Origin: an uncultured Blastochloridaceae bacterium
Lineage (GTDB): Bacteria; Verrucomicrobiota; Verrucomicrobiia; Methylacidiphilales; JBCBYL01
Reading direction: 5' to 3'
NCBI GenBank assembly: GCA_964351865.1
Contig: CAYGPJ010000008.1
Location: forward strand, 34,853-98,852
DNA: 64,000 nucleotides
Positions within the stretch are counted from its first letter, which is position 1; each line of letters starts with the position of its first letter. Below are positions 1 through 64,000 of this stretch, piece by piece. Below the pieces are notes generated by a model. The model did not search any database and had not been told where the DNA came from. It saw nothing but the letters and a program-made list of their open reading frames with translations. A program made the translations under genes and the position numbers.

Positions 1-124
1 AAATCAGGGCAGCAGAAAAGAAGGCGGGCGCCAATGCTGCCATGTTTTTGATCTGAACTGAAAAAAACAGTCCAAATACAAACATGATATTTGCCATACA
101 TACTAAAAATAGAAACAGCTCCAT
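1..124 (-). CDS. partial ORF: hydrophobic N-terminus of a probable membrane protein running off the left edge
   Basis: Reverse-strand ATG at 124-122, open to position 1. It translates to MELFLFLVCMANIMFVFGLFFSVQIKNMAALAPAFFSAALI, which is strongly hydrophobic. Only 41 codons are visible. Confidence 0.25.
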   Translation of the reverse strand, partial: MELFLFLVCMANIMFVFGLFFSVQIKNMAALAPAFFSAALI

Positions 125-215
125 ATCAACGATCTGCCATTCTTCAATCGATTCTTGAAACAGGCAATGAAAATTTTGACATTCTCGATCAGGTGTGGTT
201 TTATTTCAGCTTCTT

Positions 216-298
216 GCGGTCGTGGCGAAATGGCAGACGCGCTAGCTTCAGGTGCTAGTGGGGGTAACCCCGTGGAGGTTCGACTCCTCTCGACCGTA
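216..298 (+). tRNA. tRNA-Leu (anticodon CAG), long variable arm
   Basis: Cloverleaf read by eye. Acceptor gcggtcg/cgaccgt (G1-U72). D arm gcg-aaatggcaga-cgc. Anticodon stem ctagc/gctag with loop ttCAGgt. The 15-nt variable arm contains a gggg/cccc hairpin. T arm ggagg-ttcgact-cctct. No encoded CCA. Confidence 0.8.
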
Positions 299-387
299 TG
301 ATTTTTTAATGCCTCGCACTTTCAGTCGCGGGGTTACCCCCACTAGCAAAAAAGTATGGGGGATCCCGACACCCTGTGTGGTCGGGA

Positions 388-407
388 CGACTCCTCTCGA
401 CCGTATG
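388..407 (+). repeat. exact 20-bp direct repeat of the tRNA-Leu 3' end (copy of 281-300)
   Basis: cgactcctctcgaccgtatg occurs at 281-300 (tRNA T-arm/acceptor plus 2 nt) and again at 388-407. In addition, 329-348 is the exact reverse complement of tRNA positions 253-272 (tgctagtgggggtaaccccg). Confidence 0.75.
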
Positions 408-506
408 TTCTTCTTTTTATTTCACTCAGGAAGAGCACTAATCCCAGAGGCTGGGATCATCTCTGAGCTTGCATGTCTTCGCCGCTTGCTTACGTTAGTT
501 AGCCTC

Positions 507-1529
507 ATGTCAGACGCAAAATTCGATTTAGCTGTTGTAGGCGCCACCGGTGCGGTGGGGCAGGAAATTTTGGCTGTGCTGGAACGTCGCAATTTTCCGG
601 CAGCCAGCGTGAAGTTGTTGGCCTCTGAGCGGTCGGCAGGAAAGACGATCCGTTTTCGAGAGAAAGATCTGACCGTTCAAGCAGTAACCAAAGACTCTTT
701 TGAAGGGGTGGATCTGGCCTTTTTCAGTGCGGGAGCCACGCGGTCGCGAGAGTTCATACCTCATGCGCTGCGAGCAGGGGCTGTGGTGGTTGACAACTCG
801 TCAGCCTTTCGGATGCAGACCGATGTGCCATTAGTGGTGCCGGAGGTCAATGCGGCAGACATCGAAGAGCAGCATGGATTGATCGCCAATCCCAATTGTT
901 GTGCCGCTATTCTGGCCGTTGCGGTTTGGCCACTACACCAAAGATATCATATTAAACGGATTACGGTATCGACTTACCAGTCGGCCAGCGGTGCGGGTGC
1001 GAAAGCTCTGGCGGAATTGCAGCGTCAAATGAAGGAATTGGGTGAGGGTAAGCAGCCCACCGCCGAGGTATTTCCTTATCCCCTGGCGGGAAATGTCTTC
1101 TCGCATAATACGCCGGTAGCGCGCAACGGTTACAACGACGAAGAAAATAAACTGGCGCAGGAAATTCGTAAGATCTTTCATGAACCAGAAATGGAGATTA
1201 TTCCTACCTGTATTCGCGTCCCGGTGCCACGTGCACATTCTGAGTCTATTGTGATTGATACCGAATTACCTGTTTCGACGGCTGAAGCTCGGGAAATTTT
1301 AGCCGCTTCAGCCGGCATTAAAATTGTCGATGATATCGAAAATGGTCACTTCCCGATGCCGATGGAAGCCACAGGTGATCTGGATGTCCATGTCGGCCGT
1401 ATTCGCGGCGCCAGCACGCATTCGCTGGCACTGTTTGTGAGTGGAGATCAGTTATTGAAGGGCGCCGCATGGAACGCGGTTCAGATTGGCGAGTACCTCG
1501 TGAATGAATCCAGACTGACGGCAGTGTGA
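507..1529 (+). CDS. asd: aspartate-semialdehyde dehydrogenase
   Basis: 340 aa from ATG 507 (MSDAKFDLAVVGATGAVGQEIL...). It has an N-terminal NAD-binding GATGxVG and the active-site NPNC motif (LIANPNCCAAIL). The track ORF start at 252 overlaps the tRNA and is discounted. Confidence 0.9.
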   Translation: MSDAKFDLAVVGATGAVGQEILAVLERRNFPAASVKLLASERSAGKTIRFREKDLTVQAVTKDSFEGVDLAFFSAGATRSREFIPHALRAGAVVVDNSSAFRMQTDVPLVVPEVNAADIEEQHGLIANPNCCAAILAVAVWPLHQRYHIKRITVSTYQSASGAGAKALAELQRQMKELGEGKQPTAEVFPYPLAGNVFSHNTPVARNGYNDEENKLAQEIRKIFHEPEMEIIPTCIRVPVPRAHSESIVIDTELPVSTAEAREILAASAGIKIVDDIENGHFPMPMEATGDLDVHVGRIRGASTHSLALFVSGDQLLKGAAWNAVQIGEYLVNESRLTAV

Positions 1530-1546
1530 TCTGCCGTTAAGAAGCT

Positions 1547-1602
1547 GCCGAGATGCAATCTCGGCCTACAGTTCCCGCCACATCTCTTGGCATAGACTAC
1601 CG
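1547..1602. repeat. half-unit of the CTAG/GTAGGCCGAGAT palindromic repeat family
   Basis: gccgagatgcaatctcggcctacagttcccgccacatctcttggcatagactac closely matches the right half of the elements at 8257-8402 and 28924-29054. It contains the hairpin gccgaga-N5-tctcggc and lies just 3' of asd. Confidence 0.7.
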
Positions 1603-1681
1603 GCTCGAAATGTGGGGTATTGAAAATTTGAGGTGGCTTGGGAATTGGAGACTAAGTTTTGAAGTTCAGTAGAACGCAGCT

Positions 1682-1846
1682 CTACTGAACGATTCCACCT
1701 AGCACGCCTTTACCTTCCCAGTCCGCTGGACGATTCCAAGGTGTCTGAGAAATTTTTTCGCGCTCGGATTTCTTTTCAGAGGAAGCACATCCGGTGGTGA
1801 AAAGCACACCGGCACTGACGAGTAAAGATAGGCAAAGTAACCGCAT
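1682..1846 (-). CDS. small putative lipoprotein (54 aa), below the ORF-track cutoff
   Basis: Hand translation gives MRLLCLSLLVSAGVLFTTGCASSEKKSEREKISQTPWNRPADWEGKGVLGGIVQ*. It has a signal peptide plus a lipobox-like FTTGC. It lies 12 nt downstream of ORF 1859-2692 on the same strand. Confidence 0.45.
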   Translation of the reverse strand: MRLLCLSLLVSAGVLFTTGCASSEKKSEREKISQTPWNRPADWEGKGVLGGIVQ

Positions 1847-1858
1847 GACTATGATTTA

Positions 1859-2692
1859 TCAGAATAAAACCTGATCGCCAACTTGAATTTCACCTTTTGA
1901 CCATTCAGGCAGGATGTCAGCGATGGCGGTTTCCGCATCGACGGAGACCGTGCGAACCTTGCCGACGAGAGAATCACCACGATAGACAGTCAAATCTACA
2001 CCTTCAACCAGTTGGTTCTGTTCACCTACATCCAGCACGACGAAGTTCCATGCTTTGTTGAGGGCGACCACTTTGCCGCTGAGTTCGAGTGGTGCGGCTT
2101 TAGCTTCACGCAGGCGGTCCAGTTTTTTGAAATCTTCAACCTGTGCGGTTCGCTGCATCAAGGTATCTTCGATCAGCTTCTTCTCAGATTCGAGCACTTC
2201 CAGTTTTTCTTTTACTTGAGAAGTTTCGGCCAAGACGGTGGCCAGATCACGACCTCCCAATTGGTCTTTTACTTTGGCCAGTTCTTCGGAAGAGTTCTTG
2301 AGTTCTTCTTGGGCTTGAGTCAGCGCCGAGGATTTTTCTTCCAATGATTTTTTGGTGGAAGTGACTTCAGTGGTGAGTTGAGAAACTTTGGCTTGAGCAT
2401 CGGAGAGGCCGGTTTTGGCTTCGGCCAATGAAGCGTTCGCCGTGTTCAGTTCTTCAACGGTCTTGGAGTAGGTTTCGTTGGCTTTTTTAATCGAGGCTGC
2501 TGGTTCAGCAGGGTTGGTTAAGAAACTGCCATTGTATTTGACGGCGGAATCCTGAGAGCGCAGGGAGGTTTCTACTTGAGCCAGTTGATCGGCGTATCCC
2601 GATTTCTTCTGAGCTAAAAAGAATCCGCCTCCAGCGGAAGCTAGCGACCCCAAGATCGCTAATACAACAAATGCTTTTCCAATGCCTGACAT
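1859..2692 (-). CDS. membrane-anchored coiled-coil protein with a conserved C-terminal beta-rich domain (hypothetical)
   Basis: 277 aa. It has an N-terminal hydrophobic helix (AFVVLAILGSLASAGGGFFLA) and about 170 aa of heptad-rich, E/K/L/Q/S-rich sequence. The C-terminal 74 aa align without gaps to the C-terminus of ORF 36733-37461. Confidence 0.7.
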   Translation of the reverse strand: MSGIGKAFVVLAILGSLASAGGGFFLAQKKSGYADQLAQVETSLRSQDSAVKYNGSFLTNPAEPAASIKKANETYSKTVEELNTANASLAEAKTGLSDAQAKVSQLTTEVTSTKKSLEEKSSALTQAQEELKNSSEELAKVKDQLGGRDLATVLAETSQVKEKLEVLESEKKLIEDTLMQRTAQVEDFKKLDRLREAKAAPLELSGKVVALNKAWNFVVLDVGEQNQLVEGVDLTVYRGDSLVGKVRTVSVDAETAIADILPEWSKGEIQVGDQVLF

Positions 2693-2767
2693 GTTCTAGA
2701 ATAATTACGCAAGTATTTACATATTAACAAGGAAAATGTGACGCTTATTAAGGGTAAAAGTAAAAAA

Positions 2768-3217
2768 TTACCATTGAGACTTCTTTTTGACCTCATTCAG
2801 CGTCTGCCTAAACTCAGTATCAGTGTTGCTAATTTCACTGAAAAGCCACTCTGGGGAGAGGCAAAGGGCGCCTAATGATTCGACGGTTTGTTGCTCTGCC
2901 CGGTCAGAAGTCACCACGGTAATACGGGAGGGGTGGCGGTTTTGAGCGACGATTTTTTCGATAATGCTGTCGGCGGTAGTTTCCTTGGTGCTGTAGAGGA
3001 TGGCGATTTTGCCTGGCTCCGGCGGTTGTGGAGTGCCGTGTTTTCCGTCATAGACCAGTGTGATCAACCACTCTGAAGTATCCTGAAAATTCTGCAGCAG
3101 TTGGCTGAGCCGTTCACGCGCCAGCGATTGGTTGGCCTGGTGCATTTGGCGCCATTCGTCGACCTGGAACAATACACTGTGCCCATCGACGAGCAGATAT
3201 TTTATGGACTGCGACAT
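2768..3217 (-). CDS. NYN-domain YacP/Rae1-like predicted ribonuclease
   Basis: 149 aa. It shows N-terminal YLLVDGHSVLF, then ETTADSIIEKIV and ITVVTSDRAEQ, matching the YacP pattern (LVDGYN ... ETADxxIE ... TSDxxEQ). Confidence 0.65.
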   Translation of the reverse strand: MSQSIKYLLVDGHSVLFQVDEWRQMHQANQSLARERLSQLLQNFQDTSEWLITLVYDGKHGTPQPPEPGKIAILYSTKETTADSIIEKIVAQNRHPSRITVVTSDRAEQQTVESLGALCLSPEWLFSEISNTDTEFRQTLNEVKKKSQW

Positions 3218-3277
3218 AACGGTTTACGGATAGATCAGTGAGCTTGGATGTCACGTCGAATTAGGTAGTCTATCGAG

Positions 3278-3715
3278 GTGAAAATAGGCGTCATTTCAGA
3301 TACACATGATGAACTACCTGCGCAGGTTATCCGAGCGATGCGCGGGGTGGATGAAATCTGGCATCTGGGAGATGTTTGTCATTCACGTGTGCTGTCCGCA
3401 TTGGAAGCGTTAGAGGTTCCGCTGCATGTGGTTGCGGGAAACTGCGATGCGCGGGGGCTTTGGCCGGAAACGTTGACTTTGGAGCGAGTCGGACTGATTT
3501 TTTTTGTCATTCACATTCCCCTGTATCGGGCTCCCGCCGGCGTGGATGTATTGTTGCATGGGCATACCCATGTGCCGCGTGATGAGATGATCGATGGCTG
3601 CCGCTTTCTCAATCCCGGAGCGGTTGGGGGCGCAGATAAAGGTTCGCCCCATGGGTTGGCGATCATGGAGTTACAGGCAGGGGGAAGGCTGGATTGGCAG
3701 CAAAGGCCCTTGTAG
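3278..3715 (+). CDS. YfcE/MJ0936-family metallophosphoesterase
   Basis: 145 aa with a GTG start. Metallophosphoesterase motifs are present in order: ISDTHD, GDV, GNCD, HGHTH. Confidence 0.75.
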   Translation: MKIGVISDTHDELPAQVIRAMRGVDEIWHLGDVCHSRVLSALEALEVPLHVVAGNCDARGLWPETLTLERVGLIFFVIHIPLYRAPAGVDVLLHGHTHVPRDEMIDGCRFLNPGAVGGADKGSPHGLAIMELQAGGRLDWQQRPL

Positions 3716-3719
3716 GAAA

Positions 3720-4826
3720 CTATTGACTTAGGAAGCGTTGGTAAATGGCTTCGGTGGCTTCACACATACGATCGAGGCTGTGATGATTCCGGGCGAAGCT
3801 TAGCGCCTGATGGCTCAGGTTTTTGCGCAGATCTGGATTTTCCGCTAACTGCTTTATCGCTTGTCCCAAGGCAGCAGCGTCTTTGGGTGCCACCAGCAGT
3901 CCGGTGTCACCGTCACGAATGACTTCCGGAATGCCACCAGCCGTGGTGCCGATGACTGGGGTGCCGGAGGCTTGCGCCTGCAGTACGATTTGTGGAATGC
4001 CCTCATGGGCGTAGGAGGGGAGCACCATGATGTCCAATGCAGCCAAAATCTCCGGAACGTCATCGCGGTGTCCGATCAATTCAACGACATCGCTGAGTTC
4101 CAGCTCCTTAATCCATGATTCAATCAGTTGCCGCATCGGGCCTTCGCCTGCGATCAGAAAGTGAGCTGTCGGCAGCGACTGCTTCACTTGAGCGATGGCT
4201 TCCAAAAAAATGCGGTGGCCTTTCCAGCTACGCAGCACGGTCACCATGCCAATCAATAAATTTGCCTGTTCGGGGAGAAATTCAGAACGACAGTGGTCGC
4301 GGGAGTGTTGAGTCGCGGCATATTTTTCCAGATCGATGCCGGTCGGAATGCAACTGACCCGATCGGGTTTCAGTGAGAGCTGTTGAGTCAGCTTGTCTAC
4401 AATCAACTGGCTGGTGGTAGTGACGCAGTCGGGAATGGTGCCGAATCCGAACCGGCTGACCACTTTATTCGGGTAATCCACGTCAATATGCCGAGTGCGA
4501 ATCACCAGCGGCACTCCGGCCAGTTGCGCGGCGATACCACAGATGTAGCCGTCGCGTGAACTGTGGGTATTCACGACCTCGACCTGTCGTTGTTGGAAAA
4601 AGCGGCGCAGCTTGAGGATAGAAATCGGGTATTTCAGACGATCGGAGGACATGGGTTCCACTTGGAATCCGGCAGCCTGTGCTTTAGCGAAGATAACACT
4701 GTGCGGTTGGGCTACTAGCAGCATCTTGTGCCCGCGCTGGCGCATGGCCTTCATTTCTTCAAAGACACGGATTTCCTGCCCTCCCCAGCCGAGAGATGCT
4801 TCGGTATGTGCCACTATTCTGCCCAT
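3720..4826 (-). CDS. glycosyltransferase family 4 (GT-B, group 1)
   Basis: 368 aa. The C-terminal EGIPQIVLQAQASGTPVIGTTAGGIPEVIRDGDTGLLV matches the GT4 E-x7-E region. Confidence 0.85.
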   Translation of the reverse strand: MGRIVAHTEASLGWGGQEIRVFEEMKAMRQRGHKMLLVAQPHSVIFAKAQAAGFQVEPMSSDRLKYPISILKLRRFFQQRQVEVVNTHSSRDGYICGIAAQLAGVPLVIRTRHIDVDYPNKVVSRFGFGTIPDCVTTTSQLIVDKLTQQLSLKPDRVSCIPTGIDLEKYAATQHSRDHCRSEFLPEQANLLIGMVTVLRSWKGHRIFLEAIAQVKQSLPTAHFLIAGEGPMRQLIESWIKELELSDVVELIGHRDDVPEILAALDIMVLPSYAHEGIPQIVLQAQASGTPVIGTTAGGIPEVIRDGDTGLLVAPKDAAALGQAIKQLAENPDLRKNLSHQALSFARNHHSLDRMCEATEAIYQRFLSQ

Positions 4827-4919
4827 AAAGATGGGAGCATAGTCAGGATTTCATCCGATACAATTGACAATTCCGTTGTTTTTTATGCAGCACATGGCAG
4901 AACGGCTTGCTGCATCGTT

Positions 4920-5951
4920 GTGAGAATTTTACTGATCAAACTCAAACACATCGGAGACAGCTTGTTGCTGACGGCAACGACGCGTGCCATCCGTGGACAA
5001 TATCCGGATGCTGAAATTTCTGTGCTGGTTCGGGCCGGGTGCGAGGGGATATTGGCGGGAGCGGAATCGATTGACCACGTCTATACATCTGTAGCTCCTG
5101 AATCCGCCAACCGTAACCTGGCTTGTCATCTGGCGGAGTTCAAAAGAATCTGGCAGCTGCGGCGTGAACGCTTTGATGTCATCTATGAACTGACGCGGGG
5201 GGATCGCGGGCGCTGGTGGGCCTTGGCGTTGCGGGGGAGATGTAAAACGACATTCAAGATGAAATCCGGGCGCATATTCTGGAAACGGATATTCAGCGAC
5301 CTGCTGCCGGCACCATCGCCGTATCAACATGCGGTATTACAGGACTACGCGCTTATTTCAGAAACCTTGGCGATGCAGGCAGTGGAGCCCGGTGCGCTGG
5401 AGTTCAGTCGTGAGCGGGCGGATCTATCCTATCCGATGGATGAGGGGGCGGTATTGATTCATCCGGCGACACGCTGGAAACGGAAACAGTGGCCGGAGGC
5501 AAATTGGAAGGAACTGATCTCGGTGCTGGTTGCTCGGGGAGAACATGTCGTGTTGAGTTCCGGGCCGGATCCCGACGAGGTGCGATTGTGTGAGCGACTG
5601 GTGGAAAATTATTCTCCTGATCAGGTCGTGTTTACCGGAGGATCATTATCCTGGTCCCAACTTGCGGGCGTGTTGTACCGTTCTCGACTTTTCATCGGAG
5701 TGGATACCGCAGCGATGCATCTGGCTGCTGCCTGTGGGATTCCCACCATAGCTCTGTTTCTCCCGTGGATCGCACCGATGTGGCATCCTTGGCAGGTCGA
5801 GCATCAAGCGGTCTATGCTGACGGGTTTCCGACGCAGGCCAGTGCTGAGTTGAATGAACTGGCGAAAGCGGTGGCGGCTATGGAGGCGATCCGACCCGAG
5901 CAGGTAATGAGTGCGGTTGAGCAGATGGTGGCCAGCGGGGAAAATACCTGA
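4920..5951 (+). CDS. glycosyltransferase family 9 (heptosyltransferase-like)
   Basis: VRILLIKLKHIGDSLLLTATTRAIRGQYPDAEISVLV and IGVDTAAMHLAAACGIPTIALF are typical RfaC/RfaF/RfaQ-type motifs. The start is taken as the in-frame GTG at 4920, because the track start 4728 would overlap the divergent GT4 gene. Confidence 0.75.
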   Translation: MRILLIKLKHIGDSLLLTATTRAIRGQYPDAEISVLVRAGCEGILAGAESIDHVYTSVAPESANRNLACHLAEFKRIWQLRRERFDVIYELTRGDRGRWWALALRGRCKTTFKMKSGRIFWKRIFSDLLPAPSPYQHAVLQDYALISETLAMQAVEPGALEFSRERADLSYPMDEGAVLIHPATRWKRKQWPEANWKELISVLVARGEHVVLSSGPDPDEVRLCERLVENYSPDQVVFTGGSLSWSQLAGVLYRSRLFIGVDTAAMHLAAACGIPTIALFLPWIAPMWHPWQVEHQAVYADGFPTQASAELNELAKAVAAMEAIRPEQVMSAVEQMVASGENT

Positions 5952-6012
5952 GTAGCTGTCTGCGGCAGGCAGAGGCGCATGTATAGCATTATCTCCTACG
6001 TGGTCGGGAGCC

Positions 6013-6729
6013 CTACCGGTTTCTCCGAGAGAACAGTGCATTGCTCCACATCAGGTGGCCTGCTGCCGAGCGTCTACCGTCATAGAGTGCCAGTAGTTGA
6101 TAGTCATGGTGTCTCAAAAACGCGCACAGATCCTCAAAATACGCCTGACCTGTATACAATGGAGTGAATAAGACTTCACTGTAGATCACACCGATTCGAC
6201 CGCTGGACAGCAGGTCCTCAGCTCCTTTGAGAATTTCCAGTTCAAACCCCTGGCAATCCATTTTTAACAGGTCAATGCGATCAATTTTTCGCTCCGAGGT
6301 GAAACAGTCTAACGTTTGTTGTTCAACGGTGACCGATGACTGCTTCTGTTCCGATTCTGATGCCTGAGGCGCGTTACTGAGGAGGGAATTAGTGGCGGAA
6401 TCATCATTGATGAAAAAGGTGGAGGTGCCGTTCTGATTTCCCAGCGCCAACTGATGGAGGTGCACGTTGCTTTTAGATCCCCATGCGCTTTTGAGAGTTT
6501 CAAATGTGGAGGGAAAGGGTTCAAAGGAATGAAAGGTGGAGTGTGTGAAAAGGGGATGCATTTCCTCCAGCGTCTGCCCCTCGTTAGCCCCGCAGTCGAA
6601 GATGCACCACTCGCGGTCGGGCGGGAGTAAACGCGGGATGTCCTGTCGCCAAGCGTCGCCCCAGCCAGGACGCTTCAGGATTGAGCCGAGTGGTCGGAGG
6701 GCGATGTTGATAAAGTCTCGGAGTTTCAC
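6013..6729 (-). CDS. FkbM-family SAM-dependent methyltransferase
   Basis: 238 aa. FDCGANEGQT, FEPFPSTFETLK and IDLLKMDCQGFELEILKGA match the FkbM methyltransferase domain pattern. Confidence 0.8.
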   Translation of the reverse strand: MKLRDFINIALRPLGSILKRPGWGDAWRQDIPRLLPPDREWCIFDCGANEGQTLEEMHPLFTHSTFHSFEPFPSTFETLKSAWGSKSNVHLHQLALGNQNGTSTFFINDDSATNSLLSNAPQASESEQKQSSVTVEQQTLDCFTSERKIDRIDLLKMDCQGFELEILKGAEDLLSSGRIGVIYSEVLFTPLYTGQAYFEDLCAFLRHHDYQLLALYDGRRSAAGHLMWSNALFSRRNR

Positions 6730-6805
6730 GGTGGGTTAGTCTGGATGGCCTTTTACGCTTGTCAGTCATCAGAGTCTGACACAGCTTCCTTGTTTATTGA
6801 GATAA

Positions 6806-7537
6806 ATGAAGACGTCTACAAGAATATTTCAGCGCGTGGTGCATGGTCTGCTGGGGGAGAAACTGATCGGTGCTATTGACTTCTATTTTCGGCCGGAACT
6901 GAAGGACCGCTGGGGCAGCTATCTCAACGGGCAGGAAGGGCGCAAAGCTATTTTTCTGGACCTCATCAAGAGCTTTGAATTTTCAGCGATTATTGAGACC
7001 GGCACATTTCGTGGCAGCACCACGGGTTATTTTCATGAGGCTTCCGGTCTGCCGGTGTTTTCGGTGGAGACGAGTGGACGCTTTTTTGAGTATGCCCGGC
7101 TGCGGCATAAGCAATCTCCGCAGATTCACATTTCATTTGGGGATTCCCGGCAATATCTGCGGGATTTGATTGCACTCGGGAAAATCGATCCGACCAAGCC
7201 GGTGCTGATCTATCTGGACGCGCACTGGTATAATGACCTGCCGTTGAAGGAGGAACTGGAATTGATTTACCAGGCATGGCCGGAGGCGGTGGTGCTGGTG
7301 GATGATTTTGCCGTGCCAGATGACCCGGGATACGGTTTTGATGATTATGGAGCCGGTAAGGCATTGACGCTGGAGTTGTTTCAGCAGCAGCCAGTGCCCG
7401 GACTTAAAGCGTTTTTCCCATCACTTCCTGCAGCCCAGGAAACGGGGGCCAGGAAAGGGTGTGTGGTGTTAGCCACATCTGAAGACGCTTATGCCAGACT
7501 GGCACGGCTCGACACTTTGGTTCTGCATGAGCTATGA
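6806..7537 (+). CDS. putative class I methyltransferase-fold protein (CmcI/TylF-like), function uncertain
   Basis: 243 aa. IIETGTFRGSTTGYF has a glycine-rich loop in the motif I position, followed by LIYLDAHW and VVLVDDF strands. The assignment rests on the fold pattern only. Confidence 0.4.
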   Translation: MKTSTRIFQRVVHGLLGEKLIGAIDFYFRPELKDRWGSYLNGQEGRKAIFLDLIKSFEFSAIIETGTFRGSTTGYFHEASGLPVFSVETSGRFFEYARLRHKQSPQIHISFGDSRQYLRDLIALGKIDPTKPVLIYLDAHWYNDLPLKEELELIYQAWPEAVVLVDDFAVPDDPGYGFDDYGAGKALTLELFQQQPVPGLKAFFPSLPAAQETGARKGCVVLATSEDAYARLARLDTLVLHEL

Positions 7538-8241
7538 ACGAAGCGCAGGGTCAACAGCGGATGTTCCGATTCAGGCCGTCGGCAGTGACGGGTGAAACCG
7601 AATTGCATCCCGGTGAGTGGGAAGCGCTGTGTCAGCAGGTTGCCGCGCTGGAGGTGGAGGGGCGAATTGTGGAGGTTGGTACCGCGGCCGGCGGCACCAT
7701 GGTTAAAATTTTGCAGGCACTGCCTGTCGAAGCGCATGCACGAATCAGCGTAGTCGATACCTTTGCTTACTTCCCGGATCATTTAAACATCTGGAAGGAA
7801 AATCTCAAACGACACGGCTTTGATGCTGAGGGGCTTGAGATTCTAAAACAATCAAGCACGGATGCTTACCAGACGATGTGGTCACGGGGCGATCGCCTGG
7901 CTTTTGTACTGGTGGATGCCGGGCACAAACTTAAGGATGTTATTCGCGATGTCCGCTGGCTGGCGCTGCTGGAGCCGGGCGGGGTGGGGGCGTTTCATGA
8001 TTACAGCGACCGCTTCCCCGGCGTGATGCTGGCGGTGGATACTTTTCTGAAACGAAACCCTGAATATGAGCGTGGAGCGTTGGAGGGCACCTTGCTTTTT
8101 GTGAGGAAGCAAAGTGAGCCCTCTCGTGAGGTGATGCCGGACTGGATCATCGGGTGGATGACGTTCCGATCGTTATTGATGCAGTGGAAAAAGAGTCTGC
8201 GGAAGCGACTGCCCGGTGGTCAGCCAAACGGCCAAAACTGA
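7534..8241 (+). CDS. class I SAM-dependent methyltransferase
   Basis: 235 aa. VEVGTAAGGT (motif I), VVDTF and FVLVDAGH are present. There is a 4-nt overlap with the preceding ORF. Confidence 0.5.
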   Translation: MNEAQGQQRMFRFRPSAVTGETELHPGEWEALCQQVAALEVEGRIVEVGTAAGGTMVKILQALPVEAHARISVVDTFAYFPDHLNIWKENLKRHGFDAEGLEILKQSSTDAYQTMWSRGDRLAFVLVDAGHKLKDVIRDVRWLALLEPGGVGAFHDYSDRFPGVMLAVDTFLKRNPEYERGALEGTLLFVRKQSEPSREVMPDWIIGWMTFRSLLMQWKKSLRKRLPGGQPNGQN

Positions 8242-8256
8242 ATAGATCGAGATTCG

Positions 8257-8402
8257 CTAGTAGTCTGTGCCACGTGATATGACGGGTTTAAAATAATGTA
8301 GGTCGTCCCGATACAGCAAGTGATCGGGACGACAGTTTAAAAGGGGCCGAGATGCAATCCCGGCCTACAGTTCCCGCCATATCATGTGGCATGAACTACT
8401 AG
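8257..8402. repeat. full 146-bp copy of a CTAG-ended palindromic MITE/REP-like element
   Basis: The termini ctagtagtctgtgccacgtgatatgacggg ... cccgccatatcatgtggcatgaactactag form imperfect terminal inverted repeats. The interior holds two hairpins (gtcgtcccgat..atcgggacgac and gccgagatgcaatcccggc). The reverse complement is near-identical in layout to 28924-29054. Confidence 0.8.
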
Positions 8403-8411
8403 AGGTGACTC

Positions 8412-9389
8412 ATGACTACGAACAAGGTAAATAAGTCTATACTGGTGCTCATCTTTGGGCGAGAGGCGCCGAGCACCCGCTTTCGCTGGCTGGAATTCCA
8501 ATCCCGCTTTGAATTCGCAGGCTGGCGGGTGGTCTATCATACGTTAGACGAAGTCAGAGATTTCAGTTTGTTGGAAGCATTTGATGTGGTGGTGTTGCAG
8601 AAGACGATGGTGTCGGGTGCCGTGCTGCGGCAAATCCGTCGCCATGCGCGGCGGTTGATCTATGATGTAGATGATCGGATTTGGATGCGTGCGGAACGAC
8701 CATATCGTGGATTGACGCGTTGGAAAATCGGACGTCGGATGCGTGCTATCTGTGAACAGGCGGATCAGTGTCTGGCTGCCAATTCACTGATTGCCGCAGA
8801 CCTGACGCAATTTGGTGCGCAGCCGGTGTTGGTGCCGATGGCACTTGATCCTGAGCGGTGGATTTTCCAGGCGCCGCGTCAGAAAGTGCCGCTCATCGGG
8901 TGGACTGGCGGACCGAAGAATCTGCCTTTTCTGGAAATGATTTTACCGGTTTTACGCGGGATTTTGAAGCAGCACGATTGCCGACTGGCTATTCATTGCG
9001 GCAAAGATCCCGGTTTTTCTGAGCTTGATTACGAATATGTTCCCTATCAGGCAGGGCTGGAGAGCGAGGTAGTACGAAATTTTGACATCGGGCTGTGCCC
9101 GTTACCGGATGATCCGTTTAGTTGTGGAAAATCACCGATAAAGGTTTTGCAATATCTGGCCTCCGGCGCGGCGGTGGTGGCCTCGCCGCATGGCGCGGTG
9201 CAAGACATACTGACGGCAGATGAGACCGGCTTCTGGGCGGAGGATATAGAGGCTTGGCAACTGCAGCTTAGCTGTCTCATTGCGGACGCGGCCCTGCGCG
9301 ATCAGATGGCACGGCAGGGGCGGGATCGACTGGAGGAGCATTACGCTTCAGCCGCAATCTTTCAGCAAATGCTGGCGTTTTTGTCGTAA
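8412..9389 (+). CDS. glycosyltransferase (GT1/GT4-like GT-B fold)
   Basis: 325 aa. The C-terminal CGKSPIKVLQYLASGAAVVASPHGAVQDILTADETGFW resembles the nucleotide-sugar binding region of GT-B enzymes. Confidence 0.55.
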   Translation: MTTNKVNKSILVLIFGREAPSTRFRWLEFQSRFEFAGWRVVYHTLDEVRDFSLLEAFDVVVLQKTMVSGAVLRQIRRHARRLIYDVDDRIWMRAERPYRGLTRWKIGRRMRAICEQADQCLAANSLIAADLTQFGAQPVLVPMALDPERWIFQAPRQKVPLIGWTGGPKNLPFLEMILPVLRGILKQHDCRLAIHCGKDPGFSELDYEYVPYQAGLESEVVRNFDIGLCPLPDDPFSCGKSPIKVLQYLASGAAVVASPHGAVQDILTADETGFWAEDIEAWQLQLSCLIADAALRDQMARQGRDRLEEHYASAAIFQQMLAFLS

Positions 9390-9515
9390 ACTGTAAATTT
9401 TCAGACTGGTATGCTGATCGATTTCAGCCGTCTTCGCCAAGCATGTCAGGTATTGGGCAGCTATTAACTTAACTAATTTTTAATCTTTCTCGTTGCCAAT
9501 AATTTTTGATTCTCT

Positions 9516-11378
9516 ATGCCAATAATAATGGAAAACGAAATCCAGCAACTTATTGACAGTCAGACTATAACGCCCGTGACGGGTGAGAAATTGAAGCATT
9601 TAACCCCAGGCAGCTGCTGCCGGCATAAAAGTTGGGGGGCTGGAGTTGTTAAGAGTTGGGATACACTCGCAGGCAAACTCATCATCGATTTTATTGGTAA
9701 ACCCGGCCATGCGATGGAGATGGAGTATTCCACGCACTCACTACGCCCGCTTCCGGAAGATCACATTGAAAGCAAAATTCTGCGTGATCTGGAGAAGCTG
9801 AAAACTCAGAGTAAAGAAGCCCCGGTGGATCTGATGATTACGGTTATCAGCAGCCTTGGCAAGTTGGCAACCATCGAGCGGATTGAAATGGTCTTGTCCG
9901 GAACTGTGATTGCCAAAGATGATTGGAAGAAGTGGTGGGACAGCACCAAGAAAGCGATGAAGAAAGATGGCCGCTTCGAAGTGCCTACCCGGCGCACGAT
10001 CCAAATCATGATGCATGAGGAAGCACCGGATCGATGTGACTTCGCATTGGAAAATTTAAAGAGTAGTGCGGGTCCGAAAGATGTGCTGAAGGCACTGGAT
10101 GAACTCAATAAGCACTGGAAGGCTGGCCACGAGAACGTGGATCTCGATGCGGTATTGACTGAAGTCGATCGCATTCTGGATAAACTACCTTCTTCACAGA
10201 AACATGCCGGAATCTCAATGGTATTGGCACGCCAAGAATTTTTAGCTAAGGCAGACGGAGGAGATCCTCATGTCAGTCACGTATTGGATCGCTTTCTGCC
10301 AAAGAACCCGCGTGACTTCGTTGAAATCCTGGAAGGCTTGCCATCGGCCAAGCAGGGGAAAGCCGTTGAGTTTGCTCGCAAGGCCTGGAAAGATCAATGG
10401 GATCAGTTAGCACCGAAATTGTTATCGGTCGGTAATGCCAAGATCTGTGATGTGGTGATTCAAACCTATCGGGATGCGGGCAAGTTCGATGAGCTGGTGG
10501 CGATTCTGGAGCGGTTGGTTAGTGAGCGTAAGCTGCATTACGACTTCATGCACTGGCTTTGTAAGAATCGTAAGGACGAATTCCGTCCTCTGGTGAACCA
10601 CAATCTTTTCACCGCGATTCTATCCGTGTTGGAACTGGAACAATTGGGTGGCAGTCGTAAGGCCAGTAAGTTGGAGCGGATATTGTTCACTGACAAATCT
10701 CTGGTGAAAGACTTGATGGAATCCGCTACGGACGAGCAAGTGCGCGACGTGACCCGAGCCATTCTCTCTACCCCGGCTTTCGAAGAACTGGACAAGCGTT
10801 CATTGCTGGCCACCTTCGTGAAACTCTATCCATTCGTGCAGGACATGATCACCAAGTCGATGACGGGTGGCTCCGCTGCCAAGAGTGAAGAAGCTCCCGC
10901 AGTGATCATCGTATCATGGCCCAGCCTCAAGAAGCGTCAGGCTGAACTCGAAGAGCTGGTGACCAAGAAGATTCCAGAGAACAGTAAAGAAATTGCCGTG
11001 GCGCGTTCCTACGGAGATTTGAAAGAAAACCATGAATTCAAATCTGCCAAAGAACAGCAAACTATCCTCATGCGCCGTCAGGCCGAGTTGGAGTCTGATC
11101 TGGCTAACGCTCAAGGCACTGATTTCCGCGATGTGGATACCAGCGTGGTGAATGTTGGAACGGTTGTCACCATTTCGGATGAGAAAAGTGGCGATACGCA
11201 GGACTTCAGTATTCTGGGAGCGTGGGACAGTGATCCTGAGAAAGGGATTATTTCCTACAACACCGGTGTTGCACAGGCGATGATGCAGAAATCAGTCGGC
11301 GATGTCGTGAAGCTGAAACTGGAAGACGGCGGGACGCGGCAGGTCAAGATTGAGAAAATTAAGGGATACCAGGCCTGA
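9516..11378 (+). CDS. greA: long-form GreA-family transcript cleavage/elongation factor with an N-terminal CarD/Tudor-like domain
   Basis: 620 aa. The C-terminal 160 aa carry GreA-like ARSYGDLKENHEFKSAKEQQ (coiled-coil finger) and GIISYNTGVAQAMMQKSVGDVV (GreA/B C-terminal domain). The N-terminal HKSWGAGVVKSWD...LIIDF resembles the CarD_TRCF RNAP-interacting module. The start could be Met5 (9528). Confidence 0.7.
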   Translation: MPIIMENEIQQLIDSQTITPVTGEKLKHLTPGSCCRHKSWGAGVVKSWDTLAGKLIIDFIGKPGHAMEMEYSTHSLRPLPEDHIESKILRDLEKLKTQSKEAPVDLMITVISSLGKLATIERIEMVLSGTVIAKDDWKKWWDSTKKAMKKDGRFEVPTRRTIQIMMHEEAPDRCDFALENLKSSAGPKDVLKALDELNKHWKAGHENVDLDAVLTEVDRILDKLPSSQKHAGISMVLARQEFLAKADGGDPHVSHVLDRFLPKNPRDFVEILEGLPSAKQGKAVEFARKAWKDQWDQLAPKLLSVGNAKICDVVIQTYRDAGKFDELVAILERLVSERKLHYDFMHWLCKNRKDEFRPLVNHNLFTAILSVLELEQLGGSRKASKLERILFTDKSLVKDLMESATDEQVRDVTRAILSTPAFEELDKRSLLATFVKLYPFVQDMITKSMTGGSAAKSEEAPAVIIVSWPSLKKRQAELEELVTKKIPENSKEIAVARSYGDLKENHEFKSAKEQQTILMRRQAELESDLANAQGTDFRDVDTSVVNVGTVVTISDEKSGDTQDFSILGAWDSDPEKGIISYNTGVAQAMMQKSVGDVVKLKLEDGGTRQVKIEKIKGYQA

Positions 11379-11459
11379 TCGCTGAGTTTGTCAGAAAAAA
11401 CAGACTGAATTAATTAAGCATTTAAACTGTACATATTGAACCCAAACCAATAAAACTAA

Positions 11460-13098
<1,639 letters not shown>

Positions 13099-13150
13099 TG
13101 CGAATGTGTTCGATTCTTGATCAAGTGGGCGTGGATCATATCATGAAATC

Positions 13151-14317
13151 ATGTTGAGTCCGCCTAGATCCGCGAACCACTTTTACTTTGCCAGGTATTG
13201 CGGTGCCCTGTTGGTGGGGTGCCTGCTACACTCATCCGTGTTGGCCCAGCCGGCAGAACAATCGCCGACTCAAGATAATCCAGTGGTTCAACGCAAGATT
13301 GCTGCCGGGGATGCGATTAAGATTATTGTTTTTGAAGAAGAGAATCTTACCACCGAAGCGACGGTTACACCTTCTGGAAAAATCATGTTTCCATTTTTAG
13401 GGGAGTTGCAGGTCGAGGGATTGACGTTGGTGGAACTGGCTGAAAATATCCGGAAGCGATTAGATGAGGACTACATCATTGATCCGCAGGTGAGTGTGTT
13501 TCTGGTGTCACAGGTGGTGGAGGAAATTTCGGTCATGGGGGCGGTAGTCAAACCGGGCCAAATTAAGATTCCGGAAAATAATCCACTGAATATCATTCAA
13601 GCGATTGGCATGGCTGGAGGATTTACCCAGCAAGCGAATCGTTCTAAAGTGATTTTACATCGGCAAACGGGTGACGGGGGCGTTGAGCAGCAGGAGGTGT
13701 TGATTAAAAGCGAGCAGGCCTTGCAGCCGTTGAGTGCCAAGGATTCAATCACGGTACTCATGGCTTCCACTAGCGATCGACTGACGATCATTGGAGAGGT
13801 AAAAACTCCCGGCACCATCAATGTTGCACCGGAACAGATGCCGATCGATTTGTTGAGTGCAGTGGCTTTAGCGGGAGGCTTCACTGAGATGGCGGATCTC
13901 AAGCAGGTGTTGCTCAAACGTAGCGAGAACGGAGAAAACCGCGTGTTTAAACTCGATGCGCTGGCGATGCTGGAAGATCCGAGCAGCCACTCATTTTTTC
14001 TCAAGACGGGCGATATCGTGACGATTAATCAGCGCAAAAAGCAGATGATTACCATTATGGGGCAGGTGGAAGAGCCTGGAGGGATCGAATTGCCTGCCAA
14101 CCCGGATCAACCGGTCGACTTGTTGCGGGCGATCGCCATGGCCGGAGGCTTTACTAACATCGCTGACCCCAAACGGGTACAACTTCGCCGGACAATCGAA
14201 AGCGGAGAAGTGAAAATCTATAAAATCAATACGCGGGAACTCGCCAATAATCCCGATAGCAAACCGGTGTTGATCCTGCCGGGTGATGTGATTTCGATTC
14301 CCGAGAGTATGTTTTGA
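13151..14317 (+). CDS. polysaccharide export protein (Wza-like: Poly_export plus repeated SLBB domains)
   Basis: 388 aa with a signal peptide. The Poly_export-like region is GDAIKIIVFEE...VTPSGKIMFPFLGELQVEGLT. The unit G.V..PG...........L..A...AGGFT..A is repeated four times. Confidence 0.8.
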   Translation: MLSPPRSANHFYFARYCGALLVGCLLHSSVLAQPAEQSPTQDNPVVQRKIAAGDAIKIIVFEEENLTTEATVTPSGKIMFPFLGELQVEGLTLVELAENIRKRLDEDYIIDPQVSVFLVSQVVEEISVMGAVVKPGQIKIPENNPLNIIQAIGMAGGFTQQANRSKVILHRQTGDGGVEQQEVLIKSEQALQPLSAKDSITVLMASTSDRLTIIGEVKTPGTINVAPEQMPIDLLSAVALAGGFTEMADLKQVLLKRSENGENRVFKLDALAMLEDPSSHSFFLKTGDIVTINQRKKQMITIMGQVEEPGGIELPANPDQPVDLLRAIAMAGGFTNIADPKRVQLRRTIESGEVKIYKINTRELANNPDSKPVLILPGDVISIPESMF

Positions 14318-14501
14318 GGAGTCATGGGGAACGGGCGGGTTTGAGCTGCCAACTCCGATGAAATCGCGAAGGTGGCGCGAATGAAGACAAATTCACACGG
14401 ACTCAGACATGCGCGTCCTAATAGCAGTCTTCACCAACTATTCGAAAAGCTAATAAATAAAAGATTGTCAAAAAAACAAAACTCGATATGGTTGTCCGCG
14501 T

Positions 14502-15488
14502 ATGTCAGAACAACCTATACGAGTTGCAGTCACCGGTGCCGCCGGTCAAATTGGATATTCACTTCTTTTCCGTATTGCATCCGGTGCAATGTTCGGGCCG
14601 GATCGTCCGGTGATTTTGCAGTTACTGGAAATTCCAGTGGATGCGGCGATGAAAGCGCTGGAAGGAGTCGCCATGGAACTGGATGATTGTGCCTTCCCGC
14701 TACTCAAGGGCATTGAAATGAGCAGTGATGCTAAAGTTGGCTTTAAAGATGCCAACTGGTGTCTGTTGGTCGGGGCTAAACCGCGTGGCCCGGGCATGGA
14801 GCGTGCTGATTTGCTGAAAGGCAATGGAGCCATATTTACGGCCCAAGGGGAAGTGATTGATGCGGTTGCCGCTGATGATGCGCGCATCGCAGTGGTGGGA
14901 AATCCTGCCAATACCAACTGCATGATCGCAGCCAGTAAGGCCAAACGACTGACGCCAGACCGCTTCACTGCGATGGTGCGACTGGATCAGAATCGTGCTC
15001 AAACGCAATTGGCTAAGAAAGCCGGGGCAGAGTTAACCGATGTGAAAGATATCTTTATCTACGGAAACCACAGCCCGAGCATGTTCCCCGCATTTGGTCA
15101 GGCAACAATCCGAGGTAAGGCTGCAACAGAAGTGATCGGTGATGAAGCCTATTTACAGGGAGAATTCTGTGAAACGGTCGGTAAGCGCGGGGCTGCCATC
15201 ATTGCAGCGCGTGGAGCGTCTTCAGCCGCTTCAGCCGCTAATGCCTTAGTGGATCATGTTCGTGACCTGATGACGCCGGGAGCGATCCATTCTGTGGCCG
15301 TAAAGAGCAACGGCGCCTATGGCTTCGACCCTGAAGTCTGGGCTGGTCTCCCCGTTAAAACCACCACACCGGGTAGCTATGAAGTGATCGAAGGCCAAGC
15401 CATGGATGAATTCGCCCAGTCCAAGCTTAAAACCACCAATCAGGAACTGGTGGATGAGCGGGAAATGGTAAAGGACATGCTGAGCTAG
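14502..15488 (+). CDS. mdh: malate dehydrogenase (LDH-like, type 2)
   Basis: 328 aa. The N-terminal [23 protein letters not shown] and the VVGNPANTN motif are present. Confidence 0.9.
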
Positions 15489-15521
15489 ACCGTCTTTCTG
15501 ATTGAGTATCGTTAATCTTGA

Positions 15522-15556
15522 ATGAGCCCTGTCTTTTGAAAAGTAGGGCTTATTTG
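15522..15556 (+). terminator. possible weak intrinsic terminator after mdh
   Basis: atgagccct-N15-agggcttat forms a stem (one G-U pair), followed by a short T run (tattt). Confidence 0.35.
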
Positions 15557-15641
15557 AGGCAATTGCTCAAATAAGAAAAAATGATTTTACCCTAAGTAGA
15601 TTGGCTGGAGCTGAAAAAAATCAAAAAAAAATCATAATTAG

Positions 15642-15670
15642 TTGACACTAATAGCCAAAATACCTAGAAA
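15642..15670 (+). promoter_or_regulatory. candidate sigma-70-type promoter for tRNA-Thr/tuf
   Basis: TTGACA (15642-15647), a 17-nt spacer, then TAGAAA (15665-15670). It is preceded by the A-tract aatcaaaaaaaaatcataatta. The same layout recurs upstream of rpsL. Confidence 0.4.
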
Positions 15671-15770
15671 CCTCGTTCCCATTCTATCGAAAAGCACCCA
15701 AGTGAGTTTCGAACAGAAAGGGGGAACGGACACCTCAAAAGGGTTTTCGTGGCCTGTCCGGCGGTTGCCT

Positions 15771-15842
<72 letters not shown>

Positions 15843-15972
15843 CGCGGAACAAGTTAGAGACAACAGTAATAAAGTTAGTGGTACTAAAGATAAAGAGAAT
15901 TTAATCTTTTAACAACAAAACAGGAACAAAGGATAGGCTGACAAACAGCTAAGAAAAAGGAGTAGCATAGTT

Positions 15973-17160
15973 ATGGCTAAAGAATCATTCACGCGGGATA
16001 AGCCGCACGTAAATATCGGAACTATCGGTCACGTTGACCATGGTAAAACCACCCTGACGGCAGCGATCTGCAGCACTCTGGCCAAAGCAGGCCTTTCTGA
16101 AGTGCGTGACTACGCTTCTATTGACAACGCTCCTGAAGAAAAAGAGCGTGGTATCACTATTAACACAACGCACGTTGAGTATCAGACGGAAGCACGTCAC
16201 TACGCTCACGTGGATTGTCCGGGACATGCCGATTACGTTAAAAACATGATCACTGGTGCCGCTCAGATGGACGGAGCAATCCTCGTCTGTTCTGCTGCTG
16301 ATGGGCCAATGCCTCAGACTCGTGAGCACATCTTGCTGGCTCGCCAGGTAGGTGTTCCTAGCCTTGTGGTCTTCTTGAACAAGGTTGACATGGTTGATGA
16401 TGAAGAACTGCTCGAGTTGGTAGAGCTTGAAGTTCGTGAATTGCTCTCCAAGTATGAATTCCCAGGTGATGAAATTCCCATCGTAGCTGGTAGTGCACTT
16501 AAAGCACTCGAAGGTGATGCGAAATACGAAGAAAAGATATTGGAACTCATGAAGGCTGTGGATGAATACATCCCACTTCCAGAGCGTCCGAAAGATCAGG
16601 CCTTCCTGATGGCGATCGAAGATGTGTTCAACATCGCTGGTCGTGGAACCGTTGCAACCGGTCGTGTAGAGCGTGGAATTCTTAACCGCAACGATGAAGT
16701 TGAAGTCGTTGGCATTAAGCCGACTTCCAAGACGGTGGTGACTGATATCGAAATGTTCCGCAAGATCCTCGACAGCGCTGAAGCTGGCGACAACGTCGGT
16801 ATTCTGCTGCGTGGTGTTAAGAAAGAAGACATCGAGCGTGGACAGGTTCTGGCTAAACCGGGATCAATCACTCCTCATACCAAATTTGAAGCAACCGTAT
16901 ACGTTCTGAGCAAGGACGAAGGTGGACGTCACACTCCATTCTTTACTGGATACCGCCCTCAGTTCTACTTCCGCACGACGGATGTAACTGGTGTTGCTCA
17001 CTTGAACGACGGTGTTGAAATGGTAATGCCCGGTGATAACGTTGAAAAACTGAACATCGAGTTGATCACCCCGATCGCTATGCAGGAAGCTATGCGCTTT
17101 GCTATTCGTGAAGGTGGTCGCACCGTTGGTGCAGGTCGTGTGACCAAGATTATTGAATAA
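15973..17160 (+). CDS. tuf: elongation factor Tu
   Basis: 395 aa. Contains [18 protein letters not shown] and NKVD. Confidence 0.97.
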
Positions 17161-17256
17161 ATCAATCTTGGAACGGTCTGAACCTCGCGGTTTTGATTTA
17201 TCGGGTAGCCGGACTCCGTCGATACGGGGTTCGGTTTTCCCATTAATACAAACCAT

Positions 17257-17329
17257 AGGGCAGTAGTTCAATTGGTAGAATCGCGGTCTCCAAAACCGTT
17301 GGTTGGGGGTTCGAGTCCCTCCTGCCCTG
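17257..17329 (+). tRNA. tRNA-Trp (anticodon CCA)
   Basis: Acceptor agggcag/ctgccct. Anticodon stem gcggt/accgt with loop ctCCAaa. T loop ttcgagt. This is the classical tuf-tRNA-Trp-secE position. Confidence 0.85.
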
Positions 17330-17344
17330 CGGAAAGTTTATAAA

Positions 17345-17647
17345 GTGGAAAATTATTTAATTAACAATAGCTGGTTTATCAGTGCTCTTGTCTACGGACT
17401 GGGGTTACTGCTACTCGTATTACTGATCGTATACCGACAGGCATGGACGAAGTTCATGCATGAGGTGCGTACCGAGCTGGGCAAATGCTCCTGGCCGTGG
17501 GATCCGGAACAAACCGGTCTGCGCAAGTATAAGCAATTGATCGATTCGACCGTGGTCGTGATCGTTTCCACCATCTTACTAGCAGGTTATATTACCGGCT
17601 TTGACTATCTCATCGGTAACTTGGTGGGATTTCTGGTTAATTTTTAA
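17345..17647 (+). CDS. secE: preprotein translocase subunit SecE
   Basis: FMHEVRTELGKCSWP followed by a C-terminal TM helix, located before nusG. The start is set to the in-frame GTG at 17345, because the track start 17303 lies inside tRNA-Trp. Confidence 0.75.
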   Translation: MENYLINNSWFISALVYGLGLLLLVLLIVYRQAWTKFMHEVRTELGKCSWPWDPEQTGLRKYKQLIDSTVVVIVSTILLAGYITGFDYLIGNLVGFLVNF

Positions 17648-18256
17648 ATGAACGACGACACTAATACCAATCCCACGGAAGCAGCGGCAGCAGGAGTAGA
17701 AGCTCCGAAACAAGGACAATGGTTTGCTGTTCACGTGCTTTCCGGACAAGAAGAAAGTGTGCGTAAGCACATGCAGAGCCGGATCAAGATGATGGAGCTC
17801 AACGCTGAGGTCCATGAGATCGTCATTCCCAGTGAGCGAGTTTCCGAAGTTAAGCGTGGCAAGAAAACCGAAGTGGAGCGCAAGCTTTACCCAGGTTATA
17901 TCTTCGTGAACTTGAATCTGCTGGATGAAGAGAAAAAGCTGAACGAACCTTGCTGGTATTTCATCCGTGAAACTCCGGGTGTCATCGGCTTTGCGGACGG
18001 AGATAATCCGATTCCGATGCGTAAAAAAGAAGTGGAAGGCATGCTTTCCCAGATGCGTGAAACTGAGGACAAGGTGGTTCCGAAAATTGCCTTTTCAATT
18101 AACGATTCCGTGCGCGTCGGTGACGGCCCCTTTGAAGGGCAGGAAGGACACATTGAAGAAATTGATGAAGAACGTGGTAGAGTTCGCGTGGCGGTCAGCA
18201 TATTTGGTCGTTCCACACCCGTGGATCTCGAATATTGGCAGGTAGAGAAAGTATAA
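17648..18256 (+). CDS. nusG: transcription termination/antitermination factor NusG
   Basis: 202 aa. NGN domain WFAVHVLSGQEESV and KOW motif VRVGDGPFEGQEGHIEEID. Confidence 0.92.
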   Translation: MNDDTNTNPTEAAAAGVEAPKQGQWFAVHVLSGQEESVRKHMQSRIKMMELNAEVHEIVIPSERVSEVKRGKKTEVERKLYPGYIFVNLNLLDEEKKLNEPCWYFIRETPGVIGFADGDNPIPMRKKEVEGMLSQMRETEDKVVPKIAFSINDSVRVGDGPFEGQEGHIEEIDEERGRVRVAVSIFGRSTPVDLEYWQVEKV

Positions 18257-18277
18257 TCTTTTAGGAAAAACAGAATT

Positions 18278-18703
18278 ATGGCTAAAGAAGTAACCAACAT
18301 TATTAAACTACAGATCCCCGCAGGACAGGCAAATCCGTCTCCTCCGGTCGGGCCTGCACTCGGTCAGGCTGGCGTCAACATTATGGCGTTCTGTAAGGAA
18401 TTTAACGCTCAGACTCAGAAGGAAGCAGGGAACATTTTTCCAGTAGTCATTACCGTCTATAAAGATAAGTCGTTCACTTTCATAACCAAATCACCACCAG
18501 CATCCGTATTGTTGAAGAAAGCTGCTAATGTGGCTTCCGGTTCCGCTGAACCCAACCGCACCAAGGTCGGGAAAGTGACTAAAAAGCAGATTATGGAAAT
18601 TGTTGAGATTAAGCGTAAGGACTTGACTGCTAATTCCGACGAAGCTGCGGCTCGCATTATCGAAGGCACTGCCCGTCAGTGTGGTATCGAAGTAGAAGGT
18701 TAA
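18278..18703 (+). CDS. rplK: 50S ribosomal protein L11
   Basis: 141 aa. [35 protein letters not shown]. Confidence 0.97.
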
Positions 18704-18790
18704 TTTGACAGTGACCCGGATGATTGAGGCCGGGAAAATAGTAGGAGCGTTCTTTAAATAGAACACGTTATTACTACAAAAGGAGAAAAC

Positions 18791-19486
18791 ATGGCTAAGA
18801 AACAAAGTAAGCGTTATCGCGCCGCCGCAGAACTGGTGGATGTTGAAAAAAAATATAGCTTGGATGAAGCAATTTCGTTATTGAAAAAGTTTCCTCCAAC
18901 CAAAGCAGATCAGACTGTTGATATTGCTTTTTCACTCGGAATTGATCCCCGGCACAGCGACCAGATGGTACGTGGCACGGTAGGACTTCCCAATGGATCT
19001 GGTAAAAACGTTCGAGTATTGGTATTCGCACAGGGGTCCGCCGCCGAAGCGGCTAAAGAAGCTGGCGCCGAATATGTCGGATTTGAAGATCTGATCAAAA
19101 AAGTTACCGGTGGATTTCAGGATTTTGACGTGGCGGTCGCAACTCCGGATGCCATGGCTGAAGTTCGTAAGCTCGGTCGGGTGCTTGGACCACGTGGTCT
19201 GATGCCTAATCCGAAGACGGGAACGGTGACTGAGGACACCGCTAAAGCCGTCAAGGAATGCAAAGCGGGCCGTGTAGAATTTAAAGTGGATAAAGCATCC
19301 AACATTCACGTGGTGTGTGGACGTCTCTCCTTCTCGGAAGAGGAAATCAAACAGAACGTAAATGAAGTGATCAGCGTGATCCAGAAAGCAAAACCGGCCA
19401 CAGCAAAAGGGCGGTACATGAAGGGTGCCGTGCTCGCCACGACCTTTTCTCCCGCGGTGCGACTGGACATATCATCACTTAACTAA
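18791..19486 (+). CDS. rplA: 50S ribosomal protein L1
   Basis: 231 aa. [21 protein letters not shown] and [16 protein letters not shown]. Confidence 0.97.
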
Positions 19487-19518
19487 TCTCGAGCACGAAC
19501 GACTAAAAGGATATTACT

Positions 19519-20031
19519 ATGCATCCAGCAAAAACAACTATTGTTGATGAAATTAAAACATGGCTCGATGATTCACCTTATGTGATCATCACCGATTACA
19601 CCGGAATGACGGTGGACCAATTCACCGAACTGCGTAACCGCCTCGGTGATGTGGACGCGTCTTGTCATGTGGTCAAAAACACTTTCCTGCGCCGCGCACT
19701 AAGCGACGCCGGGTTGCCTGACCTGAATGGAGAACTGAAAGGACAGACCGCTATTGTATACGGTCCATCGGATATCTCTGCTGCAGCGAAAGCACTGAAG
19801 ACCTTTAAATCTGAATTTGAAAAACCTGAGATCAAACTCGGCGTGCTGGACAAAAACGTCCTGGCAGCTGATGAGATTAAGGCAATTGCAGAGCTCCCAT
19901 CGCGGGAAGTCTTGCTGGCGAAGTTACTCTCCGTCATCAATGCGCCTGCAACGAAACTGGCAACCATGGTCAACACACCGGCAACTCAGCTGGTGCAGGT
20001 GATCAAGGCCAATGCCGAGAAGGGCGAGTAA
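19519..20031 (+). CDS. rplJ: 50S ribosomal protein L10
   Basis: 170 aa. Position between rplA and rplL, with an L10-like FTELRNRL...VVKNTFLRRAL. Confidence 0.9.
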   Translation: MHPAKTTIVDEIKTWLDDSPYVIITDYTGMTVDQFTELRNRLGDVDASCHVVKNTFLRRALSDAGLPDLNGELKGQTAIVYGPSDISAAAKALKTFKSEFEKPEIKLGVLDKNVLAADEIKAIAELPSREVLLAKLLSVINAPATKLATMVNTPATQLVQVIKANAEKGE

Positions 20032-20198
20032 GTAAATTAATAAACGATTTGAAATCGGTCGGGTTAAGTTAATTCCAAACCCAGCCGGTTTCTAAAATAA
20101 AAGGCAACGCGCCTTTTCTAGCCCGGGAGCCTTTCCGGGATAATTCGACAGCGGGTGCTGTCGGCTAGAATAGGCCAACAACCTGGAAATAAGAAACC

Positions 20199-20579
20199 AT
20201 GGCTGACTTAGATAAACTGACAGAAGACCTAAGCTCATTAACCGTTCTTGAAGCGGCTGAGCTGGTTAAAACACTTGAAGAAAAATGGGGCGTCAGCGCT
20301 GCTGCTCCCGTAGCTGTTGCAGCCGCTGGCGGTGCCGCTGGTGGAGATGCACCTGCTGCTGAGAAGGATTCCTTTGATGTAATCCTGACCGGTGCTGGAA
20401 GCAACAAGATCGCCGTCATTAAAGAAGTTCGCGGCATTGTCGAAGGACTTGGCCTTGCAGAAGCTAAAGCACTTGTTGAAGGTGCTCCAAAGCCTCTCAA
20501 AGAAGGCGCGACCAAGGAAGAGGCAGAAGAGATCAAGAAAAAGATCGAAGCTACCGGCGCCACAGTCGAGATCAAATAA
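20199..20579 (+). CDS. rplL: 50S ribosomal protein L7/L12
   Basis: 126 aa. Ala-rich hinge and C-terminal [39 protein letters not shown]. Confidence 0.97.
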
Positions 20580-20610
20580 CTTTACTAGATTAAAGTTTGA
20601 ATATCGGGGT

Positions 20611-20643
20611 GGGGTCATTCCGGCAAATTGCCGGAATGACCTC
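20611..20643 (+). promoter_or_regulatory. strong hairpin in the rplL-rpoB spacer (attenuator/processing-site candidate)
   Basis: ggtcattccggca-aat-tgccggaatgacc is a perfect 13-bp stem. No T run follows it (tcggggcccc). Confidence 0.45.
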
Positions 20644-20689
20644 GGGGCCCCAAGGGGTGGAGAATTTAAAATAAACGGACACGGAAAAT

Positions 20690-23600
20690 ATGGCCACAGC
20701 ACAGAAACTAGAGCGAATAAACTTCGGAAAAATAAAAGACGCATTGGATATCCCGAATCTGATAGAAGTCCAGATGCGCTCCTATCGCGAGTTCCTGCAA
20801 CACGGGGTGAACCCTTCTAAGCGCAAGAGCGAAGGCCTGCAGGCAGTATTCTCAGAAGTATTTCCGATTGAAAGTTACGATGAAAAAATCAAACTTGATT
20901 TTAAAGAGTTCGAAATTGAAGCAGACACGCAGTCTGCATTGGAAGCACTGCGCGAAGGCGAAACCTATGCCGCACCACTGTATGTAACCTTCCGTCTCGA
21001 TAACGAAGGCAGCATCATGGAAGAGCGGGTCTACATGGGCGAACTGCCAATGATGACCGACCGTGGAACTTTCATCGTCAATGGCGCTGAACGTGTCGTC
21101 GTCAGCCAGTTGCATCGCTCACCTGGAATTTGTTTTGAATCCAGCATTCATGCCAATGGCAAAACCCTTTACTCTTTCCGCATTATCCCGGATCGCGGAT
21201 CATGGCTCGAAGTCGCCTTTGATACCAGTGACCTGCTGTGGGTTCACCTCGATCGTCGTAAGCGTCGTCGTAAATTCCTGATCACTACCTTCTTGCGTGC
21301 GCTTGGATTCAGCACCAACGAAGATATTGTATCGCAGTTTTATCAGATCGATACACTCCCGTTGCAAGACAACATGGATGAAAACGTGATCAGCACCAAA
21401 GTGTTGATCAATGAAATCCGTGATGATGCGAATGAAGATCTGGTGGTGGCACGTGCCTATGAGCCGTTGACTAAAACCGTTATTCGCCAATTACTTGATC
21501 TGGGGATCTCTGAAGTGGATGTTGTTGATATCGAAAATGACGACACCATCATTCGCTGCCTCAAGAAAGATCCGACTCGCAATACCGAAGAAGCACTGAA
21601 AGAAATCTACCGCAAACTGCGCCCTGGCGATCCTCCTACCGTTACCAACGCGAAAGCTTTGCTCAAGCGTCTCTTCTTTGATCCGAAACGCTATGACATC
21701 GGACGTGTTGGCCGTTACAAGATCAATCAGAAACTGACACTGGATATTGATATTGATACTCGCACTTTGGTGAATGATGACATTGTGGCTTCTACCAGTT
21801 ATGTGATTAACCTGCGTCAGGGTGAAGGTAGCACGGACGATATTGACCATCTCGGCAGCCGTCGTGTACGTGCCGTCGGTGAATTGTTGGCGAACCAGTG
21901 CCGCACTGGTCTGGCCCGCACCGAGCGCCTGGTCAAAGAGCGGATGACTCTCTTTGATGTGAACACAGAAGGGATGACCCCGCAGAAGCTGATCAACCCG
22001 AAAGCACTCTCTGCGGTGATTCGTGACTTCTTTGGTCGCAGCCAGCTCTCTCAATTGATGGATCAGACGAACCCGCTTTCAGAAGTGACTCATAAACGAC
22101 GTCTCTCCGCGCTTGGACCGGGTGGTCTTAGCCGTGATCGTGCCGGCTTCGAAGTGCGTGATGTTCATGCATCTCACTACGGTCGTATCTGCCCGATTGA
22201 AACGCCGGAAGGACCGAACATTGGTTTGATTTCCAGTATGTCGTCGTTCTCTCAGATTAATGAATTTGGATTCCTCGAAACTCCTTACCGCAAGGTGTCT
22301 GGTGGCAAGGTGTCCGTTGATCTGGACTATTTGACCGCGGATCAGGACGAACATTTCGTTATTGCTCAGGCGAATGCACCGATCGATGAAAATGGTAAGT
22401 TCACTAACCCAACCGTCTCCGTTCGTTACAAAGGTGAATTCTTAGAAGTGGAACCGGATAAAGTCCAATACATGGACGTATCGCCCAAGCAGTTGGTTTC
22501 GGTCGCAGCTGGGCTGATTCCGTTTTTGGAGCATGATGATGCAAACCGTGCGCTGATGGGATCGAACATGCAACGCCAGGGCGTTCCTTTGATCCAGACG
22601 GATTCTCCGCTGGTAGGCACCGGAATGGAAGCTGTCGTGGCACGTGATTCCAAAGCAGTTGTCGTCGCAGACGGCAGCGGTATTGCTGCCTCGGTAACCG
22701 CCAATGAAATCATCATCACCAAGGACGGAACTCTACCCGAAGGTAAGCGCAAAGTGGTGAACGATCCGGAAAACGGCATTTATGTTTACAGCCTGCGCAA
22801 GTTCATGCGATCGAATGCAGGAACTTGTGTCAACCAGAAGCCTATCGTCAATCGTGGGGATAAGATTTCCAAAGGCGATGTGATTGCTGATGGTCCGTGC
22901 ACCGACAATGGAGAACTGGCACTGGGTAAAAACGTGCTGGTGGCCTTCATGCCTTGGAACGGTTACAACTTTGAGGATGCGATCATCCTCAGCGAACGTA
23001 TCGTGAAGGATGATGTTTACACCTCGATTCACATCGATGAATTCGAAATCTCTGCGCGTGATACCAAGCTGGGCCCTGAAGAAATTACTCGTGATATCCC
23101 GAATGTAGGGGATGAAGCACTCAAGAATCTGGGACCTGATGGTGTGGTTCGTATCGGTGCGGAAGTTGGACCGGGAGATATTCTGGTCGGTAAAATTACA
23201 CCGAAGAGTGAAACGGAGCTGGCTCCTGAAGAACGCTTATTGCGCGCTATCTTTGGCGAAAAAGCAGCCGATGTTAAGGATTCCTCACTGGTGGTTCCTT
23301 CCGGAACCTACGGAATTGTGATGGACGTCAAGGTGACAGGTGGGAATGCGAAAGCAGATGCCTCTGTCAAGCTGAGCCCTGCTGAAGCCAAGCGCCAGTC
23401 CAAGCAGATCAACGACCGCTTTGAAAAGCGTAAGAATGAGCTGACCGAAGAATTGACTCAGTCGCTTTCGAATATTCTGCTGAATGAGAAGATTCCTTTG
23501 GATGTCGTCAACGCAGAAACCGGTGAAATTATCATTCCGGCTAACCGTAAAATTACTAAAACCTTGCTGCGTAAAATGGCGGCGGTTTACGACCACATTG

Positions 23601-24523
23601 AAATTGATCCGAGTCCGATTCGCATCAAGATCCGTGAAATTATCGGTTCTTTCGAAAACAAGTTCCAGCAACTTGAAAATGAGAAGGCGATTGAAATGGA
23701 TCGTGTGGAATCCGGTGACGATATCGATCCGGGGATCATCAAGCAGGTGAAAGTATTTGTCGCTTCCAAGCGCAAGATGCAGGTAGGAGATAAGATGGCA
23801 GGTCGTCATGGAAACAAGGGGGTTGTCTCCGCTGTGGTTCCAGAAGCAGACATGCCCTTCATGCCGGACGGAACTCCGGTTGACATTATCCTGAACCCAC
23901 TGGGTGTTCCTTCTCGAATGAATGTGGGCCAGGTATTGGAAACTCACCTTGGAATTGCTGCCAAAATGCTCGGATTTAAAGTAGCGACTCCGGTCTTCGA
24001 CGGTATTCCAGAAGCTAGAATTCGTGAATATCTCACCGAAGCGGGTCTCGCGGACGATGGTAAGTCCGTGCTTTACGATGGACGCACGGGCGACAAGTTC
24101 GATCAGCGCGTTGTGGTAGGGCAGGTTTACATGCTGAAACTGGGTCACATGGTGGCCGATAAGATTCACGCACGTGCAGTCGGGCCATACTCGCTCGTCA
24201 CGCAGCAGCCCCTGGGCGGAAAAGCTCAGTATGGTGGTCAGCGTTACGGAGAAATGGAAGTCTGGGCTATGGAAGCCTACGGTGCAGCCTATACCCTGCA
24301 GGAACTGCTCACCGTTAAGTCGGATGACGTTCCCGGACGAACCAAGATTTACGAGAGTATCGTGAAGGGGGATAACTCCCTCTCCGCAGGAACTCCGGAA
24401 TCATTTAATGTTTTAATTAAGGAAATGCAAAGTCTCTGCCTCGATGTAAAAGTAGGAGAGCGACGTGGTGGAAGTAAGCCGGTCTCAGATGAATCTGACG
24501 ATACTGTCATTGAAGCCGCGTAA
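20690..24523 (+). CDS. rpoB: DNA-directed RNA polymerase subunit beta
   Basis: 1277 aa. Contains [38 protein letters not shown] and others. Confidence 0.98.
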
Positions 24524-24544
24524 CCCGAACCTGGAAATATAGAT

Positions 24545-27500
24545 ATGAGCACAGATACCCAAATGGCACGTGAAATCCTGGGAGCCGAAAAATCAATCGG
24601 TTTCGATCAGGTAGGCATTTCCATCGCATCACCGGACATCATTCTTTCCTGGTCACGGGGCGAGGTGAAAAATCCTGAAACGATTAACTACAGAACTTTT
24701 AAACCTGAATTTGGCGGACTTTTTTGTCAGCGGATATTCGGACCCGTAAAAGATTACGAATGTGCCTGTGGAAAATACAAGCGCATCAAGTATAAAGGTG
24801 TCATTTGTGACCGTTGTGGCGTTGAAGTTACTATCGCTCGTGTTCGTCGTGAGCGCATGGGTCACATCGAGTTGGCGGTGCCGGTTTCACACATTTGGTT
24901 CTACAAATGTATGCCTTCCCGCATCGGTCTGATGATCGACATGACAGCGCGTGAGCTGGAGCGTGTGATTTACTACGAAGATTATTTGGTTATCGATCCA
25001 GGTGATACCGCATTGGAAGCACGCCAACTGCTGAGTGAAGTGGAGTTCCGCGAAGCTCAGGATCAATATGGTGACGATGCCTTTATCGCTAAGATGGGTG
25101 CCGAAGCCGTGCGTGATTACCTCAAGCGCCTCGACCTCGCAGAAACAATCGTGGAACTGGAAGAAGCTTTGGAAACCACCCGCAGTAAGCAGGTGAAGAA
25201 AAAGCTGGCGAAACGCCTCAAACTGGTGACCGGTTTCCTGACTTCTCGTACCCGTCCAGAATGGATGATTCTTGAAACGCTACCGGTGATTCCTCCCGAT
25301 TTACGTCCGCTGGTGCCGCTCGAAGGCGGCCGCTTTGCTACGTCGGATTTGAATGACCTTTATCGTCGCGTCATCAACCGCAACAATCGTCTCAAGACCT
25401 TGCTGCAGCTCAAGACGCCTGAAGTCATTATTCGTAATGAGAAGCGTATGTTGCAGGAAGCTGTTGATGCGTTGCTTGACAACGGACGTCATGGACGTGC
25501 CGTCACTGGTGCTGGTAACCGTCCGCTCAAGTCCCTTTCAGATATGTTGAAAGGAAAGACCGGACGTTTCCGCATGAACTTGCTCGGTAAGCGTGTGGAT
25601 TACTCCGGACGTTCGGTGATCGTGGTCGGCCCTGAGTTGAAACTGTCTCAGTGCGGCTTGCCTAAGAAAATGGCTTTGGTTCTGTTTGAGCCGTTCATCA
25701 TTCGCCGTTTGAAAGAAATGGGCTACGTGCACACCGTGCGTAGTGCGAAGAAGATGATCGAACGCCGTGAGCCAATCGTATGGGATATTCTGGAAGAAGT
25801 AACTGAGGGGCATCCGGTTCTGCTAAACCGTGCCCCGACATTGCACCGTCTGTCTGTGCAGGCTTTTGAGCCAGTTCTGATCGAAGGGGAAGCCATTCGT
25901 GTGCACCCGCTGGTCTGTAAAGCTTACAACGCTGACTTCGATGGAGATCAGATGGCGGTTCACGTGCCACTATCAGTCGAGGCGCAGCTCGAAGCCCGCG
26001 TTTTCATGCTGGCTCCCAATAATATTTTCGGACCGTCCGATGGGAAGCCAATCACTAAAGCAACCCAGGATATTACCTTGGGCTGTGCTTACATGACTCA
26101 GGATTCGCGCACAGCGGGTAATGATAACAAGCGCAAGCCATTGATGGGGAGCACCGAAGAGGTCGTTTTCGCATACGAAGAAGGCGTCGTTGCGATCCAT
26201 GATCCAGTTCTTTTGAAGAATCCGGATTATGGAATCGATACCATTTTCGGTAACAAGAGTGACAAATTGATTGAAACGACACCAGGCCGTGTGATGTTTA
26301 ATGAAATCTGGCCGCAGGAGAAAGGCATCGGATTCTTTAACAAGATGGCTGGCGACAAGCAGTTAGGTGAAATCGTTCATCGTTGCTACCAGACGAGTGG
26401 CCATGACCGTACCATTACGGTTCTGGATGACCTCAAGCGTCTTGGATTCCGCTTTGCCACTAAGGCAGGGATCTCTATGGGAATCGATGACATGATCATT
26501 CCGGAAGAGAAGAAGCATATTGTTGAAAATGCACGCACACAGGTAGCGACCGTTGAAAAACAATACCGCATGGGTGCGATCACCGATGGTGAGCGTTACA
26601 ACAAAATCGTTGATATCTGGACTCAAGCCACTGATGAAGTATCCGGTGTGATGTTCAGCACGCTGCGTCAGAATAAGGGACGTGATGAAATCAACCCGGT
26701 CTTCCTGATGGTAGACTCAGGTGCTCGTGGTAACCGAAATCAGGTGCGCCAGCTTGCTGGTATGCGTGGTTTGATGGCTAAACCTTCTGGTGAAATTATT
26801 GAACGTCCGATTCTGGCGAGCTTCCGTGAAGGTCTCTCCGTATTGGAATACTTCATTAGTTCACACGGTGCTCGTAAAGGTCTGGCCGATACGGCACTTA
26901 AGACCGCTGACTCTGGTTACATGACTCGGAAGCTGGTTGACGTAGCGCATGATGTGATCGTTACCGAAGAGGATTGCGGAACCGTTAAGGGGATCTGGAT
27001 GAAAGCGGTTTATGAGGGTGAAGACGAAATCGTCAGCCTGGCCGCCCGTATCATGGGACGTGTGTCTTGTGATGATGTAGTCGATCCAGTCAGCGGTAAT
27101 GTGGTCATTGCCTCCAACGAGGTCATCGATGAAGAAAAAGCATTAGCAGTAGAGGCCCTCGGGCAAGAGCGCGTTCGCGTTCGCTCAGTTCTGACTTGTG
27201 AAACCAAGCGTGGCATCTGTGCTAAATGTTACGGTGTCAATCTGGCTTCCAATAAATATGTTCAGTTCGGTGAATCGGTCGGCATTATTGCTGCTCAGAG
27301 TATCGGGGAACCGGGTACCCAGTTGACGATGCGAACCTTCCACATCGGTGGAACGGCTTCTTCGGTCTTTAAACAGCCACAGATTAAGTCACGTAACGCG
27401 GGTATCGTTAAATATAACGAACTGCGGGTGGTTAAGTCTCAGGATGGAAACAATGTGGTATTGAATAAGACCGGCCAAATCAGTATTCATGCTGAAGATG

Positions 27501-28729
27501 GACGTGAACTTGAAAAATACAACGTAGTCATCGGATCGACCATTACGGTAGAAGATGGCGCTCCCGTGAAGAAAGACCAGGTCTTCGTTGAATGGGATCC
27601 GTATAACGTTTCTATTCTGACTGAAAAGAAGGGTAAGATCGAATTCCGCGATATTATCGAAGGTGTGACGATGAAGCGTCAGATCGATGAAGCGACTAAG
27701 CAGGTGGAAACCGTTGTTATTGATCACAAGGAAGATCTTCATCCTCAGATTGTAATTGTTTCTGACGAAGGTGAACCACTGGCTGCTTATAGTATTCCTT
27801 CCGGAGCCCACATCGAAGTGAAAGAAGGCAAGAAAGTTCAGGCGGGAGAACGCTTGGCTAAAACGCCTCGTAAAGTTTCTAAAACCAAGGACATTACCGG
27901 GGGTCTGCCTCGTGTTGCCGAGCTCTTTGAAGCACGCCGTCCGAAGGATGCTGCCGAAATCGCTAAGATTGACGGTGAAATCAGCATCGGGGGAACCTCA
28001 CGTGGTAAACGACTGATTGCCATCAAGGACAAGGAAACCGGCCTGGAAGAAGAACACCAGATTCCGTTATCCAAGCATTTGATTGTTTATCAGGGAGATA
28101 CCGTAAAGAAAGGTCAACAGTTGACTGAAGGTCCGGTCGTTCCTCATGAAATTCTTGAGGTCTGCGGACCACAGGAACTGCAGGAATACCTGGTGAATGA
28201 AATTCAGGAAGTTTATCGCCTACAGGGTGTAGAAATTAATGATAAGCACGTGGAAACGATCGTGCGTCAGATGCTGCGTAAGGTGAAGATCACCGAGCCT
28301 GGTGATACCCAATTCCTATGGGGTGAACAGATTGACCGCCTGACTTTCGAGCAAGAAAATCGGAGTGTGGCACAAAAAGGTGGTAAACCTGCGGAAGCAA
28401 CACCGATTCTGTTGGGAATCACTAAAGCATCGCTTGAGACCGAAAGCTTTATCTCTGCCGCATCTTTCCAGGACACCACTCGGGTGCTGACTGATGCTGC
28501 GACATTGGGTAAGGTAGATCATCTGCGTGGCTTTAAGGAAAACGTCATCATGGGCCATCTGATTCCTGCTGGAACTGGATTCCCGATCTATAAGAACATT
28601 CGATTGGTGCAAAAGGGTGAACCCGTTGGGGAACCACTGGTCGGTCAAGAGAATGAGGGTAAAGAAGACGGTGAAAACTCCTCTACCGAGAGAGTGGCAC
28701 TTGAGATTCCAGATGCACTTGCGGGCTAA
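24545..28729 (+). CDS. rpoC: DNA-directed RNA polymerase subunit beta'
   Basis: 1394 aa. Zn-finger [20 protein letters not shown] and catalytic [15 protein letters not shown]. Confidence 0.98.
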
Positions 28730-28760
28730 CCAGCGGTAGGTTCACATCTAAAAACTTAAA

Positions 28761-28794
28761 AAACCCGCTCGACATATATCGAGCGGGTTTTTTG
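28761..28794 (+). terminator. rho-independent terminator after rpoC
   Basis: cccgctcga-catata-tcgagcggg is a 9-bp GC-rich stem followed by tttttt. Confidence 0.8.
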
Positions 28795-28923
28795 TAGAGT
28801 AAAATATGCATGGCAACTTAGAGCGTTTCCGAATTAAGTTGTCACGCGGTGACCTGAAGAAAATAAATGTAGGGTAAGATTGCATCTTGCCGGTATGGAA
28901 TTTGGCGAGATAGAAGCTTTAGG

Positions 28924-29054
28924 CTAGTAGTTCATGTCACATGATATGGCGGGAACTGTAGGCCGAGATTGCATCTCGGCTCCTTTTAAACTGTCGAGAT
29001 GAAATCTCGACCTACATTTTTAAACCCGTCATATCACGTGTCACAGACAACTAG
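28924..29054. repeat. 131-bp copy of the CTAG-ended palindromic MITE/REP-like element
   Basis: ctagtagttcatgtcacatgatatggcgggaactgtaggccgagattgcatctcggc ... gtcgagatgaaatctcgacctac ... cccgtcatatcacgtgtcacagacaactag. It has terminal inverted repeats and two internal hairpins. Degenerate extra units flank it at about 28869-28892 and 29059-29130. Confidence 0.8.
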
Positions 29055-29167
29055 GCCTAAACTAAACAAGTTAGAAATACATGCTGCCCGCACTGCGTGT
29101 TTAGTTTTCTCGCCCTACATGTTAAAACATCATTCGGAAATGCTCTAAGTGGATTGAGGAAGGTGGA

Positions 29168-30196
29168 TTATGACGAGTCCTTAGGAGGATAGGCAATAGT
29201 CTGACTACTTTTTTTCTTCAGGCTTTCAATGATTTCCAGGCGACGTTCTTCCAGTCCTAATTGGGTCGCGGCATCAGATATAAATTTGACCGAAGATAGG
29301 AATCCGATTCGTTCATCGAAGCTGAGGCTTCTGCCTTTTTTCCATTCCACGGATAACAAGTCACTCAACAATTCATTGTATGTTTCACTAAAGCATGAAA
29401 AGAGGATGTCCGCTTCTGTCAGGATCAGGCATTGTGCCGCTAGCATCATTGCTTCGGAATCGTTGGCCTCGCCGGATTCTTTAAGGTGGGAGTAGTTTTC
29501 CCGAACTACGGGAACTCCGTTCATGAAGTCGGTTGCCAGAATCATCTGACCGATGCGCTCAATCTGCTCTGGGGTCATCCCGGCTTCTACCATCACGGGG
29601 TATCCGATTTCGTAAGAACGGGTTTCCAGTGCGTAAGGGTGTTCGTTGACGCCTCCGGTGTGGCCAAGGTCATGTGCGGCTGCGGCAATAACCAGTTCAG
29701 CCAGGCGATCGTTGGGTAAGTGCTCGCGAAGCCCCAGGCTAAAGGCAGCGAGTATCACCTCGGTAATGTGCTGAGGATTGTGATAAGTGGGTTGGTCTGC
29801 AAGCTCTCCAGCTAATACACTGATATCATTGGCGGCTCTGCCGAAAACGGTGGATTCATCGTAATTTAACTTCTGCATCAGAATCGGGGTGATCATTTCC
29901 GGTTCTGCGCCGCTTTGCCGTAGTAAGTGTGCTTCTTCCACGATAGCGTCGAGTAGCTGGCTGGGACTGGTGATCGGACTACTTTTAGGGTAAACAGGTG
30001 GAGCTTTGCCTTTGGATTCATGAATAGAGTGGACTACCTTTTTAAGATCAATAATGCAGGTAGGACTGAATTCGGGATCGAAATTCATCTTGGGCGCAGG
30101 CTTGGGCACAGGGCGCTCCGGGACCTGTGGTGTCTCCGGAGGCGGCTCTACAGGCGTCTCAGGAACTTCCTCTTTCTTTGATTTTCTGCCAAACAT
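29168..30196 (-). CDS. HD-superfamily protein with class I 3',5'-cyclic-nucleotide-phosphodiesterase-like motifs and a Pro-rich N-terminus
   Basis: 342 aa. Contains YHNPQHITEV, AAAAHDLGHTGGVNE (compare the PDEase_I signature HD-[LIVMFY]-x-H-x-[AG]-x2-[NQ]) and MILATDF (compare the ATDM motif). The N-terminus EVPETPVEPPPETPQVPERPVPKPAPK is low-complexity. Confidence 0.6.
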   Translation of the reverse strand: MFGRKSKKEEVPETPVEPPPETPQVPERPVPKPAPKMNFDPEFSPTCIIDLKKVVHSIHESKGKAPPVYPKSSPITSPSQLLDAIVEEAHLLRQSGAEPEMITPILMQKLNYDESTVFGRAANDISVLAGELADQPTYHNPQHITEVILAAFSLGLREHLPNDRLAELVIAAAAHDLGHTGGVNEHPYALETRSYEIGYPVMVEAGMTPEQIERIGQMILATDFMNGVPVVRENYSHLKESGEANDSEAMMLAAQCLILTEADILFSCFSETYNELLSDLLSVEWKKGRSLSFDERIGFLSSVKFISDAATQLGLEERRLEIIESLKKKSSQTIAYPPKDSS

Positions 30197-30362
30197 TAGC
30201 TCAAAATATATATGATCAAAAGAGCGGTAACCTATAGCCTATCCCGCCCCGCAATCATTTAAACGTACATCAGTGTAAAAACCAACTATTTGTTTCGGGA
30301 TAATCAAGAGGTATGGGTTGGTCGTTAATCAAAAAAAATATGATAAAAATGAAGTTTTCCCC

Positions 30363-30390
30363 TTGCATCTAAAATAAAATTCTATAGAAC
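30363..30390 (+). promoter_or_regulatory. candidate promoter of the rpsL (str-S10-spc) super-operon
   Basis: TTGCAT (30363-30368), a 16-nt spacer, then TAGAAC (30385-30390). The A-tract aatcaaaaaaaatatgataaaaat lies upstream (30327-30350). The layout parallels the promoter at 15642. Confidence 0.35.
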
Positions 30391-30505
30391 ACTTATCCCT
30401 TTGTCATCTTAGTGGTGGTAAAGGGGGATGTAGTAATAGCGTGTGACGGCACTGGTTTTACCGTTGTCGTCCTCCATGCGATGAGGCCTTGAATGCAAGG
30501 CTCCA

Positions 30506-30546
30506 AGCACGTATGGACTTATTCCTACGTGCTTTTTTTATTTTTA
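30506..30546 (+). promoter_or_regulatory. intrinsic-terminator-like hairpin in the rpsL leader (attenuator candidate)
   Basis: agcacgta-N12-tacgtgct is an 8-bp stem followed by tttttttattttt. It ends about 40 nt before the rpsL ATG. Confidence 0.5.
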
Positions 30547-30584
30547 AACGAAAAACGAGAACAGAATTAAAGAGTCAAATAATT

Positions 30585-30989
30585 ATGCCAACGATTAACC
30601 AACTGGTAAAAAAAGGCCGCAAGCCGATTAAGAAGAAGACCAAGTCACCTGCTTTGGCAGACTGTCCGCAGCGCCGAGGCGTTTGTGTGCAGGTCATGAC
30701 CAGAACCCCTAAGAAGCCGAACTCCGCTTTGCGTAAGGTCGCTAAGGTTCGTCTGACTAATGGCCATGAAATCATCGCATACATTATGGGTGAAGGGCAC
30801 AACCTGCAGGAGCACTCCATCGTTCTCGTTCGCGGTGGCCGTGTCAAAGATTTACCAGGTGTCCGGTATCACATCGTTCGTGGTGCCCTTGATACCCTCG
30901 GAGCCTCCGGTCCAAGTAACACCAACAAATTACCCCGTAACGTATCCCGTAGTAAATACGGTGTTAAAAAGCCTAAGGGCGATAAATAA
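30585..30989 (+). CDS. rpsL: 30S ribosomal protein S12
   Basis: 134 aa from ATG 30585 ([13 protein letters not shown]...[19 protein letters not shown]). The track ORF start 30489 is upstream leader sequence. Confidence 0.97.
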
Positions 30990-31013
30990 ACCTCATTTTA
31001 GGAAAAATTCATT

Positions 31014-31487
31014 ATGGCACGTCGACGTCGCGCAGCAAAACGCACCATCTCCTCGGATCCAATGTTCGAGAGTCATGTGGTTGCAAAGTTAGTGAACACC
31101 GTTATGAGTGATGGCAAAAAAGCCACTGCTCAGGGCGTAGTGTATGATGCTATTGAGCAGGCAAATGAAAGCTCCACGGACGCTAGTCCGCTGGATGTTC
31201 TCAACAAAGCCATCGATAACGTCAAACCTCGTCTTGAAGTCAAATCCCGCCGTTTGGGTGGGGCGACTTATCAGGTTCCGGTGGAAGTTCCAGTGGAACG
31301 CCAACTTACTCTCGCAATGCGTTGGATGGTAGGAAATGCACGCAGCCGCCGTGGAGTTCCTTTTGCAAAGGCATTGGCAAATGAAATTAAAGAAGCAGCT
31401 GTCGGACAGGGAAACGCCATCAAGAAACGCGATGACGTACACCGTATGGCACAGGCGAACAAAGCCTTTGCTCACCTGCGCTGGTAA
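31014..31487 (+). CDS. rpsG: 30S ribosomal protein S7
   Basis: 157 aa. MARRRRAAKR...GGATYQVPVEV...KAFAHLRW. Confidence 0.97.
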   Translation: MARRRRAAKRTISSDPMFESHVVAKLVNTVMSDGKKATAQGVVYDAIEQANESSTDASPLDVLNKAIDNVKPRLEVKSRRLGGATYQVPVEVPVERQLTLAMRWMVGNARSRRGVPFAKALANEIKEAAVGQGNAIKKRDDVHRMAQANKAFAHLRW

Positions 31488-31519
31488 ACTGAGTTTTTAG
31501 TAACACACTGGATAGAATC

Positions 31520-33652
31520 ATGATCATGGGAACACGCGCATACAGCCTGGAAAGGACTCGAAATATCGGGATCTGTGCGCACATCGATGCGGGTAAGACT
31601 ACCCTCACCGAACGTATTCTCTTTTACACTGGCATGGTTCATAAGATGGGTGAAGTTCATGACGGTTCTGCAGTCACGGACTGGATGGAGCAGGAACGTG
31701 AGCGTGGAATTACCATCACCTCTGCCGCAACGACCTGTTTCTGGCCTGTGAAGAGCGAGGCAGGTATGGCGAAGATCTTCGCTGATACCAAAAATCGCAT
31801 TAATATTATTGATACTCCGGGGCACGTTGATTTTACCGCTGAAGTAGAACGTTCTCTACGAGTCCTGGACGGCGCCATCGCTGTATTTTGTGGGGTGGCC
31901 GGGGTTCAGCCTCAGTCTGAAACCGTCTGGCGCCAAGCTACTAAATACAAGGTGCCACGCATCGCTTTCATTAATAAAATGGATCGCACCGGTGCCGATT
32001 TCAATGCAGCGATTGCATCGATGCGCGATAAGTTAAACGCACCTGCTTGGCCAGTGCTGATTCCGCTCGGTGCAGAAGAAAGCCTCAAAGGGCAAATCGA
32101 TGTCATCAACCAGCGTGTGATCACTTATAATGACGACGACACCTTGGGATCCACTTACCAAATTCACGAACTTTCTGGAGATCAGCAGGAAATGGTCCTC
32201 CAGGCACGTGCGGAACTGATTGAAGCTCTGGCAGATCGTGACGATATCATGGCTGAAATTTTCCTCGGTGAAAGCGAGCCTACCGCCCATGACATCAAAG
32301 CGGCCATTCGCCGTCAGACGATTGCCAATAAATTTGTACCCGTAGTCGGTGGGTCCGCCTTTAAAAACAAGGGAGTTCAAGCACTGCTGGATGCCGTGAT
32401 CGATTACCTGCCGAGCCCGCTGGACATCCCTGTCGCCGTTGGCCAGCACCCGGATGATGCGGAAGAAGACGTGCAGGCCCCGACCAAAGACGACGCTAAG
32501 TTTTGTGCGCTGGCTTTCAAACTTTTTGCCGATCCATTTGTTGGAAAACTGATTTATTTCCGTGTTTATTCCGGCACCCTCAAAAAAGGTGACACCATTT
32601 TTAATCCGCGCACTGGCAAAAAAGAACGCATCAGCCGCCTGATTCAAGTTCAGGCCGACAAGCGTGAAGAGTTGGATGAAGTATTTGCCGGCGATATCGT
32701 GGCTACGGTCGGACTGAAAGACATCAAGACTGGTGACACCTTCAGCGACCAGAGCTTTAAGATCATTCTTGAGCCACCTAGTTTCCCGGAACCCGTGATT
32801 TCCATGGCAATTGAGCCGAAAACACAGGCAGACCGTGAAAAATTAGGGGAATCCCTTCAGCGTCTGGCTGAAGAAGATCCTACTTTTCAGGTGCAGTCCG
32901 ACGAAGAAACCGGCCAGACCATCATCAAGGGAATGGGCGAGCTTCACCTCGATATCATTTGCGATCGCCTTAATCGTGAATTCAACGTCAGAACCAATGC
33001 CGGTGCGCCACAGATCGCCTATCGCGAAACGATTACTAAGCAGGCAACAGGTGAAGGCAAGCTGATCAAACAGTCTGGTGGACGCGGACAGTATGGGCAT
33101 GTGATTCTGGACATCGCTCCCGTGGAACGCGGTAAAGGTATTTCAATCGAAGACAAAGTAGTCGGAGGTAACATTCCGCGCGAATTTATGGGTGCCGTCC
33201 GTAAAGGTATCCAGGAAGCGCTGATCAACGGTGTCATCGCTGGCAGCCAAGTCATTGACGTGCATGTCAATATTCTTGATGGAAGCTCACATGACGTGGA
33301 TTCCAACGAACTTGCTTTCAAATTGGCTGCACAATTTGCCGTCAAAGACGCAATGGATAAGGCTGGACCGGTATTGCTGGAGCCGATGATGAACGTAGAA
33401 GTCATCACTCCAGATGAATATCAGGGAGATATTTTAGGTGACATCAATCGCCGTCGCGGACAGATCAATGATGTCAAATCCAAGGATGAAACGACCACTC
33501 TGGATGCACAGGTGCCGTTGGCCGAAATGTTCGGCTACGTCAACACCCTACGATCCCTCAGCCGGGGCCGTGCCGCTTATTCGATGGAACCCTCACATTT
33601 CGAAACAGTTCCCACAGGAACACTCAACCAATTAATGGAACAAAAAGGTTAA
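31520..33652 (+). CDS. fusA: elongation factor G
   Basis: 710 aa. Contains [17 protein letters not shown] and NKMDR. Confidence 0.97.
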
Positions 33653-33656
33653 ATTT

Positions 33657-33965
33657 ATGGCAGCTACAACAATTCGCATACGACTCAAAGGCTTTGACTA
33701 TCGCCTGATCGATAAGGCAGCGACTGAAATCAGTGAAACGGCCGTCCGCACCGGATCCCGCGTTGCTGGTCCCATTCCATTGCCGACCAAAATCGAACGC
33801 TATAGTGTAAACCGTTCACCCCATGTAGATAAAAAGAGCAGTGAGGCATTTGAAATCCGCACGCACAAGCGTTTACTGGATATCGTCGAACCGTCCGCTA
33901 AGACCGTCGACGAATTGAAAAAACTCAATCTTCCTGCCGGTGTTGATATCACGATCAAAATCTGA
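33657..33965 (+). CDS. rpsJ: 30S ribosomal protein S10
   Basis: 102 aa. [17 protein letters not shown]...GPIPLPTK...RSPHVDKKS. Confidence 0.97.
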
Positions 33966-34018
33966 CCTGATAGCGCTGAAATAAGAACAGGAACGTTTAT
34001 TGTAAACAGGAGACCATC

Positions 34019-34678
34019 ATGAGTATTGGAATTTTAGGAAAAAAAGTCGGAATGACTCGCATCTTCGATAAAACGGGAGCATCAATCGCTGTCACAGTGA
34101 TTGAAGCTGAACCGAACGAAGTCACCCAAGTGAAAACCGTTGAAAAAGAAGGGTTTAGCGCTGTTCAGGTCGGATATGACGACATGAAAGAAAAATCGGC
34201 CACTAAGCCGATGTTGGGACACTTCAAAAAAGCAGGCGTGAAGCCCAAGCGTAAATTGAAGGAATACCGCATCGACGGTGAAGAAACTCTCGAAGTAGGT
34301 TCGACGATTGGGGTTGATCGTTTTGAGGAAGGTCAGTTAGTCGACATCATCGGTCTGTCTAAAGGACGTGGCTTTCAGGGTGTAGTGCATCGCTATAATT
34401 TCAAAGGGCAACCCGCCTCTCATGGTTCCAAGATGCACCGTCGCACCGGTTCGGTCGGAGCAGGGTCTACTCCCGGTCTGGTCTGGAAAAACCAGAAGAT
34501 GCCGGGTCATATGGGAACGACTAAAGTAACGGTACAAAACCTTAAGGTGATGCAAGTCCGTGGTGAAGATCACGTGTTGTTGATTAAGGGAGCAGTTCCG
34601 GGTGCTAAAGGAAGTTATGTGATGGTTCGTGATGCCATTAAAGGGCAGAAGAACCGCAAGGATGGAGACAATAAATAA
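34019..34678 (+). CDS. rplC: 50S ribosomal protein L3
   Basis: 219 aa. GILGKKVGMTRIF...GKGFQGVVHRYNF. Confidence 0.97.
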   Translation: MSIGILGKKVGMTRIFDKTGASIAVTVIEAEPNEVTQVKTVEKEGFSAVQVGYDDMKEKSATKPMLGHFKKAGVKPKRKLKEYRIDGEETLEVGSTIGVDRFEEGQLVDIIGLSKGRGFQGVVHRYNFKGQPASHGSKMHRRTGSVGAGSTPGLVWKNQKMPGHMGTTKVTVQNLKVMQVRGEDHVLLIKGAVPGAKGSYVMVRDAIKGQKNRKDGDNK

Positions 34679-35289
34679 TGAGCGCAAAAGCATTAGATTT
34701 TTCAGCAGCTGAGTCTGCTCTCGGGATAAAGCTGATTCCTAACGGTATCGGAACCCAGGCATTGCATGACACCATCATTGGTTACCGTGCTAATCGCCGT
34801 CAGGGAACGGTCGCCACTCTGACTAAAGGAATGGTCGCCGGTTCCGGTTCCAAACCGTATCGTCAAAAAGGTACGGGTAACGCTCGTGCCGGTTACATCG
34901 CTTCTCCGGTTCGCCGTGGTGGTGGTGTGGTATTCGGACCGCAGCCACGGGATTATTCTCAGAAGTTGCCTAAGAAAGTTCGTCGTCTGGCATTGCGGAA
35001 AGCTGTCAGTGAAGCGGCTAAAAGCGGTAAGCTTTTCTCTGCCTCTGCGTTGAAGCTGGAAGCACCGAAAACTAAGGAATTGGCAGCTTGGATCAAGAAA
35101 AGCAATCTGGCCGAGTCTCTCCTGATCATCACCAACGAAGTCAACGAAGCACTGGTACTTTCTGCTCGCAACTTGCCTAAAGTAGTGGTCATGCATGCAG
35201 CCGAAGTCAATGCGGAACAAGTCCTCCGTCCTAAACACGTGGTGGTGCTCGACGACGCAGTCGCGACTCTTGCGGAAAGGATTAAATAA
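34678..35289 (+). CDS. rplD: 50S ribosomal protein L4
   Basis: 203 aa. KPYRQKGTGNARAGYIASPVRRGGGVVFGP. Confidence 0.95.
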   Translation: MSAKALDFSAAESALGIKLIPNGIGTQALHDTIIGYRANRRQGTVATLTKGMVAGSGSKPYRQKGTGNARAGYIASPVRRGGGVVFGPQPRDYSQKLPKKVRRLALRKAVSEAAKSGKLFSASALKLEAPKTKELAAWIKKSNLAESLLIITNEVNEALVLSARNLPKVVVMHAAEVNAEQVLRPKHVVVLDDAVATLAERIK

Positions 35290-35290
35290 G

Positions 35291-35575
35291 ATGAGAAACC
35301 CATACGATATCGTCAAAACCGCTCGTATCACGGAAAAGACCACCGGTCTGACCGAACTGAACAACAGCTATGTGTTCGAAGTAGATACCAAAGCGACCAA
35401 AGTAGAAATTTCAGAAGCCATTCAGACCATCTTTAAGAAGAAGGTAGAACGTGTGAACACGATGAATGTCAAAGGTAAGAAAAAGCGTCTGCGGACTGCC
35501 CATTACGGATTCACCCCGAAATGGAAAAAAGCCATTGTCACGCTCAAGGAAGGCGAGTCGATTGACCTCGTCTAA
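35291..35575 (+). CDS. rplW: 50S ribosomal protein L23
   Basis: 94 aa from ATG 35291 ([17 protein letters not shown]...). The track start 35195 overlaps the rplD 3' end. Confidence 0.93.
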
Positions 35576-35592
35576 AGCCAGGAGATTACACC

Positions 35593-36435
35593 ATGCCATT
35601 AAAAACATTTAAACCGATTACTCCGTCTCAGCGTTATGCTGAGCTAGCGGACAACTCCGATCTGACTGTTGGAAATCAGCCTGAGAAATCACTGCTGCGT
35701 CCGCTTAAGAAGTCCGGAGGACGTAACAACAACGGTCGCATTACCGCACGCCACCGTGGCGGAGGACATAAACGCAAATATCGTGTTATCGATTGGAAGC
35801 GCAACCGTCGTGATGAAGCCGCAGAAGTGCTGACGATTGAATACGATCCAAACCGCACTGCGCGTATCGCTTTGGTCCAGTATGCTGACAAGGAGCGCCG
35901 TTACATTGTCGCTCCAGATAAGCTCAAGGTGGGGGATAAAATCGAAGCAGGCGAAAAAGCGGCTCCTACCGTTGGGAACTGTCTGCCCTTAAAATCTATC
36001 CCGGTTGGTATTGAAATTCACAATATCGAAATGATCCCAGGCCGTGGTGGACAAATTGTGCGTTCCGCAGGATCTGCGGCTACGTCGATGGGTTTCTCCG
36101 GTGGCTACGCACAGATCAAACTGCCTTCTGGCGAGATCCGTCAGATCAATGTGGAATGTTACGCCGTGATCGGTCAGGTCAGCAATGTCCAGCATGAAAA
36201 TATCGTTCTAGGTAAAGCCGGACGTAATCGCTGGAAGGGACGTCGACCACAAACACGTGGTATGGCGATGAACCCGGTAGATCACCCCAATGGTGGTGGT
36301 GAAGGAAAGAGTAAGAGTGGTGGTGGACGCCAACATCTATGCTCCCCATGGGGAAAAGTAGCTCGTGGTCTGAAGACGCGTCGTAAACACAAGTCTTCCA
36401 GCACCTTCATCGTTCAAAGCCGCAAGAAAAAATAA
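35593..36435 (+). CDS. rplB: 50S ribosomal protein L2
   Basis: 280 aa. [16 protein letters not shown]...[16 protein letters not shown]. Confidence 0.97.
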
Positions 36436-36447
36436 GGAACCAAATTT

Positions 36448-36726
36448 ATGCCTCGTAGTTTGAAAAAAGGACCGTTCGTCGATTACCATTTGCAGGAAAA
36501 AATCGACAAAGCGAATAATGAAGGAAGCAAGAAGCCAATTAAAACCTGGTCTCGGCGCTCGATGATTACCCCTGAATTTGTAGGACATACCTTCATGGTT
36601 CATGGTGGAAAAACTTTTAATTCCGTTTTTGTAACAGAAAACATGGTGGGACATCGCCTCGGAGAATTTTCTCCAACCCGTATCTTCAGACGGCATGGTG
36701 GTCACACTGAAAAAGCTGGCAAGTAA
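36448..36726 (+). CDS. rpsS: 30S ribosomal protein S19
   Basis: 92 aa. [12 protein letters not shown]...[10 protein letters not shown]...[11 protein letters not shown]. Confidence 0.97.
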
Positions 36727-36732
36727 CCGGCG

Positions 36733-37461
36733 ATGATGAAGCCTGCAGGAAGAGTAGGCATTGTGGGGATGATCATGCTGAGCATGGTGCTTCCCCGCCT
36801 CGAAGCGAAAAATGCTTCGAGTAGATCTTTAACAGACGATAGTGAGAGAGTAGCCGATCTGAAAAATCAGATTAGCAGACTCGAAGAAAGTTTGGCACTG
36901 GCCAATACTGAAGCGGATTACTTCCACAAGAAGTGGCTGGAGCTTCGGTTGAAAGTCGAGGCGCTGGGAATTGAGGCTCTGACGGCCAATGAAAAAAGCC
37001 TGGAGGAGAAAAACATTCGCTTGCTCGGAGAATTGTTCCGGAGTGAAAAAAACAAGATGAGCCTGGAGAAGGCGATTACGGATTATCTGGAGGCAGACGA
37101 GGCTTTTAAACAAGCTCGACCGATGGAAACAGCTAAATTCCGAGCCGAACTTGAAGGGGCGCGCCGCACGTTGTTAACGCTTTTATATGGTAAAAGTGGA
37201 GACATCAGCATCGCTGCCAACTTGAACGAAGGTCAGGTGACCATCTTCGATGAACAGACTCAGATCGCTATTGTAAATTTTGGAAAAGCACAGGGGGCTA
37301 TGGTGGGAACTCCTTTCAGAATACTGGAAGAGAATGAAGTCATTGGCCGTTGCCGGTTGATTGAGGTGAGAGAATACCTCAGCGCCGCCCTGGTAGAAGA
37401 TTTGGTTAAAAATAAAACAGTGCAACCGGGAAACCGGTTGCTTATGGACACAGTGAAATAA
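36733..37461 (+). CDS. non-ribosomal secreted/membrane-anchored coiled-coil protein embedded in the S10 operon (hypothetical)
   Basis: 242 aa. It has an N-terminal signal/anchor (MMKPAGRVGIVGMIMLSMVLPRLEA) and about 140 aa of heptad-rich sequence. Its C-terminal 74-aa domain aligns without gaps to the C-terminus of ORF 1859-2692. It sits 6 nt after the rpsS stop and 6 nt before the rplV start. Confidence 0.75.
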   Translation: MMKPAGRVGIVGMIMLSMVLPRLEAKNASSRSLTDDSERVADLKNQISRLEESLALANTEADYFHKKWLELRLKVEALGIEALTANEKSLEEKNIRLLGELFRSEKNKMSLEKAITDYLEADEAFKQARPMETAKFRAELEGARRTLLTLLYGKSGDISIAANLNEGQVTIFDEQTQIAIVNFGKAQGAMVGTPFRILEENEVIGRCRLIEVREYLSAALVEDLVKNKTVQPGNRLLMDTVK

Positions 37462-37467
37462 AAAGTT

Positions 37468-37923
37468 ATGGCAGTAAAAGCAGTCACAAAATATACGCGT
37501 ATGTCCGCCTTCAAGGCGCGGAACGTCGCACGACATATCCAGGGCAGACCCGCATTGGACGCGCTGGAATTATTAGAATTTTATCCGCAGAAAGCGGCTA
37601 GACTCATCAGCAAAACGCTGAAGAGCGCTATCGCTAATGCGGAAAATAACGATGCGTTAGATCCCGCTACCTTGATCGTCAAGGAAGCGACGATCGGAGA
37701 AGGCCCGACCTTCAAGCGTTTCCGCCCGAAAGCGCGTGGATCTGCTGGACCGATCCGCAAGCGCACCAGCCATATTCGCATCATTTTGGACGAACGTGCC
37801 GAAGCGCCTGAAGCGCCTAAAAAGAAAACTGCTAAGAAGGCAGCTAAAACAGCGGCTAAGAAAACAGCGGCTAAAAAGTCAGCTAAGAAAGCTGCTGAGA
37901 AAACAACGGACAAAGAAAGTTAA
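37468..37923 (+). CDS. rplV: 50S ribosomal protein L22 with a Lys/Ala-rich C-terminal tail
   Basis: 151 aa. The L22 core is KARNVARHIQGRPALDALELLEF...GPTFKRFRPKARGSAGPIRKRTSHI. The tail is APKKKTAKKAAKTAAKKTAAKKSAKKAAEKTTDKES. Confidence 0.95.
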   Translation: MAVKAVTKYTRMSAFKARNVARHIQGRPALDALELLEFYPQKAARLISKTLKSAIANAENNDALDPATLIVKEATIGEGPTFKRFRPKARGSAGPIRKRTSHIRIILDERAEAPEAPKKKTAKKAAKTAAKKTAAKKSAKKAAEKTTDKES

Positions 37924-37926
37924 GTT

Positions 37927-38571
37927 ATGGGACAGAAAGTAAATCCAATCGGATTCCGTGTCGGAGTCAATCGCAACTGGCGTTCACTCTGGTATGCCAA
38001 CAAGAAAGATTTTCCAATCTTTGTTAACGAAGATTACCGTATTCGTCAGTTCCTGAAGAAGCGCCTGGCAACAGCTGCGGTTTCCAAGGTTCTTATCGAA
38101 CGTGCTTCAAACCGTCTGCGGGTGAATATCTTTACCGCACGTCCGGGTGTCGTGATCGGACGTAAAGCTTCCGAGCTGGATAAAATCAAAGAAGAAATTC
38201 GCGCTATGGTTCCACTTCGTGATGTCATGGTTGACGTCAAGGAAGTCAAGAATCCAGAGCTGGATGCCCAGTTGGTCGCAGAAAACATTGCATTGCAGCT
38301 CGAACGTCGTATCGCATTTCGTCGTGCGATGAAAAAGTCTTTGCAGACTACCATGGATTTTGGAGCTGAAGGAATTCGTGTCCGCTGTGCCGGGCGACTG
38401 CAGGGAGCTGAAATTGCTCGTTCTGAGGAATACCGTCAAGGCAAGGTGCCATTACATACCTTGCGTGCCAATATCGACTATGGAACCGCCGAAGCGCATA
38501 CCGCAGCAGGTATCATCGGTATTAAAGTATGGATTTGTTTAAAGGAGGAAGTTGCTAAAAAGGCGGCTTAA
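37927..38571 (+). CDS. rpsC: 30S ribosomal protein S3
   Basis: 214 aa. [18 protein letters not shown]... plus the KH domain. Confidence 0.97.
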
Positions 38572-38577
38572 AGAATT

Positions 38578-39003
38578 ATGCCATTATTACCAAAACGCGT
38601 AAAACATCGTAAGCAGCAGCGTGGTTCCCGCGCTGGAAATGCCAAACGTGGAACCGCACTCTCTTTCGGTTCGTATGGACTGCAGGCTCTGGACCGGGGT
38701 TGGATTACCAATACCCAGATCGAAGCTTGTCGTGTCGCCATCAACCGTAACATGAAACGTAAGGGTAAACTCTGGATTCGGGTCTTTCCTGATAAACCAG
38801 TTTCCAAAAGACCTCCTGAAACTCGTATGGGTAAAGGTAAGTCGAATCCGGAATATTGGGTAGCGGTGATCCGCCCCGGTCGGATGCTTTTTGAAGTCGA
38901 TGGACTTCCTGAATCGATCGCACGTGAATCGATCCGCCTGGCTGCTAATAAGCTGCCGATCCGGACTCGCTTTATTACCCGTGAAAGGAAACTAGTAGCA
39001 TGA
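38578..39003 (+). CDS. rplP: 50S ribosomal protein L16
   Basis: 141 aa. [16 protein letters not shown]...[14 protein letters not shown]. Confidence 0.97.
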
Positions 39004-39212
39004 AGAATGATGAAATCCGTGGAATGAGTGACGCTGAACTGGAAGCAAAAACTCAGGAACTGCGCCATGAGCGTTTGAACCTGAAAATCCAGCAGCAAAG
39101 CGGGCAGTTGGAACGCCCTACCCGCCTGCACGAAATCCGCAAAACAATTGCCCGTATCGAAACGATTCGCAGCGAACGCCGTTTGGCCGCTGTGAGCGAG
39201 ACGGCGAAATAA
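39000..39212 (+). CDS. rpmC: 50S ribosomal protein L29
   Basis: 70 aa. [26 protein letters not shown]. Position between rplP and rpsQ. Confidence 0.92.
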
Positions 39213-39231
39213 TTTAACTTGGTTGTTGCAT

Positions 39232-39528
39232 ATGAGTGAATCCACTGTAGAAAAGTCCGCTCCCTTAGCCTCTGATTCAGAGAATAAGGGGTTAGCAAGA
39301 GAGCGAATCGGGAACGTTGTTTCCGATAAAATGGAGAAGACGATTATTGTCGAAGTGACACGTCGCGTTCCCCATCCGCTTTATAAAAAGATTATTAAAA
39401 AGTCCCAACGCTTCCATGTGCATGATGCTGATGGTAAGGCAGTTGTAGGAGACCGGGTTAGCATTGAAGAATGCCGCCCCGTGAGTCGTCAGAAACGCTG
39501 GCGCTTGAAAGAAATACTGAAACACTAA
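39232..39528 (+). CDS. rpsQ: 30S ribosomal protein S17
   Basis: [42 protein letters not shown] 39232 is preferred over the TTG at 39223. Confidence 0.93.
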
Positions 39529-39538
39529 GGAATTTGGA

Positions 39539-39904
39539 ATGATTCAATTACTGTCATGGTTAGATGTAGCCGATAACTCGGGCGCTCGACGCGCTCAGAT
39601 GATCGGTGTAATCGGCAAGCGGACCAAAACCGCTGGAGTGGGTGATATTATCACCGCCAATATTAAAGAGGCAGCTCCCGACGGAACGGTCAAGAAAAGC
39701 GAAGTGGTTCGTGCGGTTGTCGTGCGTACCTCTGCGCCAGTGCGTCGTCCGGATGGATCTGTCTTACGTTTCGATAGCAATGCGATTGTCGTTATCGATA
39801 AGGATAAGAACCCTCGTGGAACACGTATTTTCGGGCCAGTGGCTCGGGAATTGCGCGATAAGAATTTCATGAAAATCATTTCTCTGGCACCGGAGGTACT
39901 ATAA
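39539..39904 (+). CDS. rplN: 50S ribosomal protein L14
   Basis: 121 aa. MIQ...[10 protein letters not shown]...[11 protein letters not shown]. Confidence 0.97.
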
Positions 39905-40188
39905 TGAGCACTATCACTTTACCTAGAAAATTTCATGTGAAGCGTAATGATGAAGTTACGGTCATCAGCGGCTCCCATAAGGGCAAATCAGGTCGCGTGT
40001 TGCAGGTGATCCGCGGGAATGCACGTGTCATCGTGGAAGGCGTCAATGTTCGCAAAAAAGCGCTTCGCCCTACCCAGGAGAATCCCAAAGGTGGCTTTGA
40101 AGAAAAAGAGTCTCCGATTCACATCTCCAATTTAAAAGTCACTAAAGCCGCGGACAACAAAGCCGGTGACAAGAAGAAAAAGAAATAA
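39904..40188 (+). CDS. rplX: 50S ribosomal protein L24
   Basis: 94 aa. KOW motif DEVTVISGSHKGKSGRVLQV. Confidence 0.93.
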   Translation: MSTITLPRKFHVKRNDEVTVISGSHKGKSGRVLQVIRGNARVIVEGVNVRKKALRPTQENPKGGFEEKESPIHISNLKVTKAADNKAGDKKKKK

Positions 40189-40197
40189 GGCATCGGT

Positions 40198-40773
40198 ATG
40201 GATATTGTAGAATTTAGAACAGATTACAAAGAGCGGATCGTACCCGCTCTGATGAAAAGTCGTGGATATAAAAATATCACGGAAGTTCCCAGAATACAGA
40301 AAGTAGTCGTGAACTGCTCGGTGGGTTCCGCTAACGACATTAAAGCAGCACTTGAAGATGCGGTTCATGATATTTCCATCATTACCGGTCAGAAACCTGC
40401 TCGCACCCGTGCTCGCTTGAGTATCTCGAATTTTAAACTCCGTGAAGGTATGGAAATCGGCTGCAAAGTCACCCTGCGCGGCAACCAGATGTATGACTTC
40501 CTCACACGCCTGATTTGCATCGCACTTCCTAGTATTCGCGATTTTCGTGGAGTCTCTCCGAAAGCTTTCGATGGACGTGGTGCCTACACTTTGGGCATCA
40601 GTGATCACAGTATCTTTCCGGAACTCGAACTGGACAAAATTAAAAGACAACTCGGTATGGATATCACGATTGTGACCTCGGGCAAGAACGCCGCCGAAAC
40701 CCGTGAACTGCTTGACCTCTTCGGTATGCCGTTCTCAGACAAAAAGCCGCAGGAAGCCGCGGCTGCTAATTAA
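40198..40773 (+). CDS. rplE: 50S ribosomal protein L5
   Basis: 191 aa. [34 protein letters not shown]. Confidence 0.96.
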
Positions 40774-40787
40774 CAGGAATAAGACCT

Positions 40788-40973
40788 ATGGCTAAGAAAT
40801 CATGGATTGTTAAACAGAAACGCACGCCGAAATTTTCGTCTCGTGGATACAACCGCTGCAGCATCACCGGTCGTCGCCGTGCATACATTCGCAAATTCGG
40901 TATCAGCCGTATTCAATTTCGGGAAATGGCACTGCGTGGAGAAATCCCCGGTGTCACTAAGGCCAGCTGGTAA
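40788..40973 (+). CDS. rpsN: 30S ribosomal protein S14, short (61-aa, type-Z length) form lacking three of the four zinc cysteines
   Basis: [61 protein letters not shown]. The expected CxxC...CxxC positions read C..T ... S..Q. Confidence 0.93.
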
Positions 40974-40990
40974 GTAACAGGAAAAAAACT

Positions 40991-41383
40991 ATGCAAAGTG
41001 ATCCCCTAGCAGATTTTATTACAGCCATCCGGAATGCCAATGCGGTGTCCAAACAGGATGTGTTGACCCCTCATTCGCGGATGAAGGCTGATGTTGCCGA
41101 CATTCTCAAGCGTGAAGGATTTATTGAAGATTTTGAACTTCAGACCGTTGATGGTAAGCCGAAGTTACATGTTCGCATGAAAACAAACGGTGCACTAAAG
41201 CCCATCAAAGGATTGAAGAAAATTTCCCGTCCCGGTCTACGCCGCTATGTCGGCTCCAGCGAAATTCCTAAAGTCCTGGGAGGACTTGGATTCGCCATCC
41301 TCTCCACCTCGAAAGGATTGATGACTGGACACGATGCTCAAAAAGAAAATGTAGGAGGCGAGGTCCTCATTTACGTCTGGTAA
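40991..41383 (+). CDS. rpsH: 30S ribosomal protein S8
   Basis: 130 aa. DPLADFITAIRNAN...GGEVLIYVW. Confidence 0.96.
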   Translation: MQSDPLADFITAIRNANAVSKQDVLTPHSRMKADVADILKREGFIEDFELQTVDGKPKLHVRMKTNGALKPIKGLKKISRPGLRRYVGSSEIPKVLGGLGFAILSTSKGLMTGHDAQKENVGGEVLIYVW

Positions 41384-41388
41384 TTGTC

Positions 41389-41931
41389 ATGTCACGTATT
41401 GGAAATAAAGTTATAGAAGTACCCGATAAGGTCAAAGTGACCATCGAGGGTAAAGAAGTGAAGGTGGAAGGTCCCAAGGGCAATCTGTCTTATACGATGT
41501 CGGATCGTGTATCTGCTAAATTTGAAGACGGTGTGATTACCGTGGCTCGTCATGCGGAAACCAAAAAGGATAAGGCATTTCATGGCCTGACTCGCTCGCT
41601 GATTCAGAACATGATCATCGGAACCAGCGAAGGTTATACCAAAACACTGTTGATTACCGGTGTAGGTTTCCGTGCTGCGGTGAAAGGCAGTGAAGTGAAC
41701 CTGGCGCTCGGTTTCTCTCATCCAATCAACCACCCGATTCCAGAAGGAATCAGTGTGAAGGTAGAAGATAATACCAAGATCACCATCGAAGGAATTGATA
41801 AACAAAAAGTGGGTGCTGTAGCCGCTGATATTCGTAGCTACTACCCGCCTGAGCCTTACAAGGGCAAGGGAGTTCGTTACGATGATGAAATCATCCGTCG
41901 TAAGGAAGGTAAGACCGCTCAAGGTAAATAA
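41389..41931 (+). CDS. rplF: 50S ribosomal protein L6
   Basis: 180 aa. [17 protein letters not shown]...GVGFRA...YKGKGVRY. Confidence 0.96.
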
Positions 41932-41945
41932 TTAGGTCCAAGATT

Positions 41946-42308
41946 ATGAAAGCTGTTAAAAACACAAGAAAAGCAAGCCGCAAGAGACTGCACGCACGGG
42001 TCCGCCGCAAGGTAAATGGCACGACTGAACGCTTACGCCTCAGCGTCTGTTTCACGGGTCAGCACATTTATGCCCAGTTGATCGATGACACGGAGCAGAA
42101 GACCATTGTCAGTGTTTCCACCACCGAAAAGGAATTGGCTGGAAAAAAACCGAACACCGCAGGTGCTCAAGAGGTAGGTAAATTACTGGCTGAAAGAGCC
42201 AAATCTAAAAAAGTGGAAAACGTGGTCTTTGACCGTGGCGGTTTTCGTTACACTGGAAAAGTAAAAGCACTCGCGGACGCCGCACGTGAAGCTGGACTCA
42301 AATTCTAA
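41946..42308 (+). CDS. rplR: 50S ribosomal protein L18
   Basis: 120 aa. [18 protein letters not shown]...[28 protein letters not shown]. Confidence 0.96.
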
Positions 42309-42315
42309 TATTATT

Positions 42316-43002
42316 ATGGCTGAGGAAGAAATTAAAAAAACGAACGAAGCACCTGCTGCTTCAGAAAATACTGAGGCTCCGGCTGCACCTGCAGCTGCGG
42401 AAGCTCCTAAGGAAGCCGCTGCACCCGAGGCTGCCGCCGCTGAAGCGACTCCTGCTCCGGGCGGAAACGAACGCCGTTACGGTGGTGGCGGAGGGCATCG
42501 CCATAATAACCGTCGCTCACCCAAGCCAGCGCCGCGTCGTGAAGATGATGGCATCATGGAAAAAGTTCTCTTCATCAACCGTTGTGCCAAAGTGGTCAAA
42601 GGGGGACGTCGTTTCAGCTTTAGTGCGCTGGTCGTCGTCGGTGATGGCAGTGGCAAAGTAGGTATTGGTTTCGGCAAGGCAAACGAAGTTGCTGAATGCA
42701 TTCGCAAAGCCAACGAAACCGGTCGCCGTGAAATGGAATCCGTTAACTTGGTTAAAGACACCATCCCGCATGAAGTGATCGGTGAATTTGGTGGCAGTCG
42801 GGTGCTGATGCGTCCTGCGGCTCCCGGAACAGGCCTGATTGCTGGTGGAGGAGTTCGTGCCGTAGCTGAAGCTGCTGGCGTGAAAGATTTACTGGCTAAG
42901 TCGCTGGGATCATCCAATCCATCAAATGTAGCCAAGGCCGCATTGGAAGGACTGCGTCAGTTGACTTTAAAGGAAGAGATCCTGCAGGCTCGCGGTAAAT
43001 AA
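42316..43002 (+). CDS. rpsE: 30S ribosomal protein S5 with an Ala/Pro/Glu-rich N-terminal extension
   Basis: 228 aa from ATG 42316. The S5 core is [39 protein letters not shown]. It is preceded by about 70 aa of low-complexity sequence ([31 protein letters not shown]...). Confidence 0.95.
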
Positions 43003-43039
43003 GTGAGTTGAGTTTTTAGTTTATTATTTGGAGAAAGAT

Positions 43040-43492
43040 ATGCAATTACATGATTTAAAACCACGTCCCGGAGCTAAACACTCCCACAAACGACTCGGCT
43101 GCGGAGAAAGTTCCGGCCAGGGGAAAACCAGTGGTAAGGGGAATAAAGGGCAAAAGGCTCGTTCGGGAAGTGGAATTCGCGATGGATTTGAAGGCGGTCA
43201 GATGCCTATCTATCGTCGCCTGCCCAAACGCGGATTCAACAATAAGAACTTCAAAACCGTGTATGCTCCCGTAAATCTCGGAGCACTCGACATCTTTGAA
43301 GACGGTGCGACCGTCGATACTGAATCGCTGGAAGCTAAAGGCTTAATTGGTGGAACCTATGATGCAGTCAAACTGCTGGCTAAAGGGGAACTGACCAAAA
43401 AACTGACCATCAAGGTGGATGCTGCCAGTAAGTCAGCTGTCGAGAAAGCTGAGAAAGCCGGCGCAACGCTGGAACTGGCTACCGCGAAATAA
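43040..43492 (+). CDS. rplO: 50S ribosomal protein L15
   Basis: 150 aa from ATG 43040 (MQLHDLKPRPGAKHSHKRLGCGESSGQGKTSGKGNKGQKARSG). Confidence 0.95.
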   Translation: MQLHDLKPRPGAKHSHKRLGCGESSGQGKTSGKGNKGQKARSGSGIRDGFEGGQMPIYRRLPKRGFNNKNFKTVYAPVNLGALDIFEDGATVDTESLEAKGLIGGTYDAVKLLAKGELTKKLTIKVDAASKSAVEKAEKAGATLELATAK

Positions 43493-43525
43493 CTCAGTCT
43501 GAATTTGTAAGTCTCCAAGATACTC

Positions 43526-45025
43526 ATGTTTTCCGCCTTCATCAATTGCTTCAAGATTCCTGAACTCCGTCAGCGCATTATTCTTACGCTGTCGCTGTTG
43601 GTCATCGTTCGTTTGGGAGCAGCCATTCCCGTGCCGGGTATCAATCCGGCAGTGCTCGGAGAATATTTTGCGACGGTGGTGAACACTTCCACTCAAGGAT
43701 CGGTTTTCGGCATGTTTAACCTGTTCAGTGGGGGAGCATTTAAAAATTGTGCGGTATTCTCGCTGACAATCATGCCTTACATCAGTGCCAGCATTATTAT
43801 GCAGTTGGCCACAGGGGTCATTCCCAGCCTCAGTAAATTGGCTCGCGAAGATGGGGGACGCCAGAAAATCACTCAAATCACTCGTGTCGGGACACTTATT
43901 CTTTGTCTGGTACAGGGATCGTTTCTGGCAACCGCTTTCTTAAATCCGACCCAACTCTTCCCTGGTATTGGGGAAGTTATGGCTGAAATGGGCCCATTGG
44001 TGGGCGGTAGCGAAGCGATGTTTGTCTTCACTACTATTATTACTTTAACGGCCGGAACGATGCTTTTGATGTGGTTGGGTGAACAAATTACCGACCGCGG
44101 AATCGGGAACGGAATTTCCCTCATTATTACGGTCGGTATCGTCGCCGAATTGCCCGCTGCTCTGGTAGCTGGTTGGCAGGTCTTCAATCCAAGTGCGGAA
44201 GCGGGTCAGGGTATTAGTCCTGTGATTATTGTGTTGCTGATTGCGTTTCTATTTGCGGTCGTTGCCGGAGCAGTTTCTATCACACAGGCCATGCGCAAAG
44301 TGCCGGTACAATATGCTCGCCAGGTGCGTGGTAACAAAGTTTATGGCGGCCAAAGCTCATATCTGCCATTGAAGGTCAACTATGCTGGTGTGATGCCAAT
44401 CATTTTTGCCAGCATGATTTTTGTTTTCATTGGCACCATGACCAGCTTTGTCTTCAAAAACTCTGAAGGAGCTTCCCGCTTCGTCTCTGCGATCAACGAT
44501 GGAACGCTTTATTACATTGTCTATGGCGGTTTGGTCTTTTTCTTTTCATATTTCTGGGTGGCAATGGTCTTTAATCCCAGTCAGATCGCGGATGACATGA
44601 AACGCAACGGAGGATTTGTGCCAGGTGTTCGCCCCGGAGATCCGACGGCACGTTTCCTTGACACCTCCATGACGCGCCTGACTTTTGCTGGTGCGGCATT
44701 CCTGACAATATTGGCGATTTTGCCTATGATGGTCAGTCGCATGCTGGAAGTGCCGATGATCACCTCCCAGTTTTTCGGGGGAACCGGATTGCTCATTATC
44801 GTGGGGGTCATGCTCGACACCATGCGCCAGATGGAAACTCATTTATTACAGCGTCACTATGATGGATTCCTGAAAAAGGGTAAAATCCGCGGACGTTCGT
44901 CAATGGGACCGACTGGAACCGGATCTGCAGATTCAGGTGATAAGACAGTTTGGTTGATTGCGCTGGTCGCTGTCATCATTATTGGTGGCATTGTAGCGGG
45001 AATTATCCGTGGATTAGGCGCTTGA
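43526..45025 (+). CDS. secY: preprotein translocase subunit SecY with a C-terminal extension containing an extra hydrophobic helix
   Basis: 499 aa. The SecY core runs up to ...LLQRHYDGFLKKG. About 45 extra residues follow, ending in TVWLIALVAVIIIGGIVAGIIRGLGA. Confidence 0.95.
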   Translation: MFSAFINCFKIPELRQRIILTLSLLVIVRLGAAIPVPGINPAVLGEYFATVVNTSTQGSVFGMFNLFSGGAFKNCAVFSLTIMPYISASIIMQLATGVIPSLSKLAREDGGRQKITQITRVGTLILCLVQGSFLATAFLNPTQLFPGIGEVMAEMGPLVGGSEAMFVFTTIITLTAGTMLLMWLGEQITDRGIGNGISLIITVGIVAELPAALVAGWQVFNPSAEAGQGISPVIIVLLIAFLFAVVAGAVSITQAMRKVPVQYARQVRGNKVYGGQSSYLPLKVNYAGVMPIIFASMIFVFIGTMTSFVFKNSEGASRFVSAINDGTLYYIVYGGLVFFFSYFWVAMVFNPSQIADDMKRNGGFVPGVRPGDPTARFLDTSMTRLTFAGAAFLTILAILPMMVSRMLEVPMITSQFFGGTGLLIIVGVMLDTMRQMETHLLQRHYDGFLKKGKIRGRSSMGPTGTGSADSGDKTVWLIALVAVIIIGGIVAGIIRGLGA

Positions 45026-45225
45026 GTAATTTTGGATTAAAGCAAAAAGTTTATAAATAGTTCCGCTTGAAGGCCCAGGGAGTTGAATCTCACAGCCGGA
45101 AAGCGGTTGAAAATAAAGTTAAAGTAGGGCTGATAAGGTCTTGCAAGGGGAGAAAGCATTGATATTGTTTCCGCCCCACAATTTATCTGGAGATTGGAAA
45201 GCCAGTCTCAAATTGGAGAAGAAAA

Positions 45226-45342
45226 ATGAAAGTTAAAGCTTCAGTACGTAGAAGAACATCAGACTGCCAGGTGGTTCGCCGCCATGGGAAAGTCTACATT
45301 ATTAACAAGAAGAACCCGCGCTTAAAGCAGCGGCAAGGATAA
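45226..45342 (+). CDS. rpmJ: 50S ribosomal protein L36 (38 aa), Cys-poor (non-zinc) form, below the ORF-track cutoff
   Basis: Hand translation gives [44 protein letters not shown] Shine-Dalgarno sequence lies 7 nt upstream. This is the classical position before rpsM. Confidence 0.9.
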
Positions 45343-45346
45343 GGTT

Positions 45347-45742
45347 ATGCCACGAATTATTGGAGTAGATATTCCCGGAGACAAGAAGCTATTGGCTTCC
45401 TTACAATACCTCTATGGGGTTGGACCGACACGGGCCAAAGAAATTTTAGAAGAAGCAGAACTTGACCCGAATATGCGGGCTAAGGAAATGAATGACCAGC
45501 AGGTAAACCTCGTCATTCAGATTATGCAGAATCGCGGTTTCCTGATCGAAGGTGACCTGCGTCGCGAAATTCAACAGAATCTTAAACGCCTCCAGGCGAT
45601 TAACTGCTACCGCGGTATTCGTCATAAACGTGGCATGCCCGTTCGTGGGCAGAGAACCTCCACCAATGCCCGTACCCGCAAAGGCGCTCGCCGGACCGTC
45701 GGTGTTGTCAGAAACAAGAACGCCAAATCCGGTAAAGTCTAA
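45347..45742 (+). CDS. rpsM: 30S ribosomal protein S13
   Basis: 131 aa. [14 protein letters not shown]...[12 protein letters not shown]...[18 protein letters not shown]. Confidence 0.97.
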
Positions 45743-45772
45743 ACTTAGACATTAGAGAATAAGGAATTAATC

Positions 45773-46252
45773 ATGCCTGAAAAAAAGAAAACAGAGGCTA
45801 AAAAAGCCCCCGCTAAAAAGACGGAAGAATCCACTCCTTCCATCAGTTTGAGCCTCGATGCAGAAATCGAAATCCCTAAGATTGTTAAAGCTAAAGGAAG
45901 TAAGAATGTTACTCATGGCATCGCACATGTGCTGGCCTCCTTTAACAATACGATTGTGACGATCTCGGATCGTGGTGGTAATGTGCTGGGTTGGTCCAGT
46001 GCGGGTAAAATGGGATTCCGTGGTTCCAAAAAATCTACCGCTTATGTGGCACAGGTGATCGCACAGGATGCGACCAAGCAAGCTATGGCACATGGTTTAA
46101 AAGAAGTTGAAGTTCGCCTCAAGGGGCCGGGCAACGGACGTGAGTCTGCTGTTCGTGCCTTTCAGGCAATGGGTATTGAAGTGTCCTCCATCACGGATGT
46201 GACTCCCATTCCTCACAATGGCTGCCGTTTACGTAAAGCGCGCCGCGTCTAA
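45773..46252 (+). CDS. rpsK: 30S ribosomal protein S11 (Lys-rich N-terminal extension)
   Basis: 159 aa. [30 protein letters not shown]...[16 protein letters not shown]. Confidence 0.96.
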
Positions 46253-46275
46253 TTCAGAATCAGGAAATATATATT

Positions 46276-46884
46276 ATGGCTCGTTACACAGGTCCTCGCA
46301 GTAAAATCAGTCGTCGCTTCGGAGCTCCGCTCTTCGATGATGAAAAAGTTTTAGAACGTCGCCCGACACCTCCAGGTGTTCATGGCGCCAAGCGCCAGCG
46401 CAAAAAATCGGACTACGGTTTAGCGCTGGCTGAAAAGCAGAAGCTTAAGTTCATGTACGGTGTGCTTGAAAAACAGTTCCGTCGTTATTTCGATATCGCA
46501 CTTCGTCGTCGTGGCGTCACAGGGGAATCCTTACTGCAGTTGCTGGAGCAACGCCTGGACAACATGGTTTACCGCTTCGGCTTTGCTACGTCGCGTCGCG
46601 GAGCACGCCAGATGGTGACCCATGGACATATTCTGGTGAATGGCAAAAAAGTAGATATTGCCAGTTATTCTTGCCGTCAGGGCGATGTGGTAGAAGTTCG
46701 CAATAATGCGAAGTCACGCCAACTCGCTACAATGGCACTGGAAGCCAATTCGTTGGGAGAAGTCTCCGAATGGTTGACCCTGGAAAAAGAGGAATTCAAA
46801 GGAACGGTTGCACGCATCCCGACACGCGATGAAATAGCACCGATCGTTAACGAACGTCTCGTCGTTGAGCTTTGCTCACGTTAA
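46276..46884 (+). CDS. rpsD: 30S ribosomal protein S4
   Basis: 202 aa. MARYTGPRSKISRRFG...LLEQRLDNMVYRFGFA...HGHILVNGKKVDIASY. Confidence 0.97.
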   Translation: MARYTGPRSKISRRFGAPLFDDEKVLERRPTPPGVHGAKRQRKKSDYGLALAEKQKLKFMYGVLEKQFRRYFDIALRRRGVTGESLLQLLEQRLDNMVYRFGFATSRRGARQMVTHGHILVNGKKVDIASYSCRQGDVVEVRNNAKSRQLATMALEANSLGEVSEWLTLEKEEFKGTVARIPTRDEIAPIVNERLVVELCSR

Positions 46885-46976
46885 TTATTTTAACATTAAA
46901 CAATTAAGGTCGTTGGTCCTGCGCCGCCTGTCGCGGATAGCAGGGGAACCCGGCCGATTATAGGAAACACGTCATC

Positions 46977-47996
46977 ATGGCAATTAGATTAGGTAGATTC
47001 GAGCTGCCGAACCGGCTTGAAAAAGTTGAAGATTCGGCAACTGACACATACGCAAAATTCGTCGCAGAACCGTTTGAGGCGGGCTACGGTCATACGCTGG
47101 GAAATTCTCTGCGTCGGGTACTGATGAGCTCACTGGAAGGTGCTGCTATCTCCTCGATTAAGATCGAAGGCGCTCAACACGAGTTCAGTTCACTTCCCGG
47201 TGTGCTGCAGGATGTGACAGACATTATTCTCAACCTGAAGAAAGTTAAATTTAAAGTAGCCGATCGTGAATCGCGCATGCTCTTCATTAACGTGAAGAAA
47301 GAGGGCGATGTCACTGCGGGCGACATTCAACTCGAAACAGGAGTTGAAGTGGTTAACCCGGATCAGATCATTTGCACTTTGGACAAAGAGCAGAAATTTG
47401 AAGCAGAACTCGAAATCAAAGTTGGACGTGGTTATGCTTCTGGTGAGGAAAACAAGCGTGAAGAACAACCGATTGGTGTTATTGCGATCGATTCCCTCTT
47501 TTCACCAGTCACACGAGTTAAATACGACGTATCTGACACTCGTGTTGGAATGGTGACGGATTACGATAAGCTAAATCTTGAAATCTGGACCGATGGTCGA
47601 CTGACTCCTGATGAAGCTTTGCTGCAGGCATCAGCCATTCTCAAACACCATCTCGACATCTTTGTCGACTTCGATAAAGAGCCGGTTGAATTTGAAGAGC
47701 AGGAAGAGAAGTCTTCGACTCAGGACAGCGCTCTGAAGAAACTGTTGAATATGAGTGTCAACGAAATCGAGCTTTCGGTGCGTGCTGCTAACTGCCTCAA
47801 CAACGCCAACATCACTACGGTGGGACAACTGGCCATGAAGTCAGAAGCAGAAATGCTCAAATATAGAAACTTCGGTAAGAAGTCTCTCAATGAAATCAAA
47901 GACAAGCTTTCCCAGCTCGGACTCTCACTTGGTATGAAGTTCGAAGAAGGACTGGTAGACCTGCCTCAAGAAGATGAGGCAGCATTAGCTGAATAA
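46977..47996 (+). CDS. rpoA: DNA-directed RNA polymerase subunit alpha
   Basis: 339 aa. EPFEAGYGHTLGNSLRRVLMSSLEG...C-terminal domain ELSVRAANCLNNANITTVGQL. Confidence 0.97.
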   Translation: MAIRLGRFELPNRLEKVEDSATDTYAKFVAEPFEAGYGHTLGNSLRRVLMSSLEGAAISSIKIEGAQHEFSSLPGVLQDVTDIILNLKKVKFKVADRESRMLFINVKKEGDVTAGDIQLETGVEVVNPDQIICTLDKEQKFEAELEIKVGRGYASGEENKREEQPIGVIAIDSLFSPVTRVKYDVSDTRVGMVTDYDKLNLEIWTDGRLTPDEALLQASAILKHHLDIFVDFDKEPVEFEEQEEKSSTQDSALKKLLNMSVNEIELSVRAANCLNNANITTVGQLAMKSEAEMLKYRNFGKKSLNEIKDKLSQLGLSLGMKFEEGLVDLPQEDEAALAE

Positions 47997-48012
47997 TTAG
48001 GAAATCTCGAAA

Positions 48013-48501
48013 ATGAGACATCGTAAAAGAACATTAAAATTAGGTCGTAGCACAGATCACCGCGAGGCGATGCTGGCCAATATGACCTGTAGTCTGATCA
48101 ATCATAACCGCATTAAGACGACTTTGGCTAAAGCTAAAGCATTACGGCCGTATGCGGAAAAAATGGTCACCCTCGGTAAAAAGGGATCACTACATGATCG
48201 TCGTATCGCGATAGCCCGTCTGGATGGCAAAGTGGATGAAGTTCAGAAACTATTCTCCGAAATTGCTCCTCGATTTAAGGATCGTGAGGGCGGTTACACG
48301 CGCATTCTGAAGATTGGACCACGTCAGTCGGATGCCTCGTTTATGGCCTATATCGAATGGGTTGAAGCGGCACCAACGGCAGCTGCTGAACCAGCTCCTA
48401 AAGAAAAGGCAGCTACATCCAAGCCTGCTGCCAAGGAAGCGGCAGAGCCGGAAGCAAAAGGTGAAGAAGCCGCTGCTGATCCGAAGGAAGAAAAAAGCTA
48501 A
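48013..48501 (+). CDS. rplQ: 50S ribosomal protein L17 with an Ala/Pro/Glu/Lys-rich C-terminal tail
   Basis: 162 aa. [24 protein letters not shown]...[15 protein letters not shown], then the tail [44 protein letters not shown]. Confidence 0.95.
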
Positions 48502-48530
48502 TAAGCTTTTTCTGATTTAAAAAATTTAAC

Positions 48531-48565
48531 CGGCTGATGGATTAAAAACCATCAGCCGTTTTTTT
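48531..48565 (+). terminator. rho-independent terminator after rplQ
   Basis: cggctgatgg-attaaaaa-ccatcagccg is a 10-bp stem followed by ttttttt. Confidence 0.8.
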
Positions 48566-48669
48566 GGGGAAGAGTGATGGGCACTTACATAAGAGTTTCC
48601 CTGGTAGCTCGTCGGAGTGTGACCATCGCGAGTCTACGACATTCTGTATCGAGTCACCGAAGCGCTGAA

Positions 48670-48757
48670 CAATAGGGGACGGAGTAATTTTTTCCTGTCA
48701 CCCTATTTTAAAACAGCCATACCGCTTGCACGGAAAATATTACTCCGTCCCCTATTG
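48670..48757. repeat. 19-bp inverted repeat with a GGGGACGGAG core
   Basis: caataggggacggagtaat (48670-48688) pairs with attactccgtcccctattg (48739-48757). The same core is found as inverted pairs at 51318-51361 and 60373-60423, and as a single copy at about 48931-48945. Confidence 0.75.
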
Positions 48758-48951
48758 TGGGCCACCTTCATCAATGTTAATATAATTCGAAAACGTTTTA
48801 TGAAAAAAGGGCACTACACTACGGTTTGACTCAGATGGTCGGAGTTCATTCTCAATAGTCCTGTTTTACAGGGTGTATTGGCCCGGAGGGCAAATGGTGC
48901 GCGCAATGTTCCGGCTCACTCAAATGAGTGCCTCCGTCCCGAATTTGCTTT

Positions 48952-49533
48952 TTACTTCAACTCACGATTGTAGATTTCTTCCAGATTCTCGTTGTTGATG
49001 TTGACGGTGATGTTTTGGTCGAAAGCTTTGACCGAAACCGGAATCAGCCAGTAACCTGCGGCGTAACGACTCTTGTACTGCCCGTAAATACGGTATTTAC
49101 CCTCTGGAACGCCGGTAAAGGTGAATTTACCTTGCGCATCACAGGTTGTTTTCTGAACAGCCTGTTGGCTGGCAAAGTAGCCGATGGCGTTTAAATCCAG
49201 ATAATAGTACCCTGCATTGAACTTTAAACGGGAAGCGGAATCCAGCCAGCGTTCGTTGCGGATCTTCTTTAGTTCCTCGACCGAAGTTTCTGGAATCAGA
49301 GCTAATCCCATACCCTTGAGGTATTGGTTGACGCCAATGCGAAGTTCGATGGTAGCTTGCCCGCTGATCTCAGCTCCTACCTTGGCAGCTGGTGCAGTTT
49401 CAGGCTCGGATGGTTCAGCCGAAGCTTCAGGTTTGGCCATGCAGGAGACGGTGAGCATCGCAAGTGCTAACGGTAAAATGAAAAGTCGTCTCATCCAAAG
49501 TCTGAATGCGTGTTTCATAATTACATTATGCAC
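48952..49533 (-). CDS. secreted protein with a carboxypeptidase-regulatory-like (CarboxypepD_reg) beta-sandwich segment
   Basis: 193 aa. Signal peptide [41 protein letters not shown] is typical of CarboxypepD_reg-like domains. Confidence 0.5.
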
Positions 49534-49580
49534 CTAGATGGGGTTGTGTCCAATGGACAAATGACTATGATAGTGGTGAT

Positions 49581-50693
49581 ATGGATCCAAGATACAATGA
49601 TTTAGCAAAGGGGCTCGCTGGATACTCGGTTGAAGTCGAGCCGGGCGAGAAGGTTTTAATTGATGCATTTGATATTCCGGAAGAGATGGTCATCGCGTTG
49701 GTGCGGGCTGTCAGAAAGCGCAAAGGTATTCCTTATGTGCAATTGCAGTCCGCTCGTGTAAATCGGGAAATCCTGCTGAATGCGGAATCCGAACGTTGGG
49801 ATTTTCTGAAGCGGATTGAACTGGCACGAATGAAAGGGATGCAGGGATACATCGCTTTACGCGGGTCACATAATATCTTTGAATCCAATGATGTGCCGCC
49901 ATCGAAAATGGCAGAAGCCTTGAAGAAAATGCGCCCGGTGCAGAACTATCGCGTTAATGAAACTAAATGGGTGGTGCTGCGTTGGCCGACCTCCGCGATG
50001 GCGCAGCAGGCGGGAATGAGCTCCGAAGCTTTTGAGGATTTTTATTTCCGAGTTTGTACGCTCGATTACCGCAAGATGGAGAAAGGATCTAATGCCTTGA
50101 AGGAACTGATGGATAAAACGGATCGGGTTCACCTGAAAGGCCCCGGCACCGATCTGAAGTTTTCCATTAAGGGAATTGGAGGAGCGATCTGCACTGGCAA
50201 ACGCAATATTCCGGATGGTGAAGTCTTTTCCTGTCCCGTTCGTGACTCGGTCGTTGGGGAACTGCAATACAACGTCCCTACGGTGTATCAGGGCGTCAAT
50301 TTTGAGAATGTAAAACTGACCTTTGAAAAAGGGAAAATTATTAAGGCGACTTCCAATAACAGCAAGCGTCTCAACCAGATTCTGGATTCCGACGAAGGTT
50401 CGCGTTATATCGGCGAATTCAGCCTTGGATTTAATCCACACATTCAGCAGCCCATGCGGGACATTCTGTTTGACGAAAAAATTGCAGGATCGTTCCACTT
50501 CACCCCGGGCCAAGCCTACGAAGAGACCGACAATGGCAATCGCTCACAAGTGCATTGGGATATGGTCTGTATCCAACGCAAAGATTATGGTGGGGGAGAG
50601 GTCTGGTTCGACGATCAGTTGATCCGAAAGGACGGCTTATTTCTGCCTAAAAATCTACAAAGTCTGAATCCGAAGCATTTGCTGAAGAAATAG
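49581..50693 (+). CDS. aminopeptidase, peptidase family M29 (AmpS/PepS-like)
   Basis: 370 aa. The N-terminal [31 protein letters not shown] and HFTPGQAY...HWDMV fit the M29 pattern. Confidence 0.75.
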
Positions 50694-50709
50694 CTTCTTA
50701 TTAGATCCG

Positions 50710-51150
50710 TTACTTTTCCAGTTCCAGAATCTTGCTCATACGGCGCTGGTGGCGGCCACCGGTGAATTCGGTGGTGAGCCAGATTTTGATGAAGGATTCT
50801 AACTGTTCCGGGCTGAATTCCTGACCGCCAAGGCACAGGACGTTCGAGTCGTGGTGTTCCCGCGTGTCGAGTGCGCTTTGTTCGTTGTATACCACCGCAC
50901 CTCGCACGCCAGTTACTTTGTTGGCGAGAATGCACATGCCGATGCCATTGTTACAGATGAGGATGGCGCGATCGACTTCACCTTGACCAACGGCCTGGGC
51001 CGCTGGCTTGCCGTAGTCGGGATAGTCGTCAGCGGGGTCCATTTCATTCGGGCCGAAATCAATGACCTCATGCCCCAATGCCTGAATCGACTGTGAAAGC
51101 CGAGCTTTGATCTCAAATCCCCCGTGATCAGCTGCAATTCCTATTTTCAT
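50710..51150 (-). CDS. rpiB: ribose-5-phosphate isomerase B (RpiB/LacA/LacB family)
   Basis: 146 aa. MKIGIAADHGGFEIK and ILICNNGIGMCILANK. Confidence 0.85.
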   Translation of the reverse strand: MKIGIAADHGGFEIKARLSQSIQALGHEVIDFGPNEMDPADDYPDYGKPAAQAVGQGEVDRAILICNNGIGMCILANKVTGVRGAVVYNEQSALDTREHHDSNVLCLGGQEFSPEQLESFIKIWLTTEFTGGRHQRRMSKILELEK

Positions 51151-51317
51151 CTTGGCTCTAAAATGCCTGTTCTCTGGTGCTAGACTAGTAAAATCTGAAA
51201 GTTGGCTGCGAATTGTATCGCGGTATTTTTTACTCTGTCGGGCAAAAATTCTTTTGTCTGGGCTGCCGGAATGAGGGCTAACGCATTTTTGGCACTACTG
51301 CTGCACGAGGACACCTT

Positions 51318-51361
51318 AAAAGGGACGGAGGAGTTCATGCATGAACTCCTCCGTCCCTTTT
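51318..51361 (-). terminator. perfect 44-nt palindrome; likely terminator of the nusA-infB-rbfA-oxidoreductase unit
   Basis: aaaagggacggaggagttcatg|catgaactcctccgtccctttt. It lies 3' of the minus-strand gene ending at 51449. Both sides have A/T runs, so it could act bidirectionally. It shares the GGGACGGAG core. Confidence 0.55.
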
Positions 51362-51448
51362 ATTCGACCACCCTATCAGACAGATTAAATACAAACCGCT
51401 CTATATGAGTCAGCAGATGGTTGGTACCCGCCAGTTCCCGCGTCATGG

Positions 51449-52534
51449 TCAGTATTTAAGCTCTGGCAGGGAGGTCTCCGCCACATATTTGAGTAAACCG
51501 GGATAACGTTTAACGATACTGACGGCGTGGGCACCACGCGCGGGTTTGATGGCCAGCCAGCGGCTCAGGTGATTCTGAAAAAAGATCTGTCGGTTAAACA
51601 GGTTTTTATGACGATGACGCCACATCGGGCCTAGATGGAAGGCGGGTCGCTGTTCGGCTAGATGGCTGATACACAAATTTGCGGCGTCCCAGGCTGAGTG
51701 GAGTGCCATGTAGATGCCTTCCCCGGTAAACGGCTCCACCATTTTGGCGGCGTCACCCAGCAGCAGCACATTTCGATCGCCGGCAATGTTATCAGAACGA
51801 CTGATGGGGAAAGTGCTTTTCCAACCTAGCGGCGGCAGTCCATCGAAAAAGCGGTCGGCAATCATTTGTGGGGTGTTGAAACTGTTACTGTCCAGCATTA
51901 GGCAGAGGTTGGCTTCTTTTTCAGAGTAGCGTACCAACCCGAAGTAGCCTTCTTCGAAAAACTTGATGTGAATCTGGTCATCGGCCATTGCGGCTGGAAT
52001 ACTGGTTTGCCAGCCGATGCGGGAACAGGTGCGCCGACCTCGATCCAGTCCGGCGGCACGGGCAATCCAGGAATTTCTGCCATCGGCACCTACGATTAGA
52101 GTTCCTCCGAACGTTCCTTCGCTGGTCACGAGCTCGGTTCGGTTTTCATAACTACGCAGGTTGACGGAGGTCAGGCATTCAGCTCCGGCCTCAATCGCTT
52201 TTAATCGCAGCCACTCGTCCAGCACGAGGCGAGATACGGCACGTTCTTCCCGTTGGCTGGGTGCGTAGGAAACGCCTAGAGGTTCTTCATATTCGCTACT
52301 GACTTTGAAACCTTCAACGCGGTGATGCGGTAATTCCCTGAAAGACTCTTCGAGTCCGGCTGCTTTCCAGATACTCCAGCATTTGGCATTCAGGCAGTCG
52401 CCGCAGACTTTCTGGCGGGGGAAGTAGGATTTATCCAGCAGCAGCACTTTAAAACCGGCCCGTGCGGTAAGATATGAAAATAACGAACCGGCTGGCCCGG
52501 CACCCACCACGATCATGTCGTAGCGATCCGGCAT
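51449..52534 (-). CDS. FAD-dependent oxidoreductase, geranylgeranyl-reductase-like family
   Basis: 361 aa. The N-terminal YDMIVVGAGPAGSLFSYLTARAGFKVLLLDK is a GxGxxG dinucleotide fold. Also LLLGDAAKMVEPFTGEGI. Confidence 0.6.
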   Translation of the reverse strand: MPDRYDMIVVGAGPAGSLFSYLTARAGFKVLLLDKSYFPRQKVCGDCLNAKCWSIWKAAGLEESFRELPHHRVEGFKVSSEYEEPLGVSYAPSQREERAVSRLVLDEWLRLKAIEAGAECLTSVNLRSYENRTELVTSEGTFGGTLIVGADGRNSWIARAAGLDRGRRTCSRIGWQTSIPAAMADDQIHIKFFEEGYFGLVRYSEKEANLCLMLDSNSFNTPQMIADRFFDGLPPLGWKSTFPISRSDNIAGDRNVLLLGDAAKMVEPFTGEGIYMALHSAWDAANLCISHLAEQRPAFHLGPMWRHRHKNLFNRQIFFQNHLSRWLAIKPARGAHAVSIVKRYPGLLKYVAETSLPELKY

Positions 52535-52535
52535 A

Positions 52536-52988
52536 TTAGAGAGGCTCGTGATTCGATTTGGATGGAGAATTGATCTCGGAGGCGAGATCAGAATCGGTAG
52601 AGGAGTCAGAATTCAAGTCGGAGTCGGAATCGGACTTGGACCCAAGTGTCGTCTCTCTGATTTGCTGCAGGATGTTTAAGACCCGGTCACCACGTTCGAT
52701 GGTGGTGTCGTATTCAAAGGTCAGGCGCGGGGTGTATTTCATGCGCACCCGCTGCCCGATGGCGCGGTACCATTGATGCCCCAGTTCGTTGAGTAGTTTC
52801 GAGGTCTCTTCGATGTTGAGCTTGGGTTTCAAACTGCTGTAATAAACAGTGGCCTGTTTGAAATCAGGGGCCAGTGAAATATCAATGAGGGTGATCAGAT
52901 AGCCCTCCAGACGTTTTTCGCGCGCAATCAGACGGCTGAGCTCCACTTTAAGGAGCTCACATACCCGCTGATTTCGTCGGCCTGCCAT
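52536..52988 (-). CDS. rbfA: ribosome-binding factor A with a Ser/Asp-rich C-terminal tail
   Basis: 150 aa. RVCELLKVELSRLI...ISLAPDFKQATVYYS...TPRLTFEYD. Position after infB. Confidence 0.8.
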   Translation of the reverse strand: MAGRRNQRVCELLKVELSRLIAREKRLEGYLITLIDISLAPDFKQATVYYSSLKPKLNIEETSKLLNELGHQWYRAIGQRVRMKYTPRLTFEYDTTIERGDRVLNILQQIRETTLGSKSDSDSDLNSDSSTDSDLASEINSPSKSNHEPL

Positions 52989-52995
52989 GGTGCCC

Positions 52996-55137
52996 TCAGA
53001 GGGTCTGCGCTACTTTTTCCAGTTCGTAGCACTCAATGATATCGCCTTCTTCATATTCATTGAATTTTCCAAGGCGAATACCACATTCCATGCCGGCACG
53101 CACTTCGTTGACGTCGTCCTGGAAGCGTTTGAGAGTGACCACGCCACCATCGTAGATAGGCTGCTTGCGGCGGACCACACGAGCACGAGCTGACTTGGTT
53201 ACCCGACCTGAATCGACGACGCAACCAGCGACCGGGAATTTGGTCAGTTTGAAGACTTTCTTGACCGAAGCATGTCCAATGACATTTTCGCGCTCTTCCG
53301 GATCCAGCAGTCCTTCCATGGACTCCTTTACCTGATCCAGCAGTTCGTAAATGATACTGAAGAGCTTGATCTGTACTTCTTCCTTTTTAGCTGCGCTTGC
53401 CGCGTTGTTTTCAGTCTTGGTATTGAAACCCAGCACGACAGCACTGGAGGCCTTGGCCAGCAGCACGTCATTCTCTGAAATCGGGCCGACCGAGGTCATG
53501 ATGAAGTTCAGGTCAATCTTGTCATTGGGGATTTTCTTAAGGGAGTCAACGATCGCTTCCAGTGAACCCTGAACATCCGCTTTGATAATCAGGTTCAATG
53601 TTTTCTTCTGACCATCTGCGATAGAGCTGAATAGACCTTCCAGCGTGACGGGACGATCAGCACCGAGTTTGTCCAGGCGTTTGGTCTGGGTGCGTTCTTC
53701 CGAGAGGGTGCGAGCCTGCTTCTCGTTTTTCATCACGGTCATTTCTTCGCCAGGACTTGGTGCCCCAGAAAAGCCGAGCACCTGAACTGGAGTGGAAGGG
53801 CCGGCCTCTTTGACCTGCTTGCCTTCATCGTTGATCAGGGCTTTCACTTTGCCCCAGTAAGGGCCGCAAATGAAGGCATCTCCGCGCCGCAAGGTGCCGT
53901 GCTGAACGATCACCGTGGCATTCGGTCCTTTACCGATTTCCACCTGACTCTCGATCACACTGGCGTGTGGAGTGGTGTTGGGGTCTGCTTTGAGCTCCAT
54001 CATTTCCGCTTGCAGCAGCATCAACTCCAGCAATTCGGGAACGCCTTGACCGGTGGTCGCGGAGACTTCGCAGACGATGGTATCGCCGCCCCAATCTTCC
54101 GAGGCCAGTTCTTTTTCCTGTAGCTGTGCTTTAACGTTGTCCGGGTTTGCTGATTTGAGATCGATTTTATTGATGGCGACCATAATGGTGACGCCCGCAG
54201 CTTTGGCATGCTGAATGGCTTCCAGCGTCTGAGGCATCAAGCCATCATCGGCAGCAACGACCAGCACCACGATATCAGTCACATTGGCTCCGCGGGCACG
54301 CATGGCCGTGAATGCCGCGTGGCCGGGGGTGTCGAGGAAAGTGATTAATTTGCCTTCACGTTCGATCTGGTAAGCACCGATGTGCTGGGTAATTCCACCG
54401 GCTTCACCAGCGGTGACTTTGGCCTTGCGGATGGCGTCCAACAAGGATGTCTTGCCGTGATCCACGTGTCCCATGAAGGTAATGACTGGAGGCCGCTCTT
54501 TGAGATCGGCATTGTCTTTTTCGGTCTCTTTGGTCGGCTCGGGTGGAGCTGGAGGCTCTTCAATGACTTCCTCCTGTTTATGGAACCCCCCGCCTTTTTC
54601 GCGTCTTTCGAGTTCAAATTGAAAGCCTTTGGATTCGCAGACCTTGCGGGCGGTCTCTTCATCGATGGTCTGATTCAGCGTGGCGAAAACGTTCATTTCC
54701 ATCAGTTCGTGAACCACCTGAAAAGGTTTGAGATTCAACTGAGCCGCCAGTTCTTTGACCACGATTGGCGGCTTCATGATGATCATGTTTTCCGGGACGG
54801 GCTCAGGTTCAGGTGCGGGTGCGGGCTTGGGAGCCGGCTTTTTAGTCTTAACCACCGCATCCATGATGGATACCGGATCTTTATCCTCATCTTCCTCCAC
54901 CTCAGGCTCTGCGACGACTTCGGGCTCAGGTGCGGGCTTAGGTTCAGGTTTAGCTTTAGGCTTTACAATGGCATCCATGATCGAAACTGGATCTTTTTCC
55001 CGCTCAACTTTCTCGACTTTCTCTGCTTCGTTAATTTCGGCAGGAGCCGGCTTCACTTCCTTCTCAACTTTAGCAGCTGAGGGAGCTTTCTTTTTAGCGG
55101 TTTTTTTTGCGGGGGCCTTAGCTTTTCCTGATGGCAT
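52996..55137 (-). CDS. infB: translation initiation factor IF-2
   Basis: 713 aa. Contains [20 protein letters not shown] and NKID. The N-terminus is Pro/Lys/Glu-rich. Confidence 0.97.
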
Positions 55138-55181
55138 ATAAATTTATTATCGGTTACCTGATCTTAACTGGTTGCTTCTTT

Positions 55182-56423
55182 TTAGGGGTTTTTAACATTG
55201 TCGAGCAGATTGGTCAAAACTGCTTCATCCACATCGGGTAATGCTTCTTTTAAATCTTCGATTGTGGCTTCGACCAGACCCTCACGGGTGGCGAATCCCA
55301 CACCGACCAGTTGTTGCGCCAGTTCGGTATCAATCGAAAGTGCGGCAGCGAGCTTGTCGACGGCTTCTTTGATTTTGTCCTCGAAGCTGGCGACGTGGAT
55401 TTCTTCCTTCTCGATGTCGATTTCCCAGCCGGTCAGTTTTGAGGTGAGGCGGGCATTCTGGCCGCGACGTCCGATCGCTAATGAAAGATTCTCTTCATCG
55501 ACCAGGATCTTGGCGTATTTCTTCTCTTCATCGATTTCGATACCTTTAGGATGCGCTGGCTTGAGAGCTTCAATGATCAGTTCTTTGATATTATCGGACC
55601 AGCGAAACAAATCGATTTTCTCGTTGTTGAGTTCGCGCACAATATTCTTCACCCGCGATCCACGCAGGCCAACACAGGCGCCGACCGGATCGATTTTCTG
55701 ATCATCAGACCAGACTGCGATTTTGGTGCGGTAGCCAGCCTCACGAGCCAGACCTTTCATCACCACGGTGCCGTCGAGCAGTTCATTTACTTCCAATTCA
55801 AAAAGCTTTTTAACGAATTCCGGATGACTGCGGGTCAGCACAATACGGGGACCACGCGGAGTGCTGTCGACGGAAAGGATCATGGCGCGGACGCGGTCGC
55901 CGGGAGTGTAGTCCTCGGTAGGAACGCGCTCTCTGGATGGCATGTAGCCTTCAAATTTTCCAAGATCAACGACAACATCCGATCGTTCAAAACGACGCAC
56001 GGTTCCACTGACGATTTCGCCGACACGATCCTTGTATTCGTCGAAAACCATGGTCTTTTCGATGCTGCGGATATTTTGGTTGATGGTCTGTTTGAAGACC
56101 TGAGCAGCAATTCGACCAAAATCCTTCGGAGTGACTTCTACTTCGACCATGGCACCGAGGCGGGCATTGATGTCGGAGCGGCGTGCTTTGGTCAAAGAAA
56201 TTTCCTGATAAGGATCAACCACTTTTTCCACTGCGCGCAGGGTGGCGAATGCTTTGATCTCACCGTTTTTAGGGTTCATCACGACTCGCAACTCATTGGC
56301 CGGGCCCATGCTTTTACGTGACGCTGAAAGGAGAGCGGATTCAATGGCACTGATCATCGTCTTGCGATCGATACCTTTTTCCTTCTCCATGTAGTCTAAT
56401 ACTGCCAAAAATTCCTGACTCAT
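55182..56423 (-). CDS. nusA: transcription termination/antitermination factor NusA
   Basis: 413 aa from the ATG at 56423 (MSQEFLAVLDYMEKEKGI...). S1 segment GEIVSGTVRRFERSDVVVDLG and KH segments (PVGACVGLRGSRVKNI, LAIGRRGQNARL). Confidence 0.93.
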   Translation of the reverse strand: MSQEFLAVLDYMEKEKGIDRKTMISAIESALLSASRKSMGPANELRVVMNPKNGEIKAFATLRAVEKVVDPYQEISLTKARRSDINARLGAMVEVEVTPKDFGRIAAQVFKQTINQNIRSIEKTMVFDEYKDRVGEIVSGTVRRFERSDVVVDLGKFEGYMPSRERVPTEDYTPGDRVRAMILSVDSTPRGPRIVLTRSHPEFVKKLFELEVNELLDGTVVMKGLAREAGYRTKIAVWSDDQKIDPVGACVGLRGSRVKNIVRELNNEKIDLFRWSDNIKELIIEALKPAHPKGIEIDEEKKYAKILVDEENLSLAIGRRGQNARLTSKLTGWEIDIEKEEIHVASFEDKIKEAVDKLAAALSIDTELAQQLVGVGFATREGLVEATIEDLKEALPDVDEAVLTNLLDNVKNP

Positions 56424-56458
56424 TACTTTTACCCTAAATATTTTGTTGTTGTTGGTAG

Positions 56459-56495
56459 AAAAAAATGAGTGGAAACCATACAGGGGTTTCCACTC
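56459..56495 (-). promoter_or_regulatory. intrinsic-terminator-like hairpin in the nusA leader (attenuator candidate)
   Basis: On the minus strand, gagtggaaacc-cctgtat-ggtttccactc is an 11-bp stem followed by a-ttttttt. It ends about 35 nt upstream of the nusA ATG. Confidence 0.5.
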
Positions 56496-56573
56496 AAGCA
56501 ATTTTCTACGCTTGTTAACCGCGGCTGAAATGTTAATCCAAAGAAGATAGCGGTCAAGAGAGGAGTCACAAAA

Positions 56574-57395
56574 ATGTCAGAAATAATAAAATCACTCGGC
56601 CTGATTGCCGGCAAAGGAGCCTATCCGGCGTTGGTGATGACTGAGGCTCGCCGGGCCGGGGTGTCGCATATTGCCATGGCTGCGTTTGAGGGGGAGACCT
56701 CACCAGCAGTGGCTGCGATGGCCGACGAAGTGGTCTGGATGCGGGTAGGCCAGTTGGGCAAACTGATTCGATCGCTCAAGCAGTTCGGCGTGGCGGATGC
56801 CATGATGGCCGGACAAATCACACCGGGCCGCCTGTTTGATCTGCGCCCCGATTGGAAAGCGCTCAAGGTATTACTCAGCCTGAAACGCCGCAATGCGGAG
56901 ACGCTGTTCGGTGCGGTAGCGGATTCATTGGAGCATGCCGGCATCCGCTTGCTGCCGGCGACCCAGTATCTGGATGAATATGTGGCAGGGGAAGGCCGAT
57001 TAGCAGGGCCACGGGCAGACCGGCAACTGAAGTGGGATCTGGATACAGCCTGGCCCGTGATTACGCAATTGAGTGCGCTGGATGTCGGCCAGTGTGTGGT
57101 GGTGAAAAAAGGTACGATTTTGGCAGTGGAAGGCTATGACGGCACCAATGCCACCATCCGACGGGGCGGTGAATTGGGACGAGGCGGGGCAACCCTCTGT
57201 AAAATTTCCAAACCTGATCAGGATTTCCGGTTTGATGTGCCAGTGATCGGAATGGATACGGTCAAGGCTTGTCACGATGCGGGGATTAAGCGCATCATCC
57301 TCGAGAGCGGCAGAGCTTTGATTTTGGATAAAGAAGAGGTGTTCGAGTTTTGTCGTCAACAGGGGATTACGCTCTGGGGCCACCAAGCCATTTAG
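56574..57395 (+). CDS. lpxI: UDP-2,3-diacylglucosamine hydrolase LpxI (DUF1009 family)
   Basis: 273 aa. LGLIAGKGAYPALV, DVGQCVVVKKGTILAVEGYDGTNATIRR and KPDQDFRFDVPVIGMDTV follow the LpxI pattern seen in Caulobacter LpxI. Confidence 0.8.
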   Translation: MSEIIKSLGLIAGKGAYPALVMTEARRAGVSHIAMAAFEGETSPAVAAMADEVVWMRVGQLGKLIRSLKQFGVADAMMAGQITPGRLFDLRPDWKALKVLLSLKRRNAETLFGAVADSLEHAGIRLLPATQYLDEYVAGEGRLAGPRADRQLKWDLDTAWPVITQLSALDVGQCVVVKKGTILAVEGYDGTNATIRRGGELGRGGATLCKISKPDQDFRFDVPVIGMDTVKACHDAGIKRIILESGRALILDKEEVFEFCRQQGITLWGHQAI

Positions 57396-57460
57396 GATTT
57401 ATGATTTTCGATTTAGGATGGATTTCCTTTGGGAAACGGAACGCGACCGTCTCGGTCGCT

Positions 57461-57493
57461 CGGCTTGGCGTCTCGCCGAGCCGTCTTTTTATT
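57461..57493 (+). terminator. rho-independent terminator after lpxI
   Basis: cggcttggcg-tct-cgccgagccg is a 10-bp stem (one G-U pair) followed by tctttttattt. Confidence 0.6.
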
Positions 57494-57638
57494 TGGCACT
57501 TAGGCAGGATGCCCAAGTGTGCGACCATGATGGTCGCGTTCCGTGAGAATCCGGAACGGAAATTCGACATACTAGCGGCAGTTAAGCTCAGGGTTATGCC
57601 GGGCATTGGATTATGATTTTCAAGAAAAGGAACGACGA

Positions 57639-58565
57639 ATGAATAAAGTGAAAACGGGAGTGATCGGGGTCGGTCACATGGGGTGCAGTCATGCACGCAT
57701 TTACAGCGAACTGAAGCAGTCGGAATTCATCGGGATTTATGATCCGGATAAAAAACAGGCACGAAAGATCGCGGAACAGTACGGTTGCACGGCGTTTGAG
57801 TCGCTACCCGAATTTCTGAATTCAGTCGAGGCGGTGACGATAGCCGCCCCGACGTCCGAGCATTACCGCCTGGCAGAAATTTGCATGGATTCAAAAATTC
57901 ACATCTTGGTCGAGAAGCCATTGACGCCGACCACGCAGGAAGCCTTGAAGTTGGTGGAACTGGCGACCAAGCGCGAAGTGGTTTTGCAGGTCGGCCACAT
58001 CGAACGTTTTAATCCGGTGCTCAAAGCGCTGGAAGAGCGGTTGACGCGACCTCGCTTTATCGAGGCACATCGGTTATCGCCTTACCCCGGCCGCAGCCTG
58101 GACATCGGAGTGGTGATGGATCTGATGATTCATGACATTGAAATTATTTTGCATCTGGTGCGCTCGCCTTTGAAGTCGGTGGATGCGGTAGGAGTCGCCG
58201 TGCTGAGTAAGAGCGAGGACATTGCCAATGCCCGCTTGCGATTCGAAAATGGCTGCGTGGCCAACATTACCACCAGCCGGATCAGTCCGGACAAGATGAG
58301 AAAAATACGAGTCTTTCAGGACGATGCTTACCTCTCGCTGGATTATCAGAATCAGGAGGGCGAGATTTACAAAAAGGGCCCGTTTGGAATTTCCAGAAAG
58401 AAAATCGACGTCATGAAGGGGGAACCTTTACAGAATGAGCTGGCGGCATTTCTCGACTGTGTGCAGACGAAAGGGGATCCCATCGTCTCCGGGCGCCATG
58501 CCGCGGAAGCGTTGCGGGTAGCTGCGCTGGTATGCGAAGAGATCGGGGATCTGAAGGCTCCCTGA
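57639..58565 (+). CDS. Gfo/Idh/MocA-family NAD(P)-dependent oxidoreductase (GnnA-like by context)
   Basis: 308 aa from ATG 57639 (MNKVKTGVIGVGHMGCSHARIY). An AAGGA Shine-Dalgarno sequence lies 8 nt upstream. The EKP motif (LVEKPLT) is present. It sits between lpxI and lpxB. Confidence 0.8.
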   Translation: MNKVKTGVIGVGHMGCSHARIYSELKQSEFIGIYDPDKKQARKIAEQYGCTAFESLPEFLNSVEAVTIAAPTSEHYRLAEICMDSKIHILVEKPLTPTTQEALKLVELATKREVVLQVGHIERFNPVLKALEERLTRPRFIEAHRLSPYPGRSLDIGVVMDLMIHDIEIILHLVRSPLKSVDAVGVAVLSKSEDIANARLRFENGCVANITTSRISPDKMRKIRVFQDDAYLSLDYQNQEGEIYKKGPFGISRKKIDVMKGEPLQNELAAFLDCVQTKGDPIVSGRHAAEALRVAALVCEEIGDLKAP

Positions 58566-58585
58566 TCTGATAAAACTTTACGGCT

Positions 58586-59755
58586 ATGGGGCACGAATAC
58601 TATCTGGTAGCTGGAGAGCCAAGTGGAGACCGTCACGCGGCGGCCTTGGCGCGTGCGTTGCGGCAGGCGGATCCTGATGCGGTTGTATCCGGCGTGGGCG
58701 GTAGGCATCTGCGGGCCGCTGGGCAGCAACAACTCTTTGATCTGGCCGCGCATGCCGTGGTCGGGCTGGTAGATGTGATCAGAAACTACGCCGCATTCCG
58801 GCGGATGTTTTATCAGGTGCTGGCCGATGTGGCACAACGTCAGCCGGACGTGGTGGTGCTGATTGATTTCCCCGGCTTTAATCTGCGGCTGGCAAAACAA
58901 CTGCGTAAACGTCATCCGGACATTAAGCTGGTTTACTACATCGCTCCACAGGTGTGGGCATGGAAAAGTGGCCGTGCAAAACAGATGGAGCAATTGCTGG
59001 ATTTGCTGTTGGTGATCTTTCCTTTTGAGCAGAAATGGTTTGAGCTGAATGCCCCTGAACTACCCGTCCAGTGGGTCGGGCATCCGACGCTGGATGAGTG
59101 GGATCAGTCCACCATGGTGGAGTGGGAAAAACGTGATCCCGTGCTCATCCTGCTGCCCGGCAGCCGGCAGCGTGAGATCGAAGCGCATCTGCCGGTTTTT
59201 CTGGAAGGGGTGAAACAACTGCATCCACTGCATCCGGATTTGAAATTTGTGCTGCTGACGCCTGACAGTCAAAAGGCGGAATGGATGAAAAAGAAAATTC
59301 AGCAAACGGAGGGCGTGCCTCCGATTGCGGTGGAAGACGGCTACCATCTGACGCGACTCAGTCACGCGCGACTGGCTTGGGTCGCCTCCGGAACCGCTAC
59401 GCTGGAATGTGCGATGGCCGGATTGCCGATGCTGGTGATTTACAAAACACAGCCACTGACCTGGTGGGTCGGGCGTCAGCTGGTGAAACTCAAATGGCTA
59501 TCGATGGTCAATGTGGTTGCCGGGGAGAAATTAGTCGCTGAATTTCTGCAAAATGATGCCACCCCGGAAGTTTTCAAGGAAGCCTCCATCAAGCTGCTGG
59601 GCTCTGAAGCCGGGCTGTACCGACTGCATCAGGACCTGACGGAGCTGACGGCGCCATTGGCAGGCAATGGCGCTTCGACTCAGGCGGCCTCAGCTATTTC
59701 AGCTTTGCTTGCTGGATCCGGAGCCGGATCCGCCAGCACTGCCGCGTCCGACTAA
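58586..59755 (+). CDS. lpxB: lipid-A-disaccharide synthase
   Basis: 389 aa. The N-terminal YLVAGEPSGDRHAAALARAL, VDFPGFNLRLAKQLRK and SGTATLECAMAGLPMLVIYK are present. Confidence 0.88.
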   Translation: MGHEYYLVAGEPSGDRHAAALARALRQADPDAVVSGVGGRHLRAAGQQQLFDLAAHAVVGLVDVIRNYAAFRRMFYQVLADVAQRQPDVVVLIDFPGFNLRLAKQLRKRHPDIKLVYYIAPQVWAWKSGRAKQMEQLLDLLLVIFPFEQKWFELNAPELPVQWVGHPTLDEWDQSTMVEWEKRDPVLILLPGSRQREIEAHLPVFLEGVKQLHPLHPDLKFVLLTPDSQKAEWMKKKIQQTEGVPPIAVEDGYHLTRLSHARLAWVASGTATLECAMAGLPMLVIYKTQPLTWWVGRQLVKLKWLSMVNVVAGEKLVAEFLQNDATPEVFKEASIKLLGSEAGLYRLHQDLTELTAPLAGNGASTQAASAISALLAGSGAGSASTAASD

Positions 59756-60229
59756 AAATCCGACCACGGCCAGAATGATTGCCAGTATCCAGGGTAACCA
59801 GACCATCGCTGAGGGATCTTCGGCTGCGGGGGCTTCTACCTCCGCAGGATCCGGATCAGTCTCAGGTGTCTCGATGGCTGTGGTAGCGGTTGTCAGTTGT
59901 CCCTGCAGGGAGGCGATTTCCGCTTTGGCGGCTTTGAGCTTTTCATTGAGTTTCTGTTGCTGACCTCTGAGTTTTTTAAGAGAATTTTCGAGTTTATTGA
60001 TGCGGTTATCTTTTTTCTCGAGCGTGGCCTGATGTTTCTCAGTGAGTGCAGCGATCTTTTTATCGCAGTCTGACTCAGTGAAAGCAGCTAACTTGGTGGG
60101 GGTGGCGTCAGCGGTGGGAGGGGTAGGAACCGGGCCGCTTTTGTCGATCTTGTCGCCGGCAACTGCCAGCGGTGCGAGTAGAGTGATTCCGAGGAATACA
60201 GAGAGGACGAAGGGGGATAGTAACTTCAT
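59699..60229 (-). CDS. secreted coiled-coil protein with a C-terminal membrane anchor (hypothetical)
   Basis: 176 aa. Signal peptide MKLLSPFVLSVFLGITLLAPLAVA, a central coiled coil (LENSLKKLRGQQQKLNEKLKAAKAEIASLQGQL), and a C-terminal TM helix VWLPWILAIILAVVGFLVG. Its 3' end overlaps the lpxB 3' end by 57 nt. Confidence 0.55.
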   Translation of the reverse strand: MKLLSPFVLSVFLGITLLAPLAVAGDKIDKSGPVPTPPTADATPTKLAAFTESDCDKKIAALTEKHQATLEKKDNRINKLENSLKKLRGQQQKLNEKLKAAKAEIASLQGQLTTATTAIETPETDPDPAEVEAPAAEDPSAMVWLPWILAIILAVVGFLVGRGSAGGSGSGSSKQS

Positions 60230-60290
60230 GGCGAGACACTATCACAACCAATGTAGATGACAAGCCGCTAAGCCGCTAAAAGGAAATGAG

Positions 60291-60560
60291 GGGTGTGATT
60301 AAGTTTGGTAGCAGCGCAGTAAAGGGACAAACAGATCTAAAGTGACGTAAGGCCTGATAAGCGATGGCGCCATCATAGGGGACGGAGGTAAATATCGAAG
60401 AAATTTACCTCCGTCCCCTATGATTCACCGCGTGTCATGTGAATATCAGTGGCAGATCAAGTTCCTCTCATTCCCTCAGTTTAGACCTCTGCTACTACTA
60501 TCCAACTTCATCCGAGTGTGCCCTTTTCACTTTCCCCTGCTACCAAACTTAATTACACCC
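60291..60560. mobile_element. 270-bp MITE: 24-bp terminal inverted repeats flanked by a 9-bp direct (target-site) duplication
   Basis: TIR-L gggtgtgattaagtttggtagcag (60291-60314) pairs with TIR-R ctgctaccaaacttaattacaccc (60537-60560), 23 of 24 complementary. GGAAATGAG flanks both ends directly (60282-60290 and 60561-60569). There is a central 21-bp inverted repeat with a GGGGACGGAGG core, and no ORF. Confidence 0.8.
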
Positions 60561-60617
60561 GGAAATGAGGGGGCTTGTCGCATAAACTCTTAAATGAGCC
60601 CCGTTCATCTGTGGCGC

Positions 60618-61502
60618 CTAATTCTTACGATCCAGCATGTAGGCGGCGATCTGGCGCAGTCGGTCTGCCTTGCGGCCGAGCGGTTTGAGTGCCAGATCCG
60701 CCTGGCGGGTATAGCGCTGCGCTTCTGCTTGTGCCTTTTTCATACCGAGAATCGCCGGGTAGGTGGCTTTTTCCGCCGCAATGTCTTTTCCGGCGCTTTT
60801 ACCTAATTGTTCACTGGTTTGGGTAATGTCCAGGATGTCGTCGATCACCTGAAAGGCCAGGCCGAGCGAGTAGCCAAATTGACTGACCGCGGCGAGTTGC
60901 TTGGGGGTGGCGTTGGAAACCATGGCGCCGAGACGTAATGAGGTGACGATGAGTGCCGCGGTTTTACACTCGTGAATGTATTTGAGTTCTTTGGGGGTAA
61001 TTTTTTTACCTTCGCACTGCAGGTCCACCACCTGACCGGCAATCATTCCCAGACTGCCGGATCCATGGGCGACTTCCTGCACATAATCGGCTGCACTGTA
61101 ACGTTTGTTGGACTGCGCCCGGGCCGAGAGCTCGAAGGCAATGGTCAGCAGGGCATCGCCCGTGAGCACGGCCATGCCTTCGCCGTAAACTTTATGCGAA
61201 GTGGGTTTCCCACGGCGGAGATCGTCGTCATCCATGCAGGGCAGATCATCATGAATCAGGGAGTAAGTGTGAATACATTCAACGGCAGCGGCCAGCGGCA
61301 TGGCTTCGGCGGGTTTGCCGCCCAGTGCTTCGGCGGCAGCGATGACGAGAATCGGACGCAGACGCTTGCCTCCGGCAAAAAGACTGTAGCGCATCGCTTC
61401 ATGTATGAGCGCGGGCTTCTTTTTAGCTGAAGGAATCAGTTTATCGAGGCTGCGTTCAAATTGCTGTTGTCTGGTTTGCCAGTATCCCTTGAGATCATCC
61501 AC
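60618..61502 (-). CDS. ispA: polyprenyl diphosphate synthase (FPP/GGPP synthase type)
   Basis: 294 aa. First Asp-rich motif LIHDDLPCMDDDDLRRGKPT and second Asp-rich motif FQVIDDILD. Confidence 0.8.
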   Translation of the reverse strand: MDDLKGYWQTRQQQFERSLDKLIPSAKKKPALIHEAMRYSLFAGGKRLRPILVIAAAEALGGKPAEAMPLAAAVECIHTYSLIHDDLPCMDDDDLRRGKPTSHKVYGEGMAVLTGDALLTIAFELSARAQSNKRYSAADYVQEVAHGSGSLGMIAGQVVDLQCEGKKITPKELKYIHECKTAALIVTSLRLGAMVSNATPKQLAAVSQFGYSLGLAFQVIDDILDITQTSEQLGKSAGKDIAAEKATYPAILGMKKAQAEAQRYTRQADLALKPLGRKADRLRQIAAYMLDRKN

Positions 61503-61593
61503 GATTTTTTTTTAAGGGTTGTCGCAGGCTTGGCAAGCTTCGAGTCTGGGATTGTTTTTAGCTGAAACGGCGGGTAGCCTGTTCGTTCAATCC

Positions 61594-62919
61594 ATGAAAG
61601 CAGTAATCGCACTCATCGTCTTCACCCTCAGCGGGCTGGTACTTCTGCCGGCTGCTGCGGTGACGGAGAAAAACGACGTGGTGCGGGTGTACCGGTTGCA
61701 AAGCGACCGCTTCCCGATTGAAGTGACCAGTCGGGATGGTGGGATGAATCGCTGGCTGCTGGATGTGACCGAAGATGCGCTGCGTGATTTTACCCGCACG
61801 CTGGAGCTTGATGAGCTTCCCTTTTCTCAATTAAATATTCGCTGGCGTCCGGGCAATGCGGAAGGGCAGCTGTCTTTTCCGCGGTCGGTGATACTGCAAG
61901 CGGGCATGCCGGAGGTGGATATTGATTTTACCGGAGCTAATCGCGCACAAACCGTGGCCATCAAGCGCACCCTGATGGTGGCGTGGTTGCAGGCGCATAT
62001 CTGGCAAGGGGAGGATGCGATACTGACAGGAATCCTGCCGGAACCTCCACTCTGGCTCAGTGAGGGATTGCTGTGGGAATCGGAACGTTATCAGCATGAT
62101 GAGTGGAGTCAGGTAGTGAACAAAGCCTCACGCAACGGAATCGTGCCCTCTTTGCAAACGATCCAAGGCTGGAGTGAACTTTCAGATCTGACACTGGAGC
62201 GGATGTGGCAGCAGGCCTTCAGTTATTGCCTGACTCGCAAGGCCCTGCAGAGCGCCAGTGAGAAAGCAGCTGTGCTCTACTGGCTGAAAAAGCATCAAAA
62301 ACACGCGGCAACCGCTTTCTGGGAAAACTCACCGGAGGTGGAAGGCTGGTGGCAGGAAGTGGCTGCCAGGCCGATGCAGAAAAAAATTCCGATCCTGACC
62401 TGGGATCAGACGGTGGCTAAGCTGAATGAACTGCGACACCTTTCCTTGCGGTTGGCGGATGGTGAGCGCAAAATGTTTTTCATTGAGAATCTGCCGGCAG
62501 CCATCGAGTTGGATCCGAGCGATGCGTCGATGAATGAATACGTTAGACAGATGGACCTGTTAGCACTCTCCGCGCACTACGCATTGAACCCCGCGATCAT
62601 TCGCTATCGGAATGCACTCGAGCTCTGGCGACCGCGGGCACAGAAAAAAAAGAAGGAGCAGGAAAAGGATTATCAACAGTATCAGGAACTGGTGCAGGAG
62701 GCGCGACAATGGGAAGATTGGGCCACGACCCGTAAGCAGGCCGCTAAGGATGCGCTCGACTGGTCGGTGGTGAACCTCGACGTGAATCAACTTGCGGTTG
62801 ATGAGGATGGCAGCGTGAGTGGCAGCGGCTTGACCGATTATGCCGTGGTGGTGCGCCAGTTGGAAAATGAAAGGTTGCGGGTGAGAAGAAAATTTCAAAA
62901 GGAGATATTTGCAAAATGA
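61594..62919 (+). CDS. hypothetical secreted protein
   Basis: 441 aa from ATG 61594 (MKAVIALIVFTLSGLVLLPAAAV is a signal peptide). No motif was recognised. The C-terminal part is charged (KKKKEQEKDYQQYQELVQEARQWEDW). Confidence 0.55.
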   Translation: MKAVIALIVFTLSGLVLLPAAAVTEKNDVVRVYRLQSDRFPIEVTSRDGGMNRWLLDVTEDALRDFTRTLELDELPFSQLNIRWRPGNAEGQLSFPRSVILQAGMPEVDIDFTGANRAQTVAIKRTLMVAWLQAHIWQGEDAILTGILPEPPLWLSEGLLWESERYQHDEWSQVVNKASRNGIVPSLQTIQGWSELSDLTLERMWQQAFSYCLTRKALQSASEKAAVLYWLKKHQKHAATAFWENSPEVEGWWQEVAARPMQKKIPILTWDQTVAKLNELRHLSLRLADGERKMFFIENLPAAIELDPSDASMNEYVRQMDLLALSAHYALNPAIIRYRNALELWRPRAQKKKKEQEKDYQQYQELVQEARQWEDWATTRKQAAKDALDWSVVNLDVNQLAVDEDGSVSGSGLTDYAVVVRQLENERLRVRRKFQKEIFAK

Positions 62920-63923
62920 GCAGTGAACCAAAATCATCCGGGGCTGAGCCACAGACCGTATGGGTAACCGGCGGGGCCGGATATATCGGCAGTAATTGTG
63001 TCGAGCTTTTGCTCGACCGCGGCATGAAGGTGGTGGTCTATGATAATCTGAGTGAAGGCCACCGCTCGGCGGTGGATCAGCGCGCAACCTTTATTGAAGG
63101 GGATTTACAGGATGCCGCATTGCTCAGCCAATCCATGTGTAAACACCGACCGGATGCTGTCATGCATTTTGCGGCCAATGCGCTGGTGGGTGAATCCATG
63201 GAAAATCCGATGAAGTATTTCCGTAATAACGTAGGTGGGGGCATGAATCTGATTCAGGCCATGCTGGATGCGGATGTGAAGCGGATTATTTTCTCCTCTA
63301 CCTGTGCCAGTTACGGCATCCCGGATGAAATTCCGATCCATGAGGGACTGCCGCAGCGGCCGGTGAATCCCTATGGTCGATCCAAATTGATGTTTGAAGA
63401 GATGCTGCACTGGTTTTCAGAAATCCATGACATCGTCTATGTGAACTTACGCTATTTTAATGCGGCCGGTGCTTCCGAAAAGTTCGGAGAACATCACCGG
63501 ATCGAAACACACCTGATTCCCAATGTGATTTTTACGGCCCAGGGTAAAAATCCTACAGTGTCGATATTCGGTACGGATTACCCGACACCTGACGGCACCT
63601 GTATCCGCGATTACATTCACATTCGCGATCTGGCGCAAGCCCATGCGTTGGCGTTAAAAGTGCAGCAGAGCGACAGCTTTAATCTCGGGACGGGGCAGGG
63701 GAATTCGGTGCGCGAGGTGATTGATACCGTCAAGCGCGTCAGCGGTAAGGAGGTGCCGGTGGAAGAGCACCCTCGGCGTCCCGGCGACCCCCCCCGCCTG
63801 ATTGCCGATGCTACCAAAGCCCGCGAGGTGCTGGGATGGCAACCACAGCATCAGAATTTGGATGCCATTATTGAGAGTGCCTGGGCGTGGCATGAGAAGT
63901 ATCCTGACGGCTATCCGGATTAA
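62916..63923 (+). CDS. galE: UDP-glucose 4-epimerase
   Basis: 335 aa. VTGGAGYIGS Rossmann motif, SSTCASYG and catalytic YGRSK. Confidence 0.88.
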   Translation: MSSEPKSSGAEPQTVWVTGGAGYIGSNCVELLLDRGMKVVVYDNLSEGHRSAVDQRATFIEGDLQDAALLSQSMCKHRPDAVMHFAANALVGESMENPMKYFRNNVGGGMNLIQAMLDADVKRIIFSSTCASYGIPDEIPIHEGLPQRPVNPYGRSKLMFEEMLHWFSEIHDIVYVNLRYFNAAGASEKFGEHHRIETHLIPNVIFTAQGKNPTVSIFGTDYPTPDGTCIRDYIHIRDLAQAHALALKVQQSDSFNLGTGQGNSVREVIDTVKRVSGKEVPVEEHPRRPGDPPRLIADATKAREVLGWQPQHQNLDAIIESAWAWHEKYPDGYPD

Positions 63924-63939
63924 AGGAGGATTACCTGAG

Positions 63940-64000
63940 ACTGTAGGCCGAGATTGCATCTCGGCGGGTCAACGAATGCCGAGATGCAAGCTCGGCCTAC
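63940..64000. repeat. inverted pair of GTAGGCCGAGAT hairpin units (REP-like), truncated by the window edge
   Basis: ctgtaggccgagattgcatctcggc ... gccgagatgcaagctcggcctac. These are the same units as at 1547, 8345 and 28958. They lie just 3' of galE. Confidence 0.75.

Follow-up and report, generated by a model that had tools for sequence, protein, structure and literature searches.

The S10 operon is among the most conserved gene strings of bacteria and is not known to carry, as a rule, a passenger gene of the kind described here. Why, then, does an open reading frame of 242 codons with an ATG start, which we call orfX, lie inside this operon at 36733..37461 (+) of the 64,000-nucleotide stretch of DNA analysed here (hereafter the window), and what might its product do? 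A preliminary description of the locus had proposed that orfX encodes a non-ribosomal, exported coiled-coil protein expressed in step with ribosome synthesis, an interpretation that the computational analysis reported below supports in part.

The orfX locus, its family and its selection

The coordinates of orfX were confirmed: between the last base of rpsS (36726) and the first of rplV (37468) it leaves 6 nt on either side, and the reading frame of orfX is the same as that of rpsS. The open reading frame list gives the order rpsJ-rplC-rplD-rplW-rplB-rpsS-orfX-rplV-rpsC-rplP-rpmC-rpsQ, which agrees with the Pfam labels of homologous loci; the S10 gene order is otherwise intact, as had been claimed. 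The features of the junction are as follows.

36448..36726 (+): rpsS, the 5' flanking gene, encoding ribosomal protein S19 (Pfam Ribosomal_S19, 2e-36; open reading frame list)
36727..36732 (+): rpsS-orfX junction, CCGGCG, 6 nt (sequence; promoter/terminator scan; anti-SD duplex)
36733..37461 (+): orfX, 242 aa, first member of a Verrucomicrobiota family that is uncharacterised (family, synteny, dN/dS)
37462..37467 (+): orfX-rplV junction, AAAGTT, 6 nt (sequence; promoter/terminator scan)
37468..37923 (+): rplV, the 3' flanking gene, encoding ribosomal protein L22 with a C-terminal tail rich in Lys and Ala (Pfam Ribosomal_L22, 1e-36; open reading frame list)

Single-sequence searches of Pfam, NCBIfam and the PDB with the orfX product returned nothing significant, and the ribosomal families of Pfam and NCBIfam did not match it. 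Its homologues fall into 40 close and 289 distant clusters, the latter figure referring to the 50% identity level. As judged by sequence comparison, orfX is thus the founding member of an uncharacterised protein family of several hundred members that has no database model; its supposed place outside the characterised families holds, since profile searches assign it to none of them. The names carried by cluster members include Terrimicrobium and one 'MreC' label, and little else. We found no earlier description of orfX in the literature on rpsS-rplV or S10-operon insertions in Verrucomicrobia, and a published PVC signature protein, considered as a possible orfX, proved to be CT421.2, which is small and unrelated.

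The position of the gene is invariant. The rpsS-rplV slot is occupied by the orfX family in 83 of 83 related Verrucomicrobiota loci, including all six of the loci picked by their S19 protein alone, and the expected retention of the reading frame in relatives is therefore borne out. Both flanking genes are visible at 55 loci and one of them at 21, again with no exception. The slot is kept even in family members at about 24-30% identity, and at one locus (L016) where the operon is broken upstream; within the close clade, the gaps around the gene measure 1-11 nt. A genome scan with the closer-relative alignment reached nine genome loci, and the labelled lineages seen are Methylacidiphilales, Chthoniobacteraceae/Terrimicrobium, Verrucomicrobiales and Verrucomicrobiia.

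orfX is under purifying selection. Its dN/dS lies at 0.15-0.2 (0.155 at dS 0.78), well away from 1, compared with 0.02-0.05 for the ribosomal protein genes, and orfX evolves 4-7 times faster than its neighbours. Together with the homologue clusters counted above, these values indicate that orfX is no chance open reading frame. Identity within the family co-varies with that of the ribosomal proteins (rho 0.56-0.68), and the GC and GC3 of orfX match those of its neighbours, which leads us, in agreement with the preliminary description, to reject a recent horizontal insertion. The accompanying claim that codon style also resembles that of the neighbours failed for codon adaptation, as the codon adaptation index (CAI) of orfX is 0.627, the lowest in the operon, against 0.64-0.81 for all 19 ribosomal/translation genes. 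An origin in phage or anti-phage defence was also considered and rejected, PADLOC and PHROGs having given coiled-coil noise alone (E at least 0.005).

Predicted architecture of the orfX product

The predicted protein comprises an N-terminal signal, a helical middle part and a C-terminal barrel, and a distant relative of it is encoded elsewhere in the window.

36733..36807 (+): predicted Sec signal peptide, aa 1-25, MMKPAGRVGIVGMIMLSMVLPRLEA; probable cleavage site behind LEA (heuristic analysis)
36826..36837 (+): S-L-T-D motif close to the mature N-terminus, aa 32-35 (alignment; motif count)
36850..36987 (+): canonical coiled coil, aa 40-85 (heptad test; conservation; AF2 helix pLDDT about 90)
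36988..37188 (+): further alpha-helical region, aa 86-152 (AF2; heptad test not significant)
37228..37452 (+): six-stranded beta-barrel of the FlgT-C / TsaP / MreC / ATPase-crown type, aa 166-240 (AF2, Foldseek, weak profiles)
1859..2692 (-): distant orfX paralogue, 277 aa, outside the operon (family HMM E=2.8e-17; BLASTP; translation)

The N-terminal hydrophobic segment is indeed present, with a Kyte-Doolittle (KD) value of 2.68 across 11 residues, and is preceded by two basic residues. The core of about 11-14 residues is followed by P-R-L-E-A, and the corresponding region of the family ends in AxA-like fashion, typical of cleaved signals. Heuristic rules, in place of SignalP, served to recognise signal peptides; by these, 148 of 187 family members combine a core of KD at least 1.8, one to three preceding basic residues and an AxA-like end. 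Hydrophobic cores of 10-20 residues behind a basic n-region are seen across the family; only five of the 187 members have a lipobox, and the 39 that lack a strong hydrophobic N-terminus possibly reflect wrong start calls. AF2 confidence is low over the orfX signal peptide (pLDDT <50). The same organism encodes LpxB and a heptosyltransferase and so has LPS and a periplasm. The earlier proposal of an exported product agrees with these Sec-type features, found in most of the family, and from them we infer that the protein would be exported via Sec, with predicted cleavage at about A25/K26. Close to the mature N-terminus, S32 is invariant within the close clade, and the conserved SLT(D/E) motif is present in its strict form in 59 of the 187 members (about one third), compared with 7.6 expected. 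The mature protein has a pI of 5.4 (family median 5.6), whereas neighbouring ribosomal proteins exceed 10; its acidity upholds the view that the product is not ribosomal.

About 140 heptad-rich residues had been described downstream of the signal. This stands for about 45 of them, at residues 40-85, where the a and d positions of the register are 100% hydrophobic (p<0.0005), but not for residues 86-152, which are helical and show no significant regular heptads; a Fourier heptad test across the entire helical region was negative, local windows covering 40-85 alone being significant. The AF2 model of the product places helices at 33-126 and 133-152 (mean pLDDT 81). The coiled coil is also the best-conserved block of the family (L54, E60, F64, W68, L71, E76-A77-L78-G79, A82 and T84) and most likely drives homo-oligomerisation. 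A similarity to Gfh1/GreA (Gfh1 profile match, E=0.0024) was dismissed as coiled-coil bias, the alignment consisting of helix and linker alone.

The separate C-terminal domain of the preliminary description corresponds to a six-stranded beta domain, placed by AF2 at residues 168-238 and modelled in isolation with pLDDT 92.8 and pTM 0.83. Foldseek relates it to FlgT (TM 0.69), TsaP (0.60), ATPase crowns (about 0.6) and MreC (0.45-0.49), with best E values that are not statistically strong (full model 2e-4, isolated domain 5e-3), and all Pfam matches in the family sit under the gathering cut-offs. Barrels of the FlgT-C/TsaP/MreC type are described in the literature as periplasmic ring or scaffold modules; as the fold is also found in cytoplasmic ATPases, it is by itself no proof of a periplasmic role.

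The paralogue at 1859..2692 shares the barrel motif and has a long coiled coil behind an N-terminal membrane anchor; its BLASTP alignment with orfX covers the barrel only (E=0.045). A 176-aa open reading frame at 59699-60229 was discarded as a further paralogue, since the family HMM match covers the coiled coil alone.

Expression of orfX and the hairpin ahead of rplV

A scan of both orfX junctions found no promoter or terminator on the + strand. Promoter- and terminator-like sites are no commoner than by chance, and no Rfam elements occur in the operon. Given the 6-nt gaps and the lack of a promoter or terminator of its own, orfX appears to be co-transcribed with the ribosomal proteins, its mRNA forming part of their transcript. 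Translation is another matter. The Shine-Dalgarno match of orfX is weak (anti-SD duplex -3.5 kcal/mol) and, combined with the lowest CAI of the operon, suggests that orfX is translated far less than its neighbours; the low codon adaptation also argues against a stoichiometric link of the product to ribosomes. The idea that orfX is expressed in step with ribosome synthesis can therefore be retained at the mRNA level at most.

The boundary with rplV carries one further feature.

37422..37441 (+): RNA hairpin in the orfX 3' end, GCAACCGG-GAAA-CCGGTTGC (covariation, shuffles, z-score)

This hairpin lies 27 nt 5' of the rplV start codon, and its motif occurs once in the window. Across 15 tight-junction loci, 91.7% of the hairpin cells are paired compared with 79.2% in shuffles (0/500), with four pairs changed on both sides, while slid controls reach 20-53%. 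With a z-score of -3.3 it is the strongest structure among 18 operon junctions. In other clades a hairpin directly follows the stop codon and is itself followed by an A/G-rich spacer. The likely effect of the structure is that poor translation of orfX does not spread to the translation of L22 or to the stability of the mRNA. A covarying hairpin over coding sequence means that RNA structure shapes synonymous codon choice here, and it suggests a means for one transcript to carry genes of very different protein output.

Candidate roles of orfX and comparison with known systems

The reading we favour, to which we give an even chance, is that the orfX product is an oligomeric periplasmic scaffold or spacer, the mRNA supply of which is tied to ribosome synthesis like that of secY in the spc operon. 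The signal peptide would be removed at about A25/K26, leaving an acidic mature chain that opens with the SLT(D/E) peptide; the 45-residue coiled coil would bring copies together, and more helices would lead to the C-terminal six-stranded barrel. In FlgT, TsaP, MreC and periplasmic adaptors, barrels of this type serve contacts between proteins and the building of rings or scaffolds in the periplasm, and the product may accordingly be read as such a scaffold. The gene has been passed down vertically inside the Verrucomicrobiota S10 operon and, because its mRNA would lie on the ribosomal-protein transcript, supply should track the growth-rate control of ribosome synthesis. A ribosome-binding site of low strength, together with poorly adapted codons, would keep the protein well under its neighbours' yield, the 3' hairpin shielding L22 translation or mRNA stability from this poorly translated gene. 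A bolder version, which is distinctly unlikely and which we offer tentatively, would make orfX a signature of the phylum Verrucomicrobiota: an essential lineage-specific periplasmic assembly factor with its dosage hard-wired to ribosome synthesis, in which a hairpin/spacer module uncouples its low translation from that of L22. If true, envelope biogenesis would be subordinate to the ribosomal-protein regulon in two cases of independent origin, secY being the first, and there would be a new way of asking how growth rate is conveyed to the envelope.

Could the position be a frozen accident instead, an ordinary periplasmic protein with a function unrelated to ribosome synthesis, the gene of which landed here in an early verrucomicrobial ancestor? 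We regard this as a serious possibility, albeit a somewhat unlikely one. A gene with no promoter of its own, closely packed among the genes of an essential operon, is not easily removed or relocated without harm; strong constraint acts on the S10 gene order as such, and the paralogue, built to the same plan, functions at another place in the genome. The poor codon adaptation and Shine-Dalgarno match, by which expression is not matched to that of the neighbours, fit such an origin, as does the 4-7 times faster evolution. Simple deletion would nevertheless be easy were orfX dispensable, and neither loss nor relocation is seen in 83 loci with divergence down to about 24% identity. The slot was kept at L016 even with the operon broken upstream, and the selected hairpin at the orfX-rplV boundary points to a tuned arrangement.

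A more specific proposal, that orfX is a divergent single-barrel MreC-like elongation component scaffolding peptidoglycan synthases, we hold to be improbable. MreC, an envelope-synthesis scaffold with two consecutive six-stranded barrels in its periplasmic part (PMC8804602), has a similar plan: a hydrophobic N-terminus, a coiled coil for dimerisation, which MreC requires before its barrels and which orfX has with significant heptads at 40-85, and a periplasmic six-stranded barrel. NCBI names one distant family member 'rod shape-determining protein MreC', Foldseek aligns the domain with MreC barrels at 19-20% identity (TM 0.45-0.49), and MreC models give weak matches (Pfam PF04085 in 1/59 members, E 1.8e-4; NCBIfam MreC in 3/59, E 1.8e-3). 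All of these model matches are, however, far under cut-offs and orfX itself matches neither model; AF2 places one barrel, not two, within its 242 aa (at 168-238), its signal, judged by heuristics, may be a short cleavable one where MreC has an uncleaved TM anchor, and FlgT and TsaP fit the barrel better than MreC does. Whereas MreC belongs to an mreBCD context, the orfX family is always between rpsS and rplV and never beside mreB or mreD. We give still less weight, very little in all, to a main role in cis instead of through the protein's activity, in which translation of the signal peptide would tether the S10 mRNA and the transcribed DNA to the membrane (transertion), or in which orfX and its hairpin would regulate translation or stability from rplV onward. 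Such a role would suit the conservation of the signal peptide even where the remainder diverges, the selected hairpin just 5' of rplV with the conserved A/G-rich spacers of other clades, and the ribosome-bearing internal membranes reported for PVC bacteria (PMC4452313), but the clear purifying selection on the coiled coil and barrel, with their invariant residues, would be unexpected if the signal peptide or RNA alone mattered. Least probable of all is a factor that acts in the cytoplasm in association with the ribosome or with translation and whose hydrophobic N-terminus is no export signal: the S10 location, the presence of this barrel fold in ATPases of the cytoplasm (rotary and type III secretion) and the weak Gfh1 profile match (a coiled-coil transcription factor; E=0.0024) would accord with it, while signal-peptide features across the family, an acidity unlike that of RNA-binding ribosomal proteins, low codon adaptation and the restriction of the Gfh1 alignment to coiled-coil and linker sequence all speak against it.

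Whatever its function, a passenger gene fixed inside the S10 operon across a major phylum is unusual. orfX is a clean Verrucomicrobiota synapomorphy, at least for Methylacidiphilales, Chthoniobacteraceae/Terrimicrobium, Verrucomicrobiales and Verrucomicrobiia, and its family adds several hundred uncharacterised, predicted exported proteins. It is also a case in nature on which a putative coupling between the ribosomal regulon and the supply of an envelope protein can be tested. Akkermansia belongs to the Verrucomicrobiota, as do many bacteria that are abundant in soil and water, and the orfX product, if essential, would provide the phylum with a target and a tool specific to its lineage.

Among known proteins, FlgT of the Vibrio flagellar H-ring provides, with its C-domain, the best structural match of the orfX barrel (TM 0.69 over 90 columns, 3w1e) and the top Foldseek match of the full model (E 2e-4); its barrel is likewise six-stranded, and FlgT builds a periplasmic ring. 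Pfam FlgT_C (PF16538) matched 13 of 59 family members weakly (best E 7.5e-5, none reaching the cut-off) and did not match the window protein. The two differ in sequence (7-13% identity), in the N- and M-domains of FlgT, where the N-terminal two thirds of orfX are helical/coiled coil instead, and in genomic setting, FlgT genes having a flagellar context whereas orfX is always in the S10 operon. TsaP, the type IV pilus secretin-associated protein, is periplasmic, has FlgT-C-like barrels and forms an oligomeric ring around PilQ. It is the sole PDB sequence match of the orfX barrel profile (E 0.005-0.015), shares with the barrel the motifs G..GV..G / ..VxEV....S / GDR, and aligns with it in Foldseek at TM 0.60 and 23% identity. 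TsaP combines an N-terminal LysM domain, which binds peptidoglycan, with two barrels and has no coiled coil, whereas orfX has one barrel, a conserved coiled coil and no LysM, a domain that matched none of the 59 family members searched. The crowns of F1, V1 and type III secretion ATPases and the barrels of periplasmic adaptors have the same six-stranded topology and pack side by side as rings; orfX has no ATPase, lipoyl or membrane-proximal domain, so that this likeness is one of fold alone (7-18% identity). Periplasmic adaptors combine a lipoyl domain, into which an alpha-hairpin is inserted, with a beta-barrel and a membrane-proximal domain; the HlyD/MFP families matched none of the 59 members, and the order in orfX is helices, then barrel.

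As regards the operon, secY, adk, map, infA and rpoA are non-ribosomal genes that are fixed inside the spc and alpha ribosomal operons and co-transcribed with them. orfX resembles such passengers in its fixed same-strand slot across the clade and in the absence of a promoter or terminator at its junctions, and it resembles secY, which the window carries next door in its spc operon, in being a putative envelope/secretion-related passenger of a ribosomal-protein operon. These five genes are, however, near-universal and of known function, whereas orfX is confined, as far as seen, to Verrucomicrobiota, and it travels inside the S10 operon proper.

The orfX family and its place in the S10 operon

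The gene referred to here as orfX, which interrupts the ribosomal protein genes between rpsS (S19) and rplV (L22), was taken from the ORF list:
36733-37461, plus strand: orfX, 242 codons, ATG start

In the sequence rpsS ends at 36726 and rplV starts at 37468, leaving 6 nt at each junction. The flanking genes match Pfam Ribosomal_S19 and Ribosomal_L22 (each ~1e-36), and the gene order around them is the canonical one of the S10 operon, as judged from the ORF list and the Pfam labels of homologous loci; in Chlamydia we take rpsS and rplV to be adjacent. orfX is in frame with rpsS (36448-37461, plus strand), with only TAA and CCG GCG between them; since the length of this gap is not conserved (1-11 nt in other loci), a read-through fusion is probably not meaningful. 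The L22 of the window (37468-37923, plus strand; 151 aa) carries a Lys/Ala-rich, histone-H1-like C-terminal tail including KKKTAKKAAKTAAKKTAAKKSAKKAAEK, and L22 length ranges from 115 to 167 aa across related loci.

Single-sequence searches with the orfX protein gave no significant match in Pfam, NCBIfam or PDB sequences. A word-indexed search returned 40 homologues of 220-270 aa (100% to 37% identity), all annotated as hypothetical and originating from Verrucomicrobiota or Methylacidiphilales MAGs, and an exhaustive phmmer search of 1.84 billion cluster representatives enlarged the family to 289 clusters at E<=1e-3 (134 at E<=1e-10), aligned over their full length in nearly all cases. Further source names were Terrimicrobium, Chthoniobacteraceae, Verrucomicrobiales and Verrucomicrobiae/-iia, and one member is labelled 'MreC' in its source name. 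No paper describing orfX was found in a literature search on rpsS-rplV or S10-operon insertion in Verrucomicrobia. The published PVC signature protein CT421.2 is not the same as orfX.

In all six members looked up (24-54% identity), the gene lies between rpsS and rplV. Genome and metagenome scans provided 76 loci, with both flanks visible in 55 and one in 21, and every visible flank is a same-strand rpsS upstream or rplV downstream. For an unbiased test, contigs were picked via six S19 proteins and not via orfX: a Pfam-less ORF lies 3' of rpsS in 6/6, and the family HMM places all of them in the orfX family (E 1e-20 to 1e-91). The upstream part of the S10 operon is disrupted at locus L016 (ENA ERZ926533 contig, 126 kb): queA (Queuosine_synth) lies directly upstream of rplD, and rpsJ-rplC are missing from that place; an orfX-family gene is still found between rpsS and rplV.

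In L076 (2264 nt) the detectable family stretch between rpsS and rplV comprises 59 residues only (aa 54-112), with ~300 nt remaining before rplV, and this copy may be frameshifted or decaying, or an assembly error. The MAG contigs of L008, L011 and L012 (labelled Blastochloris/Blastochloridaceae) and L081 (Bdellovibrionaceae) encode S19 proteins 76-84% identical to that of the window and contain the verrucomicrobial insert; probably these taxon names are mistaken, or else the bins are contaminated.

Relative to the closest locus, L006, the dN/dS of orfX is 0.155 (dS 0.78) and that of rplB, rpsS, rpsC and rplV 0.02-0.05; other locus pairs gave 0.15-0.28 for orfX. Identity to the window copy tracks that of rplB, rpsS, rplV and rpsC (Spearman 0.56-0.68, p<=2e-5, 47-63 loci), and orfX resembles its neighbours in GC content. 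Selection, co-divergence with ribosomal proteins and neighbour-like composition together argue that the insertion is ancient and vertically inherited, not recent.

The family HMM also recognizes two other ORFs of the window:
1859-2692, minus strand: distant orfX paralogue, 277 aa (E=2.8e-17)
59699-60229, minus strand: 176-aa ORF, matched through the coiled coil only

In the paralogue, a membrane anchor at the N-terminus is followed by a coiled coil of ~170 residues and an orfX-type barrel motif, the only part in which it resembles orfX in pairwise comparison (E 0.045). The gene next to it on its upstream side (2768-3217) encodes a YacP-like NYN domain, and the codon adaptation index (CAI) of the paralogue is high (0.76). 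The shared plan makes orfX one orthologous branch, embedded in the S10 operon, of a wider group built of an anchor or signal, a coiled coil and a small barrel. Besides its coiled coil, which gives a weak TolA_bind_tri match (E 6e-4), the 176-aa ORF has a signal peptide and, at the C-terminus, a hydrophobic segment; lpxB (58586-59755) is its neighbour. A further ORF, of 466 aa (61519-62919, plus strand), has a hydrophobic segment at its N-terminus, matches nothing in Pfam at E<=1e-5 and is probably another uncharacterised exported protein.

Protein architecture

A hydrophobic N-terminal core (Kyte-Doolittle >=1.8) is present in 148 of 187 full-length family members, usually with 1-3 basic residues ahead of it and an AxA-like end behind it, and a lipobox occurs in only 5/187. 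Together these features indicate a Sec signal peptide, predicted to be cut by signal peptidase I. The window encodes LpxB and a family-9 heptosyltransferase, pointing to an organism with LPS and a periplasm. Just past the predicted cleavage site lies an S-L-T-D motif, found in strict form in 59/187 members versus 7.6 expected; its S32 is invariant in the alignment of the close clade.

AlphaFold2, using a 38-sequence alignment, placed helices at residues 33-126 and 133-152 (mean pLDDT 81). A heptad test across the whole helical region was negative; a significant constant register was restricted to residues 40-85, with 100% hydrophobic a/d positions (p<0.0005), and conservation within the family is highest in this same stretch. 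Modelled alone, the C-terminal domain is predicted very confidently, with six strands (pLDDT 92.8, pTM 0.83). Foldseek searches with the full model ranked FlgT at the top (E 2e-4), followed by the N-terminal crown barrels of F1, V1 and type III secretion ATPases. With the domain alone no match fell below E 1e-3, and TM-scores were 0.69 for FlgT, ~0.62 for V-ATPase crowns, 0.60 for TsaP (23% identity) and 0.45-0.49 for MreC. Pfam FlgT_C matches weakly in 13/59 family members, and the family profile touches TsaP in comparison with PDB sequences.

Expression and the 3'-end hairpin

A scan found no plus-strand promoter-like or terminator-like site at either orfX junction, such sites being no commoner in the region than in shuffles, and no Rfam element was found in the operon. 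The anti-Shine-Dalgarno duplex of orfX is weak (-3.5 kcal/mol, against -6 to -11 in several operon genes), and its CAI of 0.627, calculated against the ribosomal and translation genes of the window, lies below all 19 of these (0.64-0.81) and near the bottom of ordinary genes. From the clean junctions, weak duplex and low CAI we infer that orfX is co-transcribed with its neighbours and translated much less.

The last 40 nt of orfX contain a motif unique within the window:
37422-37441, plus strand: hairpin, 8-bp perfect stem with GAAA loop, 27 nt upstream of the rplV ATG

In 15 distinct loci with tight junctions the hairpin falls on the same codons, and synonymous third bases of Arg/Leu codons in its 3' arm are complementary to the first bases of two 5'-arm codons: CGG pairs with Pro CCG (6/6), CGC with Ala GCG or Val GTG (5/5), xTG with Gln or Arg codons (10/10) and CTT with Lys AAR (3/3). 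Cells were paired in 91.7% versus 79.2 +/- 2.1 in shuffles (0/500) and 20-53% in slid controls, and four pairs changed on both sides. The case for selection on this covariation is strong but, given a small sample of related sequences, not final. Among 18 operon junctions, the one between orfX and rplV also has the lowest folding z-score (-3.3).

In the distant clade (L028-L067, L001, L015) the stem is missing from the coding sequence, Arg remaining CGG, and an A/G-rich spacer of 58-152 nt, conserved near rplV, separates the two genes. These spacers have a conserved run ...AAAATTTAAAACGAATTTGAGTTATG ahead of rplV. Directly 3' of the stop codon they often open with a hairpin rich in GC (GGTAGCCGnCG...CGnCGGTGCAG); its stem bases are exchanged from locus to locus, and the two tandem copies in L058 recall a small REP-like element. 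A 3'-end hairpin is thus seen in two versions, which may serve to shield rplV initiation or to stabilise the transcript beside a poorly translated cistron.

Interpretation and comparison with known proteins

The reading that we prefer, and to which we give about half of our confidence, is that the orfX product is exported and serves as an oligomeric scaffold or spacer in the periplasm: the S10 transcript would supply its mRNA, and translation set low would limit its output. The main rival, possible and clearly less probable, retains the same exported protein and regards its S10 position as a frozen accident. We regard the periplasmic, non-ribosomal nature of the protein as fairly secure, and what its location means as less so. 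A cytoplasmic ribosome-associated factor seems the least probable of the readings, and the mature form has an acidic pI of 5.4 (family median 5.6), its neighbours having pI >10. Hardly more credible is a role mainly in cis, through transertion or operon regulation. We also consider it improbable that orfX encodes a divergent MreC-like elongasome part; MreC models match weakly in the family (Pfam in 1/59 members, NCBIfam in 3/59).

Six-stranded barrels of this type have been described in FlgT, F1 beta and periplasmic adaptor proteins, and are present in the TsaP ring; MreC carries the barrel in duplicate (PMC8804602). As periplasmic scaffolds, FlgT, TsaP and MreC resemble the putative orfX product in working plan. 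However, MreC has two barrels, an mreBCD context and a transmembrane anchor, whereas orfX has neither of the first two, fails the MreC model score and probably carries a cleavable signal peptide instead of the anchor. FlgT differs in its N and M domains and flagellar context, which orfX lacks, failing also the FlgT model score, and TsaP combines LysM with two barrels, whereas orfX has a single barrel and no LysM. In operon logic, orfX is like secY (present in the window) in the spc operon.
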